Shown: positions 1 through 64,000 of the stretch, one piece after another
How the letters are laid out: each line of letters opens with the position of its first letter
How positions within the stretch are numbered: the first letter of the stretch is position 1
Assembly: GCA_020891255.1 (NCBI GenBank)
Contig: BQFW01000014.1
Span: forward strand, 248,001-312,000
From: Entomortierella parvispora E1425
Taxonomy: Eukaryota > Fungi > Mortierellomycota
Length of the DNA: 64,000 nt
Direction of reading: 5' to 3'
Notes under the pieces: generated by a model
Seen by the model: only the letters and a program-made list of their open reading frames with translations
Database searches by the model: none
Told to the model about the DNA's origin: nothing
Made by a program: the position numbers and the translations under genes

Positions 1-18
1 TTGGCGTCGACTTTTTCT

Positions 19-814
19 CTATGGTAGAGCACACCCGTGGATGTCAGGCAGGCCGCCAACGATGACGAGGACAATATCGAGGGCCCACAAGATACCAAAG
101 AAACCACCTAAAGAACAATTGTAAAAAGAAAAAAAAATCGCTTCTCAGCCCTTCCAAGCTTGCTTCTTTCGAGAAAAAAAGATACATCATCCCTGAACCT
201 GGGTCTCATACCAGTGCAAAACTTGAGAAGGCCGATGAGGAAGTATCCAAGGTAGAAGCGGTCAATTCTATAGTGGTCGATAACAAAGTAAACAAAGTGT
301 CAGTCCCAAACATCTTCCCTGCAGTCGACAACACAGAGGACAAGCTCTTTTCTCCGCGGCTGGCTCTCCTGTGCTCTTACCCGGAAAACCCAAGAAAAAT
401 GGACAAGAAGACAGTGGAATAGTAACCACGGTCCGAATAGCAGGTGGGGGGAGTCTCCTTGTTCCTGAAATGGAAAATGGGACCAAGAATGGCAAAGAGA
501 ATAACGATCAAAACCAGCAAGCAGCAGCACCAGACAAGCTCTGCGCGGGCTTTGTTCAAGGTGTCTTCACGGCTATCTACTGGAATTGTCGTGGCGCCGA
601 ATAGAGTGTTGATCGTGGAACCGAATCCTTGCTGGTTTGCTGGAGACGCCGTTGGGCGGAGTCGTTCGTGGTTGCATCCATCCTGAGGCGGCTTTCCCTG
701 CTCCAAGTCGCGGTTTGGGAGGAGGCGGTCACTTTCGGTGGCCTGGCTTGGCTCCTCACTGTCATGCTCCTGCACTAGTGGAGTAGTCTGGGCATTGGCA
801 TCTTTGGATGACAT
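19..814 (-). CDS. TM2 domain-containing membrane protein (3 exons: 381-814, 212-267, 19-107)
   Basis: Manual splicing at GT-AG sites gives ...YYSTVFLSIFLGFSG/IDRFYLGYFLIGLLKFCTG/GFFGILWALDIVLVIVGGLPDIHGCALP*. This matches the TM2 signature (LSIFLGxxGxDRFYLG...LKxxTxGGxGIW). An upstream hydrophobic helix is present (LVWCCCLLVLIVILFAILGPIF). Confidence 0.85.
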
Positions 815-1234
815 TTTGGGCTGTAGCAGGTGGTCGGGGAGGTCAAAAGAGTTGAAAGTGAGGCGAGGGAACGAAAGAGATGAAAAAAGTGGCACAAGAT
901 GGTTTTTGAGGCCATGCTGGGAGCACTGACTGCATTTGTTTGTTTGTTTGTTTCTTTTTTTTTTTTTTTTTTTCCTATCGTCTCGTCTGGGTCGAAGTTT
1001 CCTTTCGTGCCCATGTCAATGACTTCGTGAATGATTCTTGAGCATTACACGCGTGCACGCCCCTTGTCGCGTTTCTGGGGATCCTTTTTCTTTCATCATC
1101 TCTTCATGGTATACGACCCATAATGAGTAGGCCTGTTGTAACACGCGACGCGACATCCAGCTACCTGCCACGTCCTCCCGCAAATTTTTATGTTCATTTT
1201 TGCCGGATGGTTTATTGTTCAAGGACAGATTCTT

Positions 1235-3307
1235 TTATGAGAAGAGTCTGTTGATGTCCCCATTCGCAAGGGCGAGGCTGGCATCCCTGAAGATCATCTT
1301 GATTTTTCTCACATGATACTCTGGGATATTTCCTGCGAGGTTACGGTCTATGATAAAAGGATCCATGATGCAAATCGGCGCTTCCTTCAGCTTGTTCCGG
1401 TCGCACGGTTTTGCGACCGTGACATCTCTTGTTTTCTTAATCTTGGCCAACCGTGGATTAATTTCGTGTGTTTTATACTCGAATTTGTTCCCAAAGAACC
1501 GACAAAACTCCTTGAGAAGTGCCGCACTTGACGAATCATTTGTCGAACCAGCGTTCGCAAGCTTGGCCCAATTATCGTCAAAGCTGTATTTACTTCCATC
1601 GATCGATGGCCCTGGCTTAGTTTTCCCAGGCTCCTGCAAGTTGGGAAGTACGCTCTTTGCTTGCGCCTGCAGGAACACAATCATCATCATGACCAAGGCG
1701 TAGGAAGTAAGCAAGCGCTGCCTGCCGGAAATGATGTAGCCCTTTTTGGCCAGATGCCGGATTGCGAACCAGAGTGGCATGAACCGCGGGTCAATCCGGC
1801 GGTACGTGTCTATGAGTTTCGAGTTGTATACTCCATGGCGCTGGTTGAGAGAAATATCGCACTGAATCCTGTTCACAGGGTCTTCAAAGGTCGCAATTGG
1901 AACACGGGCACCAGGGATAGCTTCCACGTTGGTATATCCAAGCCCTCTCAGCGCCTTTGCCAGAGCCGTAATCGAACTTATGGACCGTGAACGATCGATC
2001 ACTGAAAAATCGGCATCGCTGCTTTGGTGACAGAGACCCGTAGCAAAGGATCCAAACAGCAGTACCTCAATATCATCCTTTTGAAATTGCGAGCGCAGTT
2101 CTGCCGTCAATCTCTCTTTCAGTTCCTGAACCTGCTGCTTCCGAGCATCCGTGGCCCTTGTAGTACTCAACAGCTCCTGCATCTTGTCTTCGATCATTTG
2201 TTCACGCGCCAGTACTTTCTCTTGTACTTCCTTGGCGCGGAGTTCCTTTTCTTTCCGGATGCAATCCAACTCTTGCTCCACTCGGATATGATCGAGCTCC
2301 TTTTCCTTCTGAACACGGTTGATTTCCTCTTTTTCTTTCTGAACGCGTTCGGCTTCCCGAAGTCTCTCTTGTTCCTCCTCCTTTTTCAGCCGTTCTTGAT
2401 TCAAACGTTCCTCCTCCTTCTTCTGTCGTTCCTGTTCCAGATGTTCCTCTTCCTTCCTCTGTCGCTCTTGTTCAAGACGTTCTTCCTCTTCCTTTTTTCG
2501 CTGTCGCTCTTGTTCTAGACGTTCCTCCTCCTCCTTCTTTTGTCGCTCTTGTTCTAAACGTTCCTCCTCCTCCTTCTTTTGTCGCTCTTGCTCTAGGCGT
2601 TTCTCCTTCTCCTTGGTCTGCCGCTCCACTCGCAAACGTCTCTCCTCGTCATGTTGGTTAAAGATAACCCTCTTTGCCATATTCATGTCTGTAAACTTTA
2701 TCAAGCCCTGAAGTCCTTCCCGTACCATTTTCACCTCCCCTCCTGATCCCCTAATGCTCCAGGAGTTGAGCAGCTCATAGATAAAGACCGCCAAGTCATC
2801 TTTGTAATGATAGGGAACCAATTCTGCATACTGGACTAGGAACATCCTCTCGTCCGCAGCGGACCAAGTCGGGAGACAAACGCCCGTTTCTGTGATCTTG
2901 TAGCCGCAGCAATCACTCGCGGCTTTAATGTTGGCAACACTGGTAGTGGCGGTGGCTGTTGTGGTGGTACTCGTCGCTGTTGGTGATGGTGGTGGTGGAG
3001 GAGCTACATAGGGTCCTGTCGGAGTGAAAGAAAGCGTAGACAACAGGGTGGGCTCGAGAGTTTGGAGGAACTTGCGGACATGGATGCCATCAAGGCCATA
3101 GGCGCGGATCGCACTCGCACAAGGGTAGAGGAGATCGGGAAACTTTTCAGAGGTCTCGGCCGCAATGTCGAATACGGCTGCGACGTGTTCAAAGGTGATA
3201 AAGGCCCCTTTGCCGTAGGTCGCTGTCAGCTCAAAGATGGCGAGCTCGTAATAAAACTCGAGGAATTGGAGGGTGACTTGCTGGTGAGTGGGGTCAATGG
3301 TCATCAT
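1235..3307 (-). CDS. Cid1/TUTase-like non-canonical poly(A)/poly(U) polymerase (Pol-beta nucleotidyltransferase + PAP-associated domain) with long N-terminal extension
   Basis: Intronless 690-aa ORF. Motifs: LFGSFATGL...SDADFS (GS + DxD), RVPIATF, CDISLN (third Asp), LTSYALVMMMIVFLQ, LLKEFCRFFG, ICIMDPFIIDRNLA (nucleotide recognition motif). Confidence 0.9.
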   Translation of the reverse strand: MMTIDPTHQQVTLQFLEFYYELAIFELTATYGKGAFITFEHVAAVFDIAAETSEKFPDLLYPCASAIRAYGLDGIHVRKFLQTLEPTLLSTLSFTPTGPYVAPPPPPSPTATSTTTTATATTSVANIKAASDCCGYKITETGVCLPTWSAADERMFLVQYAELVPYHYKDDLAVFIYELLNSWSIRGSGGEVKMVREGLQGLIKFTDMNMAKRVIFNQHDEERRLRVERQTKEKEKRLEQERQKKEEEERLEQERQKKEEEERLEQERQRKKEEEERLEQERQRKEEEHLEQERQKKEEERLNQERLKKEEEQERLREAERVQKEKEEINRVQKEKELDHIRVEQELDCIRKEKELRAKEVQEKVLAREQMIEDKMQELLSTTRATDARKQQVQELKERLTAELRSQFQKDDIEVLLFGSFATGLCHQSSDADFSVIDRSRSISSITALAKALRGLGYTNVEAIPGARVPIATFEDPVNRIQCDISLNQRHGVYNSKLIDTYRRIDPRFMPLWFAIRHLAKKGYIISGRQRLLTSYALVMMMIVFLQAQAKSVLPNLQEPGKTKPGPSIDGSKYSFDDNWAKLANAGSTNDSSSAALLKEFCRFFGNKFEYKTHEINPRLAKIKKTRDVTVAKPCDRNKLKEAPICIMDPFIIDRNLAGNIPEYHVRKIKMIFRDASLALANGDINRLFS
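2395..2610 (-). repeat. Coding tandem repeat (~36-39 nt unit, EERLEQERQ(K/R)K(K)EE) within the nucleotidyltransferase coiled coil
   Basis: About 5-6 near-identical units such as cgttcctcctcctccttcttttgtcgctcttgttcta are visible in the DNA. Confidence 0.85.
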
Positions 3308-3775
3308 CGCGAAAGGGGGGGGGGGTCACTGCGGAAAAGAAAGAAGAATTGTACCTCTGGCTTTGAGGGGAAGGGAGAGAAAAGAGGTGTGTGCCAAAGC
3401 AATTGGCAAAGTAAAAGGAGAAGGAGGGAGAAAGCTGTGGTTTGTTTGGGCTTTGGGCCTTTTTTTGTATAACTTGAAGACAGATCGCTATGGGGGGGGG
3501 GGGCACGTCCCTTTTTCCTTTCAGATGCATCGGCACATCCTTTCGCAAACTCTTGATAAAACATCATCACAAATCAATGTAGTGGAGCAGCGGGCACCGC
3601 CTCTTTGTTTTTGAAGATGAAGCAAGTAGAAACGTTCACAGAACATGCATGTATCTGCAGATGCCGTCTTTCACACCTGAAGGACGATCTCTCGGTGCAC
3701 AAGTAGCGAGAACCTGGCCCCCACGAATTACTGCTTTGGATCAATACAACTTTTTTTTACTGTGGTTTATAGAAT

Positions 3776-5422
3776 TTATAGAATGGCCTTTGGAGGGCCA
3801 TGTAGGTTGTGCATGGATATCGGTGGGTTGATGTGAAGGGTAGCCTCCACATTGATCGTAGCTTGTACATCACCTCCGTCCTTGCCTCCCTGCCCTTGGG
3901 CAAGAATCTTGTCTAATTGTAATTGCTCCACCAGAACCTTTTTCCTTTCCACCTCTAGTTTCATTTTCTCCGTTTCTCGGCGGTAAATTTCATGTTCAAG
4001 GTCAAACTTGCGACGCTTCTCATCGTCTGCCATTTCTCTTTCAAGCTTGACTATTTGCAGGTGCAAGAGCTCCTTCTGCATCCTTACAAGTCCACGTTGG
4101 TCTGCCTGAATGGTTTCCTCCATTATCAGTTTACGGCGCTTAAGGTAGAGTCCTTCCCGTGTCGGGTCGCCGAAGTTCGGAGGCATGGCCGATCCAACAC
4201 CTGGGATCTCGGCGCGTTTCTTTTGATTTGTCGAGGCTGACATGTCGCCTGGATTGTCCCAGGTGGTGGGGTCCTGCCAAGAATCAGAGATGTCTTCCTC
4301 CTCAATCTGCTCGTACATTGCCGACGAGTCACTGCTTGCAGAGACTTCCATCCTGTCGCCAGAAACGCCCAAGTTCTCGATAATTCCATTCATTTTCGAC
4401 GGGCTGTCGACTGCAGATGTTTCCTGTCTGCTGTTCGAGCCACCAGCACTGTTGTCGTCGGTAGTATGTCCTTCTTTCGTACCTTCCTGCTTCTCTTCGC
4501 CTTTCTCTTCTTCATCTTTCTGTTCTTCATCTTTTTCCTTTTCCTTTCCCTTTCCCTTGTCCGTGACTTTCTCCCCTTCGTCCTGCTTCTCCTCTTCTTC
4601 GTCCTCCCCCTCATCCTCTGATTCGATCATGAGGCCTGTTGGGCTAGGTATGATGCTATCCAAACGTTGAGCGGGTTTGGATGGGTCCAGGAACGAGGCG
4701 GTGGACCATTGGTCATGGACAGTGAAGAAGAAATGACACACCTCGTTGACCCTACCGATCATGTCTTCTTCCGTTTCACCCGATGGCAAATCCCCGATTT
4801 CAAACCTCTTCAAAACAGCCACGCCTTGTTCCCAGGCTGCATGCATCGTCCTGAGCTTCCTTTTTATCTGGTCTTGATTGACCAACACTGGCTCCTCCTT
4901 TGTTGAGAATTTGTCGCTGAACCGTTTGGCAATAATCCCGTAGACGGCTGTCCGGCCCGAATACAATGGGTTTTGGCTGGCGGATCCGCTCAAGATCTCC
5001 CAGGCATTGGACTCGGAGAAGAGTTGGGCAAGATATCTTTCATGCTCCATCGTATAGTTGAAGCGTTTTCTCCTTTGGATGAAGGGCGCTCCGGGCGAGA
5101 GAACAGGGCTTGGGATGACAGGGGTCGACGTGGCTCTCGAGTGGTTCGGGGTAGAGGGTCTGTTGTAGCTTGTACCAGCAGTACTGGAGGTTGAGGGAAG
5201 GTCGGATTTTATAGGATGCATCAGAATGCCAGGTCTTGATGAGTGGATGGATGGTTGTGGCTGGGCTTGCGACTGCTTCCTGTGGGTCGCCAACAGTTCT
5301 TCGACAGGGTCGCCTGCGGCTCGTATCGTAGGACCCCGAGCAACATGTTTGAATGTAATAGACTGCAAAGGCGGTTCAGTACGTTTTCCCTCTGATCCTG
5401 CTGGCGCTTGCTCTTGAGTCAT
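3776..5422 (-). CDS. Hypothetical protein with Myb/SANT-like helical domain, acidic low-complexity middle and C-terminal coiled coil
   Basis: Intronless ORF; likely start MTQEQAP at 5422. The segment RRKRFNYTMEHERYLAQLF...AVYGIIAKRFSDKF...QDQIKRKLRTMHAAWEQG resembles Myb/SANT-like (trihelix) domains. Confidence 0.55.
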   Translation of the reverse strand: MTQEQAPAGSEGKRTEPPLQSITFKHVARGPTIRAAGDPVEELLATHRKQSQAQPQPSIHSSRPGILMHPIKSDLPSTSSTAGTSYNRPSTPNHSRATSTPVIPSPVLSPGAPFIQRRKRFNYTMEHERYLAQLFSESNAWEILSGSASQNPLYSGRTAVYGIIAKRFSDKFSTKEEPVLVNQDQIKRKLRTMHAAWEQGVAVLKRFEIGDLPSGETEEDMIGRVNEVCHFFFTVHDQWSTASFLDPSKPAQRLDSIIPSPTGLMIESEDEGEDEEEEKQDEGEKVTDKGKGKEKEKDEEQKDEEEKGEEKQEGTKEGHTTDDNSAGGSNSRQETSAVDSPSKMNGIIENLGVSGDRMEVSASSDSSAMYEQIEEEDISDSWQDPTTWDNPGDMSASTNQKKRAEIPGVGSAMPPNFGDPTREGLYLKRRKLIMEETIQADQRGLVRMQKELLHLQIVKLEREMADDEKRRKFDLEHEIYRRETEKMKLEVERKKVLVEQLQLDKILAQGQGGKDGGDVQATINVEATLHINPPISMHNLHGPPKAIL

Positions 5423-5807
5423 TGGGGCGGGATGGTTGAGTTGACAGAAAGAAAAGTGCAAAAGCAGGGGGAGTTCGATTTCTTGAGACCATGGTCCAGT
5501 TTGCATGGTTGCACAAGGACTGATAGCACCCCTTAAACGAAAAGATGGTCAGTCAGGGTCGAAGAAGGACACGAAGAGTGAAGGCAATACGATCCACGCG
5601 TCATGAACAAACCTTTGCTCTGCTCAAGGGATGCGCCTCTTCTCCACCATCAAAAAACAATATCAATGAGAGGGAGACCCTCTGACTCTGCTGATGCTGA
5701 TAATGAAAATTTACACTGTTTTTATTGTGGTGTTTGCCTGTCATCGAACGAGGCCTCCTTCCCCATGCTTAACGAATCGCTTTTCCCATCTATGCCTAAC
5801 AACCTTT

Positions 5808-8185
5808 TTACTCTGCGACAGAGGTGATGACATCGTCAATCTTCAAGATGTGCTTCACCAATTGTGTGGCCAAAAGGATCTGCTGTCTCTTGGAAATCAG
5901 GGGATCGTACACAAACTGTTCCTTCATGTCGTTGGTGCCCTTGTACAGACAATCCACGCCCAATCGGCTGTTGTTCTCTGTCACCTGGCGAGCCTTGACA
6001 TCAGCCAAAGTCTCGATAGGGGGCAATCCAGAGTTCTCGGCCAAAGCCAAGGGAACGGCCTCCAAAGCCTCGGCGAAGGCGCGCATGGCGTATTGGTGAA
6101 CACTGGCAACCTCATCAGCAGCCTTGGAAACGGCCAATGAACAGGCAATCTCGGCAGCTCCACCTCCGTAAACGACACGGTTATCGCGGACCAAGTTGCG
6201 GACCACGCAAATAGCATCGTGCAACGAGCGCTTGGCCTCGTCAATGATCATCTTGTTGCCTCCACGGACAAAGACAGTGACGGCGCGGGTGTTGGCGCAC
6301 TCCTCAATGACCAACATGCGATCCTTGGTGGTTCCAAAGCTCAACTCACGAACAATGCCGGCATGTCCAAGCTTGGCCTCCGACAAATCCTCGAAACGGG
6401 GAACAATGCGACCGTTGGTGGCAATGGCAATCAACTATAGTGAGATAGAGAAACATTCAAAATTAATATCAGGCAACCTCAGCAAACCCATTGGCCAACG
6501 ATCTCTCTTCCTTACCTCGATCTCAGGACCTCCAACCCAGCGCACGGATGGGAGCTGGTTCTGCATCAACAAATGGTTGGCCTCGTCATCAAATCCCCAC
6601 TGGCAGATAACCAAGTTGGCGCCAGTATCCTTGACCTGCTTGATCATCAACTCGAACTTCTCCTTCTCATAAGTCTGCAACTTCTTGTACTCCTCAACGG
6701 ATGTGATGTCCAACTTGTGCTTAGTCTTGGGCTTTGGGGGCTCAAACGCGCAGGTCAAAATGGCAATCTTGGCATCCTTGACCTCACGGGGCATCTGGGG
6801 GTGAGAAAAGTCCTTGTCGATAACAACTCCCTTGACCAAAACAGTGTCAGCCAAGGAACCTCCGACCTTTCCGTCAACCTTGATCAACTCGAAATCAACA
6901 TCCTTGCGCTCCAAATCAGCAACCTGGAGAACAGCATCCACAGCAATCTTGGCGTATTGGTCATGGCATTTGGACACACTGAAGGAACAAAGGAAAATAA
7001 TCAAAAGGGTCAGAAACATTCCAGCAATTTTAGCCACGCGCCCAATTTCTTTCCATCCACACGGCTCGTTCGTTGACAACAAACATACATCTTGCTTCCC
7101 AAACTGGTCTTGGCAGTCTTGTACAAGTTCTCGGTGTTGTCGCGAGAGAACTCGACGACATCAGAGATGGTGTCAAGGTGAGCAACAGCAACCTTGCAGG
7201 CACGCTCGAAACCGTCAGCAATACGGATAGGGTGAATTCCACGATCCAACAAGTGCTCAGCCTGCTCCAAAAGGGAACCAGCCATGACTAAGAAATAAAG
7301 AACACAGGGTGAAGAGTTAGGAATCCGGCCTGTATGCCTCAAACTAGTGTACATAGGTGTCGATCAAAGGACTAATGGTCTAGTCCCTGAACGAGAAGAA
7401 GAAAAGAAGAAAAAGACGCCATGAATAGGACATACCAACGACACCGGTGGTACCGTCTCCGATCTCATCATCCTGCGACTTTGACAACTGAACCAAGAGC
7501 TTGGCGATCTGGTGGTGAACATCCATCTGGTCAAGAATAGTAGCTCCATCGTTGGTGACAGTGATATCGCCGTCGGGAGAGATCAAGATCTTGTCAAGAC
7601 CTACAACAAAAAAAGAAAATACCGAGCATTGGAAGCATGATTAGGACGCGATCTGTTGGTTCCATTGCGACTACTTGCGGATCAGTATCCAGGCGTGGAG
7701 GCAGATCGGCGTGTCCTTGGACTTACCGCGAGGTCCGAGAGAGGTCTTCAAGATGTTGGCAACAGTCTTGGCAGCAAGAATGTGGGCCTAGATACGCAAG
7801 CAAGATCAAACGACACGAGGAGGTTAGTGTCGGTTATGTGTCCAAAAAGCAAGAGATTCGCCCCTGAGCAGTTGCGTCGCGCATCAAGATTGGGTAAAAA
7901 AGAACGAGAAGGGTCGCAGCCAGCATTTCTGAGAGGGTGAATCTCGGACAGAGAAGCTGCAAACACGTCCAGCAAGGAGAAGGCATCCTGAAGTCATGCT
8001 ACGAGGATGGGGCAGATGCGCGGTCGTTTGTGTTGTGTTTGTATTTTGGCCAGTGGGTCGAAGGAGACTGGCAGTACCTTTTGCGCCTCGAGGCCACTGA
8101 GTCTTGACTTTTTCTGCTGCTCTCTGAGGATGATGAAGGGTCGCCCATATTCGTCCTGGGCGTAGACTGCGTTCATGCCATCCAT
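5808..8185 (-). CDS. CCT5: T-complex protein 1 subunit epsilon (CCT5), multi-exon
   Basis: [36 protein letters not shown]; [17 protein letters not shown]; [11 protein letters not shown]; [20 protein letters not shown]; [12 protein letters not shown]; ILKIDDVI. Confidence 0.97.
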
Positions 8186-8539
8186 GCTGAAGAAGAGATG
8201 AGCGGGGTGGAAGGGGGAGAATGGAGTGATGAGAAAGGGAGATGATGGCGCCGTGTGTCTTTTCCCCTTTTCGCCTCTGTTCAATGACCGTTTGAATCTG
8301 TTCTTCGTTGTTCTTTACGACGGAGGGGCTTCTGCGCGGTGCAGGCTGGCGTTGCACGGCGTAGAAGGGGGCCATTTCGCTCCTGTTCAGGAGAATCACG
8401 TGTATTCAAGACGTGTCACAGAAGTACAGCTGAGCGCACTTGCTGTGGCCTCTTTTGAGCAAGTCACATGACCAGATGAGCTGTGATATCAGTCTTTCGC
8501 TCGCCTCTGATTTGAACCTCCTTTTCAAATTATTACAAC
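8186..8539. promoter_or_regulatory. Bidirectional promoter between CCT5 and RPS23, with E-box ATCACGTG (8395-8402) and Homol-D-like AAGTCACA (8461-8468)
   Basis: 354-bp interval between head-to-head start codons; motifs read directly from the sequence. Their function is inferred. Confidence 0.55.
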
Positions 8540-9973
<1,434 letters not shown>

Positions 9974-10154
9974 ATATGCGATCGATTTTCGTCTGCTGTC
10001 TCGGATGGCTGTACAAATCTCCCCAATAAATCGATATCAAAGAGTCGCTTTGACATACTAGGCGCCAGGCGCTACCTGAGGGGAACTTTTCTTTGGGAAG
10101 GGAATGCAAAAGAAAATGCAGTTGGAAACTTAGTTTATTACAGGACATGATCGC

Positions 10155-11050
10155 CTATTCTTCTCGGGTGATGGCAAGCTTGCGAATGGTGCTGTATTGC
10201 CTAGAGAATTGAAAAGGAAGGAAAGAACGCGTCAAGTTCGTGTTTGTGAAGACATTTCAGATCATTGGCATGGCGTAGGAGGCTTCTGCACTTACTCTTC
10301 GTTCTTCAGAACCTTGTAGTAGTAGTCCGCGTAGTCTGATAGATTGATCATCTTCAAGAACTCTTCGTCGTGGGTGATGATGATGAGCTGGAAGTTGCTT
10401 TGCTGCCTGTGCTTGTTGACGATACTATTTTCGATATCACACGGAGTGAGGTTAGTGTCTGCTTATAGCATCAACAATGGTCAAAGGAAAGCGAGCGCCT
10501 AGAGGGACTTGACAACTTACTCCTTCAAACTATGAGCGAGCTGGACAATATTGGCATGGTCCAGGTTGGTCGTAGGCTCATCCAGAGCAAGGATACCACA
10601 GCTCACAGAAAACGACTCTGCAAGTGCCAATCGGATGATGATCGACGCCAGTACCTTTTGACCAGCACTGCATCGTCCACGCATGTCCTGCGCACGACCG
10701 TCTTGGATCATCACCACTCTGTAGTTATAAGATTGGTTCGCCCTCAGTCCCTCTTGATCAGATCGAATCTCGATTGTGTCAATGTCTATATGGCAATGAG
10801 AACGTGTTAGCAATGACACAAGGGAATATTACGGGCAAGGAAGAACTGTGGTTTTTCCTACCAGTTCCCTGATACGTGTTGGTCCAGAGCTCCTTGATGG
10901 TCTTGTTGACCTCCTCCATCTTCATCGTATGATAGTCAACAATCGCACTTTGTAGCGCCTTTGCATATTTCTCCAGATCTTCCAAGGCGAGTTCAGTTGT
11001 CTAGGATGCAGAGGAGCAGGTCAGCAAAGTATTTCTAGGATCAAGGATTG

Positions 11051-11084
<34 letters not shown>

Positions 11085-14000
11085 TGCAAAATTACCTTGC
11101 AATTGATCAAGTTCTCGTGGTATTTTGGCACCACATCCTTGTAGTCCACATTCAGCTCGTCTTCGTAGGTGCGACGTTGGTCTTGCAACTGCCGAAGCTC
11201 CCCCTTAAGACCAGCTCGTTCACCAGAAAGGTCTGACTGGCGCTGACTGAGTCGAGTCAACTGGCGGGTATAGGTTCCTTGAGCTTCTCCATCCTTCTTG
11301 GCCGCAGTCTCTGCATACTGTGCCTCGAGCTCCTCCGCCTTCTTTTTGTAACGTCTGTAGCGCAAGTTGTCCTCAATGTTGCGCTGAAGGTTTTTGAACT
11401 CGGCCAACTGCTCTTGCAGGCCTTGCATCTGCTTCTCTGTAGCCTGAATCTCCTGCTGGTGTTGCGCAATCTCGTCAGTGTATTGCTCCGTCTGACCTTC
11501 CAACCTAGACAACTCGAGCATGGTGGCCCTGCTGTCGACACTGATCAGCGCCAATCCAATAGTAAAAGTGAATATTAGAACGAAGGGGGTCAGAGAAAGT
11601 CCAACTACATGGTATTCGATCAAGGCGATGAAACGTTCACAACTTACCGCTCAATATCCTTGTTGTACATTTGGACCTTCTCCAGATTGTTCCGCATTTC
11701 CGTAACAACTTGCTGGACACTCCTTTCCTTCGCTTGTCCCTCAGCAACGGTTTGCCTTAACAGCTCGTTGAGTCGATTCATCTCTGGCATGACATCTTGT
11801 CCATCAAGCTCGTGCTGTTGCATCTCGGCGGTCAGATGTTGGATGGAAGCCTCAATCTCCACGATCTGCTCCTCTACCTGAGTCTTTCGTTCACGTTGAT
11901 TGAGCAGTTTGTTGTGCTTGTCTTTAAGTGTCCGAATAACCTGTTCCTTCCTTTGGACCTCTGCCGTCATCTGAGCCATCTCTTGTTGAAGCTTGTTGAC
12001 TTCCTGACGAGCCGCTTGCACCTTTTGCTTCACTGTGTTGTATTCGGTCTGCATGGCTTCTGTCGATTGGGAGGATCCAGAGACCAAAAGTTCCGTCTCC
12101 AGGGCACTAATGGCAGACTGATCGCCTCCATTCTCACGACACAGAGATGCAATGTCCTTAGCAGCACTCGCGAGTTCTCGCAACTCCTCGAGCTCTGCTG
12201 TCAGCGATATCGTCTCCAAATCAACCTATATTTTCATGATGACTGTATTAGAGACAGTAACCTCACGAAGTTGGAAGTTTTGACAGAAATGTGATTTACC
12301 GATTCAATGGAATCCAAAGTATTGGTCCTCTTGCTCTCCAATTCAGAGAGCTGTGCTTTGAGTGAAGGGATCTCTGAAGTCTTTAGCTTCTCAACAGCGT
12401 CCCATTCTGACTTCAATGCACGCAGTGAAGTAACTGTCGCTTCGACAGCAACAAGCTCCTGTTCATCGTCGTTCTCTGCCTTTTCCATGAGCCTCCGGAG
12501 CTATCATAATAAAGGTATAATGGTTAGCAGGCATTGCGGCTGAATGGTATCAAGATGGAGACAGGCCTACTATATCTTTACCTTGGCCGTGAACTGAGCC
12601 TCAAAGGTAGGGTCAAACCCACGTGAACAAAGGGGGCATCCATGTTTTTTCTCGGCCATTGCAACAAAGCGTTCATACATGGTACTCATAGTCTTCAAGT
12701 CTTGCACTTGTCTAAATGGAAAAGTGTGCGATTCTGATTAGAATAGTTGCTTGAGAAACATCAGCACATCAAAAAAAAAAAAAAAAAAAAAAAAAAAGAA
12801 AAAGAAAAGCTCTTACTCTCTCAACTCTGTCAAGGTCTCCTCCTTGGATTGAAGCAGCTCGGGAAGTGACCAGCCGTCGCATTGAACGGCCACTTGCTTC
12901 TCACAATCTACCAGGCAAATAAATCCAAAAAGAACAAGTCAGTTTACATGGTTTCTCGTGTATCAATGAACAGCATCAACTGAAGAGCCTTACCTTCGAC
13001 AGCCTTCGTGTGCTTTTTCAGCTGCGATGCCACATTCTCGATGAAGATCTCTTGGCTGGAGAGCTCCCTCTTGTATTTCTCAAGCGATTCTCTCGATGAT
13101 CTCAATGCTGCTTCCTTGCTTTTCAATATAGGCGCCAAGCTATCCTCGACAGTCTCCGGTAGAGCGGCCTCTTTGAGCACATTTTGGAAACCATCGCCAT
13201 GTTCCAACATACTAAAAGGAGAGATTTGACAGTATTTAGGTATTGCTCTGATCACAGATGACGAATATAACAGAATAAATGCATGAGACTTACAGCGCCT
13301 TGATTCTCTCTGACCGCTGACTGTGCTTATTCTTCAAGAGAGTAAGTCTAGCTTGGGATCCGGCATTCTTGGCCTGGGCAGCAATTTGTTCGCTCAGTCT
13401 CGAGAGATCGTTTTCAAAAGCCTCTACATCAGCCATCTTTGCTCTCCTCTGGGACTCTAAAGAATCTTGGCCAGGCCCGCTGGACCGAAGAGCTGTCAAG
13501 GCACTTTCCTAAAACAACAGGCAGAGGTATTAGAGAGGCTAGGTCCCAAGACATTTTGGTCAATTACAGTTGGAGGTCATTACCTGCTCTGCCATCGCAA
13601 TCTCAGTGGACTCAATCTCAGAGTCAGTTGACTTGTACTTCGAAAGCTCGGCTTGCTGCTGGCGTAATTTACTCTGAGCGGACGAAATCGCAGACTGGTT
13701 CTTTGCCTTCAAGGAGGAAGCCATGTCGAGCTTTGCCTTTCTGTCCGACAATTCCGACCGGACCTCTTGCTCCTTCTGTCGACTCTCCTGCTTAATTCGT
13801 TCAACCTCCCCTACTTTTTGCTGAACCTGCATTTCCAGTTTGCCAATAAACCGCTTCACGTCCGAGTTGACCAGAGGGGTTGAATTAAAGCTTCCAAGAG
13901 TGTACTGGTTGGCGAGCTCAGCAATCAAAAGATCGCGATCAGTCTGCTTCTTCTTGTTGTTGTCCAAAAGCGCCTTGAATTGCCCAATGCTTTGCTGGTT

Positions 14001-15473
14001 CTGACTCACTGATGCTTGCAAATTCGCAATTGTCGTTGCAGTCCTCTGCTTTGTCCTTTCTTGTTTGGCCTTCTCTTGATCGGCAGTCTTCAAACTGAGG
14101 TCGTGTTTGAAAAGCATCTCGTTCAGATCAGAGTCAGATTCATTGTACAAGTCAAACTTTCCTTCCAGATCCTTGATGTTGCTTTGAGTCGATCTTAGCT
14201 CATGAGAGATGGCGCTCAACGTAGTCTCAATTTGTTGAATCTCCCTCGTCTTTGTCATAAGGCGGCTGATATCCTCGGCACATCTGTCGAGATCAATGTC
14301 CAATTGCTCGATCCTTTGCTGACTATTCTTTGTGCTCTCCTCGTTTGATGTCAGCGACTCTCGAATCTAAAAGAGCAAAGGAAAAGTAGCTCCATGAATA
14401 TCCCTTCTGCTCTCCGTTTCAAACATTTTCATTTTCACGTTGCCATCGTTACCTTTTGTGCCTTCTCCTTGTTCCGTCGAAGGAACTCTAGACTGTTAAA
14501 CATGACCTTGAGTTCGACCGCCTTTTCCTTGCGAATGGCCTTGATAGAGTCAAGGACATTGGTGTATCTATTACAAGAATTCGTCAGCATGTTTCTCCTT
14601 TTCGAAATGCTTCCCCCAGCAGGTCCTACAATCAAACCGGCAGCACCTACTTTGTCGAGGCAAAGATCTCATCAAACTTCTTCTTCAGCAAACTAGGCTC
14701 AGACAACGGCCAGTTGGATTCTTCCTGGTGACAAAAGATCACATTGTCCAGAATGGCACGCGAGACGCCGAGGTTGTTGGGAACATCCGTGTCGATTTCA
14801 GAACATTTCGAACTGACACTCACAAGTTCGCCCGTCGACGGATCCACGGCCGCCAACACATTCTCGAGTGTCTTTTGGGTCACGCCTGCTTTCTTGACTG
14901 TCAGCGACAAAGATCGGGTCACGGTCATTGTCTGGTGGTTGACATTCTTGAATCGAAGTCGCACTTGTGCCTTCACTGTTGGACTGCCCGACATCTAAGT
15001 GGGGTGTTTGTTTCCGCGATTTTAGCTTGAGTGACCAAGTGATACGCAGCAAAAGGCACTCGGACGCCTCCTTCCTTGAAGGACACAAACGGGAACCCTT
15101 TTGGATTTGCTTACCTTTGGGTCATTGACAAAGGCGCCGCCTTTGCTGTTTGGTGGTAAATCTCCGGTTGTGGCATATTTCAGGCACTCGATAATGGTGG
15201 TCTTTCCAGAGCCGTTGTGACCAGTGATGAGGGTTAAGGGAGAATAGAAGGTGATGGTCGCCGCCTCTCCGCTGTCCGCCTCAAACGAGCGGATGCCCCT
15301 GATCATAATCTGCACCATATTGAAAGCAAAAGCAAAGCACAGCGTTGCAGGTGTGTGTGTTCAAGAGTCAGGGTCAGCATGAGAAACGCGACGCTGAATG
15401 CAGCTTTACCAGGTACTTTCGTTTCATTCATCGACTGCACCCACTTTGTGCATACCTTCTCAATCGACGACAT
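10155..15473 (-). CDS. RAD50: DNA repair protein Rad50 (many exons)
   Basis: [15 protein letters not shown], Walker [24 protein letters not shown], zinc hook [10 protein letters not shown] (~12625-12645), long coiled coils, [38 protein letters not shown]. Confidence 0.97.
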
Positions 15474-15674
15474 GGTGGCAGGCTATCCCGAGTGCAATCA
15501 GCCTGAGGTCAAAACGTGAATTGCTGAAGGAAGAAGAAGAAGGTCAATGCAACTCAATTATGCCCTTTGCCCCCCAAAAAAGAAAGCCGCGATTTGAGAA
15601 AATGGTGGCAAAATGAGCCAATCACGTGGTTTATTGTTACAAGTTGTGTTTTTGTGGTTGACAGGTCGGCGCCT

Positions 15675-18589
15675 TTACACCTGGGCCTCGTCCATAGACT
15701 TGTCCTTGGCCTCGTCCATGGGAGTATCGTTCTTGGGAGTATCGTCCTTTGTATCATCTTTAGGAGTACCATCCTTAGAAGCATCATCTTTAGGTGTATC
15801 ATCCTTAGAAGCATCGTCCTTAGAAGCATCGTCCAAAGGTGTGCCGGGCTCTGTAGAAGGTGCTACATCCGATTTTGGTGTTGCATCCAGCTCGACCTCT
15901 TCTGTCTTTTCTTCGACCATCACGCTATCACCGTCCGCCTCTTTCGCCGCCTCCTGTGGTGCCTTGGACTCTGTCGACTCCTGAGCGTCTAGTTCGTCGT
16001 CCTCTTTTGAGCTCTGTTCTGGGATCACGTCTGATGAGGTGCTCTCTCCATTGGCAGTCGCAGGCGTGGCTGCATCGGAGGTTTTGACCACAGCTGGCGG
16101 AGGGGGTGGAGGCACGACCCCTCCATTCTCCCGGATGGTCTCCTCCCATTCCAAGTCCTCGTCAATAAGCGTCTTCAAATCCTTCACGGTGCTGTTGATG
16201 TCTGTGGCAACCTTTGAGTACAGGTGAAGGTATTGTCTTGCTCCGAGTCGGAGGCCTCTCCACAGGTTGGCGCGCTCCATCTCCTTGGCCTCCTTGGGAG
16301 TCATGGGTGATTTTCCTTGTCTGAGTCGCTCGCCTTTAGCTCTGTTCTGGAGGAACTGATACGATGACAAATAGCTCTCGACATCCGTAGGACGAGTAGA
16401 ACTGCCCAGTTCTCCATCTTCCCTGGTTTCGGCAGCCTTTTCCCAGAGAACGCTCAGTGTTTTACAGCCCAACTTGTTGGTCAAAGGCAAGAGTCCAAGA
16501 GAAAGAGCCCTTCGTTTCCGTTGAATTTCGTCCAACTCTTTTGTCGACACTGGGGCCTTTTCAAATGATTGACAGTTTTCTGCCTTCCATTGGATCTGGA
16601 ATGGAAAGGTGGACAAAAAGTGAGTCTTCCAGTCAAATAGCCCTTGGCGGGCATTCATGAGGTTCAAAATAAAATACATACCCAGCTCTGTTCGTCGCTT
16701 ATTACAGAGCGCACGGTGTTATAGAATGACAAGTCTCCAGTCTCCACGCCAACGGCACGCAATGCCTTCAAAACCCTAGGTCGGAACTCCTCTGTCCATT
16801 CTCGATCCTTGGGGTCAAGCACCCATTGAGGAACAAATAATTTGTTGGAGGTCGGGAGCTTGGTGTACGCCTCTGTGATGGCAGTAGTGTGGTGCTGGAG
16901 GTACTTGATGGAAATCAAGAACTGAACCAGAATATGCCTCCTGAAGTAAGGATCAACCATCTACATGAAAAGAGATACAAGGTTAAACACCTAGGATATC
17001 CGAATAGTTCGGTAATTATGGTACACCTGCTATTCAAGAACCAGCCGTACCTCGAGCTGCAACAGCTTTGGACTTGTCAAGAACTTTGGAAAGTATGTTG
17101 AAGGCTCAGGGGCATCGTTGATCTGGGCATGCTTTCTCTTTTTAGAGATTGTACTGCTCGACTCTGCTTGGGACCCTGACGGCTCTGTAGACTGACTCTT
17201 ATGTGCCGATGCATCCACAGAGGACCTACGTTGACCTGCAGCTGATTCCTTCTCGTCGATCTTTGCAAACTTTTCCAAGGTATGTTCAATCCCGCGCTGA
17301 AGCTTCTTCATGTTGTCGGGGTTATTTACAAGTAGCGATGGATTGCTGAAAAAAGTCTGCAGACCCCAGAATTCGGTGTAGAAATCAAAGTCTTTCTTAG
17401 AAGTCCCGCTCTTTGATTCCTCCTCAGGCGAATCTGGTTGCGATAGTGAAGACCACTCTACAAATTAATTAAAAAAAAAAATATTGATCAGGACGCCGTA
17501 TTCAGTTTAAATACTTTTCAAATGTCTGAATACACGGGCCACTTACCCTCGTCTACGTCCATTTTCTCTGTTGACTGATCCTGCGAACTCTTGGACCGTT
17601 GCCTGCTCGGAGAAGAGGCAACATCTGGGACAATGGACACCTCGCCGCTTTCGATATGGGTGATGTTTTCGGTATTGATTTCACCTCTCAAGTTCACTCC
17701 TGACCGCTCTGTAAGAGGAAATACACTGGAGAGCAACATGAGAATACGCCCACAAAACACAGTGTTCTTGGCCTTGGAGAGGCGTCTCAGAAGTTCGTTG
17801 CAGAGTCGAAGAAGTGTCAATCCCTTGCCCTTGCCGGCAACCATGTTCTAAAAGTTCAGAAAAAATGGCCTTTATCGTTAGGTGACTGGAAGCAAGCATA
17901 CATATCAAGAAGCGTAGGACATTGTAGAGGGCGAGCGTACCACAGTAAGGCGCTCAACGCGCGATTCGATGTAATTGTAGATTCCTTCACTACATTCGAC
18001 AGTCTGAAAGTCCAGGACCTCCTCGATCAAGTTGAGAGGCAGAGAGTGCTCGATGAGGCCAAGCTCTGAGCAACGCAGCAACAGATCCAGACATCTAAAC
18101 ATGGCGTCCTTCAGTTGGGCCATGTCGGTTCCAAGTTCGTCCTATGTGCGTCATCCAGTGTTGCAAGTGGGCAAGCAGGCAAGCAGCGGCGAGCGAGAGG
18201 GTGGAGGGTGAGGGTGAGGGTGAGGGTTAGGTGTCTGGACTATGCGATGATATCGAGTTGGCCCGAACGGTGCGGGGGTAGACTCTGGGAGGGCGACCAC
18301 TGAGAAGTCCCAGGGGATCTTCCTGCAAAGTACTTGTGTCTCTTCAATATGCCTGTACCTGGATCGATATCAGCTTCAGTTTGAATGCGGCCTCCAGCAG
18401 CGACGCCCTGTCCAGCGCCTTGAACGTCGCCAAAGTGGGGACCAGTCTGGTCTGGATGTATTCGTCAATTTCAGTATACTGATTGGCGGAATCTTTGTCA
18501 TCTCCGGTCGTGTCGTACACATGAGGAAGCAGTTTGCCAATGGCATCAGCTGTTTCCAGGAGAGGCGCGTACGGAGGGAGGGACAGCAT
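15675..18589 (-). CDS. THOC1: THO complex subunit 1 (Hpr1/THOC1)
   Basis: [34 protein letters not shown]; [51 protein letters not shown]; [15 protein letters not shown]; [14 protein letters not shown]. Confidence 0.92.
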
Positions 18590-19099
18590 GGTGCTTGAAA
18601 GGTCGGTCGATCTGTAATTATTAGCTTGATCTCGTGTATTCAGGCTGGCTGATTCGTAATGCGTCTAGGCAGTGAGTGATTAGGATTCTGGATGGCAATT
18701 GATGCAGGTAAATGAAGGTTGGTGAGAGGAAGAGAGGATAGGGGCAGGACGAGAGGAGAGGGACAGGAAGAGATGAAGGACCAGTGATGGTTGAAGAATG
18801 AGAACGCACTTCTGAAAAGGTGGCAAAGGCGAAGGACGATTGCACGTGACTTTTTGGCTGTGCGCTGCAATATGAGTTTGCGACCATGGCAAAGGTCAAA
18901 TATTCAAGACAGCTACAGCGCCTATAGAAAAAAGCGTGTAACCACACTTCTACACGAGAGCACGTATACACGCAATGAAAATGGTGCGGCCGAAAATATT
19001 CATGATCATGGGCAAAGAATGAACTGTGGACAAATCTGTTATTTTTTTTAATAAAAAAACATCTATGGGTCAAAGTCTTGTAGAGTCTCGTCTGTGGAT

Positions 19100-20381
19100 C
19101 TACCACTGAGAGTTTTCAGTCATGAGCTTGACAACCTCTGGGATCTTGCTCTTGTGGATCAACATCATACGGCGAGCGGGGGCAATGCCATAGTCCTCGA
19201 ATGTGTTTTTGGACTCTGCGACCGTAGGAGGGGTGGTCAACTTGAAATCCTGGGTAAATTCAGCATACTGCTGGAGCATCTCTTCCTCGGGGTGGAAAAA
19301 GAAAGTAGCAGGCTCGGCCTACAACAGAAAAGAGACAGCTCGGTTTTTGAGTAAAGAGTGACAATGAAAATAATAGAAAAAAAAAACAATGTAATCAACA
19401 GAACTATGACTTACAGTCTTGGTCTTCTTCTTGGAGGGCTTGGGGGTCTCCTCATCCAGATCAATCTTGGGTGCGACTTCGTGGTATGTTGGTGCCATCA
19501 ACAGATAGTATTCAAAGTTGAAGGGCAATCCCTAGTTGCAGTTGTCAATAGAGAACAAGAGTCAGTACGCGATAGAACGGTCAACGGGACTTTTCTCCTT
19601 TAACACTGTCATTTTCGCTTTTGTTTTCTCACCTCATCCACAGCCCACTTGACTTCCTCGAGCAACATCCTCCACATGGGGGGAGCAGTCTCGACAGGCA
19701 TGTTGATAAAGCGATCGCTCAGAATCAATCCAACCTCCTTCTTGGATCCAGCGCTCAAGAGTTCTCTCAGCTTGGCGTGCAATTTCTCGTTCTGCTTTGA
19801 CTTTGTGAACACGTAATCCCGAATCTGGGTCATGACTTGACTTGGTTTTGGTGTTGCTGCTGATGAAGAGGATCCTGTGGCTTCTGCGTTGGAAGCGGGC
19901 GTAGGGTGAATATGATGGAGGTGCTGGTTCATGTTGAGGACCGTCAACAAGGAATAAGGATCCGAATCGACTCCATTGACCTTAATCGTCGTTCCAACGT
20001 TGGATTGAGCAATGACCAACTCGGAGAGCTCTGACAGTGCAAACAGAATGGCGTCGCTGGCAAAGTATTGGTTGAGCAAGTTCTTGACGGCGTGGAAATC
20101 AATTTCTTTGGGATCAAAGAACTCAAAGTCGACGTTGATGATATCCTACAAATCCAAAGAGAGGGAAGATAGATACGGATATGATGAGAAAGCCGAATAC
20201 AAATGCTGGGGAGACCCTTCCTTGTTTTTTTTCAGCTGGGCAGAGGTACACGTTCAACGTGCCCTGACCCGATGAAAAAGTAAGGTTATACCTCGCCATC
20301 GGAACCGGAATCATCGTCCTCCTCGCCATGGCTAGCCATCTCGACATCCTCAGCCTTTTCGTCAGCCTTTCTCTTGCTCAT
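19100..20381 (-). CDS. BCP1: Bcp1/BCCIP family protein (60S biogenesis, uL14 chaperone)
   Basis: Acidic N-terminus, then DIINVDFEFFDPKEIDFHAVKNLLNQYF; VGTTIKVNGVDSDPYSLLTVLN; VGLILSDRFINMPVETAPPMWRML; FNFEYYLLM. Confidence 0.92.
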
Positions 20382-20560
20382 TATGAATGTGATCGTGTGG
20401 GGGTATTGAGTCGAATGATGTTCGTTCTGCAGGCAACTCTGACAGCAAAAGGCTCGACAAAAAAAAAAAAAAAAAAAAAAAAAAGACCCGTCACGTAAAC
20501 AATTTGATTTTTTGGTGGCAATCGCTTTATTGACACAGGCACAAGCACCCTTTGGAAGGA

Positions 20561-23338
20561 TCATGGAAGTGCACTCACAAAGGTCGGCTGGATTCTCTTC
20601 TTGGGTTTCGGAGTAGCTGGAGTAGTGGGTGGGGCAGGGGAGGCCGACCCTGATGTGGGTGGAGATGAGGAGGCGGCGGAAGACGGTGATGAGTTCCAGG
20701 CGACAGCCGGCTCCATGGTAACTGCGGGTGTTGTGGGCGTCGTGGGTGTTGATGGCAATTTCGTGCTAGGAGACTTGGTCATGGAACCCGGAAGTGGGCT
20801 GACAAACGTTGGCTGGATCTTCCTCTTTTTAGGTGACGGTTGGTCCTCGGGCGACGTCATGATCGCATCGCCATCGCGCTCTGTTTTGGCAGAAGTCTTG
20901 GCGGCAGATTTGGTGTTTGCTTTTGAAAATAACTTCTTGACAAGGGCCTTCTTGCCCTCAGTACCTGTAGATGATTTGTCGCCCTTTGCTTTACCCTTGG
21001 GCTCCTTGGTCTCCTTGGTCTCCTTGGGCTCTTTAAGCTCCTTGATGTCTGACAGAGTTAACCCATTCAACTTTTGCATCATTCCTGCTGTTGCCGCAAT
21101 AGTCGCAGCGGGGTCGAGGCTCTCGTTCGCAGTAACGACCATGTTGATTTCAGCGCTACCCATCAAGTCCGCCATAGACTGTGGAGGTTTGTAGACTGTA
21201 CCAAGCTCTCCTTCCTCGAAAGAGATTAGGGAACAAAATCCGTCCGAAGACGCCACAATGAGATTGCATCCGTCGCCCGACCATGCCATGTCCGTGTATG
21301 TCGCATAGTGAAGATGAGAGACTAGAGCGAGGGGAGCAGTTTGCTGGGTATCGTAGATCAAAATGGAGTCCTGTGTGGCAACTGCGTAAACAGATCGGTA
21401 GGCGAGACCAAAGACGGATGGAGGTTTCGCCTCCTGGTTGGCTGCGGGCGTTGTTGGTGTAGTCGTGGTGGGCTGGCGCTTGCTATAGACAGAATGCTGG
21501 GATGGGGGCAAAAGCTCTTTCCGAAGTTCATACAAGATTGGACTGCATTTGATCGCAACTGATGGCTTTTTGTGTCCAGGGAGATGAGCCACTGGTCCTC
21601 TAATAGTTGAAAACGTACCAAAGACATGTCAGTAAACATCTTTCGACATTTTGAGGTTCATGACCTGACCCCATATCGCGTCAATTTACCTTCCGAAATC
21701 CCGTCGTGCGTAAATATAAGATGTATTCCTTGTCTCTGTATCCTGTGGTTGAGGTGCTGGATTCGAATCATCGGCTGCCTGAGCCGCTGATTTGATCGAA
21801 GGCGTCTTGTATTGACCTGCTGGAACTAGCAACATAGCGCCATCGGGTGTAAAGGAGAGTCTTCTGAAGAAAGATGTCAAAGTTTCGTCGTGGTAGGTCT
21901 TGAACGACTTTGGCGCTGCTCTCACTGGTTTGACAGCGTCATCCGCTGTTGTTGATGACTCTGCGTGCATTTCCGTGTCGTCTGTGGATGCGGTGGAGAC
22001 TGGCGCCTTCGTAATCAGTACGGCTGGTTGGGGGGCAGATCGGAACTTTGAAAAGTCGAGTTTGGTGCTCTTGCCCACAAGATTAAGACAGACTTGCCCA
22101 TTTTTGTCCGCTTTAAAAGAATAGACGTGCACAGATCTATAGGGGAAGAAAAAAAAAGGCAGATGATTTAGAAAGTGAAGAGAAAGGCAGCTTCTAGCCC
22201 AATCGGATATCGCGAATCATCTCTTACCTATCACTGCTCTGTGTTGCAACAAACTCTCCGAGCGGATCCCAGGCGACACCCTGGACATAATGGTGATGGT
22301 CCGCGATGACATGTAGGCATTTTGCTAGAAGGATTCAACACAACCCAAGGCCGAGAGATATTAGATCGAGGCGTTGATTCACTTGAACCATCCGTTGGAA
22401 GACAGATCCTATATCATACATGTTCCAATGTCCCATATCCGAGCTGTGTTGTCAATTGATCCTGAAATGATGTATTTGCCGTCAGGAGACCAAGCAAGAT
22501 CGTAAATGTCAGACAATGATCCTCGCATCACGGACTGGACACGCCAAGTCTCTCGTTCATCGTCGTCGTCAGACTCTGCAAATCTGCTCACAGCCTCTTT
22601 GTTTTCAGTGGGTCTCCAGAGAATAATGTTGCCATCTATGAATAAAACAAGGACATCTGAGTGAATACAGTTGTCCAGAGGTCCTCATCACGAAATAGAG
22701 GGCTATGATCATGCAAGTTTTACCATCCCCCGCAGAAGCCAGGCATTCGGCTAAAAAGACGAAAGAAATCAGAAAGAATGAAAAGCTATCAGTCCTCTGT
22801 AAAACCAACGAGTCAGAACGGCAACTTCCATGTTGTCGAAAGGAAGGGGGTCGTTACAAGTGGGTGAAAACCGGACAACGTTCACGGCAGCAGAGTGTCT
22901 GTTCAGACTTGACAAGAAGTCGACATGAGCACTGTCCTTCTCTCTGTTCCTGTCAATCTTCCAGATCTATCGTTTGTGCATGAAAGTACCATTAGTGCTA
23001 CATTTCAGAACCGACGGCATCTCGTCCAGCAAGTTGATCAGCATTCGATTCGAGGCGGAGCACAACAAGCTTGGGTGACCTACGCGGATGTTGCAATCGC
23101 CTCCAGCTGTAGCCAGTCTTCCTTTTGGACCGGGCTCAAAATGGGCCGAATATATAGGCTGCTTGTCATGCCAATGGATTTGCAATGGCTATGGTCAATT
23201 CCGAACATGAAAAGGTTAATTGATGTCGATTGAAAGAAGGGGGAGTAATAGCCCAGGAATCTCAAACTCGGTCACCGTGGGCCACCTCGGCACACCTGCC
23301 GAGGATAGTGATGAGCGGAGCAGTACCTTAACCTTCAT
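20561..23338 (-). CDS. CAC2: Chromatin assembly factor 1 subunit B (Cac2/p60), WD40
   Basis: [39 protein letters not shown]; [27 protein letters not shown]; [19 protein letters not shown]; [15 protein letters not shown]. Confidence 0.95.
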
Positions 23339-23602
23339 GGTGTGGGAGAGAGAATGAGGGTCGAGAAAGAAAAAAAAAGGGATGAAGCGAGTCGATGGGA
23401 TGGATGGGATGGTCGAAGCGAGAGGTGAAGGCAGCCCAGAGGACAGGAGTGGCCACCAAACAACAAACAACGCGTTTGTGCGGTGCCTGGCGGGCACAGA
23501 AGTCACTCTGTAATTGCGTTTTGGTGGCGAAATTGTCTTTTTATTTTTTGGATGGATGATTGTTTTCAGATGTGTTTGCATATGGCATTCTCCTGTCTCT
23601 TG

Positions 23603-25783
23603 TCAATCCTCGTACGCCTCCACTTGCAGCTTTCCAGGGGAGAGCACTGCCTGCTTCCATCGGTTCATCATGAAGATCGCTCCAAGGCTGTACAAGAGGC
23701 TGTACCGGCCAATATCCTGCGATGCCTTGATCACCGCCTCCCGCTTCGCCTGCGCTTTGGCCAATAATCGCCGCATCTTCCATGACAACTTTTTGCGCTG
23801 GATCTTGTTCACTGTCTCGACAATTGCCTGTCGTCCTTCTTGTTGGCGTTGTTTTCGAATGGCTCGGATTCGTTGAAAGAATCGGAATCGGCTCTTGGGT
23901 GGCTCTGCTGGTTCTGATTCGTTTGTCGTTGCAATTACTGTGTCCGCCGTATCGTTTGTCGCCGCATCGGCGCTGTTGTGGGTCGTTGTCATTGACTCAT
24001 CAGTCGTTCTGTCAGGCGCACTGTGACCTGTGTCTCCCTTTGTAAGAGTGGGACTGGACTGTGGTATTGACCCAACCTCTGCCTCGCTCTGTTTCCTGTC
24101 TCGTCGTCTTGACCGGCTTCTTGTCTTTTCTCCTTCCTCGTCTTGATTCTGGAGTCGTTTCTTTTCGTCCCCATAATAATAGTCAGTGTTCGACGGTGAT
24201 CCTGGCCCATCAGGTTGTTGTGGATTCTGGGACCTGCCTTCTGCCTCTTCTATCATCCTACGCTCCTCCTCAATCTCTTCCGGAAAGGGATACGGATGCG
24301 GATGCGGGCAACTGTGGACGGTATCAAACAGTGGTCTGATCAAAAGCGGCGTCAAACATAACCACCATCGCAGAATTGCCATCAACGCCAACATACAGAA
24401 ACTGAGTACCATTCGCAGGGCACTCTGTTCATCCTGCACCACGCCCACCGTCGCAATCGTAGGTCTTTGCATGGCGGACTGATGTCGTTGGTAATTTCGA
24501 AATGTGGGCTCTTTAGATCGATAGGTCTTGAATCCCAAGAATCCCTTCAACAAGTGTCCAGCCTCGCCTCTGGCTGTAAATCCTGAAGAGGCCGCCATCG
24601 AAGCATCGGCTGTGCCTTTGGACAAGACTCGATCCCGATTTGGACTTGAGAAATGATCAATAAGAACATGGGTGGTCCAATAGGTGTTGCAGAGGAACAG
24701 GAGTCCACAAACGATCCAGACCGTTACGCCCCGCTCCTGACGCGTTTTAGTGAATGCAATCGGCTTTTGACAGAGCAAGAAAGGACATGCAGGAACAGAG
24801 CTTGGTTCTCGGGACCGGAATTGGAGCAGTCGTGGAGGAGGTGCCGGTATGACCGACTGAGAGAGCGATAGCATGGGTATCGCTTGGGGTGAAAGATTGG
24901 GTGGCACCAAAGAGGGTTGACTGGCAAACGTAGAATTTTGAAGCGATGCATGCTGTGGATAGAGCTCTGGAGCAGTGGCGGCATGACGCGCAAAATCCTG
25001 CTTGTGTTGAAGTCGACGGGAGGTCCTGGACAGCTTGCTAGATGATGAAGAAATATATCCTTGCTGCTGCGAAAAGTTGCTGTCCTGAGGTACCGGGGAT
25101 GATGCCTGACCTGTGGATGAATGAAGGAAGGATGGAGATACGGCTGGTTGTGCACGAAAGGTCTGCTCGGCTTCGTTTTCATAACTGCCATAGTCACTTT
25201 GGTTGTTCCTGACAGGCTGCTTGCCTCTTCTAACCCTAGATGCTGAGGTTGAAGAAGAGGACGACGATACATGACCGTCTCTGGCATGTCGTGTAGAGGA
25301 GCCTCCATCCTCTCTCTGTTCTGCCGACGATGTTGAAGTCAGCAGTGTCAATGGTGGGGCGGATGCGGCGTGTCTTGGTGCCCGTCTAGGAGCAGATGTC
25401 TCTTGGAGATATTGCAGATGAGATCCTGCAGCTTGGGCCGGCCGCTGTGAAAGCCGGCCGCCCCGATCCAGGAACGGGTTCGCTCGCGAGGACGACGACG
25501 AGCCGGAGGTGGAGGGAGCCGAAATCGATTGCTCATAGGATGGAGGTGGCTCTTGGGCGTCTTCTTCATCCTCGCTGCTAGCACTATCAGAGGGAGCACT
25601 GTATGACGATCGGCGGTCATGTTGACGGGGTTGATTGGAGGTATGCTGTTCTGCACCCTGTCCCTGACTCTGGTCCTGGTCTTGGTCTTGGTCCTGGTCC
25701 TGGGTCTCGGTCTCCGTCTCTGGGTTGTCACTTTGACCGAGCTGGTCGTCCGCTAGATGACGCTGGTGCATTGGCTCCTGCAT
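23603..25783 (-). CDS. Hypothetical membrane protein with a split LITAF-like domain and long disordered N-terminus
   Basis: Intronless 726-aa ORF. PACPFLLCQKPIAFTKTRQERGVTVWIVCGLLFLC...WWLCLTPLLIRPLFDTVHSCPH resembles the two LITAF half-sites. An EPPPSYE PPxY motif lies in the N-terminus. Confidence 0.6.
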   Translation of the reverse strand: MQEPMHQRHLADDQLGQSDNPETETETQDQDQDQDQDQSQGQGAEQHTSNQPRQHDRRSSYSAPSDSASSEDEEDAQEPPPSYEQSISAPSTSGSSSSSRANPFLDRGGRLSQRPAQAAGSHLQYLQETSAPRRAPRHAASAPPLTLLTSTSSAEQREDGGSSTRHARDGHVSSSSSSTSASRVRRGKQPVRNNQSDYGSYENEAEQTFRAQPAVSPSFLHSSTGQASSPVPQDSNFSQQQGYISSSSSKLSRTSRRLQHKQDFARHAATAPELYPQHASLQNSTFASQPSLVPPNLSPQAIPMLSLSQSVIPAPPPRLLQFRSREPSSVPACPFLLCQKPIAFTKTRQERGVTVWIVCGLLFLCNTYWTTHVLIDHFSSPNRDRVLSKGTADASMAASSGFTARGEAGHLLKGFLGFKTYRSKEPTFRNYQRHQSAMQRPTIATVGVVQDEQSALRMVLSFCMLALMAILRWWLCLTPLLIRPLFDTVHSCPHPHPYPFPEEIEEERRMIEEAEGRSQNPQQPDGPGSPSNTDYYYGDEKKRLQNQDEEGEKTRSRSRRRDRKQSEAEVGSIPQSSPTLTKGDTGHSAPDRTTDESMTTTHNSADAATNDTADTVIATTNESEPAEPPKSRFRFFQRIRAIRKQRQQEGRQAIVETVNKIQRKKLSWKMRRLLAKAQAKREAVIKASQDIGRYSLLYSLGAIFMMNRWKQAVLSPGKLQVEAYED

Positions 25784-26147
25784 TGAGTCGACTTCTGGAA
25801 TGACGGGCCGAATGCAACGAAAGCGAATGAGGAATGGGGTTGAAGGAGGGGGAAAGAGGTTCGAGTCGTTCGCTCACTGGCAGGCTGGCACAAATAAACG
25901 GCGAAGGAAGAGAGAAGAGAGCCGCATCACATGAAATTGGCATCGTTTTATTGCGATTACAGTGTTGTTTGCTTTGGGCAGTATGGACGCAACAGAGTGG
26001 CCCATGCGGGGACCATGCGAAGGGAGAGCGGGTGAAAATGGGGAAGTGTGAGTGCCAAGACCACGGTTTTATTTACAAAGGTTGGCGGGCAGGCTGGTAA
26101 GGATACAGCTGACGCCGCAGGGGTCGCATGGGTAATATGTCCCAATC

Positions 26148-28189
26148 TTAAACACGCAATTCCATCGGTGGCTCCTGCTCTGGGATCCGTCGAAGACCAA
26201 ACTTGGGTTCCCGGAAAGCCACAATCTCCTCTTCGGTCGGAGGGGCACCTTTGGCGTCAGACTTAATCGGCGTAATATTGATCATATTCGTGATTCCAGC
26301 CAAGATTTGTTCATTCTGCTTTGCTTTCAGAGCAGCACGGCTGTCCTTGGTCGCGTTCTGGTTACTCATTCCAGCAGATCCTCCGTTAAAACCTTGGGCT
26401 CCAGAGGCAAAAGGACTTGGTTGAGCGTTATTGCCAAATGCACTTGTTGACGACGGTTGACCAAACCCAGAGTTTCCAGTAGTGGCGGCCCCACCTCCAA
26501 AGGCAGATGACTGTTGTCCGAACCCACCGCCGCCTCCTCCAAACACGCTAGCAGTGGTCTGTTGCGCCGCGGTATTTCCAAACGCGCTTCCACTACCGAA
26601 TGCGCTGCCACCCCCTCCACTGCCGAATGCACTTGTGGTTGTTGCTGGGGCTGTTGCGTTTGCATTTGACCCAAAGGCGCTGTTTCCTGATCCGAACGCA
26701 CTGTTGGCAGTTGCATTGTTCGATCCAAATGCACTGTTGCCGGATCCAAATGCGCTGTTGCCTGATCCAAATGCGCTATTGGGGGCAGCACTAGCCGTAT
26801 TGGCGGCATTCCCGAAAGCGCTGTTGCCCGCGCCGAAAGCAGAGTTTCCTCCAGAACCAAAAGCTGATGATCCAGATCCGAAAGCGCCTCCTCCTGTGCC
26901 GAAAGCACTTTGTCCAGCTCCCAAGGTGGAAGTCTGTCCAAACGCACTTCCTCCAGATCCCAGTGTAGAAGTTTGTCCAAAGGCACTCCCTCCAGATCCT
27001 AGTGTGGAGGTCTGACCAAACGCGCTCTGTCCTGCTCCAAGGGTTGAGGTCTGTCCAAAAGCACTTCCTGGCGTCGATGTCTGGCCAAAGGCGCTCTGAC
27101 CGGATCCGAGGGTGGATGTCTGACCAAAAGCCGAGTTTTGACCAAAGGCCGAGTTTTGACCGAATGCAGAGTTTTGTCCAAAGGCCGATGCTCCACTGCC
27201 GAAAGCCGATACGCCAGTGCTGGCTCCGCCAAAGGCACTGTTGCCTGTAGCAGCTGCCCCGGCCGTTGAGCCACTGGCTGCCTGTGTCCTGACTGTGTTC
27301 ATAAAATAGTTGTAGGCACCCTGTGCATCACGCGTGATTTGCTGGACTTCTGTGGTCATGACGCTGTTCAGCTGCTGAAGTTTTTGATGAAATAGCGGCT
27401 CCATAGCGGCGGGCCCTTGTCCAGATGCAGTAGCGGCAGCGACCAGTCCTGAGTAATCCCCAGTAGCCTGGGCCAAAGCAGGGTTCTTGGCCTCGTAATA
27501 CATAAGTCGAAGCTCCTCTGCCTGCATATCCGTGCCCTTGATCAGGTTTGGTTCCTCCTTTCCTGGCGCATATGACGACAGCTGATGTACAGGTCTATCC
27601 GATACTAGATCAGCATTAATACTGTTTGCACTACAAACATTAAGAAAAAAAATGAGAGGATCCAGTCAGATTTGAACTGTACGCTTTTTTTCGGCTTGAA
27701 ATCTGGCATTTCAAGGACTGAGCTATGTCCTGTATACTCACTCAAAGGCGATTTTCTTTCCACCAGCGGCGGTAGCCGCAGCATTTTGCGTGTTGCTTGC
27801 TCCGCCAAACCCTCCTTTCTGTCCGAATGCGCTTCCTGAAGATGAACCTCCGAATCCGCCTCCGCTACCAAACCCACCACCTCCACCGAACCCTCCGCCA
27901 CTTCCAAATCCACCACCGCCACTGCTGCCGCCGAGCGCTATAGTCAAAGAGGAGCGAGTCGCGTTAGAATATGTATTTTTTTCAATAATCATAAAAGCGA
28001 ATGCTTCTTTCATTCCACGAGTGATTCCTCCATACCAGCAAAGGAGTTTGTGTTACTTCCACCGAATCCACCACCACTTCCAAAGCTTGTGGAGCCGAAT
28101 TGTGAGGATGGGTTCTGATGAATCTGTCGGCAGTTGGCACCGAATCGGCATCGACCTTGCAGATGGTACTGACAGATCTGCCCTGACAT
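26148..28189 (-). CDS. NUP42: FG-repeat nucleoporin with N-terminal CCCH zinc finger (Nup42/Amo1/NUPL2-like)
   Basis: MSGQICQYHLQGRCRFGANCRQIH (C-x7-C-x5-C-x3-H); dozens of SAFG/GGFG repeats; C-terminal EEIVAFREPKFGLRRIPEQEPPMELR resembling the Gle1-binding tail. Confidence 0.85.
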
Positions 28190-28627
28190 GATGTAAGGAC
28201 TGTTGAACTTGTTCTGAAGGAGAAGGGAGTTGATGGGTCCTGTTGACGCCTATTATGTGGTTTTTCCTGGGAGTGTATGGATGCAGATGCAAGATTAATG
28301 GAACTAGGAAGGTGCTGCGTTGCAAATTTGATCACATGAAGCTGAGCAGGGTGGCAAAAGAGCGGCGCCACGCCGCCACCATGCGAAATCATCACGTGAT
28401 CGAAAGTGTCGCGTCCAAAAAAAATTCAGACCCTTCTGTCGCCCTCCCTAGACAACACCCCCCCCCCCCCATTGAAAACGCTCAATTACCTAGAGAAGGT
28501 ATAGTCTTTGTTTTTATTTGTTGCCAAGAGATGAATTTGCCACCTTTGTGTTGCGTTTCTATACTAAAGATCATAAAAAATGATTCACTTCAAACTTGGA
28601 AGGAGATCGTTATTTCACCAGTCTTGT

Positions 28628-31154
28628 TTAGAGCATGGCGATCATGGAGCCGACCAAGACAAAGACGGTCAAGAATCCAGAAGCCGAGGCAGCGTTCAAA
28701 GCCAAAGCAGAGTTCTTCTTTCCGCCGCCCTTTCCGCCCTTGACGTCGTCATCGCCACCCTTGGTGGGCTTGGGTGGAGGAGGGACACGGTCGGTGGTTG
28801 AGTTGTTGATGGTAAAGTTCAGCTGTGTAGCAACCAACTGGGACATGTCGTGGATCCAACCACGGACCGAGTACTGCATGTCCTTGGTGATGTTGTCCAA
28901 GTTGTTGTTAAAGTCGGCCCAAGTGTAACCCGTCACGAGACCGGGGCCGGTTCTGTTGATCTGAGTATCCCACAAGTAATCGGCCGACAACATTTGGTTG
29001 TAGGTCGCAATACGGGGGAAGAGACCTGCGGGCTTGAAGGACGTGCCAACAATCTCTGTCAGGATCTGTTGGAAGAGTCCGTTGATGGCAGTATTCTTGA
29101 TGATCAACTTGGAGACCAAGGGATGGTCGGGCTGGAAGTTGTAGAGGGTCTCGTAAGAGGACAAGGTCGAGACAGGGAAACCGTTACCGAATGTTCCATC
29201 GAAATCAGTGGGAAGCCACTGCCATTTGCCCGAGGTGCCGAGCGAGGGGTTGAAGTACAAGAAGTAGTTGGAAGCTGACATCCAGTAAGCATCAAAGGAG
29301 CCCATGAGGTATTCACAGGCCATGTTGCGCAAGAATCCATCCAGATCCAAGCGAGTGTTGTTCCAGTATCCAATGGGGTCCGTGGTGTTGACGGGGTCAA
29401 AATTTTGGAGATCCAACATGAACTGGATCAATTGAGTCAAGGGAGCAGCAGCAGTGTTGTTGCCAAGGACGACGTCCGTGTAGGTGTCGGGGTTGTAGCT
29501 GGTGTTGGTAGCTCCCTTATAAACAAGGTCAGCCTGATCGGTCAGAGAAGGTGCATTCATCTACAAAGCGAGGCGAGTAGGGAACGAAGAGAAGCAAAAA
29601 AGAAAAGAAGTCAGTCAAAGCTTTAGACAATCGAAATGAACAAAAGAATGACAGAACCCCTTCTTTACCTGAACCAAAGATCCAATGGCGGCATTGGGGT
29701 TACCTCCGTAAACAGTCTGCTTGATAAAGGACTTCTTGATATCATCGACCATCAGGTACAAACCAAAGGGGTTGTTGTTTACAAACAAACGAACATAGGC
29801 GCCCTGTTGCGTAGGGACACCCACGGCATTGAGCATATCAATGTAAATCTTCTCGCGCATCACGGTAGGGTCTGTGGCCTCGGAACGCAACTTCAAGTTG
29901 GGACGGGAGAAGAAGGTCTGGTTGTAATCGGTATCGAACGAGAACTTGTAGGCCTGCTTCTGGTAATCCTTGGACGACTTGCCTGAGGTCTTGAATGTGA
30001 TGTTCTTCTGATCGTAAATCATATGATGGTCAATCCAACGGAAATCCACTTTGATATCTGTGGCCAAGTTGGGGTTGGCGTTCAAGGCGGCAATCTGGGA
30101 GGGGTCAGCAGTGACATGGATGGTGGCAATCTCGTCGTCGTTAAAGACCTTGGTGTAGGAGGGCCAGGTGGCGAGATAGGTGTAAGGGATATGGGGGAGC
30201 TCCCATTTGGTGACCTGACGTTGGAAGAACTCGTTGTAGGTGTGGGTGGAGTTGGCTTTGGGCAAGGTTCGAGTAAAGTTCTCGGTTTTGACAGCAGCCC
30301 CTGTAGCGTCGATCTCCACATACTGGTACTGGACGGCGGATGTTGTTCCAGGAACCACACCCGTCCAAACAGGGAAAGTCGTCTCGTTGGCCACCAGTTT
30401 GGTAATCTGTCCGTTGATGGACACTCCAAAGCTGTTGGTGGTAGCCGAGGGATACCCAACGACATTGAAGGCAACTAGTTTCAAGATGGAAAAAAAAAAA
30501 AAAAAAAAAAAGAGAGAGCAAACAGTGGGTTAGTCTAGAGTCCTGGGGTTGATGATTTTTTTGCCGTAAACACAAACAAGGCTGTTGTGGGACCGGGGAA
30601 GAGATAAAGAGACAAGAGAGGTGCGTGGTTTAACCCAAAGAGATCATTGGCAACGATGAAGCTCTCGACAATTTAGATGATTATCCATCCGTGAGCACAC
30701 ACACAGGCACGGTCAGGAAATCATCTGAAGTTCAAAAAATTGACTGAATTTTTCCGTCCTGTGGCCAGTGGGAGGACAGATTGGTCGTGTGCAGCGGTCG
30801 TGTGTGCTTGTGCAGAAAGGTCGTGTGGTGCAACGATTCTTTGTCGAAACCCCGGGAACGATGACCAGAGAAAAAAAATTGTTGAACAGAGAATATGTGA
30901 CAGGATCCTAAATAACTCGATCCCAAAAATGGCTGAAAGCGAGCCTGGTTTCCAATGACGGAGGTCCCCTGGATCTCTGTCGACTCACACACAGCGACCA
31001 AAACCTTCATAAGGCAAGTTTTTTCCTTGGGTTCCATCCTTCTATTTCTAAAGGCAAGACACTTGTGAAGGTTGAAAGGAGGGTACATACTTTGAGCCAT
31101 TGAGACAGACGCCAGGGTGGCCAAACCGGCCAGACCTGCGACGATGCGAACCAT
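28628..31154 (-). CDS. CotH kinase-family secreted/GPI-anchored protein #1 (exons 31091-31154, ~29665-30474, 28628-~29552)
   Basis: Signal peptide MVRIVAGLAGLATLASVSMAQ; FKTSGKSSKDYQKQAYKF; RPNLKLRSEATDPTVMREKIY; GLYLMVDDIKKSF; DAYWMSASNYFLY; WQWLPTDFDGTFG; PPPPK linker and hydrophobic C-terminal tail. Confidence 0.92.
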
Positions 31155-32007
31155 GGTCGTTGAAGGAGGGTTGAGATTCAAGGGGAGTTGGGAGGGTAAA
31201 GTCGAGGGGTGTCTTGGCAAACGGTTGCTAAACGGCAACTGAAGGGGGAGAGGTGAGGTATTTAAGTCGGAGCACGACAGGGAAAGGCAGGGCAAACAGG
31301 GGTGCTCTGGGGCAGAGAAGAGGGGTCGGTGAAGAACGAGAACAAGAGAGAGGAAAGGAAGCCGACTCCAGGGGTTTGTCTAAATAAAGCCGACGAAAAG
31401 GCCTGAACATCCCTCTTCTCCCGAAAAAAACACACTCGCCGTTTGCCCGACTCACCGCCTTCTCGGCCACCACACACACAAAAACCCCTTTCCCCCAGAA
31501 TTGCTCTCAACTCCCCAGCAGTTGGACACACCGGGTCCGCAACAATTGAAATGCAGCGCATTCCTTTTGGAAAGAACAATCCAAACGACCAAAGTCAAAA
31601 AATCGCCTGCGGCAAGTGAGCGTCTAGTAGACATGCACATACTGCCGACGCCCTCTTCACTCTTGTCAACCCAAGAAGGAACGCCGCTCGGTTATAAATA
31701 ACAGGCCTTTGAACGATAAACCAATCCTAAAAAAAAATAACCAGCGGGCTGGAGGACAAACATTCATGCGTCGTTTTACGAATGCTGCCTTGCTTTGTGC
31801 TCAACTGACTGGCTTTAATCTTGACTGAAGAATGGACATGACGACAACAAAAAGTGGACAGCAGAGGTACTCGATTGTTGTTGGTATACGCTTTTTTTTA
31901 ATGGTTTTGTGACGATGTGATCTATGAGTGTGTGTCGAGAACAGTACTGTACAGTACAGCAAGGGGGAGGAGAACGATGGGGGAGAACAGAAAAATAAAG
32001 AAACTTT

Positions 32008-33900
32008 TTAGAGAGCCATGGCAATACCGACAGTCAAGAAAGCGAGCATTCCCTGGACCATCCAAGATTGGGAGGTCAGGAACGAAGCCGAGCTCACGTT
32101 CTGTGACTTGTCGGTTTCTTGCGAAGGGTCATCATTCTCCTCATCCTCGGGGTTGCCCTGATCACCCTTCTTGGGGGGAGGGGGGACACGATCGGCCACA
32201 CCAGCGGGAATCGTAAAACCCAAGTCCTTGGTGACCACATCGTTCATTCTCTCGATCCAGGACAGGATACCGGTTTGCATGTCCTTAGTACTGTTGTAAA
32301 CGTTGTTGTTAAAGTCATCAAACGTAAAGTTGTTGTTCTTTCCAACACTCAGACGCGTCAAGGAGATGTCCCACTTGGCATCGAGCTGGAGCATCTGGTT
32401 GTAGGCCTTGGCACGGGGAAGCATGGCCTCGGGCTTAAAAACGGTTGAAACAATCTCCTTCATGGTCTGCTCAAACAGGGTGTTGATGGCAGGGTTCTGG
32501 AGGATCAACTTGCTGACCAGAGGCTTGTCTCCACGGACAGCAAAGTCACCGTAGGTCTTGTACGAGGGAGGGGTGCTGGTGGGGAATCCGCTTCCGAAGG
32601 TGTTGTCGAAATCAGTAGGGAGCCACTGCCATCTGCCGCCGAGAGAGGGGTTCTTGTACATGAAGTAGTTGGATCCAGAGTACCAGTAAGTGTCAAAGGC
32701 TCCCATGAGGTACTCACAGGCCATGTTGCGCAAGAATCCATCCAACTCCAGACGGGTGCCGTTCCAGTAGTCGACGGCGTTGGGGTTGTTCACGCCATCA
32801 AAAGCTTGAAGGTCCGACATAAAGCTGATAAGCTCCCTGAGAGGGTCTGTCTCGGGATTGTTTCCGAGATTCTCAGATTCATAGCTGACTTTGTCATAGT
32901 CGGCGGTTGTGGGTCCCTTATAGATCAAATCGGCCATGGAGGTGTAGGCATTCATTTGGACCAAGGAGCCACGGAGAATACTTGGGTCTCCAGCATGGAC
33001 GGTCTGCTTCAAGAACGACTTTTTGATATCGTCAACCATAAGGAAGAGACCGTAGGGGACATTGTTGACATAGAGGCGGACCCAGGCACCTTGCTGGGTG
33101 GGGACACCGACAGAGTTGAGAACATCGATATACAACTTCTCACGGAGCATGGTAGGATCCTGGACCATGCTTCTCAGCTTGATGTTGGGGCGGGAGAAGA
33201 AGGTCTGGTTGAGCTTGGTGTCAAACTTGAGCTTGAAAGCCTGCTTGGAGAAATCCTTTGAAGACTTGCCAGAAGTCTTGAAGGTGATGTTGCGAACAGT
33301 GTGGATGGTGTCTGAGTTGATGAAACGGAAGTCGACAAAGTAGTCCTGTTCAGCCTTTGGGTTGGCGTGCATCTCGGCGATTTGGGCAACAGGGGCCGTG
33401 ATGTGGATGGTGGCAATCTGCTTTTGCTTGAAGGCCTTTGTCTTTGAGGGATAGGTGGCCAAGTAGGTATAAGGCAACTTGGGGAGGTCCCAAACTGTTG
33501 TGGGTCTCTCAAAGAACTCGTTCAAAGTCCGGGTATCAGTGACGTTGGCCATCTTGCGAGTGAATGCCTCAGTCTTGACCACCGTACCGGCAGAGGAAAG
33601 CTCAACATAAGAGTATTCAACCGAGCCACTTGTACCGGGAACAGAGCCAGTCCAGACAGGGATGATACTGTCGTTACTGGACAACTTGTGAACAGTCCCG
33701 CCGATAGAAACACCAAAGGAACCAGAACCAGAGGATGTGTAGCCGACAACATTGAAAGTGACTATGCAAGTGGGGTGAGTGGACCAGTTGATTAGCAATT
33801 GGAGATTGCTTTGGAGATCTCCATTTGGCACAAGTCATCGGCGCTTACTGTCGGCAAAGGCAACAGAGGCCAGGGAAGTGAGGGCGAGAAGCAGTTTCAT
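32008..33900 (-). CDS. CotH kinase-family secreted/GPI-anchored protein #2 (exons 33849-33900, 32008-33761)
   Basis: Signal peptide MKLLLALTSLASVAFAD/ITFNVVGY; the same CotH motifs (RPNIKLRSMVQDPTMLREKLY, DTYWYSGSNYFMY, WQWLPTDFDNTFG); hydrophobic C-terminal tail. Confidence 0.93.
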
Positions 33901-35154
33901 GACGGACTGCAAATGCTGAGAATGGAGCGGTCGTAAGCCGAAAGTATGCAATGAAATGAGTTGGTGAAGGGGAGGAGGGGAGGAGATGTCTGCTGGGCGA
34001 TGAAGAAGGGGTGAAAGGAAAGGTGTGGAGTGGATTCTGGGAAGCTGGTAAGGGACGGAGACGTGAAGAAGGTAAAGATGTGGGATCAACAGCCGACCGG
34101 GTTTTATGGCAAAAAGGACAGGGTATGATACAAGCGTGTGGAAAGAATGAATGGGGAGAAGACTGAAAAAGAAAGAGTTTGACGCGACGTCTTGGATCAA
34201 AGCTCTCTGCAATTATCTCTCCTCCAAACCCATCTTCTAGATAGAACGATCCCAAGGGTCGGTCTGTTGCAGGGGTGCATTTGCAAAACGTTTTCCTGGT
34301 CCTGTCTCGGTTTTGCTTTTTGGTTCGACCTGACTATGCAAAACTCTGGGAGAAACAAGGTCCCTGGCCAAAGTGCCCCCCTAGGTCTCGTCCTCTGCTC
34401 GCACTTCTTTTTTCTGAAAAACGACCCATCCTCTCCCAGGGTTGCAACCCTGCCAAGATAGGGGTGTGCTGTCGAAGTTATCTGGTGGATATGAATAGAT
34501 GGCAGCTGCGAGGAGGACAGCGGCCAGTCCAGCAAGCAAACATCAAGGGCAAAAAAAAAGGTCGCGTTCAGAAATTTCCGGGCCCATCCCACCTTCTAGT
34601 TAGACAGAAGACGCAACATCCATGTAATGCCCCGCCAATTTTAGCAGGCCACGAGCCAGGGACTCTGGCCCTGGGTTTGAGCAGGGGTCGTTTGATTACC
34701 CTTTTGCCAGCGGAGGTAGAGAGAGAGAACAGGATGGGGGCTGTTTCAAGTGGCGAAGTTGCGGACGATGGAATCGGGGAGGAAGAGCACAGTCCTGCCA
34801 GTCCAAAATATGCTTTGCGCGCTTTCCCGGGATTCCAAAGATTCTTTTCGCCACTCTGAACAGGCAGATCGACGAGCGGAAATGATACACAAGGCTCAAC
34901 GAATCTGCTTTTTTTTTTTTTTTTTTTTTTTGCTGTTTCCCTTCCCTGCTCTCCCTGTCTTCAAGACCAGCAGACGACCACCCAATTGCACAAAAAGCAC
35001 TTTTTCGCTACGAGAGAATGTCTAGTCAACGTTAGTGATAAAACCTATCTTTAGGTCAGTCAAGATGTTCATGACCAAACAAGTACAAATAGCCACTCTC
35101 TTTTATTGCGTAAGTGCGTGTACGCTTCTGTGTATAGGTCACCATTCAGGGCTT

Positions 35155-36321
35155 CTAAAGGGCATCTGCCAGTCGTCTTGCCAAAAGACTGGATACACTC
35201 TCGACCATCATGCGGATGGTGGCGTTTCCTGACGAAATGAGATCAACCTGCTGCGTCATGGGATGTGCACCAGGAAGTCTCTTTTCAGAATCGAATACGC
35301 CACTGTCCTGTCCTGCTTCCATGGCCTCAGTGATACCCACGAAGGGAGCATTACAGATCAAATAGTTTGGCCACACAATGTCGTCAAAGTAACCTGGAGG
35401 ATCGACCCAGTATCCTACGAGCATCGAGTTGTGTAATCACGTTAATTTCTTCTGGCAAGTTGATTTCATAGAGCGTCAAGTGCACACAAGGTGAGCAGCA
35501 ACAATAATGAGCAGACTACGGGGCCCTTACCCTCTAGTGTAGCATATCCTTTCCTAGACTCGCGTCTATCTTTCAGGATCTGATATGGAGCAGTGAGGAA
35601 GAACTTGAAGTCAATAGCGTTCCTCAATTGCTCATCCACGTAGAGGATGAATCCATCCAGAATGACAAACATCGTCGTCATTCGTTCCTCCTCAGGGAGA
35701 GGGGCCAGAATCTTTTCTCTCAACTCGTCCAGGATGTTTTGGGGTATGGGGGATGACAAGGCCTTGGAGCCGACGGGATTCTTGTCCTCCAACGAGTCGA
35801 ATCCCTCAGGGAATACACCATGCTTTCGAACATGGCTCAATGTGGCGTTCATGGCAGAAAAGTCGATGGCCGCTGGGCAGTCCCAGTTGGCGAGGCCATT
35901 CTTCGGGTCGATCGGGATCTGGACTTCTGGGAGATAGAAATCGTCCTGGTGAACAATGGTGCTGTTGGGCAAAATGGCCTTGAGGTAGCGAGCCACAGTC
36001 TGTGTGATCATACCGAAGAATCGGATTAGCCAAAACGATCTCGCACGCCATGCAATTCGCCCCTCAAAAAAAGATCTCCTCTTTACCGTTTTCCCGCCAG
36101 ATGATGGTCCACTATAGATTGAAAGCGGATCTGCCCTGGTTAGAGATGCCCTGTTTGTCAACGAAACTATTCACCTTGCTTCGCCTTGTCCGTGCGGACT
36201 CCTACCTCAGTCCAATGGTGACGACTCTGGTGATAGTCTGTGAGGTATCGATGCCGGTGCTACTGGGGGTAAGGAGGGGGTTTGTGACCCCGTTGTGGAT
36301 GGGCTGCACAAGGGTTGGCAT
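35155..36321 (-). CDS. NRK1: Nicotinamide riboside kinase (uridine kinase-like P-loop family)
   Basis: VVTIGLS/GPSSGGKT/TVARYL (P-loop on the 25-nt exon 36087-36111); IVHQDDFY; NWDCPAAIDF; ILDGFILY; RESRKGYATLEG; YWVDPPGYFDDIVWPNY. Confidence 0.88.
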
Positions 36322-36699
36322 TGTGAGTGTGGTGGAATGACCAATGGAGTCAGTGCAGTGAAGTTCAGGTACGGTGGGAGAGCTGATGAGTTGATGGGGC
36401 GAGCAGAATGACGGGAGGGTGAATAATGACAAGTCGTGATTGGATGGATGGACAGAGGGACAGATGGATGGACCAATGTCAGTCGATGCGCAGATGACAG
36501 AGACAGACGGACAGCCAGACGGACGGACAGACAGACAGACAGACACCCAGTATCACATTGTGGGCTGGGCTGGTCCGGTTTGGTCCATTGGCGTAGGTGG
36601 AGCCGCCGCTTTGGGTTTCTTTTTTTTTTTTTTTTTTTATTCTTCTTTTTCTTCTTTTTCTTCTTTGTTCTCTTTCTCTCATGGGCAGATGCATGCAAC

Positions 36700-36765
36700 T
36701 CAACGCATGTGCATGTGCATGTGCATGTGCATGTCACTCTCAGTGGATCTGTGGATCTGTGGATC
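36700..36765. repeat. Simple repeats (gcatgt)n and (ctgtggat)n upstream of NRK1
   Basis: Directly visible, adjacent to (gaca)n and poly-T tracts. Confidence 0.7.
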
Positions 36766-38930
36766 TGTTGCCATAGTTTCGTTCCTTTGCGCTGCAACGT
36801 TGTCGTCACTTCCATCGGGTCAACTCCCAAGGGCGTCATAGCAACATCTTGCTGGGGTCTCGGCCTGCTGTACCACCAAGGGAGCACGCGTCCTTCTTCC
36901 GGTCGGATGATGACATCTCTGCACTTTGCGTACTCTTCCTGACTATGGGCGACAAGGGTGATCTCTGGGATGACTTTGGTCATAATCTGCGGATGTTGCT
37001 AAAACGAACCAGATCGCTGCGATGGGGGATGCTCCTTGATCTTGCATGTGTAGAAATGACCCATCCTATTTCCTTGTCGTGTGATGATCCATGCTATCAC
37101 TTGGTGATAGTGTCTATTTCGGTGGTTTGATGGTCAATGAGCTTTCTAGGAGGCCTTCTGAATATATGGCCAGGTTATAGTGGGAATACAAAGCAATCAT
37201 AGCCCTTCAATCACCCCGTGAAGGACTTTGTTCTCCTCCTCAGCTATCCGGCATATCAAAGGTGTAGCGTTCATTCTCTTTCAGTAAAGGAAGAAACATG
37301 GAAAGTGCATTCCCATGAGACTTGCCACCAACTCTCCTTGAATGCTTCTCCAATCTTTTTGAACTTCTTCAATACTTGAAGGTACGAAGCCTCGTCTTGG
37401 ACTTGATGAATTTCCGCGTCTTTTGGATGCGGTGCTGTCTGGAAACGAGAACATAGACAGGAGCCCCGATCTGAGTCTAGTGAAATGAGCGTGTGCCTTC
37501 TATCCCCTGTTATTGACACGCGCACTCCTTCCATGCATTCGGTCTCCCGGCTCTTTTTGTCTCACCCTACATTTCGAGGGGGTTCTGAGGGGGCTCCCCT
37601 TTTGTGGCGTGCATGCCCTGGTCCATCTCTGCAGCTTTGGTCTCTTGATGTCTTCTCGGAATTCTGTCTCCGTCCCCCCCAACTTTGACTTATTTTTGAC
37701 CGCGCAAACGGGCTGACTTTACTTTTTGTTTGTTTGTTCCACTTCTTGTCAGGCCCTGGCGAACCGTACCCGATCAAGCAAGGCTCAATGTCCAACAGGA
37801 TCTGATGGCCGCCATGGGGAACTGCAGTACAGCGCCTACCTGCTGAATATGTATTTGTAGACTAGAAACATCCAACACGCCCCACCTTTATTCGCCGCAG
37901 CACGATCCATGTAGATGGTCCGGGCCGTGCCATGCGACAGAAGCATCTGGAGACGACCAGCTCCTGTCATGGTTGGTGGCAACGTTCCATCCTCGTTCCC
38001 CTCTTTCGTTCCAGAAATGTAGTCGAACAGGAGGGCCCTTGAACCCAGAGACCAAGAGGTAATGGCTACATGTCATCATCTGGCAATCAATTGCTGGTAC
38101 CAACTCCTGATGTTGGTTTTGACCGTTACATTGTCTGCGTGTTTGTACCTTTGTGGACAGGACAGCGAAGAGTGCTATTCTTGGAAAGGGTTTTTTTTGT
38201 TTCTGCGCTGGGCCCTTTAGCTATTTATCCGTGTTGTCTGTGTAAAAGTAGCAAGGGCGTAAAGTGGAGCAAAGACACGTTCTGTTGCATTGCTTTGTGA
38301 GACTACCGCTTTGTGGGACCTAGTACTGAGAACAACCTGGCGAACCCAGCCCGTGCGACCACACCATGGCCATCGTCAACTCCACCGCACAACCGTCGAT
38401 CAAGGTTTCCATTCTGAAGCAGGGCGACGGAGCCAACGGCGAAAGAAAGATTATTTTTGTAATTGCGTGAGCACACCATGATAGAGCGGACCATGAACAG
38501 ACTAAACCGTAAACGCCCCCAGTGGTCAACCAACCCAACGATGTCCGCCGTTTACTCTTTCTCTCCCGGGCTTTTGAGGCCGCCAATTTGACCCAAATAG
38601 TTTTTTTCGACCCCTACCGAGGAAAACAGGCAAAAGCAAGCCCCGGGGAATCTGTCATTGGGCAAAAAGTCAAAAAGAGACCGGAACTGACTATTAATAA
38701 AGGCACCTCGACCTCTTCCTACTTTTTTTTTCTCTCTTGTCTCTCTGTCTTCTTTCTTTCTCCCTTTCCGTCTTCTTCTCCTCTTTACCACACCCTTCCT
38801 CGGCGGCTCATTGCGCTCCTTCGCCTTCTCTGCGTCCTGCCTTTTACGTTTCACCCATCTCGCACATACACCACTTTTCCATCACATACTCGCGCTTCCT
38901 TCCGAACCTTTCACGCCAATACCCTTCACA

Positions 38931-41900
38931 ATGGTTCGACTCTTCTTCGGACTCGCCGCAATGGCCACTGTGGCCTTTGCAGACAGTAGGTTCCCCTTCA
39001 CCTTGACCTTCACTAGGTTCCCCTTCATCTTCACCTTCACTCGTTTCAGAATCCGTCTTGCAAACACGCGTCCATTACAGACGCACACGATCAATTTCTT
39101 TGCACTCTGTCACACACCCCACACGACCGACTCACACGACCCACATGACCAATTTTATGGCCTGCACTCACACGACCATTGAGCACATACCATGCAATTG
39201 CTGCCAATGGTCGTCACATCTTTAATGATCAAATGAGGGTCTACTCTTGAATGTTGTGCACCTCCCTTTCTCCGTTTTACGCTGTCCACTGAGAGTGCAG
39301 TGCCTACGCATGATTTCGTTATCCTTCTCACTTGGCTCTCTGCTCCCCTCCGTTTTTTTTACCTTTCCCACCCTTGCAGGGCGTGGTGTCACCCCTCCTT
39401 GCCACATTCTCCTCGAAAAAGACTCCAAGACTCTCTCCTCCATATTCTTTCCCCTCTTTCGTTTTCGCATGTGGCGCCTTTTTCCTCTTTCGGCCTTTTG
39501 CGACAAACAGGAGAAGGGCCGGGCGTTGACAAAAAGTTGAGACATTTACTCATTGCTCATCGCGCGAGCAAGCCTGCTTGTCTACCGGATGAACGTTTTT
39601 TTTTTTCCCTTGTTTTTTCCTTTTTCTGTTTTCCGGTTTGTCCAACTGCCTCCTTTCCATCTTTTTTTTTTTTTCCGGTCGATAAGAGAAGAAAAAACGA
39701 CTCCTGGTGTTCGAGGCTTTGTGTCTTTTTTCCTAATGCAGCGCAATGCGCGACCTAGGTCGTTGTCGGGTTAATTTATCGTTCCTTCTTGGTCTTCTCT
39801 CCACTTGCTTCCAAAGAACACGAGCTGAGAAATTCAATCGCTTGTGCTCAGATTGCTCACTTGTCTCCCAATGGCTGAACCATCCACTCGTGTTCCCCGG
39901 TTTTTAGTTCAATAACCCAGGGTTGATCAAATTCTCGTGAAGATAGAAGAGAGGGAGGGGATGCACGGCTGTGGGTTTGACCAAGGGGGTGAAGGACCCC
40001 ATCTTGCATTCATGCAACGCAGGGCTAGAGATGTTTCTTATTTTTAGACCCCTTTGGCTCCCTTGGTCTTTTCAATCTTTTTTTTTCCTTCTTTTGTGCC
40101 CTGGCGACGTTTATTTGGACCTGCATTGGTCGTTTTTCACGGTTTGCTCCCTTTTTTGATCACTTGATCGCTTTACCGGGAATGACAACGGTTGGGAGGA
40201 CAAGGGCGTGGACACAAGCATCCACATGTGCATCCACAAACAAATGATGACCTACCAACATACGTCTGTGCACAAGGTCGATTCAGTGATGCTGACCATC
40301 TCTCTGTCTCTATTGCTCTTCTCACCTAGTTACGTACAACTGCATTGGTTATCCCACTGCCACCAATGGTGCCATGGGTGTCTCTATCAAGGGCGCAATC
40401 ACCAAGCTGTCCACGAATGAGACCATCTTCCCTCTCTGGACCGGTGTCGTCGCCGGCACAACTTCTGCTGACGAGTACCAGTACGTCGAGCTCGGTGCCA
40501 CTGGCGCAGCCGTCAAGACTGAGTCCTTCACGCGCAAGCTGAACGCCACCACGGACACTCACACTGACTTTGAGTTCTTTGAGCGTCCCGTGACCAAGCA
40601 CGATCTCCCCCGCCTGCCTTACACCTACCTGGCCACCTACCCTTCCAAGACCAAGGCCTTCAAGGAGGATCAGATCGCCACCATCCACCTTACCGCCCCC
40701 CAGGCTGCCGTTGATGCCATGAACGCCCAGCCCGAGTCCGAGGCCGACGTCAAGGTCACTTTCCGTTTCTTGAACGCCAAGACCGTCTACACTCAGACCA
40801 ACATCACCTTGAAGACTTCTGGCAAGTCCTCCAAGGAATTTGCCAAGCAGTCGTACAAGATCAAGTTTGATGGCGATTACAACCAGACCTTCTTTTCCCG
40901 TCCCAACCTCAAGCTGCGCTCCATGTCCACCGAGCCCACCATGATCCGTGAGAAGCTTTACATTGACATGCTCAACTCTGTCGGCGTCCCCACCCAGCAG
41001 GGTTCCTATGTTCGTCTGTATGTCAACAACATTCCCTACGGTCTGTTCTTGATGGTTGATGATATCAAAAAGTCGTTCATCAAGCAGACTGTCTATGGTG
41101 GTGACAACAACCAGATCCCTGGCTCTTTGATCCAGGCCAATGCTCCCTCTCTGACCGAACAGGCCGACCTTGCCTTCAAGGGCAGCCTTACTTCCAACTA
41201 TGGCAAGGATGTCTACACGATGCAGAACCTCGGCAACAACCCTGCCACCGAGCCTTTGCAGCAATTGATCAAGTTCATGGCCGATCTCGATGCTTACAAG
41301 CCCAATGCCACTACGAACCCTGTTGGTTACTGGACTGATCGTCTCGAGTTGGATGGTTTCTTGCGCAACATGGCCCTCGAGTACTTGATGGGTGCCTTTG
41401 ACAACTACTGGATGGCTGGCTCCAACTTTTTCATGTATTTCAACCCCAAGTTGTCCACTACCGGTAAATGGCAGTGGCTCCCTACCGATTTCGACGGTAC
41501 TTTTGGAAACGGTGCTGAGCTTGATGCCAAGGCCTCTTACAAGGCTCTGTACAACTTCCAGCCTGACCACCCCTTGGTGTCCAAGTTGATCATCCAGACC
41601 CCCGAGATTAACACCATGTTCAACACGGTCTTGAAGGAGATTGTCAGCACGGCCTTCAAGCCCGAGGCCATGAACGCTCGCATGGATGGTTTGCACAAGA
41701 TGATTGCCTTGGATGCCGCATGGGACTATTCCTTGAAGCGCATGTCGCCCGGCACGGACCTCAAGTTCACGATTGATGACTTTAACAACAACTTGGTCAA
41801 TATCACCAAGGATATGTCCGCTGCCCTGAAGCCTTGGGTCCAGGACCGCGCTGACGCCGTGGCCAAGGAGTTGGGCTTTGCCATCCCGGCTGGTACCGCG

Positions 41901-42068
41901 GACAGGATCGCCCCCCCTCCTCGCCCTGGCAAGGGTGGTAAGGGTGGCGATGATGATGATGATGATGGCGGAAAGGCATCGACCGACAACTCTGCCATGT
42001 CCATGATGGTCTCGACCTTTGCTCTTGTGGCAACGGTTGTTGCCTCGAGTTTGGTGGTCTTGGCTTAA
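38931..42068 (+). CDS. CotH kinase-family secreted/GPI-anchored protein #3 (exons 38931-38985, 40330-42068; 1344-nt first intron)
   Basis: Signal peptide MVRLFFGLAAMATVAFAD spliced in phase 1 to ITYNCIGYP, homologous to ADITFNVVGY of copy #2. CotH motifs and a hydrophobic C-terminal tail are present. Confidence 0.9.
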
Positions 42069-42641
42069 AAAAAAAAGAGACCCCCTACCCCAAAAGAGAA
42101 AGAAATATAATACCACTTTCGTTGTTTCCCGCGTTTTCCTCTTCTTTTTTTCCCCCCTTTTAACGACCCATGCCTTCTCCTCCACCCCTTCATTGAAGAA
42201 ATGACCCTCCCTTCTTGTTGTTTGCTGTTGTTTTTTCTATTGCATACTTTTTAAACTAGCTACTGTAATTTTACAACGCTACCCTTCCTTCTCCAAGAAA
42301 TAAATAAAATAAAAAAACCCCAAAGTAAGACAGAAAAGTGCGGTACTGGATGGGGACAGGCAAGATCTTCACTTCTATGATCTATCCTAGCGCCTATGGT
42401 GCCGTGTCCCATAGTCCGTTTCCTGATCTGGTCCGTGGTGGCTTGTGCCTGAATTTTTGTTTACTCCATTGACAGTCACGCAATCTGACCCTCCTCCGAG
42501 CCTGTCTATCTCAGCCTGACACCCCTTCGACCTGCACACACGCAGACACACACACTCCGCCCAAAGGTTGAAGCATTTCGGTCCCTGGTTCAGTCCTTCA
42601 TTCATTACCTCCCCTCCCCCTCCGTCATTAAACACATCACC

Positions 42642-43553
42642 ATGTCTGCCGCAGCATCAGTAGCAGCCACCTCCAAGGCCGCTGTCAAGCAGGCCTCCTC
42701 CACCGTCTACCTCTTCCGTCACATTCAGACCGCTCAGGTCCTCGTCTCCATGCAGAAAACCGTCGAGGTAAATCTTTCTTCTCTCTCTCTCTCTCTCTCT
42801 CTCTCTATGATGAAAGATGAACCCTGCCCTGTCTACCTCAGTCGAGACCTTTCTTTTCAGGAACAATGGAATCTCTCGTCAACAGAACACGGGAATCTCA
42901 CTTTGGACAAAGGAATGAAAGAACGAACCATCTCATCGTTCTAGCTGTTGAGCAGCGAAAAGCAACATACGACAAGACGGACAACAAGATACACCCATAC
43001 CACCCATACCACCCTTCCAACTCTTTTTTTTCCTGTCATGGATCGGATCGGAAAGCCAAGGAAAACAATACCTTTGTTCTTAACACCACCCCTGCTATTT
43101 CTCTCCACCTCTTAGAGACAAAACTTGAAGCAGATCACGGACGAGACCCGTCGCCCCGCCCATGTGCGCCATGACCATTGGCATCCTTTGGCCGCCGTCA
43201 AGGGCTTGCCCGATCACAAGGCCGCCCTCAGCCTTCACAACTCGCTTCGGGATCATCAACTCAACATGCACCAGCGTCAGTTTGTCCAGAACAAGGAACA
43301 TATGGCTCAACCCAAAAGACTCCGTGCCCCTCAGGAGATGAACCAGGTCGAGACCACTTTGGTCAAGTTGGTCGAGCTCTTGAACGAACAACCGGCTTTG
43401 AAGGCTTCCAAGGGTCAGGGCGTGGAGATCCTCTGGGAGCGGGACGGTGTCCGGAAACAAATCTTGGAGAAGGAAGGTCTCCCCACTTTGTTGGAGGGCA
43501 TTCAACACGGAGAGCTGGTCATCAAGCGTGGACGGGATATCGCCAACGCATAG
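42642..43553 (+). CDS. MHR1: Mitochondrial ribosomal protein mL67 / Mhr1-like (exons 42642-42767, 43116-43553)
   Basis: VYLFRHIQTAQVLVS...RRPAHVRHDHWHPLAAVKGLPDHKAALSLHNSLR resembles the Mhr1 pattern as recalled (VYIFRNLEYGQVLYS...LRRDIW). The N-terminus is Ala/Ser/Lys-rich and presequence-like. Confidence 0.7.
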
Positions 43554-44106
43554 AGACGATATCTTTTGCCAGAGAACAACAAAAAAAAAAAATGAAGAAA
43601 ATGAAGGGCTTTCCTAGGAAGCAATGGGGGGATTACCAGGAAGAATATCAGGATCGTTGAAAATATTACAAAAACCCAACAACACACAAAATATACAATT
43701 TGCATCAGTTCAGCATCAAAAAAAAAAAAATGACAAAGTTGTATTATATGGGGATAATTATCGTCAAGGAAGGAGCAGATCCGACGGGAACAGGATTTCG
43801 AGTGGTTGCTACTGAAGTTATAAAATCATGATGCTTGTTGGGTGGGAGTAACTTATTTTTTTCAGGCGAAAGGGCTTTCCATGCATGTGCTTCGAGAGTG
43901 GATGAGAGGGCAACGTAGTTTTCAGCCAAAGTGCCGCAATTGTTGTGCAAGGAGCTTTGAGTGGGAAAAGGATCATCATCCAGCACCGTCAGAAAACTGT
44001 TTAGGGGAGCTCATTCAAATCAGATGTAGCTACGCTTACGCCAAAAAAGAACAAAGAATGAACATTGACGGCGTTCCAAAAACGCCAGGGCAGGCAACCA
44101 CCTTTT

Positions 44107-46731
44107 TTACGCTGCCTTTTGGCTCTGGCCTTGGGGATCCAAAGCGGGAGGTCGAGCAGCCGAGGAGGCCGCGACTTGATCTGGTGCACTAGCACCTCCG
44201 GCTTGGGGTGGCGGCCTCATGTTGGCCCAAGGAGGCGGGGGCATGGGTCTCGGCGACATGTACCAGTTGGATGATACAAAGGGCCCCACAGGCACGCCCA
44301 CAGACGAAGTGGGCACACCTGCAGTACCAGGACCCATGGCCGCGAACTGTCCCTGATCGTAAACATAAAACAGAGGGGGAACCGTGTGCGGATAGAACAA
44401 TCCCTCGGGCGTTTGGATGCAAGCAGAGTAGTCAAACTGAGCTTGGCTATCCGCAGAGGGGCCAAAATGATCTGTCGCTGCAGGCTATTGTTGAATAAAT
44501 TCCAGCGTTTTTGTGAGAATCTTGCCTCCGATGTCATTACCAATTACAACGACACTGCACGTACCATAGGGACATAGGGGCTGTAAAACGCTTGGACGGG
44601 GTCAACCGCAGCAGTGCTCTGAGCAGGTCTTTGTTGCGGCGGCTGATGTCCCTGGTACACCGCTGGACTGGCACCGCTGTTGATGGGGACAGGCATCATC
44701 GGTGGCGGGTAGGGAAAGTAGGCAGAATAGTAAACCGGTCTGACGTCCTCCGCCATCGGTCCGGGATATCCATACTGCCGCGAGTAGTCTGCAGAATTGG
44801 CAGCTGGTCGTCTCAAAGGTGCACGCGAGACTTGCATAGCCACCTGCTGACGATGTGACCGAAACTCGGTCGTCTCTCGATGCTGGACGTAGATCTCTGA
44901 CCCCAGGAACTGTGTGCTATTCTATTATTGAGTCAATGGATGAGGCGTGGCCATAAAAGTTAGAGTCTTCACATTCATGGTGTTCTTCTCGGACGCCAGG
45001 ATCCTTACCGCGTGTTCAATGGCACTTCGGGCAGACTGCTCATTGTCAAACTCGATGAATGCAAACGCCACCACGCGGTCTGTGAGCGCGTTCGTTCGCT
45101 TGATCAAGCTGACCTTTTTCACATGACCATACTCTTGGAATCTCGTTCGCAGTTTCTCCTCTGTCGCTTCCTCCGGATTGAGCTGACCGACAAACACAGA
45201 CTCCTTTTCGACCTGATTCTGTTTGGAAAGGTTGGATGCCCATTCAACCGACCATCTTGATGAAGCTTTGAGGGACTAGAGACATCCAAAGCATGGATGG
45301 AGCAGCCATGAGTTCATAAGATGACGACTCCTTATGGCTGGACGATCACGGTCTTTGTCTTACCACGTATGCTTTGATGGCGTCATCGCGATAGGAGAAT
45401 TTTGCGAAAGCGTATCGACGGAAACGGTGGTCAAAACCGCGATCATGGAAAATGTTGACTTCCTCCAAGGGACCAAACTCCTCCAAGTACATCTTCAGGT
45501 CCTGCTCGTTGGAAAAAAAAAAAGACTAGATGCGTTAAAAGCGATCGACGTTAGGCAGCTTCCCATGCACATCAGATCATTACCTGCTCTGTGGTCTCGC
45601 GAGTAAATCTTTGGATAAAGAGCGTTCTGTTCACTCGAGCTTGTTCAATGCGAATATGACGGCCGTCCACAATCGTGTTCTGAGCCTCGGCCATGGCTCT
45701 TTGTGCGTCCTCGACGCGCTATTTGAAAACACGACGCGCTCTGCTGTTACACACAAATTCCCAATCGCCGCAGCAATGTGCACAAAAAAAAAAAAAAAAA
45801 AAACTTTTGTTACCTCAAACTGGACAAACGAGTAGGGTCGTTGCATCCAGTCCTTGAGCACCTTCACATTCCGAAGCGTTCCCCATCTCTCAAAATGTCT
45901 GGTCACAGACTCTGCAAGTTCAGTATCGGTCTTGCTTGCTGCCAAACTATTGAAAAGAAGGTCCTGGTGAGTTTGACAGGCGTCTTCCAAAAGTCATTAC
46001 AATGAAACAACAACGCCAGACTTTACCTCGCAACAAAAAGGCATGCTTGTGGTTCATTCATAGCTTGCTCTTGATAGTCTACGTCCTCCCTTTTCTCTTC
46101 GGATTGTTCATCACGATCCTTTGCATAGCCCAATGGACTCTTGGCAAGTTCAACTCGGGATGCCGGCAAAGGAGGCGGAGGCGAGTTTGGTTCGTGGATG
46201 GTATGAAGATCATTCACGTTCACACTCTCGATGACTGGTGGAGGTTGGATGTCCGTGTTGCTCTCGCGCGATCTGGTTCGCGCTTTGTTCGCCTCGACAG
46301 ATCTTGGCAGGGTTACAGCATCATTCACGCCCATTCGTCCTGTTGAACACAAAAGAAGAAAAGACTTCATTCGTTAAAAGGCCATCATTGTCACAGCCAA
46401 GGTTCCAAAGTTGCATCCACTTGGATGGTGTCCCATATTGTCAAAAAGATACATCACAGGAGATGGATCGATATGTCTCACACGTACCAAAAGCCTCGTT
46501 CATGGCGTTCTCACTTAGCAACGGCCGAGAGCCATGACCTTGCAACGGGCGATAGGGTGCGTTCCGAGTACCATGTGCACTTGTGGAAGCATGTTGAGAT
46601 CTGCGTTGGAAATGGTCCTGGTTCAAAGTTGGATGCCTTGGTTTTGGTTTTGGAACAGGTACGGGCCGCAAGACTGAGGTCGATCCTGGGAAGCGAGAGG
46701 TCGAAGGATGGGTTGGTCTCCGGTCGCTCAT
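44107..46731 (-). CDS. Multi-RRM RNA-binding protein, Rim4/Msa1-like (possible alternative last exon ending at 43744)
   Basis: PQACLFVA/SLAASKTDTELAESVTRHFERWGTLRNVKVLKDWMQRPYSFVQFE, ARVNRTLFI, AKFSYRDDAIKAY, a third RRM VFVGQLNPEEATEEKL...VAFAFIEFD, and a Pro/Tyr-rich low-complexity tail. Confidence 0.78.
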
Positions 46732-47133
46732 AGTGGAAAAAGAAACAGTAAGAGATAATCCTGTTGCAGATTCTATGTTCAGAGAGCAAGAAACTGTGAG
46801 AAGAGGATGTGTGTATATATGAGCGAAGAAGTGAATGAACCGATGCAACACGACCATAGTATCTCAGTATCACCCACTGCTGCGTGTATCAAAGGAAAGA
46901 GTCAAAAAAAAAAATCAACCGCAAGAACAAGAATCAATGGGTGTCCAACCAATGCCCAAGCGAGCATCGCGGGCGCTGGTTGCAGAAAAAGAGGTAGGGT
47001 TGGTTGCAAGGCATCATTACAGTATGTCTGATCCTTCAAGCACACCTCACTTTGGTGATCAAGGAGACATGGGGGAAAGAGTGGGGGCAGGTAGAACGCG
47101 TCTCCTTTCCATGAGCAAACAACTGTGACAACG

Positions 47134-47167
<34 letters not shown>

Positions 47168-48339
47168 CGGGAAACACAAACAAGGACAGGAGTGATTTCG
47201 GAAATGATCAATGCTGTCTGATATGTCTTGGCCAGGACATCTTCTGGTCGATTACAAGTTTCCCGCCAAAAAAAGTAAGAAACACCTTGCCTCAGAATCT
47301 GAAAGGTAAAAAATCAAGGACCCAAGTGACCACTGATGGAAAGAAAGGGGAACAGGGAGGGGTAGCGATGACCAAAGCTGGAAGGTACTTTTCTACATCT
47401 GGGATAAGTTGTAGGCAATGAAGGGGACCCACCGAGAACAACTGTCGTTGCGATTGCTGCAGCTGGAAAGTAGGGGATGAAGAGAAGAGAAGACCGGTAG
47501 CTGCAAAAGCGGGGGATGCTGAAGCCTACAGCAGAGGTGGCGCAAGAATGTTGCCAGTATCTGCTCGGAAGAGAACGAGATAGAATCGAATACAGTGTAG
47601 TGCAGCGCAGCGCAGCAAGAGACCTTAAGGGAGAAGTGAATGAAGCCGATGATGAGAATCAAAAACAAGAGGAGGAAAGAAAGAAAGAAAAGCTAAAGCG
47701 GGGACGACATCTCAACCGCAAGGAACACTGTCAATAAGCGATTGATCAGGACTGTCGCAGTTCCAAAGTACAGGATAAAAACAAAAGGGAAAAAGACTAA
47801 GGGTGCGTCAAGGAGGGGCAGAACGCGTCCCCTGATGAGGTACAAGGATTGGTTTCTCTTTGCTCTCTATACTCTTCATCGGAAATCGCTGTTCGCGCTC
47901 CTTCCGTTATAGTTATATCCGTTGCCTTCTTTTCTCTCTCCTTTGCTTGCCATATAGACACCCGAATAGGAACAACATCGACGGTATGTTGATTTTCTGC
48001 ATTTGCTTTGTTCTCCTGTCGCGTCAAAAAAAAAAAAAAAAAAAATCAATCAAATCATTTTTCTAAATACCTAGCCATCACCTTTAGTAATTTTCATTCT
48101 GAAAAGATTTTTGGAATCCTTGGCATTGTCCCTTGGCATTGCATTACATTCTTTGATGGTGTTGTGTCCTTGTCGATATCGACAGATCGGAAAAGGGCCT
48201 TTTTTTTTTTTTTTTTTTTTGCAACGGCCGAACGTCGATATCATACATCACGTGACTTATCATGCCATCTCATATCACGTGATTGAACGTAAAAAGTCCG
48301 AATATAGATGTCCCGAGACATCGATATTCAACAAATCAA

Positions 48340-48412
48340 GCCCGGCTAGCTCAATCGGTAGAGCGTCAGACTCTTAATCTGAAGGCTGTGGGTTCGACCC
48401 CCACGTTGGGCG
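48340..48412 (+). tRNA. tRNA-Lys (anticodon CTT), intronless
   Basis: GCCCGGC...TTGGGC acceptor stem, D-loop TAGCTCAATCGGTAGAGC, anticodon arm TCAGA-CTCTTAA-TCTGA, T-loop GGTTCGACCC, T-rich terminator immediately downstream. Confidence 0.97.
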
Positions 48413-49116
48413 CTTTCCTTTTGTCTCCCTCGCTGTGAGAGGTTTTTTTTTTTTTCTTTTTCTTCTCCTCTTAGAAACCGAAAGATTGAAGATGTCAGGG
48501 GCCACTCAGCTGATACCATTTTGATGGAGACGACAAGAGCATCACCTTGGAAGGAGAGCATGGTGTGAAGGAAGAGAGGAAGAAGAGAGGACGGACAGCG
48601 GGGTGAATGAAGAACCGCGGACCTTTGGTTTTTGCTGGGGCAGCGGGAACAGCGAGATCCCAGTCGAGTCGCTGACACGTGCTGAGAGCAGGATATTCGT
48701 CGTCATGGAGTCTCCGTAGGAAAAGTTTTGTTGCACCAGTGCGGCGCTGCTGATGTTGCCTGAATCCCTCTTGACTTCATCCCCATCTCTCTTTCTCTTT
48801 CTCTTCATCTCTTGTTCATTCCATTCCTCCCTCCTTCCTTCCATCGTGGGTGTGCATCAAGTCTGTCGCTTGTGCAACACCGCTCGGCCCTGTCATACAT
48901 ACCACGCAGTGCTGCTTGCCCCTGCATACAAGCACAACGTCTTTTTTTTCAAGCGAGTCTGTGCAACCGCACCCTATTTTTATTCCCTTTCTCCTCTCCT
49001 TTCCTTCACCTCCTCTTTTGTTTTCTCGACTCTTCTCCTTTCCTCCACTCGACCTTCCACTGCCCTCTTTCTGTAATACTCGGACCGTCTTTGGGCACAG
49101 CAAACACTGATCAATC

Positions 49117-51279
49117 ATGATCGTAGATCATGTTGTCACCCGCACGGGCATCCGTTCCCTGGCCTGGATTGTCTCTGGAGTGGTCCCTCTCGCAACCTCG
49201 TACCTGGTCTACATGCTCACCTACAAAGAGTCGCCCTTGGACACACTATTGGCCCAGATGGTCCCCCTTCTCGAACTCTTGCAGTCCAACGGCACCTGGT
49301 CCAGCAACAATACCGCTCCTACCACCCCCGGAGCTGCTCTCCTCTCCAACCTTATACCCGACACTATGTCCTCGCCGTCCTCAGCAAGCGGATCCAACAG
49401 TTTACCAGGAGCCGCCACCACGGTCACCTCTCCCTTGATCCTAAGCTCTTTTATTCAACTCGTCCACTTTTTGCAACGTCAAGGATACACTAGCTGCGAA
49501 ACCATTCCTGGATGTGCACTGGTCCGTGCGGCATGGCAGGGGCCTGTCCGCATGTACCTTCAACCGGTAATGGACTTTGTGGCGAGGCATCAGACGTTGG
49601 CTTGGATCATGACAGGATTGCATCTCTGGTTGGCAGCAGAGGTGGTCTTTTACATCATGTTTTGGAAAAAGTTGGCTCGCTTGCAGGAGGTTGACCGAGT
49701 GGTGAAGGGCGTCGGGAGCAAGGCCAAGAGGGCCGAGCTCTTTCAACGTTGTTTGGAGACCGTGGGCGAAGGTGAGGATGTGAAGCGGTGGATCGAGGTC
49801 TGGTTCGATACCGGACGCACGAGTAAGCCAGCTGGATTCGAGGAAATTGGACGGTCTAATATGATTCACTGGTAGGCGGCTTTTGTTTTTCCCCCCTCAT
49901 TTGAACATGCAGCAACGTTGCAACAAGTTGATCCTTGCATGGAAGAAAAGGGCATTTTTTCACTAACCTGGTTGTCTTTTTCTTTCTTATTCTTAGGTTG
50001 GCATGGGCTTTCTGGGCAGCACCAGTGGAAGAGGTTTTCGAATCTCCATCAGCTGTCATGGAGTTGAATCAAATGGTGGACACGATCGAGGAGGCCAAGA
50101 AAGTAAAATTCACAGAGGGATTCAACCCAGACGTGGACTGTATTCGACTTTCCTTGGATCCTGTCATTGCATCCCACCGACCTCTCATCTACTACTCGGT
50201 AAGTCGTCTGCTTCAAGGATATAATGAACATGCGGACCAAAACATGGCACGTTATTAATATCAATTCTTTCCTTTTCCTGAATTTATAGATTGTGTGGGT
50301 CGCTAATGTGCTTGCAGGATTTGTCCTGAACGCATGTGGATTCACGAGATATGACGGCACGATGGATAAGACTCATCTCTTTGAACCACAAGCGAAAAAC
50401 CATTCGAAACATCGACGCTCTGGCTCAACAGCATCGCCACGAAATTCACTGGATGGAAGATCTTCGCCGTCGATGGATCGAGGCACAACGGATCTGGGAT
50501 ATTGGTATCGATCGCCTGCCAAGGTCGATAACCCAATTCCTTTGGTCTTTATCCATGGAATTGGAGTGGGCATTGTCCAGTACATTCACTTGATTGTGGC
50601 ACTGACGTTCATTTCTCGTCCTCTGATCCTGATCGAGGTGCCCTACGTGTCAAACAAGCTCTTGGAAACCGACTGCATGACTCCGGACGAGACTTATTTC
50701 GCCATTGAGCGGATTCTTTGGATCCAGGGGCACACCAAGGCCACGTTCTTTGGTCATTCGTTGGGCACAATGCTCTGTGCAGCCGTTTGTCGAGCCAGTC
50801 CTGCATCCGGTCCTAAATCTATTGTGGCGGGCTTGATCTTGGCTGACCCAATCTGTTTCCTGACGCATCACTCGATCGCCCGTAATTTCGCCTATCGAGT
50901 CCCAGCCACGGCCAGTCAGTTGGTCATGGATCTGTTTGCAGCACGGGAGATTGGTACGTCTTGGTACATCATGCGGCGATTCTGCTGGGACCAATGTGTC
51001 ATGTTCCCGATTGCCTGGTCGAAGCGGTTCCAAAAGCCGTTGAAACTTCAGGGCAAACTGTCTCCTGTGCTGCCAAAGAACACGCGTGTGTTCTTGTCCA
51101 GGAACGATAATCTGTTGGACATGACCAAGGTCGAGGCTTACCTCAAGGACTTGGTTGGCATGGATCCCACCAAAGAAGGCGCGGACGAATTGGTGGTCAT
51201 GGAGGAAATGGACCATGCCCAGTTCTTGCTCCGACCCGAGTGGTTCCGTCGCATCTTGAAGGCTGCTCGGGAGTGTTGA
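49117..51279 (+). CDS. Membrane-anchored alpha/beta-hydrolase fold protein (3 exons)
   Basis: N-terminal hydrophobic segments; PLVFIHGIGVG; nucleophile elbow GHSLG; ILADPICFL; C-terminal MDHAQFL; conserved fungal GFNPDVDCIRLSLDPVIASHRPLIYY block. Confidence 0.85.
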
Positions 51280-51565
51280 AGAAAAGAAAGAAAGGAGAGA
51301 AAAGAGGAAAGAAGGACAAGATACCTTGTTCCTGAGAAAAAAAAAAGCTGTTCGTTTTGATTTTGTTTTGTGTTTGTACCATCATACCCTACCTCACCTA
51401 ATACCTTAGAAGTAGTAGATTGCATGAGGCGCTACATTAATTATTAAAGCCTCCCCACTAGTGAAAATAGAATGGTTCTAACACGTCCTCCTCCATGGTT
51501 CTATGGGTTAAGTTGTTCTTTGTGAAGCACTCTAAAAAAATGACGAAGGGGGGCACCTTTTATTT

Positions 51566-53889
51566 CTATGATTTGGTTGCTTTGGGGGTAGTAAAAGAGG
51601 CGGGTATATCACGGCAGATTTCAATGTAGTCGCGGATCAGCGATAGGCCTTTGGGTCCATACCAAAATACGGTCCAATTGGTGCCAGGAATGCGAATGTT
51701 TCCATCCGCGCGGTCAAAGTACCTGAAAGAAGGGGGAAAAAAAAAGAAAAAAAAAAAAGAAATGAGATTCCCAAGGTCAACAGTGGGACAACACGAAGGG
51801 TGGGGCCATCACACTAGACCATTCTTGTCTAATGACACAACTTTCCCGAGATAGTGCCTTGCTCTCTCTGTCTCTTTTCTTTGGACTCACCATTTGTTGA
51901 CGGGGTTATTAGATCGACTCCGCCAGACCAGATCCGGGAACTCGTCGGTCAGTTTCTTCCACAGGATATCTGCTACACCGATACCCTGGCTCTTGGGCGC
52001 GACCGAGAACTTGTCCAAGTAGGCCACGGTGGCCAAAGGTGCCTTTTCAGAAGAAGACGGATCGCCCTTGGCGTGAGGGATGCCACCGCCTTCTTGCGTG
52101 ACAATGGCCGCGCCCATGTAATCCTGTCCAGCCAAGATCACGGTCCGAGTCCGGTCCTTGATCCGGGCATAGTATCCGTCGCCATCCAAGGGTTTCCCGA
52201 AACTGGATTCCAACAAGACTTGCAAACGCGACAAGTCTAGTCCGGCTAGACTTCCCCTGAACGCAAACATGTCCAATCCATTCCTCAACACGGTCGTTGC
52301 CAGCATCACCTTGGGATCCTGTCCTCGCATGGTGGAGGAGAACAGAGGCTTGTCCGTGATCAGGTTGGTAATCAGGGTCAAGGAAGGTGAAGACGTGATC
52401 AGGGCCGAGCAGGTGGGTGGTAAATGCTCCAGACTCTCCTTGATCATGTCCAGGTCGGATCGATAAGAGGTTGCCACGGCTGAAGTGATGTGATCCATGT
52501 TTTCCAAATCCTCCAGGATGGCGCCGTATTCGTCCTTGAGGTTGACGAAACAATGGGTGGGTCCGTCAATGCCATAAGAGCGCGTCAGAGGAATGCCTCC
52601 CGTGGTGTTGACGACAATGAGTCGCATCGGGACAAGTCCTCGACTGCCCATCCCCTCGCCGTTGTTGATCCCTTCCACAGCCTCTGCTGTACTCTTTCCC
52701 ATGTATTTGGCAAGTGCGACCAAGGCCTTGTTACTCTGGAGAGGAACACGATGGCAGCATGCGGTCGTGGCCATGGGGATCAAGACTGGGATCTGGCGCA
52801 GCTTGAGACACGATTCCACTGGGAGCAATCCAGGTTTGATCCTGATCTCATCGTCGCTCCCGTCCTCCGAGATGGAGGACAATAGCTTTTTCAGTTCCAG
52901 AGGTCCCCGAGCGCCCGTCTTGGACATATGATCGACCACGGCCGCAGGGGCCGTCTCGTCTTCTTCAAAGACACCCTCGTAGATGGGACGAGCACGACCG
53001 CCAAACTTTTCAATCTCCTCGACCATCTCGGCCATGTCCTTCATCATCCGCTGTCGCGTCTCTGCCAACTGACGTTCCATCTCGGATTCGACAGGGCCCA
53101 GCAGAGCAGGGCTCTGGTTCTGCCACCAGCCCTGGTTATCCAACATGACAATGCTCATAAGACCCAGTTTCTGTAACTGGACGAGGGTGGTGGCGATGGA
53201 GGCCAGGTTCTTTGCGTCAAAGGGACCTTCCAGTTTGATGAGCGCGAGATGATCGGTGGGCCAAAGCAACGTATCGACAAACTGGGATGCGCCTGTGGAG
53301 CGCTGTGTTTCAGAGCCCTTTGATTTAGACGAGGAAGGGGACGAAGAAGAGGATGAAGAATCGACTGCACGTGCCGGATCGGGGGTCGAGAAACGAGACA
53401 GGAACTGTCGAGCTTCCCTAGGAGACGGCAGCGTGCCCATGACTTTGAGGATTAGATCCTAACGATTTATACCCACAAGGCGAACGCCATGGTTCAAAAG
53501 AGTGGAGGGGGTGGGTGAGTCACCGTGACGGGGACGGAAGCGGAAGGAAGCGAAAGAAAAAAGACAGAGAAGAGGAATCGTCAAGGTGATTGTCGATTGA
53601 AAGTTTTTTTTTTTTTTCTTTCAAAGAAGAAGCATGCAAGTTCAAGGAATGAAGACAGTGAGGAAGCAAGGCGGTAGCGCATGGAAGGGAAGAGAGGGAC
53701 GAGGGAGAAGGGAATTACCCGGTCCTGTTCCTTGGCGCGCTTGTGCTCATGGACCACGGCCTGGATCTTTTGAGACCTGAGAGAGTAGCAGCGACGAGCG
53801 GGGCTGGTGGCGGTGGTGGCGGTGGCGAAAGGTTCGGAGACGGGACAGGCGCTCTTGTGCGCGTGGCGGGGAAGCAGGGACCGCCACAT
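51566..53889 (-). CDS. ARG2: Mitochondrial amino-acid acetyltransferase (N-acetylglutamate synthase)
   Basis: Presequence-like MWRSLLPRHAHK; DLILKVMGTLPSPREARQFLSRF; LITNLITDKPLFSST; YLDKFSVAPKSQGIGVADILW...LVWRSRSNNPVNKW/YFDRADG...WTVFWYG. Confidence 0.92.
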
Positions 53890-54102
53890 TCTGTCGTTTA
53901 AGGTCCAGAAGGTGAAGGGAGTTGGGGAATTAAGAGAAGGGAGAGTGGAGAGGGTGAAGGGAATAAAGAGGAAGGAATGAAGAGAAGGAAGTGAGATGCA
54001 GTGTGTGTGTGAGAGTGAGTGAGAGTGAGATTTAGGTGTGAGGCGAAGATAGAAAAGAGAGAGAGATCGACACGTGACTTGTACGCCCTCGTTCTTCTTG
54101 CA

Positions 54103-54165
54103 ACACACACTGAACACTGAACACACACTGAACACTGAACACACACTGAACACTGAACACACACA
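54103..54165. repeat. Minisatellite, 18-nt unit (acacactgaacactgaac) x ~3, in the ARG2/RUD3 divergent promoter
   Basis: Directly visible tandem repeat. Confidence 0.8.
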
Positions 54166-54512
54166 AAGGTGTTCTGTTTGGTCCATCTCTCTGTCTGTCT
54201 GTCTGCATCAACGCGCATGCATCATCAGTGCATCACCTTCTTCTTCTCTCCCTTCCTTTCTTCCTCTCCTTCTCTCTCTCTCTGTTCATCATCCTCATCA
54301 TCACCATAGACACGCGCACTGGATTGACTTGAGCTGAGCCCAGCGCCCCTTCATTTCTCTCTCCATCTATCCCCATCCTTTCTTTCCTTTCCCTTCCCTC
54401 CCTTCCTTCTTGAGCCTGGTGTTGCATCCCTGTCAAAGGCCAACACGCCTTCCTTTCCTTCCTTCAACTCGTTCGACTGTAGCAACAGACCCACAGTCCT
54501 CTTTCGTACTCA

Positions 54513-57500
54513 ATGTCCTGGCTCTCCAAGAATGTGGGCAGTCTGGGCAACCTCGCCAGCAGGATTGCCGCCGGTAACGAAATCATGTTTCCATTCAGAC
54601 CAGTTTATTTTCATGTTCCCCCCTCCCCCTCATCCCTCCACACACCGTTTGACACGTTTTTCGTGTTTCTCACGGATTTATTTCTTTTTATTTCATTCTT
54701 TCTTTGGTTCTATTCTATTCATGCTCAACAAACATTGCCTTTTGCCAACCCGGTTTTTTTCTTGACACAGAGACAAATGGTGACCCTCAACAGAGCACCA
54801 ACGAGACTATCCAGCAGCTGAACCAGCAGGTACATATCAATAGCCATGACATTCCATGCTTTCCACCATGTATCGACCGTTCTTTCCATCTAATCTCCTT
54901 CCCTTCCCCTTCTTCCCCTGTCTTGTAGCTCCAAGATACCCGCGAAGAACTGCTTGAGAAGCATCAGGAATGGGAACGCGCTAAAAACAATTATGAGGCT
55001 CGGTTAAAGACTCTCACGGACGAAAACGCGACGGCCCAAAAGGTGGAGCAACTCGAGCATAATCTGCACAAGGCCGCAGAGTTACTCCGGGGTCTCAACC
55101 GCGAAAAACAAGCCCTGAACGCCAAAGTCAACGCCCTCGAGGTGGAGAAGGGACAGGCCGAGGAGGCCCTGGCGAGCGCGACCCAGGGTCAGAGTCAGGC
55201 CAGTCAACATTTGCAGGAGCAGCTTCAATCCTTGGCCCGAGCCCGTGAAGAGGACGAGGAGCAGATTCAGAACCTGGAGCGCGCACGGAAGGAGGAACAT
55301 GCCATCATCCATAAACTGGAACTTGCTCTCAAGGAGGATCAGGACCAGATCAAAGCATTGGAAGAGTCCAGAAAGCAGGAGCAGGAGAAGCATGAACTCC
55401 TCCTTCAGGAACTGCGGACACAGCTGTCAAAGGCTCGGTCGAGTTCGAAGGATCTGGAAGCGCAACTGAGTGAGAAGGCGAATGGTGACAGTGAGGGCGA
55501 AAAGCAAGAGCTCTTGGCTAGAATCCAGGTTCTGGAGACTGAGAAGAATGAGGCTCTAGAGAACGCAAAGAACCAATCAAAGGACGAGGGTATCAAGGAT
55601 CAGATTCGTGCTTTGGAAAAGGCTCGCAAGGATGAACAGGAGCAACATGCGCTCCTCGTCAAGAAGCTCAAATCCCAGTTGACCGAGGCTTCCACAAAAA
55701 CCAAGGATCTGACGACAAAGCTGGAGCAACAGGCAGCTGAGAAGCAGGAAGTAGGCAACAAACACCAAACACTGCTAGAAAAGATAAAGACTTTGGAGAC
55801 AGAGAAGAAGGACCTTGTCGAATCGTCCAAGCAGGAAGAAGGTGAAAAGCACCAGAGTCTGTTGGAAAAGATCAGGGCTTTAGAGACGGAAAAGAAGGAC
55901 TTCGTCGAATCGTCTAAACAGGCATTGGAGCAGGCCCGCAAGGAATCCCAGAGTCAGAGCACAGTACAGATTCAAAAACTGGAGTCTCAATTGGCCCAGG
56001 CTCTATCTCGATCTTTGGAATTGGAAAACAAGCTGGAGGCTCTGGAGGAAGCCAAGGATTCGGACGCGACTACCTCCAAGGACCAGGAGGACCTCCAGGC
56101 CAAACTCAATGCCTTGCAGCTTGCGTCTGAAGAGACCCAGCGGGAACTCTCTGAGCGGCTCGAAGCCGAGACCCGAGCCATGCAGGCTACACAGGACGGC
56201 CTGACCAAAGAGTTGACGATGTTGAAGCAAAAGTTTGAAGAAGAGCGCGCCACGGTTGAGAAGGAGCGAAAGGAGCGGGAGACTGTGGTCCAGGACTTGG
56301 AGAGGGCTGTTGCAACGGGAGAGCAAATTTTGAGTACTGTCAAGGAAGATCTCCGAAAGACCACGGACGAGCGTAACCATTTCCAGCAGCAGCACAAGAC
56401 TATTCTGGATCGTGTTTCCAACATGAAGTCTACTATTGGATCAAAGCTCCAAGCCGACTTGGTAAGAGCTGGGGACTTTGACTAATACGAGACAATGCAA
56501 AGCGTTGTTCACAAACATTGAAGTTAGTATGGCTGAGACTAACCTTTTTTTTTTCTTTTCTGTGAAATATTGTAGGACAACATCAATACACTCCGTCAGC
56601 AGATCGAGCAGTTGACGGCTCAGAACAACGAGTACAGGAATACGATGAAGCAGCTGGAGGAGGAACTTATTGCTTCGCACGAGCATTACGAAAAGACCTC
56701 TCGGGAGTTGGAGCATCTTCGACGACGATTCGTGGATGTTCAGGAGGATGCCTTTGCAGAGACTGCCGAGAAGGAGAGTTTAATCCAGGAACTGCAATCT
56801 CGATTGCAGCGTGAGGAACGTGAACGCGAAGATTGGGAGACGATGGCCTCGGAGCAAAGGGCGAGCAAGGATCAGGCCGTGATGAACATGCGGTCGATGG
56901 AGCGGGAGCGCGATGCTGCTCGGGCTGAGAAGGATTCATTGCGCCATGAACTGGACCGTGAGATTGAGAACCTGAACAATTTGCAGCAGGTCCTTGAGGA
57001 GTTTCAGTCTGCCAAGGAGTCAGAGATTCAGTTTGCAGTCGAGGGCTTGCAGCGCCAGCTCAATACTACAAGTGCATCTTTGCAAGAATTCCAGGGACGT
57101 GCTCAAGCCGCAGAGGTAATGTTTCTTTCCTCGTCATTATTGTCATTTTTGTTGAAAGATGCAATGCTATGTCGATGTCGGGACTAATATGTATATTTTA
57201 TGATACTTAGGAGCAATTACGCCATTTGACCGTGGATGTGGAGAGGGCACGTCAACTTGAAAGAGAGGTGAAGGATAAGAACCAGACGATAGGAAAGCTT
57301 CGTCATGATGCCGTAATTCAACAGGGGCATTTGACCGAGGCCATGCGACGATTGAGGGAAGAGAATAGTCAAAACAGTGTCGACATGTAAGAAATACCGC
57401 CGTTTTGTTTTTGAAACGCCCTGGTCTCATTTTTTTTCTTTTTCTTTTTCTCGTTCCCGGATCATTGTTAATTGACATTCAACTTCTGCTTTTTTTCCTC

Positions 57501-57764
57501 CTCATTAGTCCGCTCATCTCAAACTTGTTTATCAGCTTCCTGAACATACCCCGAGGCGACCAGAAGCGATTCGAGATTTTGCAGTTGATTTCAGGAGTGC
57601 TTAAATTCACAGATGAACAGCGTGAGCAGGCAGGATTGATTCGGAAGGGCAGCAGTGCCCTGGGAGCCATGACGCCGACCACCTCTGGATCTCGGTCACC
57701 TTCCATGGAGCAGATGCGACACCAACAGGAGCCAAGAGAGGTAAATGGCCGCGAGGAATCTTTT

Positions 57765-57798
<34 letters not shown>

Positions 57799-57969
57799 TT
57801 CAGTGACTGACTGACATTGTTCCTTCCCCGTCTTTCTTTCAAACAGAGTTTCTTTGATATGTGGGCATCATTCTTGATCCGGGAGAGCAATGCCAACAAC
57901 AACAATAATGGAAGCAACGGCAACAACAACGGCGGTAGCAATGGTGCCAATCCGAAGAGTCCGTCGTAA
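54513..57969 (+). CDS. RUD3: Golgin-type coiled-coil protein with C-terminal GRAB domain (Rud3/GMAP-210-like)
   Basis: Long heptad coiled coil, then LISNLFISFLNIPRGDQKRFEILQLISGVLKFTDEQREQAGL (GRAB) and a short terminal FFDMWASFLIRES (GA1-like) motif. Confidence 0.82.
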
Positions 57970-58246
57970 AAAGTAGAAAAAATGTAAAAAAATAAAATAT
58001 CTGTCACTCAGCAACCACGCTCTGCAATTCTGTTGTTGTTCTTGCTGTTACTTTCTTCAACTCGTTTTCGCATCTGAGGCCGCTGCCATGTCCTCTCGTC
58101 TCGATACCATCCTGTCTCTATGACAATGAATTCTCAGTGAAGAATAACATATTACATCGATTTTTTATATTTGTAATCTTTCCACACTTCCTCACTTCCT
58201 CACGTCTGAATACAAACTCGACTCTCCATTGACGGCCGTGGACTGA

Positions 58247-58732
58247 CTATGAGTAACCAAGTCTGATGAGCGTGACTTCGCCATCGATTTCGCCGTTAGA
58301 CAGCAATTCTGGTGAGATGGCGGTGACTCTTTGTTCCTCCATGGTCTGGCCAGCGAGGGAGGTGCGCAGGATGCCCGTGAGCATACGCCATTTTGTGGTC
58401 ATGGCGACGTATCCAGTGACACCGTCGTCAATAAGGAAGCCGTAGGCGATCTCCTCCGTGCCTCCAGCCTCTACCCACTCCAAAGGAGCGCTGGATCGGA
58501 CAACGTCCTTGAGATGAGGTGCCAGGTCAATGCTCCATGTCGTGTTGCGATAGCTGGGGTTGGGCTGGATATAGGTCGGCCCAGTGACGATGTCTGACGA
58601 TCTTTCCCACCCACTGGTGGCAAGGGTGCTGCTGATCACATCGAATGTGTATCTGTATCCGGGGAAGTGTGTCTGAGAACTGCATGCTGTCGTTGCAAGT
58701 GCAAGCACAACGCCGAGTGTGTTGAGCTTCAT
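58247..58732 (-). CDS. Small predicted secreted protein of unknown function (161 aa)
   Basis: ORF from MKLNTLGVVLALATTACSS (signal-peptide-like) with normal amino-acid complexity, preceded by a pyrimidine-rich leader. No family recognised. Confidence 0.55.
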   Translation of the reverse strand: MKLNTLGVVLALATTACSSQTHFPGYRYTFDVISSTLATSGWERSSDIVTGPTYIQPNPSYRNTTWSIDLAPHLKDVVRSSAPLEWVEAGGTEEIAYGFLIDDGVTGYVAMTTKWRMLTGILRTSLAGQTMEEQRVTAISPELLSNGEIDGEVTLIRLGYS

Positions 58733-59649
58733 TCGGACAGGTTGATAGTCGAGGTTTTGTGCAAATGCAGAGAGGCGTGAGGCAGGAAAGGAAGAAGGAA
58801 GGAAAGAGAAAGAAAGAGAAAAGATGAGGTGCAGTCTTGTGATTGAAAAAAAAAAAAAAAAAAAAAAAAAAAGGGAACGACGAGAGTGCCGCTTGTCGAC
58901 TTTGAAGTACAGATGTACACAATTACCAACCGCAGCTTTCGAGGTCGACACAGTGCTCACCGGTGCATGTACGCCAGCTCAAGCAGAAGGAAAGGAACGT
59001 TGGCCAAAAGTGGCGGAACCACGGTACTGTACGTACAGTACAGACAAGAGCATGGACCATATCTTGACCCCGCCCTCTTCTTTGCGAGATGATAAATTGC
59101 GGATCGACCCATTGTTCCTCTATCCCGGTAAAGGTTACCATCCACAGGTCCCATAAAGTCAGAGAGTGAGCATGGCCTTATTTGCAGTGTCACCAATAAT
59201 TACGAGAGCTCCCCGCAAAGTAAACCATTCCAGATCTGAAGGGCAGTTCAAGAGCAGCACGTCTTTTAAAACAACATCTGGTTCTTCCAGCGACACCGGA
59301 TCGCAGTCGAGATTCAAGTCCTCTCCTGTTCTATAGAAATAAAAAGAAGAGGTCCCTGCAACAAGAGTCTGGTCCTTGGACTCCCAGAGGCTGCCCGAGC
59401 CAGACTGATTCGTGTTCAGGCTGCTGGTCTTGTTGGACGAGCCGTAGTGTGCGCGCTACAGATTTTTATAGATGTACCTCTGGGTCGCTCGACAATAATG
59501 TGTTGTTGTTCTTGGGTTATAAAAGCGTCCAAACTCTCAATCGTGACAGTGTGCTGGAGAAGAGCTTTGAAATTGCAGTGGATCGTGGTTGGGAGGCGCG
59601 GGTGTTGACCAGTATTGAGGAAGAATGGTGAGCGTCCCGTGGAGAGCGT

Positions 59650-60075
59650 TGATTGGGGGGTGCAAACGCGTGGATCACGTGCAAAGAGAAAAGACAAAAA
59701 CGAACGCGCTCCTTCCATTCATTCATTTCTTCTTCACCTTTGCACTCATTCCGTCCTGTCCCCCTTACCTCACCTTTGATTGCCACACTACCTCCTCAGA
59801 CACCGCTGGCTGCAGCTCTCACAACCCGCACATGGAAGCAAAAAGACTTGGGTTCTCATGTTGTTTCATTCTTGCATGTCGCGTTTGCTCTGTTTGCTCT
59901 GTTATTTTGTTGTTGTTATTGCCCAAGTCTTTTGCACCCCTCTTGTCAGTCACTGCACCCTCTTACCCCCCTTCCCCAGTGCGCCTTGACGTGGGCCCAG
60001 GGGTTATCCTCTCTGACTTGGGCCGTCTGCATGTCAGGGACCAAAGCTTTAGCCGGGAGGCTAGAGGGGTATATA
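59650..60075 (+). repeat. Dispersed direct repeat, copy 1 (~430 bp)
   Basis: High identity by eye to 63570-64000, e.g. gatcacgtgcaaagagaaaagacaaaa...gcccaagtcttttgcacccctcttgtcagtcactgca. Confidence 0.92.
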
Positions 60076-61406
60076 CTCGAAGGCAATCTTGGAGCACTGT
60101 TGGGTGTACACCGCTGCTGGAGGGTTGACCAGGTATAGTATAAGGTAAGTGGGGCGCGATGGTCTGTCGCCTGCTCGTTGGCGCGCCCTGCACAGCTTGA
60201 CCTTCCTTTGTTGGGAGCAAGCTGACTGAGAGCGGACCAGTAGATAGTGCGTGTCAATAAATGATATGATGTCCAACAATACAATGACTTGACAAAATGA
60301 ACGCAACTTTTTTTGGGAAAACGGACAACGGCGCAAGGATTGAGAAGAAGGCCACGATTTTATATGAGGGTTACAACAGTTGCTGCTTTGCTCAAGGATC
60401 CTGATCATCTTTGTTCACTATTTTCTATAGGTGCGCAATGAATGGCAGAGCCCTCAATAAATTGGACATCCTCGCGAGTGTCCTTGCCCGAGACACAGGC
60501 AGTATCAGGTCTTGTATGTTGACCTCGCCTCCTGGACGTGGTCCAGGCGTCGCTTGGTTTTTGCAGGGGTTTGCCCCGTTTCTTTCTTTTTCTCGCTCTG
60601 CCCTTGAAACTCGTCCTCCGACACGCTCTGGATGCAAAGCGTATAGTGCTCTGTCTTTGGGTTAGACTCTCGGCCCTCGTGGAGAAGGCGCTTGGATAAA
60701 CACACGCCTTATGTCCTTTTGTGGCTCTCAGACGACAAACGGGCATTTCGGTCCATCAGACAAGTTTGAAATACCACTTGACCACCAGCTGGGTTTTTTG
60801 GCCTCAATTCAACGCGGTCTACAACCGTCACACGGAGCTTCATTGTTTGCTACGTGCAAGTCTCCACAGGTGCCAACGAACTGTCGATACTGGGAATGAG
60901 CTACATCAGACGTTGCAGGGACATCAAGAAGACTCTGCCGACTCACGACTTGTCTCAAAGTTGCCCATCGCCGTCGAGTTTTGTTCAGAGTGAAGTCTCG
61001 ATCATGTTTTCGGATTGCAAGAGCAGAAGCTGGTCTTTGAGGAACTACCGGAACGTCACAAGCCATTGTCAAACAATCATGTTGGTCAATGAGGAAGAGG
61101 ATCTGGAGTCTTTAAGATGGTTTTGTTCACAGATCAACCGATACATATATTTTCCAAAAAAAAAAAAAAGAAAAAAAAAAAATGGACCAAACATGACAGA
61201 CCAAATGATGGCAGAACGAATAGGGTAGAGCAAAGTATACAGAAACAAAGAACATATAGAAGAAACAAGATGAAGTAAAGAAGTGAGGGGGAACAACGAA
61301 TGAAGCAGAGAAAGGAGAGGTATGGTACAGAAGATCAAGGAAAGCTACAAATACAAAGAAAACTACAGATACAAATAGGAATACAGATAAAATACAACGG
61401 CGGCCA

Positions 61407-62207
61407 TTAGTGCTCGTAAAAATCCCGTCCGACTCCTCGAGGATGTGCATCCATCCATTCCTCAGCGGCTGCGGCTCGTCGACGCCATAGTCGATCAGCA
61501 TGCGGAGGGAAATCGGTGATGCCAACAACGACGCTCAACGCCGGGAAGTTGTTGTGCATCCATTCCAACTCCAGGCAACCGATCTCGTGCGCGATCCATC
61601 GAACGTCCAGAGTGTGGATAGCCCTCATGCCATGCAGAGAACCAAGACCAGACTCCATGGAGAACAACAGACAGTTTGACTGATATCCTCCGCGTTCTTC
61701 TTCGCCGCCAACGAATCTCGGCGCCATCGTCCCCAACTTGAGGTGACGGAGGTTGACTAACTGTGCCAACTGCTCGTACGAAATGGCGTGCTCCATCCAG
61801 CACTCGACTGAAAGCGGCAGCGATTGACCAGCAGTAACCGTACTCGACCTATCTACTCGAGTAGGATACTGTCGTTCCACGATTATCTCCAGGCGCGTGA
61901 GGGTCCTAGCACAGCCCCATCGCAAGGCTGAACGATCGACACCGTCGAAGACCATTGCAGCCGTATCTGTGCTGTCGTGGAAGTTCCTAGCCAAGAGACT
62001 CACGTGGTTATTCTCGACGATCCCCGAGGGCAAGGCGCACAACTCTTCCAAGGCCGTTGCCCTCTCGAGAAACAATTGTAGCTCAGAGCTGAATGGGCCA
62101 AGAACACCGCCAAGAGTGAGCGACTTAAAAGATGCCGCACTCTTGACCACAGGAGCCAAAGACCTGATGATCAATGACGACGAAGATGACGAAGACGAAG
62201 AAGACAT
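61407..62207 (-). pseudogene. C-terminal LRR-like part of a Mortierella-type F-box protein, apparently truncated or detached
   Basis: WGCARTLTRLEI...YEQLAQLVNLRHLKLG...YQSNCLLFSMESGLGSLHGMRAIHTLDVRWIAHEIGCLELEWMHNNFPAL resembles the C-terminus of expanded Mortierellaceae F-box/LRR proteins. No in-frame F-box is present. Confidence 0.6.
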
Positions 62208-63569
62208 AGCTGATTTTCAACAGGCCTAAGATGAGAGAAGGACATGATGATGAAGATGATAATGGGAAAAAAAGAGAAAAAAAAGTTAGTAAAGCATTCA
62301 CAAAAGAGGAAGCATGCAAACAGGGGTGAAGGAAACAGGGGTGAAGGAGTGTGTTGTGGAAAGGAAATGAGAGATAGAAACGATTCGACATACCTGAAGC
62401 TGGAAAAAGCAAGGCGTAGCAGATGGATGGGCGTGCACAGGTCCGAGAAAAGACTGCTGGCTAAGAGAGAGCAAGAGACACAAGAGAAATAATGAGTGGG
62501 TGGCATGGGGCAATAAAGATATAGAGACGGTTCGACACTTTTCAAGTGCTGCCGCGAAAGCAGTTGAGAGAGGACCATACCTTTGTTCGGGGGCAAGAGG
62601 ACTTGTGTCAAGCGCGAGGGCAAGAGAGGAAACAGGGCGTCGAGCGCATGGGCAAGAAAGCAGACGGGGCTTCGAGCGGAAAGACAGCTTGCTTGTAGGA
62701 AGGCAGACGAGTCGAGCGACTAGTGATGGAAAGGGCGGGGAGGAGGAAGGAGGAAGGAGGAAGGGTAATAAATGGGGCGTTATTTCCAAGCAGTGCTGTG
62801 GGGGGGGAGGGAAGTGTGTATGTATGTGGGTGAGGGTGAGGAGGAATGGTGAAGTATCATACCTGAGGTCAGAGAAATATCCAATGTAAACGCTGCTGGC
62901 GAAAGATGGAGGCGATGGCAGCAGCGATGATGGTATTCTCTGGAAGGGGGTGCAGTATTCTCAAGTTGAACGCTTAAGCAAGACGAGCGAAGCAAAGAGA
63001 GAGCAAGGAACAAAAACAGAGAGAGGGAGGGTACATCTTATATTGAAAAAACATGGTCATGGTCAAGCGAATGCGACGGAGCCAGTGTTGGCACAGAAAA
63101 TTAAATAGAAACAATATAGGGAGAGGCGTGCCCTCATGTCCAGGTGGTCGGTACATCCCCCATGTCTGCTCTCTCTCTCCCTCTCTCGCCTGGATCACAG
63201 CGAAATGAGTGAGGACGGCAAGCGAGTGTATTCAGAGCCAGGATGACTGGCAGAGAGGATAACTGACATGTCCACCATAGGGCTGCCTCGAAGCTTCTTG
63301 AGAGAAACCCTCGCTGAGATCAACGGTTTTGACCCAAATGGATCCGACCATTTTGTGAGACGCAGTCGGACGGACGCCTTTGTCTTTCAGCAATCGGCCA
63401 GACACGAGGCAAAGAGGCTGACCGGGTTACAGACACCTCTGACAATAATGCCTCAGGGAGCGAGGAGGGCTGAGCAGCCAGGTCATTGACCTTATTGGTC
63501 TGTGAAAAGGTCTGTGGAAGAAGGGAATGGCCTGTGCGTTCTTGAAGGCGGACTCACCGAATGACTGAA

Positions 63570-64000
63570 AAGGGGGTGCAAAAATGACATCGCGTGATCA
63601 CGTGCAAAGAGAAAAGACAAAAGCGAACGCGCTCCTTCCTTTCATTCCATTTCTTCTTCACCTTTGCACTCATTCCGTCCTGCCCCCCTTACCTCACCTT
63701 TGATTGCCACACTACCTCCGCAGACACCGCTTGCTGCATTCTCTCACAACCCGTACATGGAAGCGAAAAAGACTTGGGTTCTCATGTTGTTTCATTGTTG
63801 CATGTCGCGTTTGCTTTGTTTGCTCTGTTATTTTGTTGTTGTTATTGCCCAAGTCTTTTGCACCCCTCTTGTCAGTCACTGCATCCTCTTACCCCCTTCC
63901 CCAGTGCGCCTCGACAGGGCACCATAGTCTACACCCTCGACTTGAGTCGGCTGCATGTCAGGATTCGAAGCTTTGGCCGGGAGGCTGGGGGTACCACGAC
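63570..64000 (+). repeat. Dispersed direct repeat, copy 2 (runs off window end)
   Basis: Colinear with 59650-60075; offset about 3923 bp (E-box CACGTG at 59676 vs 63599). Confidence 0.92.

Follow-up and report, generated by a model that had tools for sequence, protein, structure and literature searches.

A clustered 9-nt word in the long first introns of Entomortierella parvispora CotH genes is conserved across Mortierellaceae

CotH genes and their first introns

The 64-kb window (the whole stretch of Entomortierella parvispora DNA analysed here) contains three CotH genes, and in all three an exon encoding the signal peptide directly precedes a phase-1 intron. CotH#1 is located on the minus strand; its exon 1 (31091–31154) encodes the signal peptide MVRIVAGLAGLATLASVSMAQ plus the first base of a split codon and is followed by a first intron of 616 nt (30475–31090, GTATGT...TAG), whose boundaries were re-derived from the sequence. 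CotH#3, on the plus strand, has the same layout, with exon 1 at 38931–38985 (signal peptide MVRLFFGLAAMATVAFAD and the first base of the split codon) and a first intron of 1344 nt (38986–40329, GTAGGT...TAG). The first intron of CotH#2 (33762–33848, minus strand) measures 87 nt and holds no copy of the element described below; it serves as an internal contrast. The sizes, phase and position of these introns had been proposed in the original prediction, as had the lack of the word in the shortest of them, and the re-derived boundaries bear this out. The deposited E. parvispora proteins P0001 and P0036, from which the joined N-termini were taken, begin exactly as the intron models predict, the N-terminus of P0036 corresponding to exon 1 of CotH#1 joined to exon 2; exon 2 of CotH#3 was used as the query in the protein search. 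The genes hosting the element pass the curated cut-off of the CotH domain in Pfam (PF08757), and their deposited proteins carry the name spore coat protein H.

The two long introns were expected to have no other obvious similarity, and indeed nothing alignable was found in common between those of CotH#1 and CotH#3 except the word CACACGACC. Each matches only itself in the genome, poly-T runs aside, and no repeat family was found, so a transposon or repeat was rejected as the source of the word. No conserved open reading frame was detected within the CotH#3 intron.

The 9-mer in the window

The window contains six exact copies of CACACGACC, all on the sense strand, three in each of the two long CotH introns, and no further exact copies besides these. 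In dinucleotide shuffles of the window, 0.48 copies were expected; the maximum among 100 shuffles was three, and none reached six. The CotH#1 cluster (30783–30827, minus strand) consists of exact copies at 30819, 30796 and 30783 in sense order, i.e., with spacings of 23 and 13 nt, and lies 263–299 nt 3′ of the 5′ splice site. In the CotH#3 intron, the cluster (39084–39177, plus strand) comprises exact copies at 39120, 39133 and 39169 and two copies with one mismatch each, CACACGATC at 39084 and CACATGACC at 39142, and including these variants it is found 98–191 nt downstream of the 5′ splice site. All of these copies, exact and variant, were thus present where they had been predicted. The start-to-start spacing of 13 nt recurs four times across three independent introns, and the flanks and spacers are unrelated from copy to copy and from gene to gene. 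A 10-bp perfect inverted repeat (ACGACCATTG / CAATGGTCGT, 39172–39214, plus strand) overlaps the third CotH#3 copy; its second arm constitutes a partial antisense copy of the motif. We also observed that the base following CACACGACC is often an A.

Meaning had further been attached to four ACGACC cores upstream of CotH#2. This part of the original prediction did not survive: the 6-mer is frequent, with 37 occurrences in the window compared with 22.7 expected (31 once the copies internal to the 9-mer are removed), and the four cores are of mixed orientation and indistinguishable from background. Pairs of the 7-mer core ACACGAC were no commoner than those of the control word, and microsatellites dominated among them. 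Because neither ACACGAC pairs nor ACGACC exceed control or background, the 9-mer is the unit. In Mortierella sp. GBA30 and M. alpina, genes of the CotH#2 type have motif-free first introns of about 90 nt, and the CotH#2-type gene is without the element in all three species checked (E. parvispora and these two).

Clusters of the 9-mer in the genome

Throughout the 38.9-Mb genome, CACACGACC occurs 372 times, compared with 271 occurrences of the reversed word used as control. Given this modest excess (1.37-fold), most single copies probably have no function. Same-strand pairs within 60 nt exist at nine loci genome-wide, whereas about 0.1 are expected from the density of the word and one was found for the control word. 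Triple clusters are confined to the CotH#1 and CotH#3 introns in the entire genome, and the seven other loci have a same-strand pair. Nine same-strand pair matches at seven loci stand against no inverted or everted ones, and every cluster that could be oriented lies on the sense strand of its downstream gene. The word is rare and clustered and is not a CA-rich tract. A tRNA source was rejected as well; the T-arm of tRNA-Phe contains the word, yet only 7 of the 372 genomic copies are of this type.

Three of the nine cluster loci belong to CotH genes, in each case to the 5′ region. Besides the two introns, a pair is found in the promoter of a third CotH gene (C11), 236–287 nt upstream of the ATG; this gene is without a signal-peptide intron. 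A fourth CotH paralogue has two copies of the 8-mer CACACGAC at about −100 and −85. Exact clusters thus exist in 3 of the 14 CotH paralogues, and about 8 of the 14 have the 8-mer in their 5′ region. Another pair is located in an 850-nt intron of an SPX-VTC polyphosphate gene, and further clusters lie upstream of several other genes, mostly encoding membrane or secretory proteins, including the pairs upstream of the ATG at L004 and L006 (L002–L006 being non-homologous loci). Hence, the suggestion that the element marks the CotH family holds for a subset of its members, but neither for the whole family nor in the sense of being CotH-specific. A CT-rich tract and the ATG come within 75–290 nt after the pair at L004, L006 and the C11 CotH gene, and CT-rich sequence also follows the intronic clusters. 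All three introns with clusters are exceptionally long (616, 1344 and 850 nt), with copies 134–340 nt from the 5′ splice site.

Conservation in other Mortierellaceae

The orthologue set consisted of 14 CotH first introns from nine other Mortierellaceae species and of nine orthologous loci with a total of 186 kb. An unbiased k-mer scan of 16 CotH first introns from 10 species returned CACACGAC as the top 8-mer (9 of 16 introns) and CACACGACC as the top 9-mer (7 of 16), compared with best counts of any word in the null of 7 for 8-mers and 5 for 9-mers. Motif discovery, which the original prediction had named as a check, ranked the word first in these Mortierellaceae introns and found it conserved across genera. 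With E. parvispora left out, there were nine sense exact copies (null about 0.07) and four antisense ones (null 0.03–0.05), and none of 1500 simulations reached the observed sense or antisense counts; for the antisense exact copies in the orthologous introns, this is an enrichment of about 100-fold. All 19 exact copies within the nine orthologous loci are placed in CotH first introns or at most 1.3 kb upstream of a CotH start. Eight of the nine other species have exact copies at the CotH first intron or upstream region, and five of the nine inside the intron. No blastn similarity among the CotH first introns was detected beyond the word, which is conserved in orthologous CotH introns whose remaining sequence has diverged beyond alignment.

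The arrangement of copies varies between species. The CotH#1-type intron of Linnemannia elongata contains four exact copies and one variant within 130 nt, the CotH#3 intron of M. claussenii has three exact copies, and the CotH#3 intron of L. elongata has a 25-nt tandem repeat bearing CACACGACA three times. In four of the orthologous CotH#3 introns, an exact antisense copy is accompanied by a sense or near-sense copy at a distance of several hundred nucleotides. In Dissophora ornata, a pair antisense to CotH is found in the promoter, at −381 and −348. Together with the C11 CotH gene of E. parvispora, this promoter qualifies the idea of an intronic element, which is correct for the introns of CotH#1 and CotH#3 but not in the sense of an intron-specific one. 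The signal-peptide exon is conserved across all orthologues, and all nine CotH#3 orthologues examined retain a first intron of 870–1900 nt. Exact copies are missing from the long introns of M. alpina and Lunasporangiospora selenospora and from the CotH#3 intron of P. epicladia; because such long orthologous introns without an exact copy exist, intron length is not explained by the word alone. A metagenome scan for the 13-nt-spaced pair recovered 120 unrelated contigs, many of which came from high-GC organisms and had tandem arrays; a CotH gene was present on none of them.

Transcripts and RNA structure

Transcript contigs of Linnemannia join exon 1 straight to exon 2, so the long first intron is spliced out. 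Their leaders upstream of exon 1 extend over at least 187 and at least 470 nt, and several of the copies assigned to promoters could be within long 5′ UTRs. No transcript starting inside the intron was seen among the contigs compared, from which the candidate contig P0013 was left out. Searches against Rfam gave no match to a known RNA family; with no conserved open reading frame either, a nested gene or non-coding RNA in the introns was rejected. No stable common fold was found across the clusters (z-scores of −2.0, +0.5, −1.8, −0.1 and +0.2), and in the predictions the motif copies stay single-stranded.

Discussion

These results establish a genuine element, scarce in the genome and clustered, with an association with CotH genes and conservation in both orientations. 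The shared cis-element at the heart of the original prediction is therefore upheld, as neither chance, nor a transposon fragment, nor a CA-rich tract. We consider it somewhat probable that CACACGACC forms homotypic clusters of putative sites for a transcription factor, functioning as a promoter element or intronic enhancer. That a protein binds the element on the DNA and that the element drives transcription is what we infer from these data. An enhancer and a splicing signal had both been envisaged; DNA-level binding of a factor is tentatively favoured over a splicing signal because antisense copies are enriched in the orthologues.

According to this proposal, CACACGACC would be the putative recognition word of a sequence-specific DNA-binding transcription factor of Mortierellaceae, and direct-repeat clusters of two to five copies would build a 5′-proximal regulatory module, placed in the promoter, in the 5′ leader or, then acting as an intronic enhancer, in a long start-proximal intron. 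The first intron would house the module in the lineages of CotH#1 and CotH#3, and the module may be what keeps these introns kilobase-sized, compared with about 90 nt in the sister gene CotH#2. Sites would change in position, number and sometimes orientation, with the word itself held by selection, and the carriers of the clusters (three CotH genes, the SPX-VTC subunit and several membrane proteins) would represent one co-regulated set.

Homotypic clusters of transcription factor sites occur in promoters and in first-intron enhancers, including instances of intron-mediated enhancement. The clusters described here resemble these in the presence of a short exact word in several copies per 50–130 nt near the 5′ end of a gene, in a promoter or first intron, and in the fact that the word is kept while positions and copy number turn over and flanks are not conserved. 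They differ in the strictly head-to-tail arrangement of the E. parvispora copies and in the recurrent 13-nt start-to-start spacing. In yeasts, VTC genes are controlled by bHLH factors such as Pho4 through E-box/PHO-type CACGTG sites. CACACGACC has CACG in common with these, and one cluster is located in the SPX-VTC polyphosphate gene, but the word is non-palindromic and without a CANNTG core, hence it is not an E-box. Among the known sites compared, the Pho4 E-box, the SREBP SRE, the Upc2 SRE, SCB, Ace2/Swi5 and UPRE each had at least two mismatches and were rejected as candidates, and we know of no fungal site that matches CACACGACC.

Function at the RNA level is possible but, in our judgement, rather unlikely. 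Here, the C/A-rich, unpaired 9-mer repeats in sense orientation within the intron or 5′ leader of the pre-mRNA would be candidate sites of an RNA-binding protein, acting as an intronic splicing enhancer that helps to define the 52–64-nt signal-peptide exon beside a kilobase-sized intron or controlling intron retention or mRNA fate. The co-orientation of all E. parvispora clusters, the length of the three host introns with copies 134–340 nt from the donor, and the predicted single-stranded state of the copies are consistent with such a role. In animals, hnRNP L-type proteins bind CA-rich intronic splicing enhancers or silencers, which are likewise C/A-rich, unstructured, repeated, sense and located in long introns near a splice site. 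However, CACACGACC differs from these in needing its CGACC part, as the CA-rich 7-mer alone is not enriched in pairs, and in being also antisense-enriched and present upstream of intron-less gene starts. The approximately 100-fold antisense enrichment in orthologous introns, the antisense pair in the D. ornata promoter, the pair upstream of the intron-less N-terminus of the C11 CotH gene, and the word-free long introns of M. alpina, Lunasporangiospora and P. epicladia CotH#3 all argue against an RNA-level element.

In a variant of the RNA-level explanation, a 5′-proximal sense copy would pair with a distal antisense copy and thereby shorten the effective intron, similar to the complementary “zipper” boxes in long yeast introns (RP51B-type) that bring the 5′ splice site and branch point together. 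In line with this, all four orthologous introns with an antisense copy also hold a sense or near-sense copy, and the 10-bp hairpin overlaps a CotH#3 copy. In contrast, the clusters of E. parvispora and L. elongata are without a full antisense partner, so pairing is not general; furthermore, 9 bp across 175–750 nt are weak, and none of the folds reached significant stability (z-scores of −2.0 to +0.5).

It is improbable that the clusters mark internal alternative promoters in the long introns, giving rise to transcripts without the signal-peptide exon. A CT-rich tract follows the intronic clusters, as it follows the pairs at L004, L006 and the C11 CotH gene, which would fit such promoters, but the Linnemannia transcripts join exons 1 and 2 and have their leaders upstream of exon 1, no start internal to the intron was seen in the comparison without P0013, and the signal-peptide exon is conserved in all orthologues. 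Still less do we expect a neutral, functionless by-product of tandem micro-duplication or slippage of a CA-rich word, shared between paralogues by ancestry or gene conversion. The exclusive direct repeats in E. parvispora also fit tandem duplication on a C-rich strand, the word opens with a CA run, and the tandem repeat in the L. elongata CotH#3 intron is a case of three CACACGACA units. Yet flanks and spacers are unrelated between copies and genes, and the word reappears, differently placed and on either strand, in genera with intron sequences that are otherwise saturated by change, as well as at non-homologous loci such as VTC and L002–L006; the 7-mer core pairs do not exceed those of the control word, which means that the 9-mer is not accounted for by CA-microsatellite behaviour. 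Coincidence of a 9-mer by chance, for which the small word size speaks and nothing more, is negligible in view of the window shuffles (0 of 100 at six copies), the nine pair loci against about 0.1 expected pairs, the simulations (0 of 1500) and the exceeded k-mer null.

Returning to transcription factor sites as the preferred explanation, we tentatively put forward a wider scenario, which we would not yet call probable: a regulator specific to Mortierellaceae or common to Mucoromycota may join the CotH subset, SPX-VTC and membrane-protein genes in one regulon, and selection on intronic enhancers may have kept the kilobase-sized first introns through the radiation of the family. To our knowledge, intronic enhancers are essentially unexplored in early-diverging fungi, and these genes provide a concrete case from this group in which long introns are preserved together with a putative regulatory word. 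What is at hand is a short exact word with defined carrier genes and conservation across genera, and with the neighbouring CotH#2 as a natural negative control.

Among the surface invasins of Mucorales, the CotH proteins have been studied best, and they are expanded in Mortierellaceae (PMC10079182). A literature search for cis-elements or regulators of CotH genes found none described, and a literal search for CACACGACC returned only primers and constructs; as the original prediction had supposed, the element is apparently undescribed so far. If the word were to control the CotH genes of Mucorales too, it would offer a first point of entry into how transcription of the mucormycosis invasin family is controlled.

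The CotH gene models and a shared word in two long introns

When the gene models in the window were re-derived from the sequence, all three CotH genes were found to contain the Pfam CotH domain and to begin with a signal-peptide exon of 52–64 nt followed by a phase-1 intron. The models reproduced the originally reported phase and intron lengths of 616 nt in CotH#1 (30475–31090, minus strand), 87 nt in CotH#2 (33762–33848, minus strand) and 1344 nt in CotH#3 (38986–40329, plus strand). The N-termini of the deposited proteins P0001 (CotH#3) and P0036 (CotH#1) match the joined exon 1 and exon 2 predictions exactly.

The original prediction was that the long introns of CotH#1 and CotH#3 share a cis-element, either a transcription factor-bound enhancer or a splicing site for an RNA-binding protein. 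The six exact copies of the 9-base word CACACGACC lie where it had placed them, with no further exact copy in the 64-kb window, C14:248001–312000 of the assembly (0.48 expected; maximum of 3 in dinucleotide shuffles), and both one-mismatch variants claimed for the CotH#3 intron are present. As had also been noted, the two introns do not align with each other beyond the motif; each is unique sequence in the genome, and neither contains an Rfam match or a conserved ORF. No weight attaches to the ACGACC “cores” proposed for the region upstream of CotH#2 and for the sequence before the CotH#1 ATG, since ACGACC is ordinary background.

Rarity and clustering in the genome

A genome-wide count, suggested along with the prediction, showed the word to be rare: 372 copies on both strands of the 38.9-Mb assembly, or about one per 105 kb, with 271 for the reversed control word, so that single copies are only mildly over-represented. 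Seven of the 372 are accounted for by T-arms of tRNA-Phe genes. Same-strand pairs within 60 nt, however, occur at nine loci, compared with about 0.1 predicted from density and one for the control word, and the only triple loci in the genome are the two CotH introns of the window. The signal disappears with the shorter core ACACGAC, pairs of which are as frequent as control pairs and mostly represent microsatellites. Three of the nine cluster loci are CotH 5′ regions, which together account for well below 0.1% of the genome; an association on this scale cannot be due to chance.

The E. parvispora genome encodes about 14 CotH genes, about eight of which carry the 8-mer CACACGAC in their 5′ regions. 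A third CotH carrier (C11:328889), which has no intron after the signal peptide, possesses a sense pair of CACACGACC at −287 and −236 nt from the ATG, and in a fourth (C7:498503) two CACACGAC copies precede the ATG by about 100 and 85 nt. The pair on contig C11 is itself preceded, at a distance of about 300 nt, by a tRNA-Phe(GAA) gene (L018:2641–2715), whose T-arm contains the 9-mer by coincidence.

Another cluster locus is an SPX-VTC polyphosphate gene (C2:217500–221500; L001:1341–2192, minus strand), in which an intron of about 850 nt separates the SPX exon from the VTC exon. Of the three copies in this intron, all in sense orientation and 147–340 nt from the donor, two are exact (at 147 and 182 nt) and one, farther in, is a CACACGACA variant. 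The CotH#3 intron is laid out in the same way. The remaining clusters (L002–L006) are located 75–1000 nt upstream of ORFs, encoding an F-box/LRR-like protein (L002), a Ser/Pro-rich protein with signal peptide and single transmembrane segment (L004), a protein with an N-terminal transmembrane segment (L005) and a small PLDc_N membrane protein (L006); the target at L003 is unclear.

Conservation in Mortierellaceae

Protein searches with CotH#3 exon 2 identified orthologues throughout Mortierellaceae, and nine genomic loci (186 kb in total) were fetched from E. beljakovae, M. claussenii, Dissophora ornata, Mortierella sp. GBA30, M. alpina, Linnemannia elongata, Podila epicladia, Actinomortierella wolfii and Lunasporangiospora selenospora. 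All CotH#3 orthologues have an 18-codon first exon followed by an 870–1900 nt intron; introns of CotH#1-type genes measure 280–1350 nt and those of CotH#2-type genes (N-terminus MKL...) about 90 nt. In Linnemannia transcript-derived contigs, exon 1 is joined directly to exon 2 in both gene types, behind leaders of at least 187 and at least 470 nt; thus, the long introns are genuine and spliced out.

Every one of the 19 exact CACACGACC copies in the nine loci lies in a CotH first intron or precedes a CotH start by no more than 1.3 kb. The CotH#1-type intron of L. elongata contains four exact copies and one variant inside 130 nt, the CotH#3 intron of M. claussenii two sense and one antisense copy, and both CotH genes of Mortierella sp. 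GBA30 and D. ornata carry the word. There was no exact copy in the M. alpina locus and none in the examined introns of Lunasporangiospora, P. epicladia and A. wolfii, where the only exact copy in each species precedes a CotH start by 0.8–1.3 kb. An assembly gap in the CotH#1-type intron of D. ornata (L022:5057–5066), 22 nt upstream of the motif, may hide further copies. In the CotH#3 intron of L. elongata, a 25-nt unit with one CACACGACA is tandemly repeated three times (L025:10255–10320) and looks like a site cluster arising through tandem duplication.

A motif-blind k-mer scan of 16 CotH first introns from Mortierellaceae, one of the two groups for which the prediction had called for motif discovery, ranked the same words first: CACACGAC was the top 8-mer (9/16; null maximum for any word 7) and CACACGACC the top 9-mer (7/16; null maximum 5), and the introns share no other similarity. 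With E. parvispora left out, nine sense copies were observed vs 0.07 expected in Markov simulations and four antisense copies vs 0.03–0.05; none of 1500 simulations attained either count.

A second word, TGAGAGCA (often TTGAGAGCAATT), occurs in six of the 16 introns (null mean 0.10), with copies at L021:4952–4959, L023:11157–11164, L024:11005–11012 and L025:11403–11410. It lies about 950–1350 nt into the intron in CotH#3 orthologues and also in the E. parvispora CotH#1 promoter (window about 31500–31515, minus strand), and is possibly another conserved regulatory word.

The three-gene CotH cluster is syntenic across Mortierellaceae (window 28600–42100; L023, L024, L027), comprising a short-intron #2-type and long-intron #1-type and #3-type members, and often adjoins genes for an actin-family protein and ribose-5-phosphate isomerase; in E. 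parvispora, CotH#1 and CotH#2 are inverted relative to CotH#3. Deposited CotH#3-type models of P. epicladia, A. wolfii and Entomortierella chlamydospora lack the short signal-peptide exon and begin inside or after the long intron (L026:8676–8730; L027:10001; P0027); in P. epicladia, the annotated start is 1.3 kb downstream of the true exon 1 (MVKFLIGLATLASMAFAD).

Anatomy and likely mode of action

Among 40 exact instances compared, the flanks show no consensus except that about half are followed directly by an A, and tolerated variants (CACACGACA/T, CACACGATC, CACACGAGC) differ in the last two positions. Neighboring copies are spaced by 7–56 nt. Adjacent starts are separated by exactly 13 nt in four cases, distributed over three independent introns (window 30783–30804 and 39120–39141; L025:2037–2058 and 2086–2107), with unrelated 4-nt spacers, which hints at a constraint on spacing, for example through tandem dimer binding. 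Among 120 unrelated metagenome contigs with a pair at this spacing, none carried a CotH gene, so that the metagenome scan was uninformative. A perfect 10-bp inverted repeat or hairpin, ACGACCATTG/CAATGGTCGT (window 39172–39214), overlaps the third CotH#3 copy, and its second arm reproduces part of the motif in antisense.

On the sequence evidence, we lean toward recognition at the DNA level by a putative transcription factor, because antisense copies are enriched as strongly as sense copies given strand composition, because the element occurs upstream of an intron-less CotH gene and in antisense in a promoter, and because homotypic clusters of several copies that turn over typically mark factor-binding modules. 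Less probable, though still a serious alternative, is a signal for splicing or RNA binding. It would fit the strict co-orientation in E. parvispora, where clusters are exclusively head-to-tail (nine same-strand pair matches within 30 nt, no inverted or everted pairs) and every orientable cluster is sense with respect to the gene that follows; it would also fit the position of copies close to where exceptionally long introns begin, and with long 5′ leaders transcription may extend over some “promoter” copies. When five clusters were folded as RNA, the structures were not consistently stable and left the copies mostly unpaired. An internal promoter within the long introns and a neutral origin by slippage are both unlikely, and chance co-occurrence is excluded.

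E-box/PHO, SREBP, Upc2, SCB, Ace2 and UPRE sites each differ from the word by at least two mismatches, and none is claimed as a match. A literal literature search for the word returned primers only, and a comparative-genomics paper on CotH covering Mortierellomycotina does not mention introns. The CACACGACC element is real and under selection, and it constitutes a new cis-regulatory word of a known element type, not a new kind of system.
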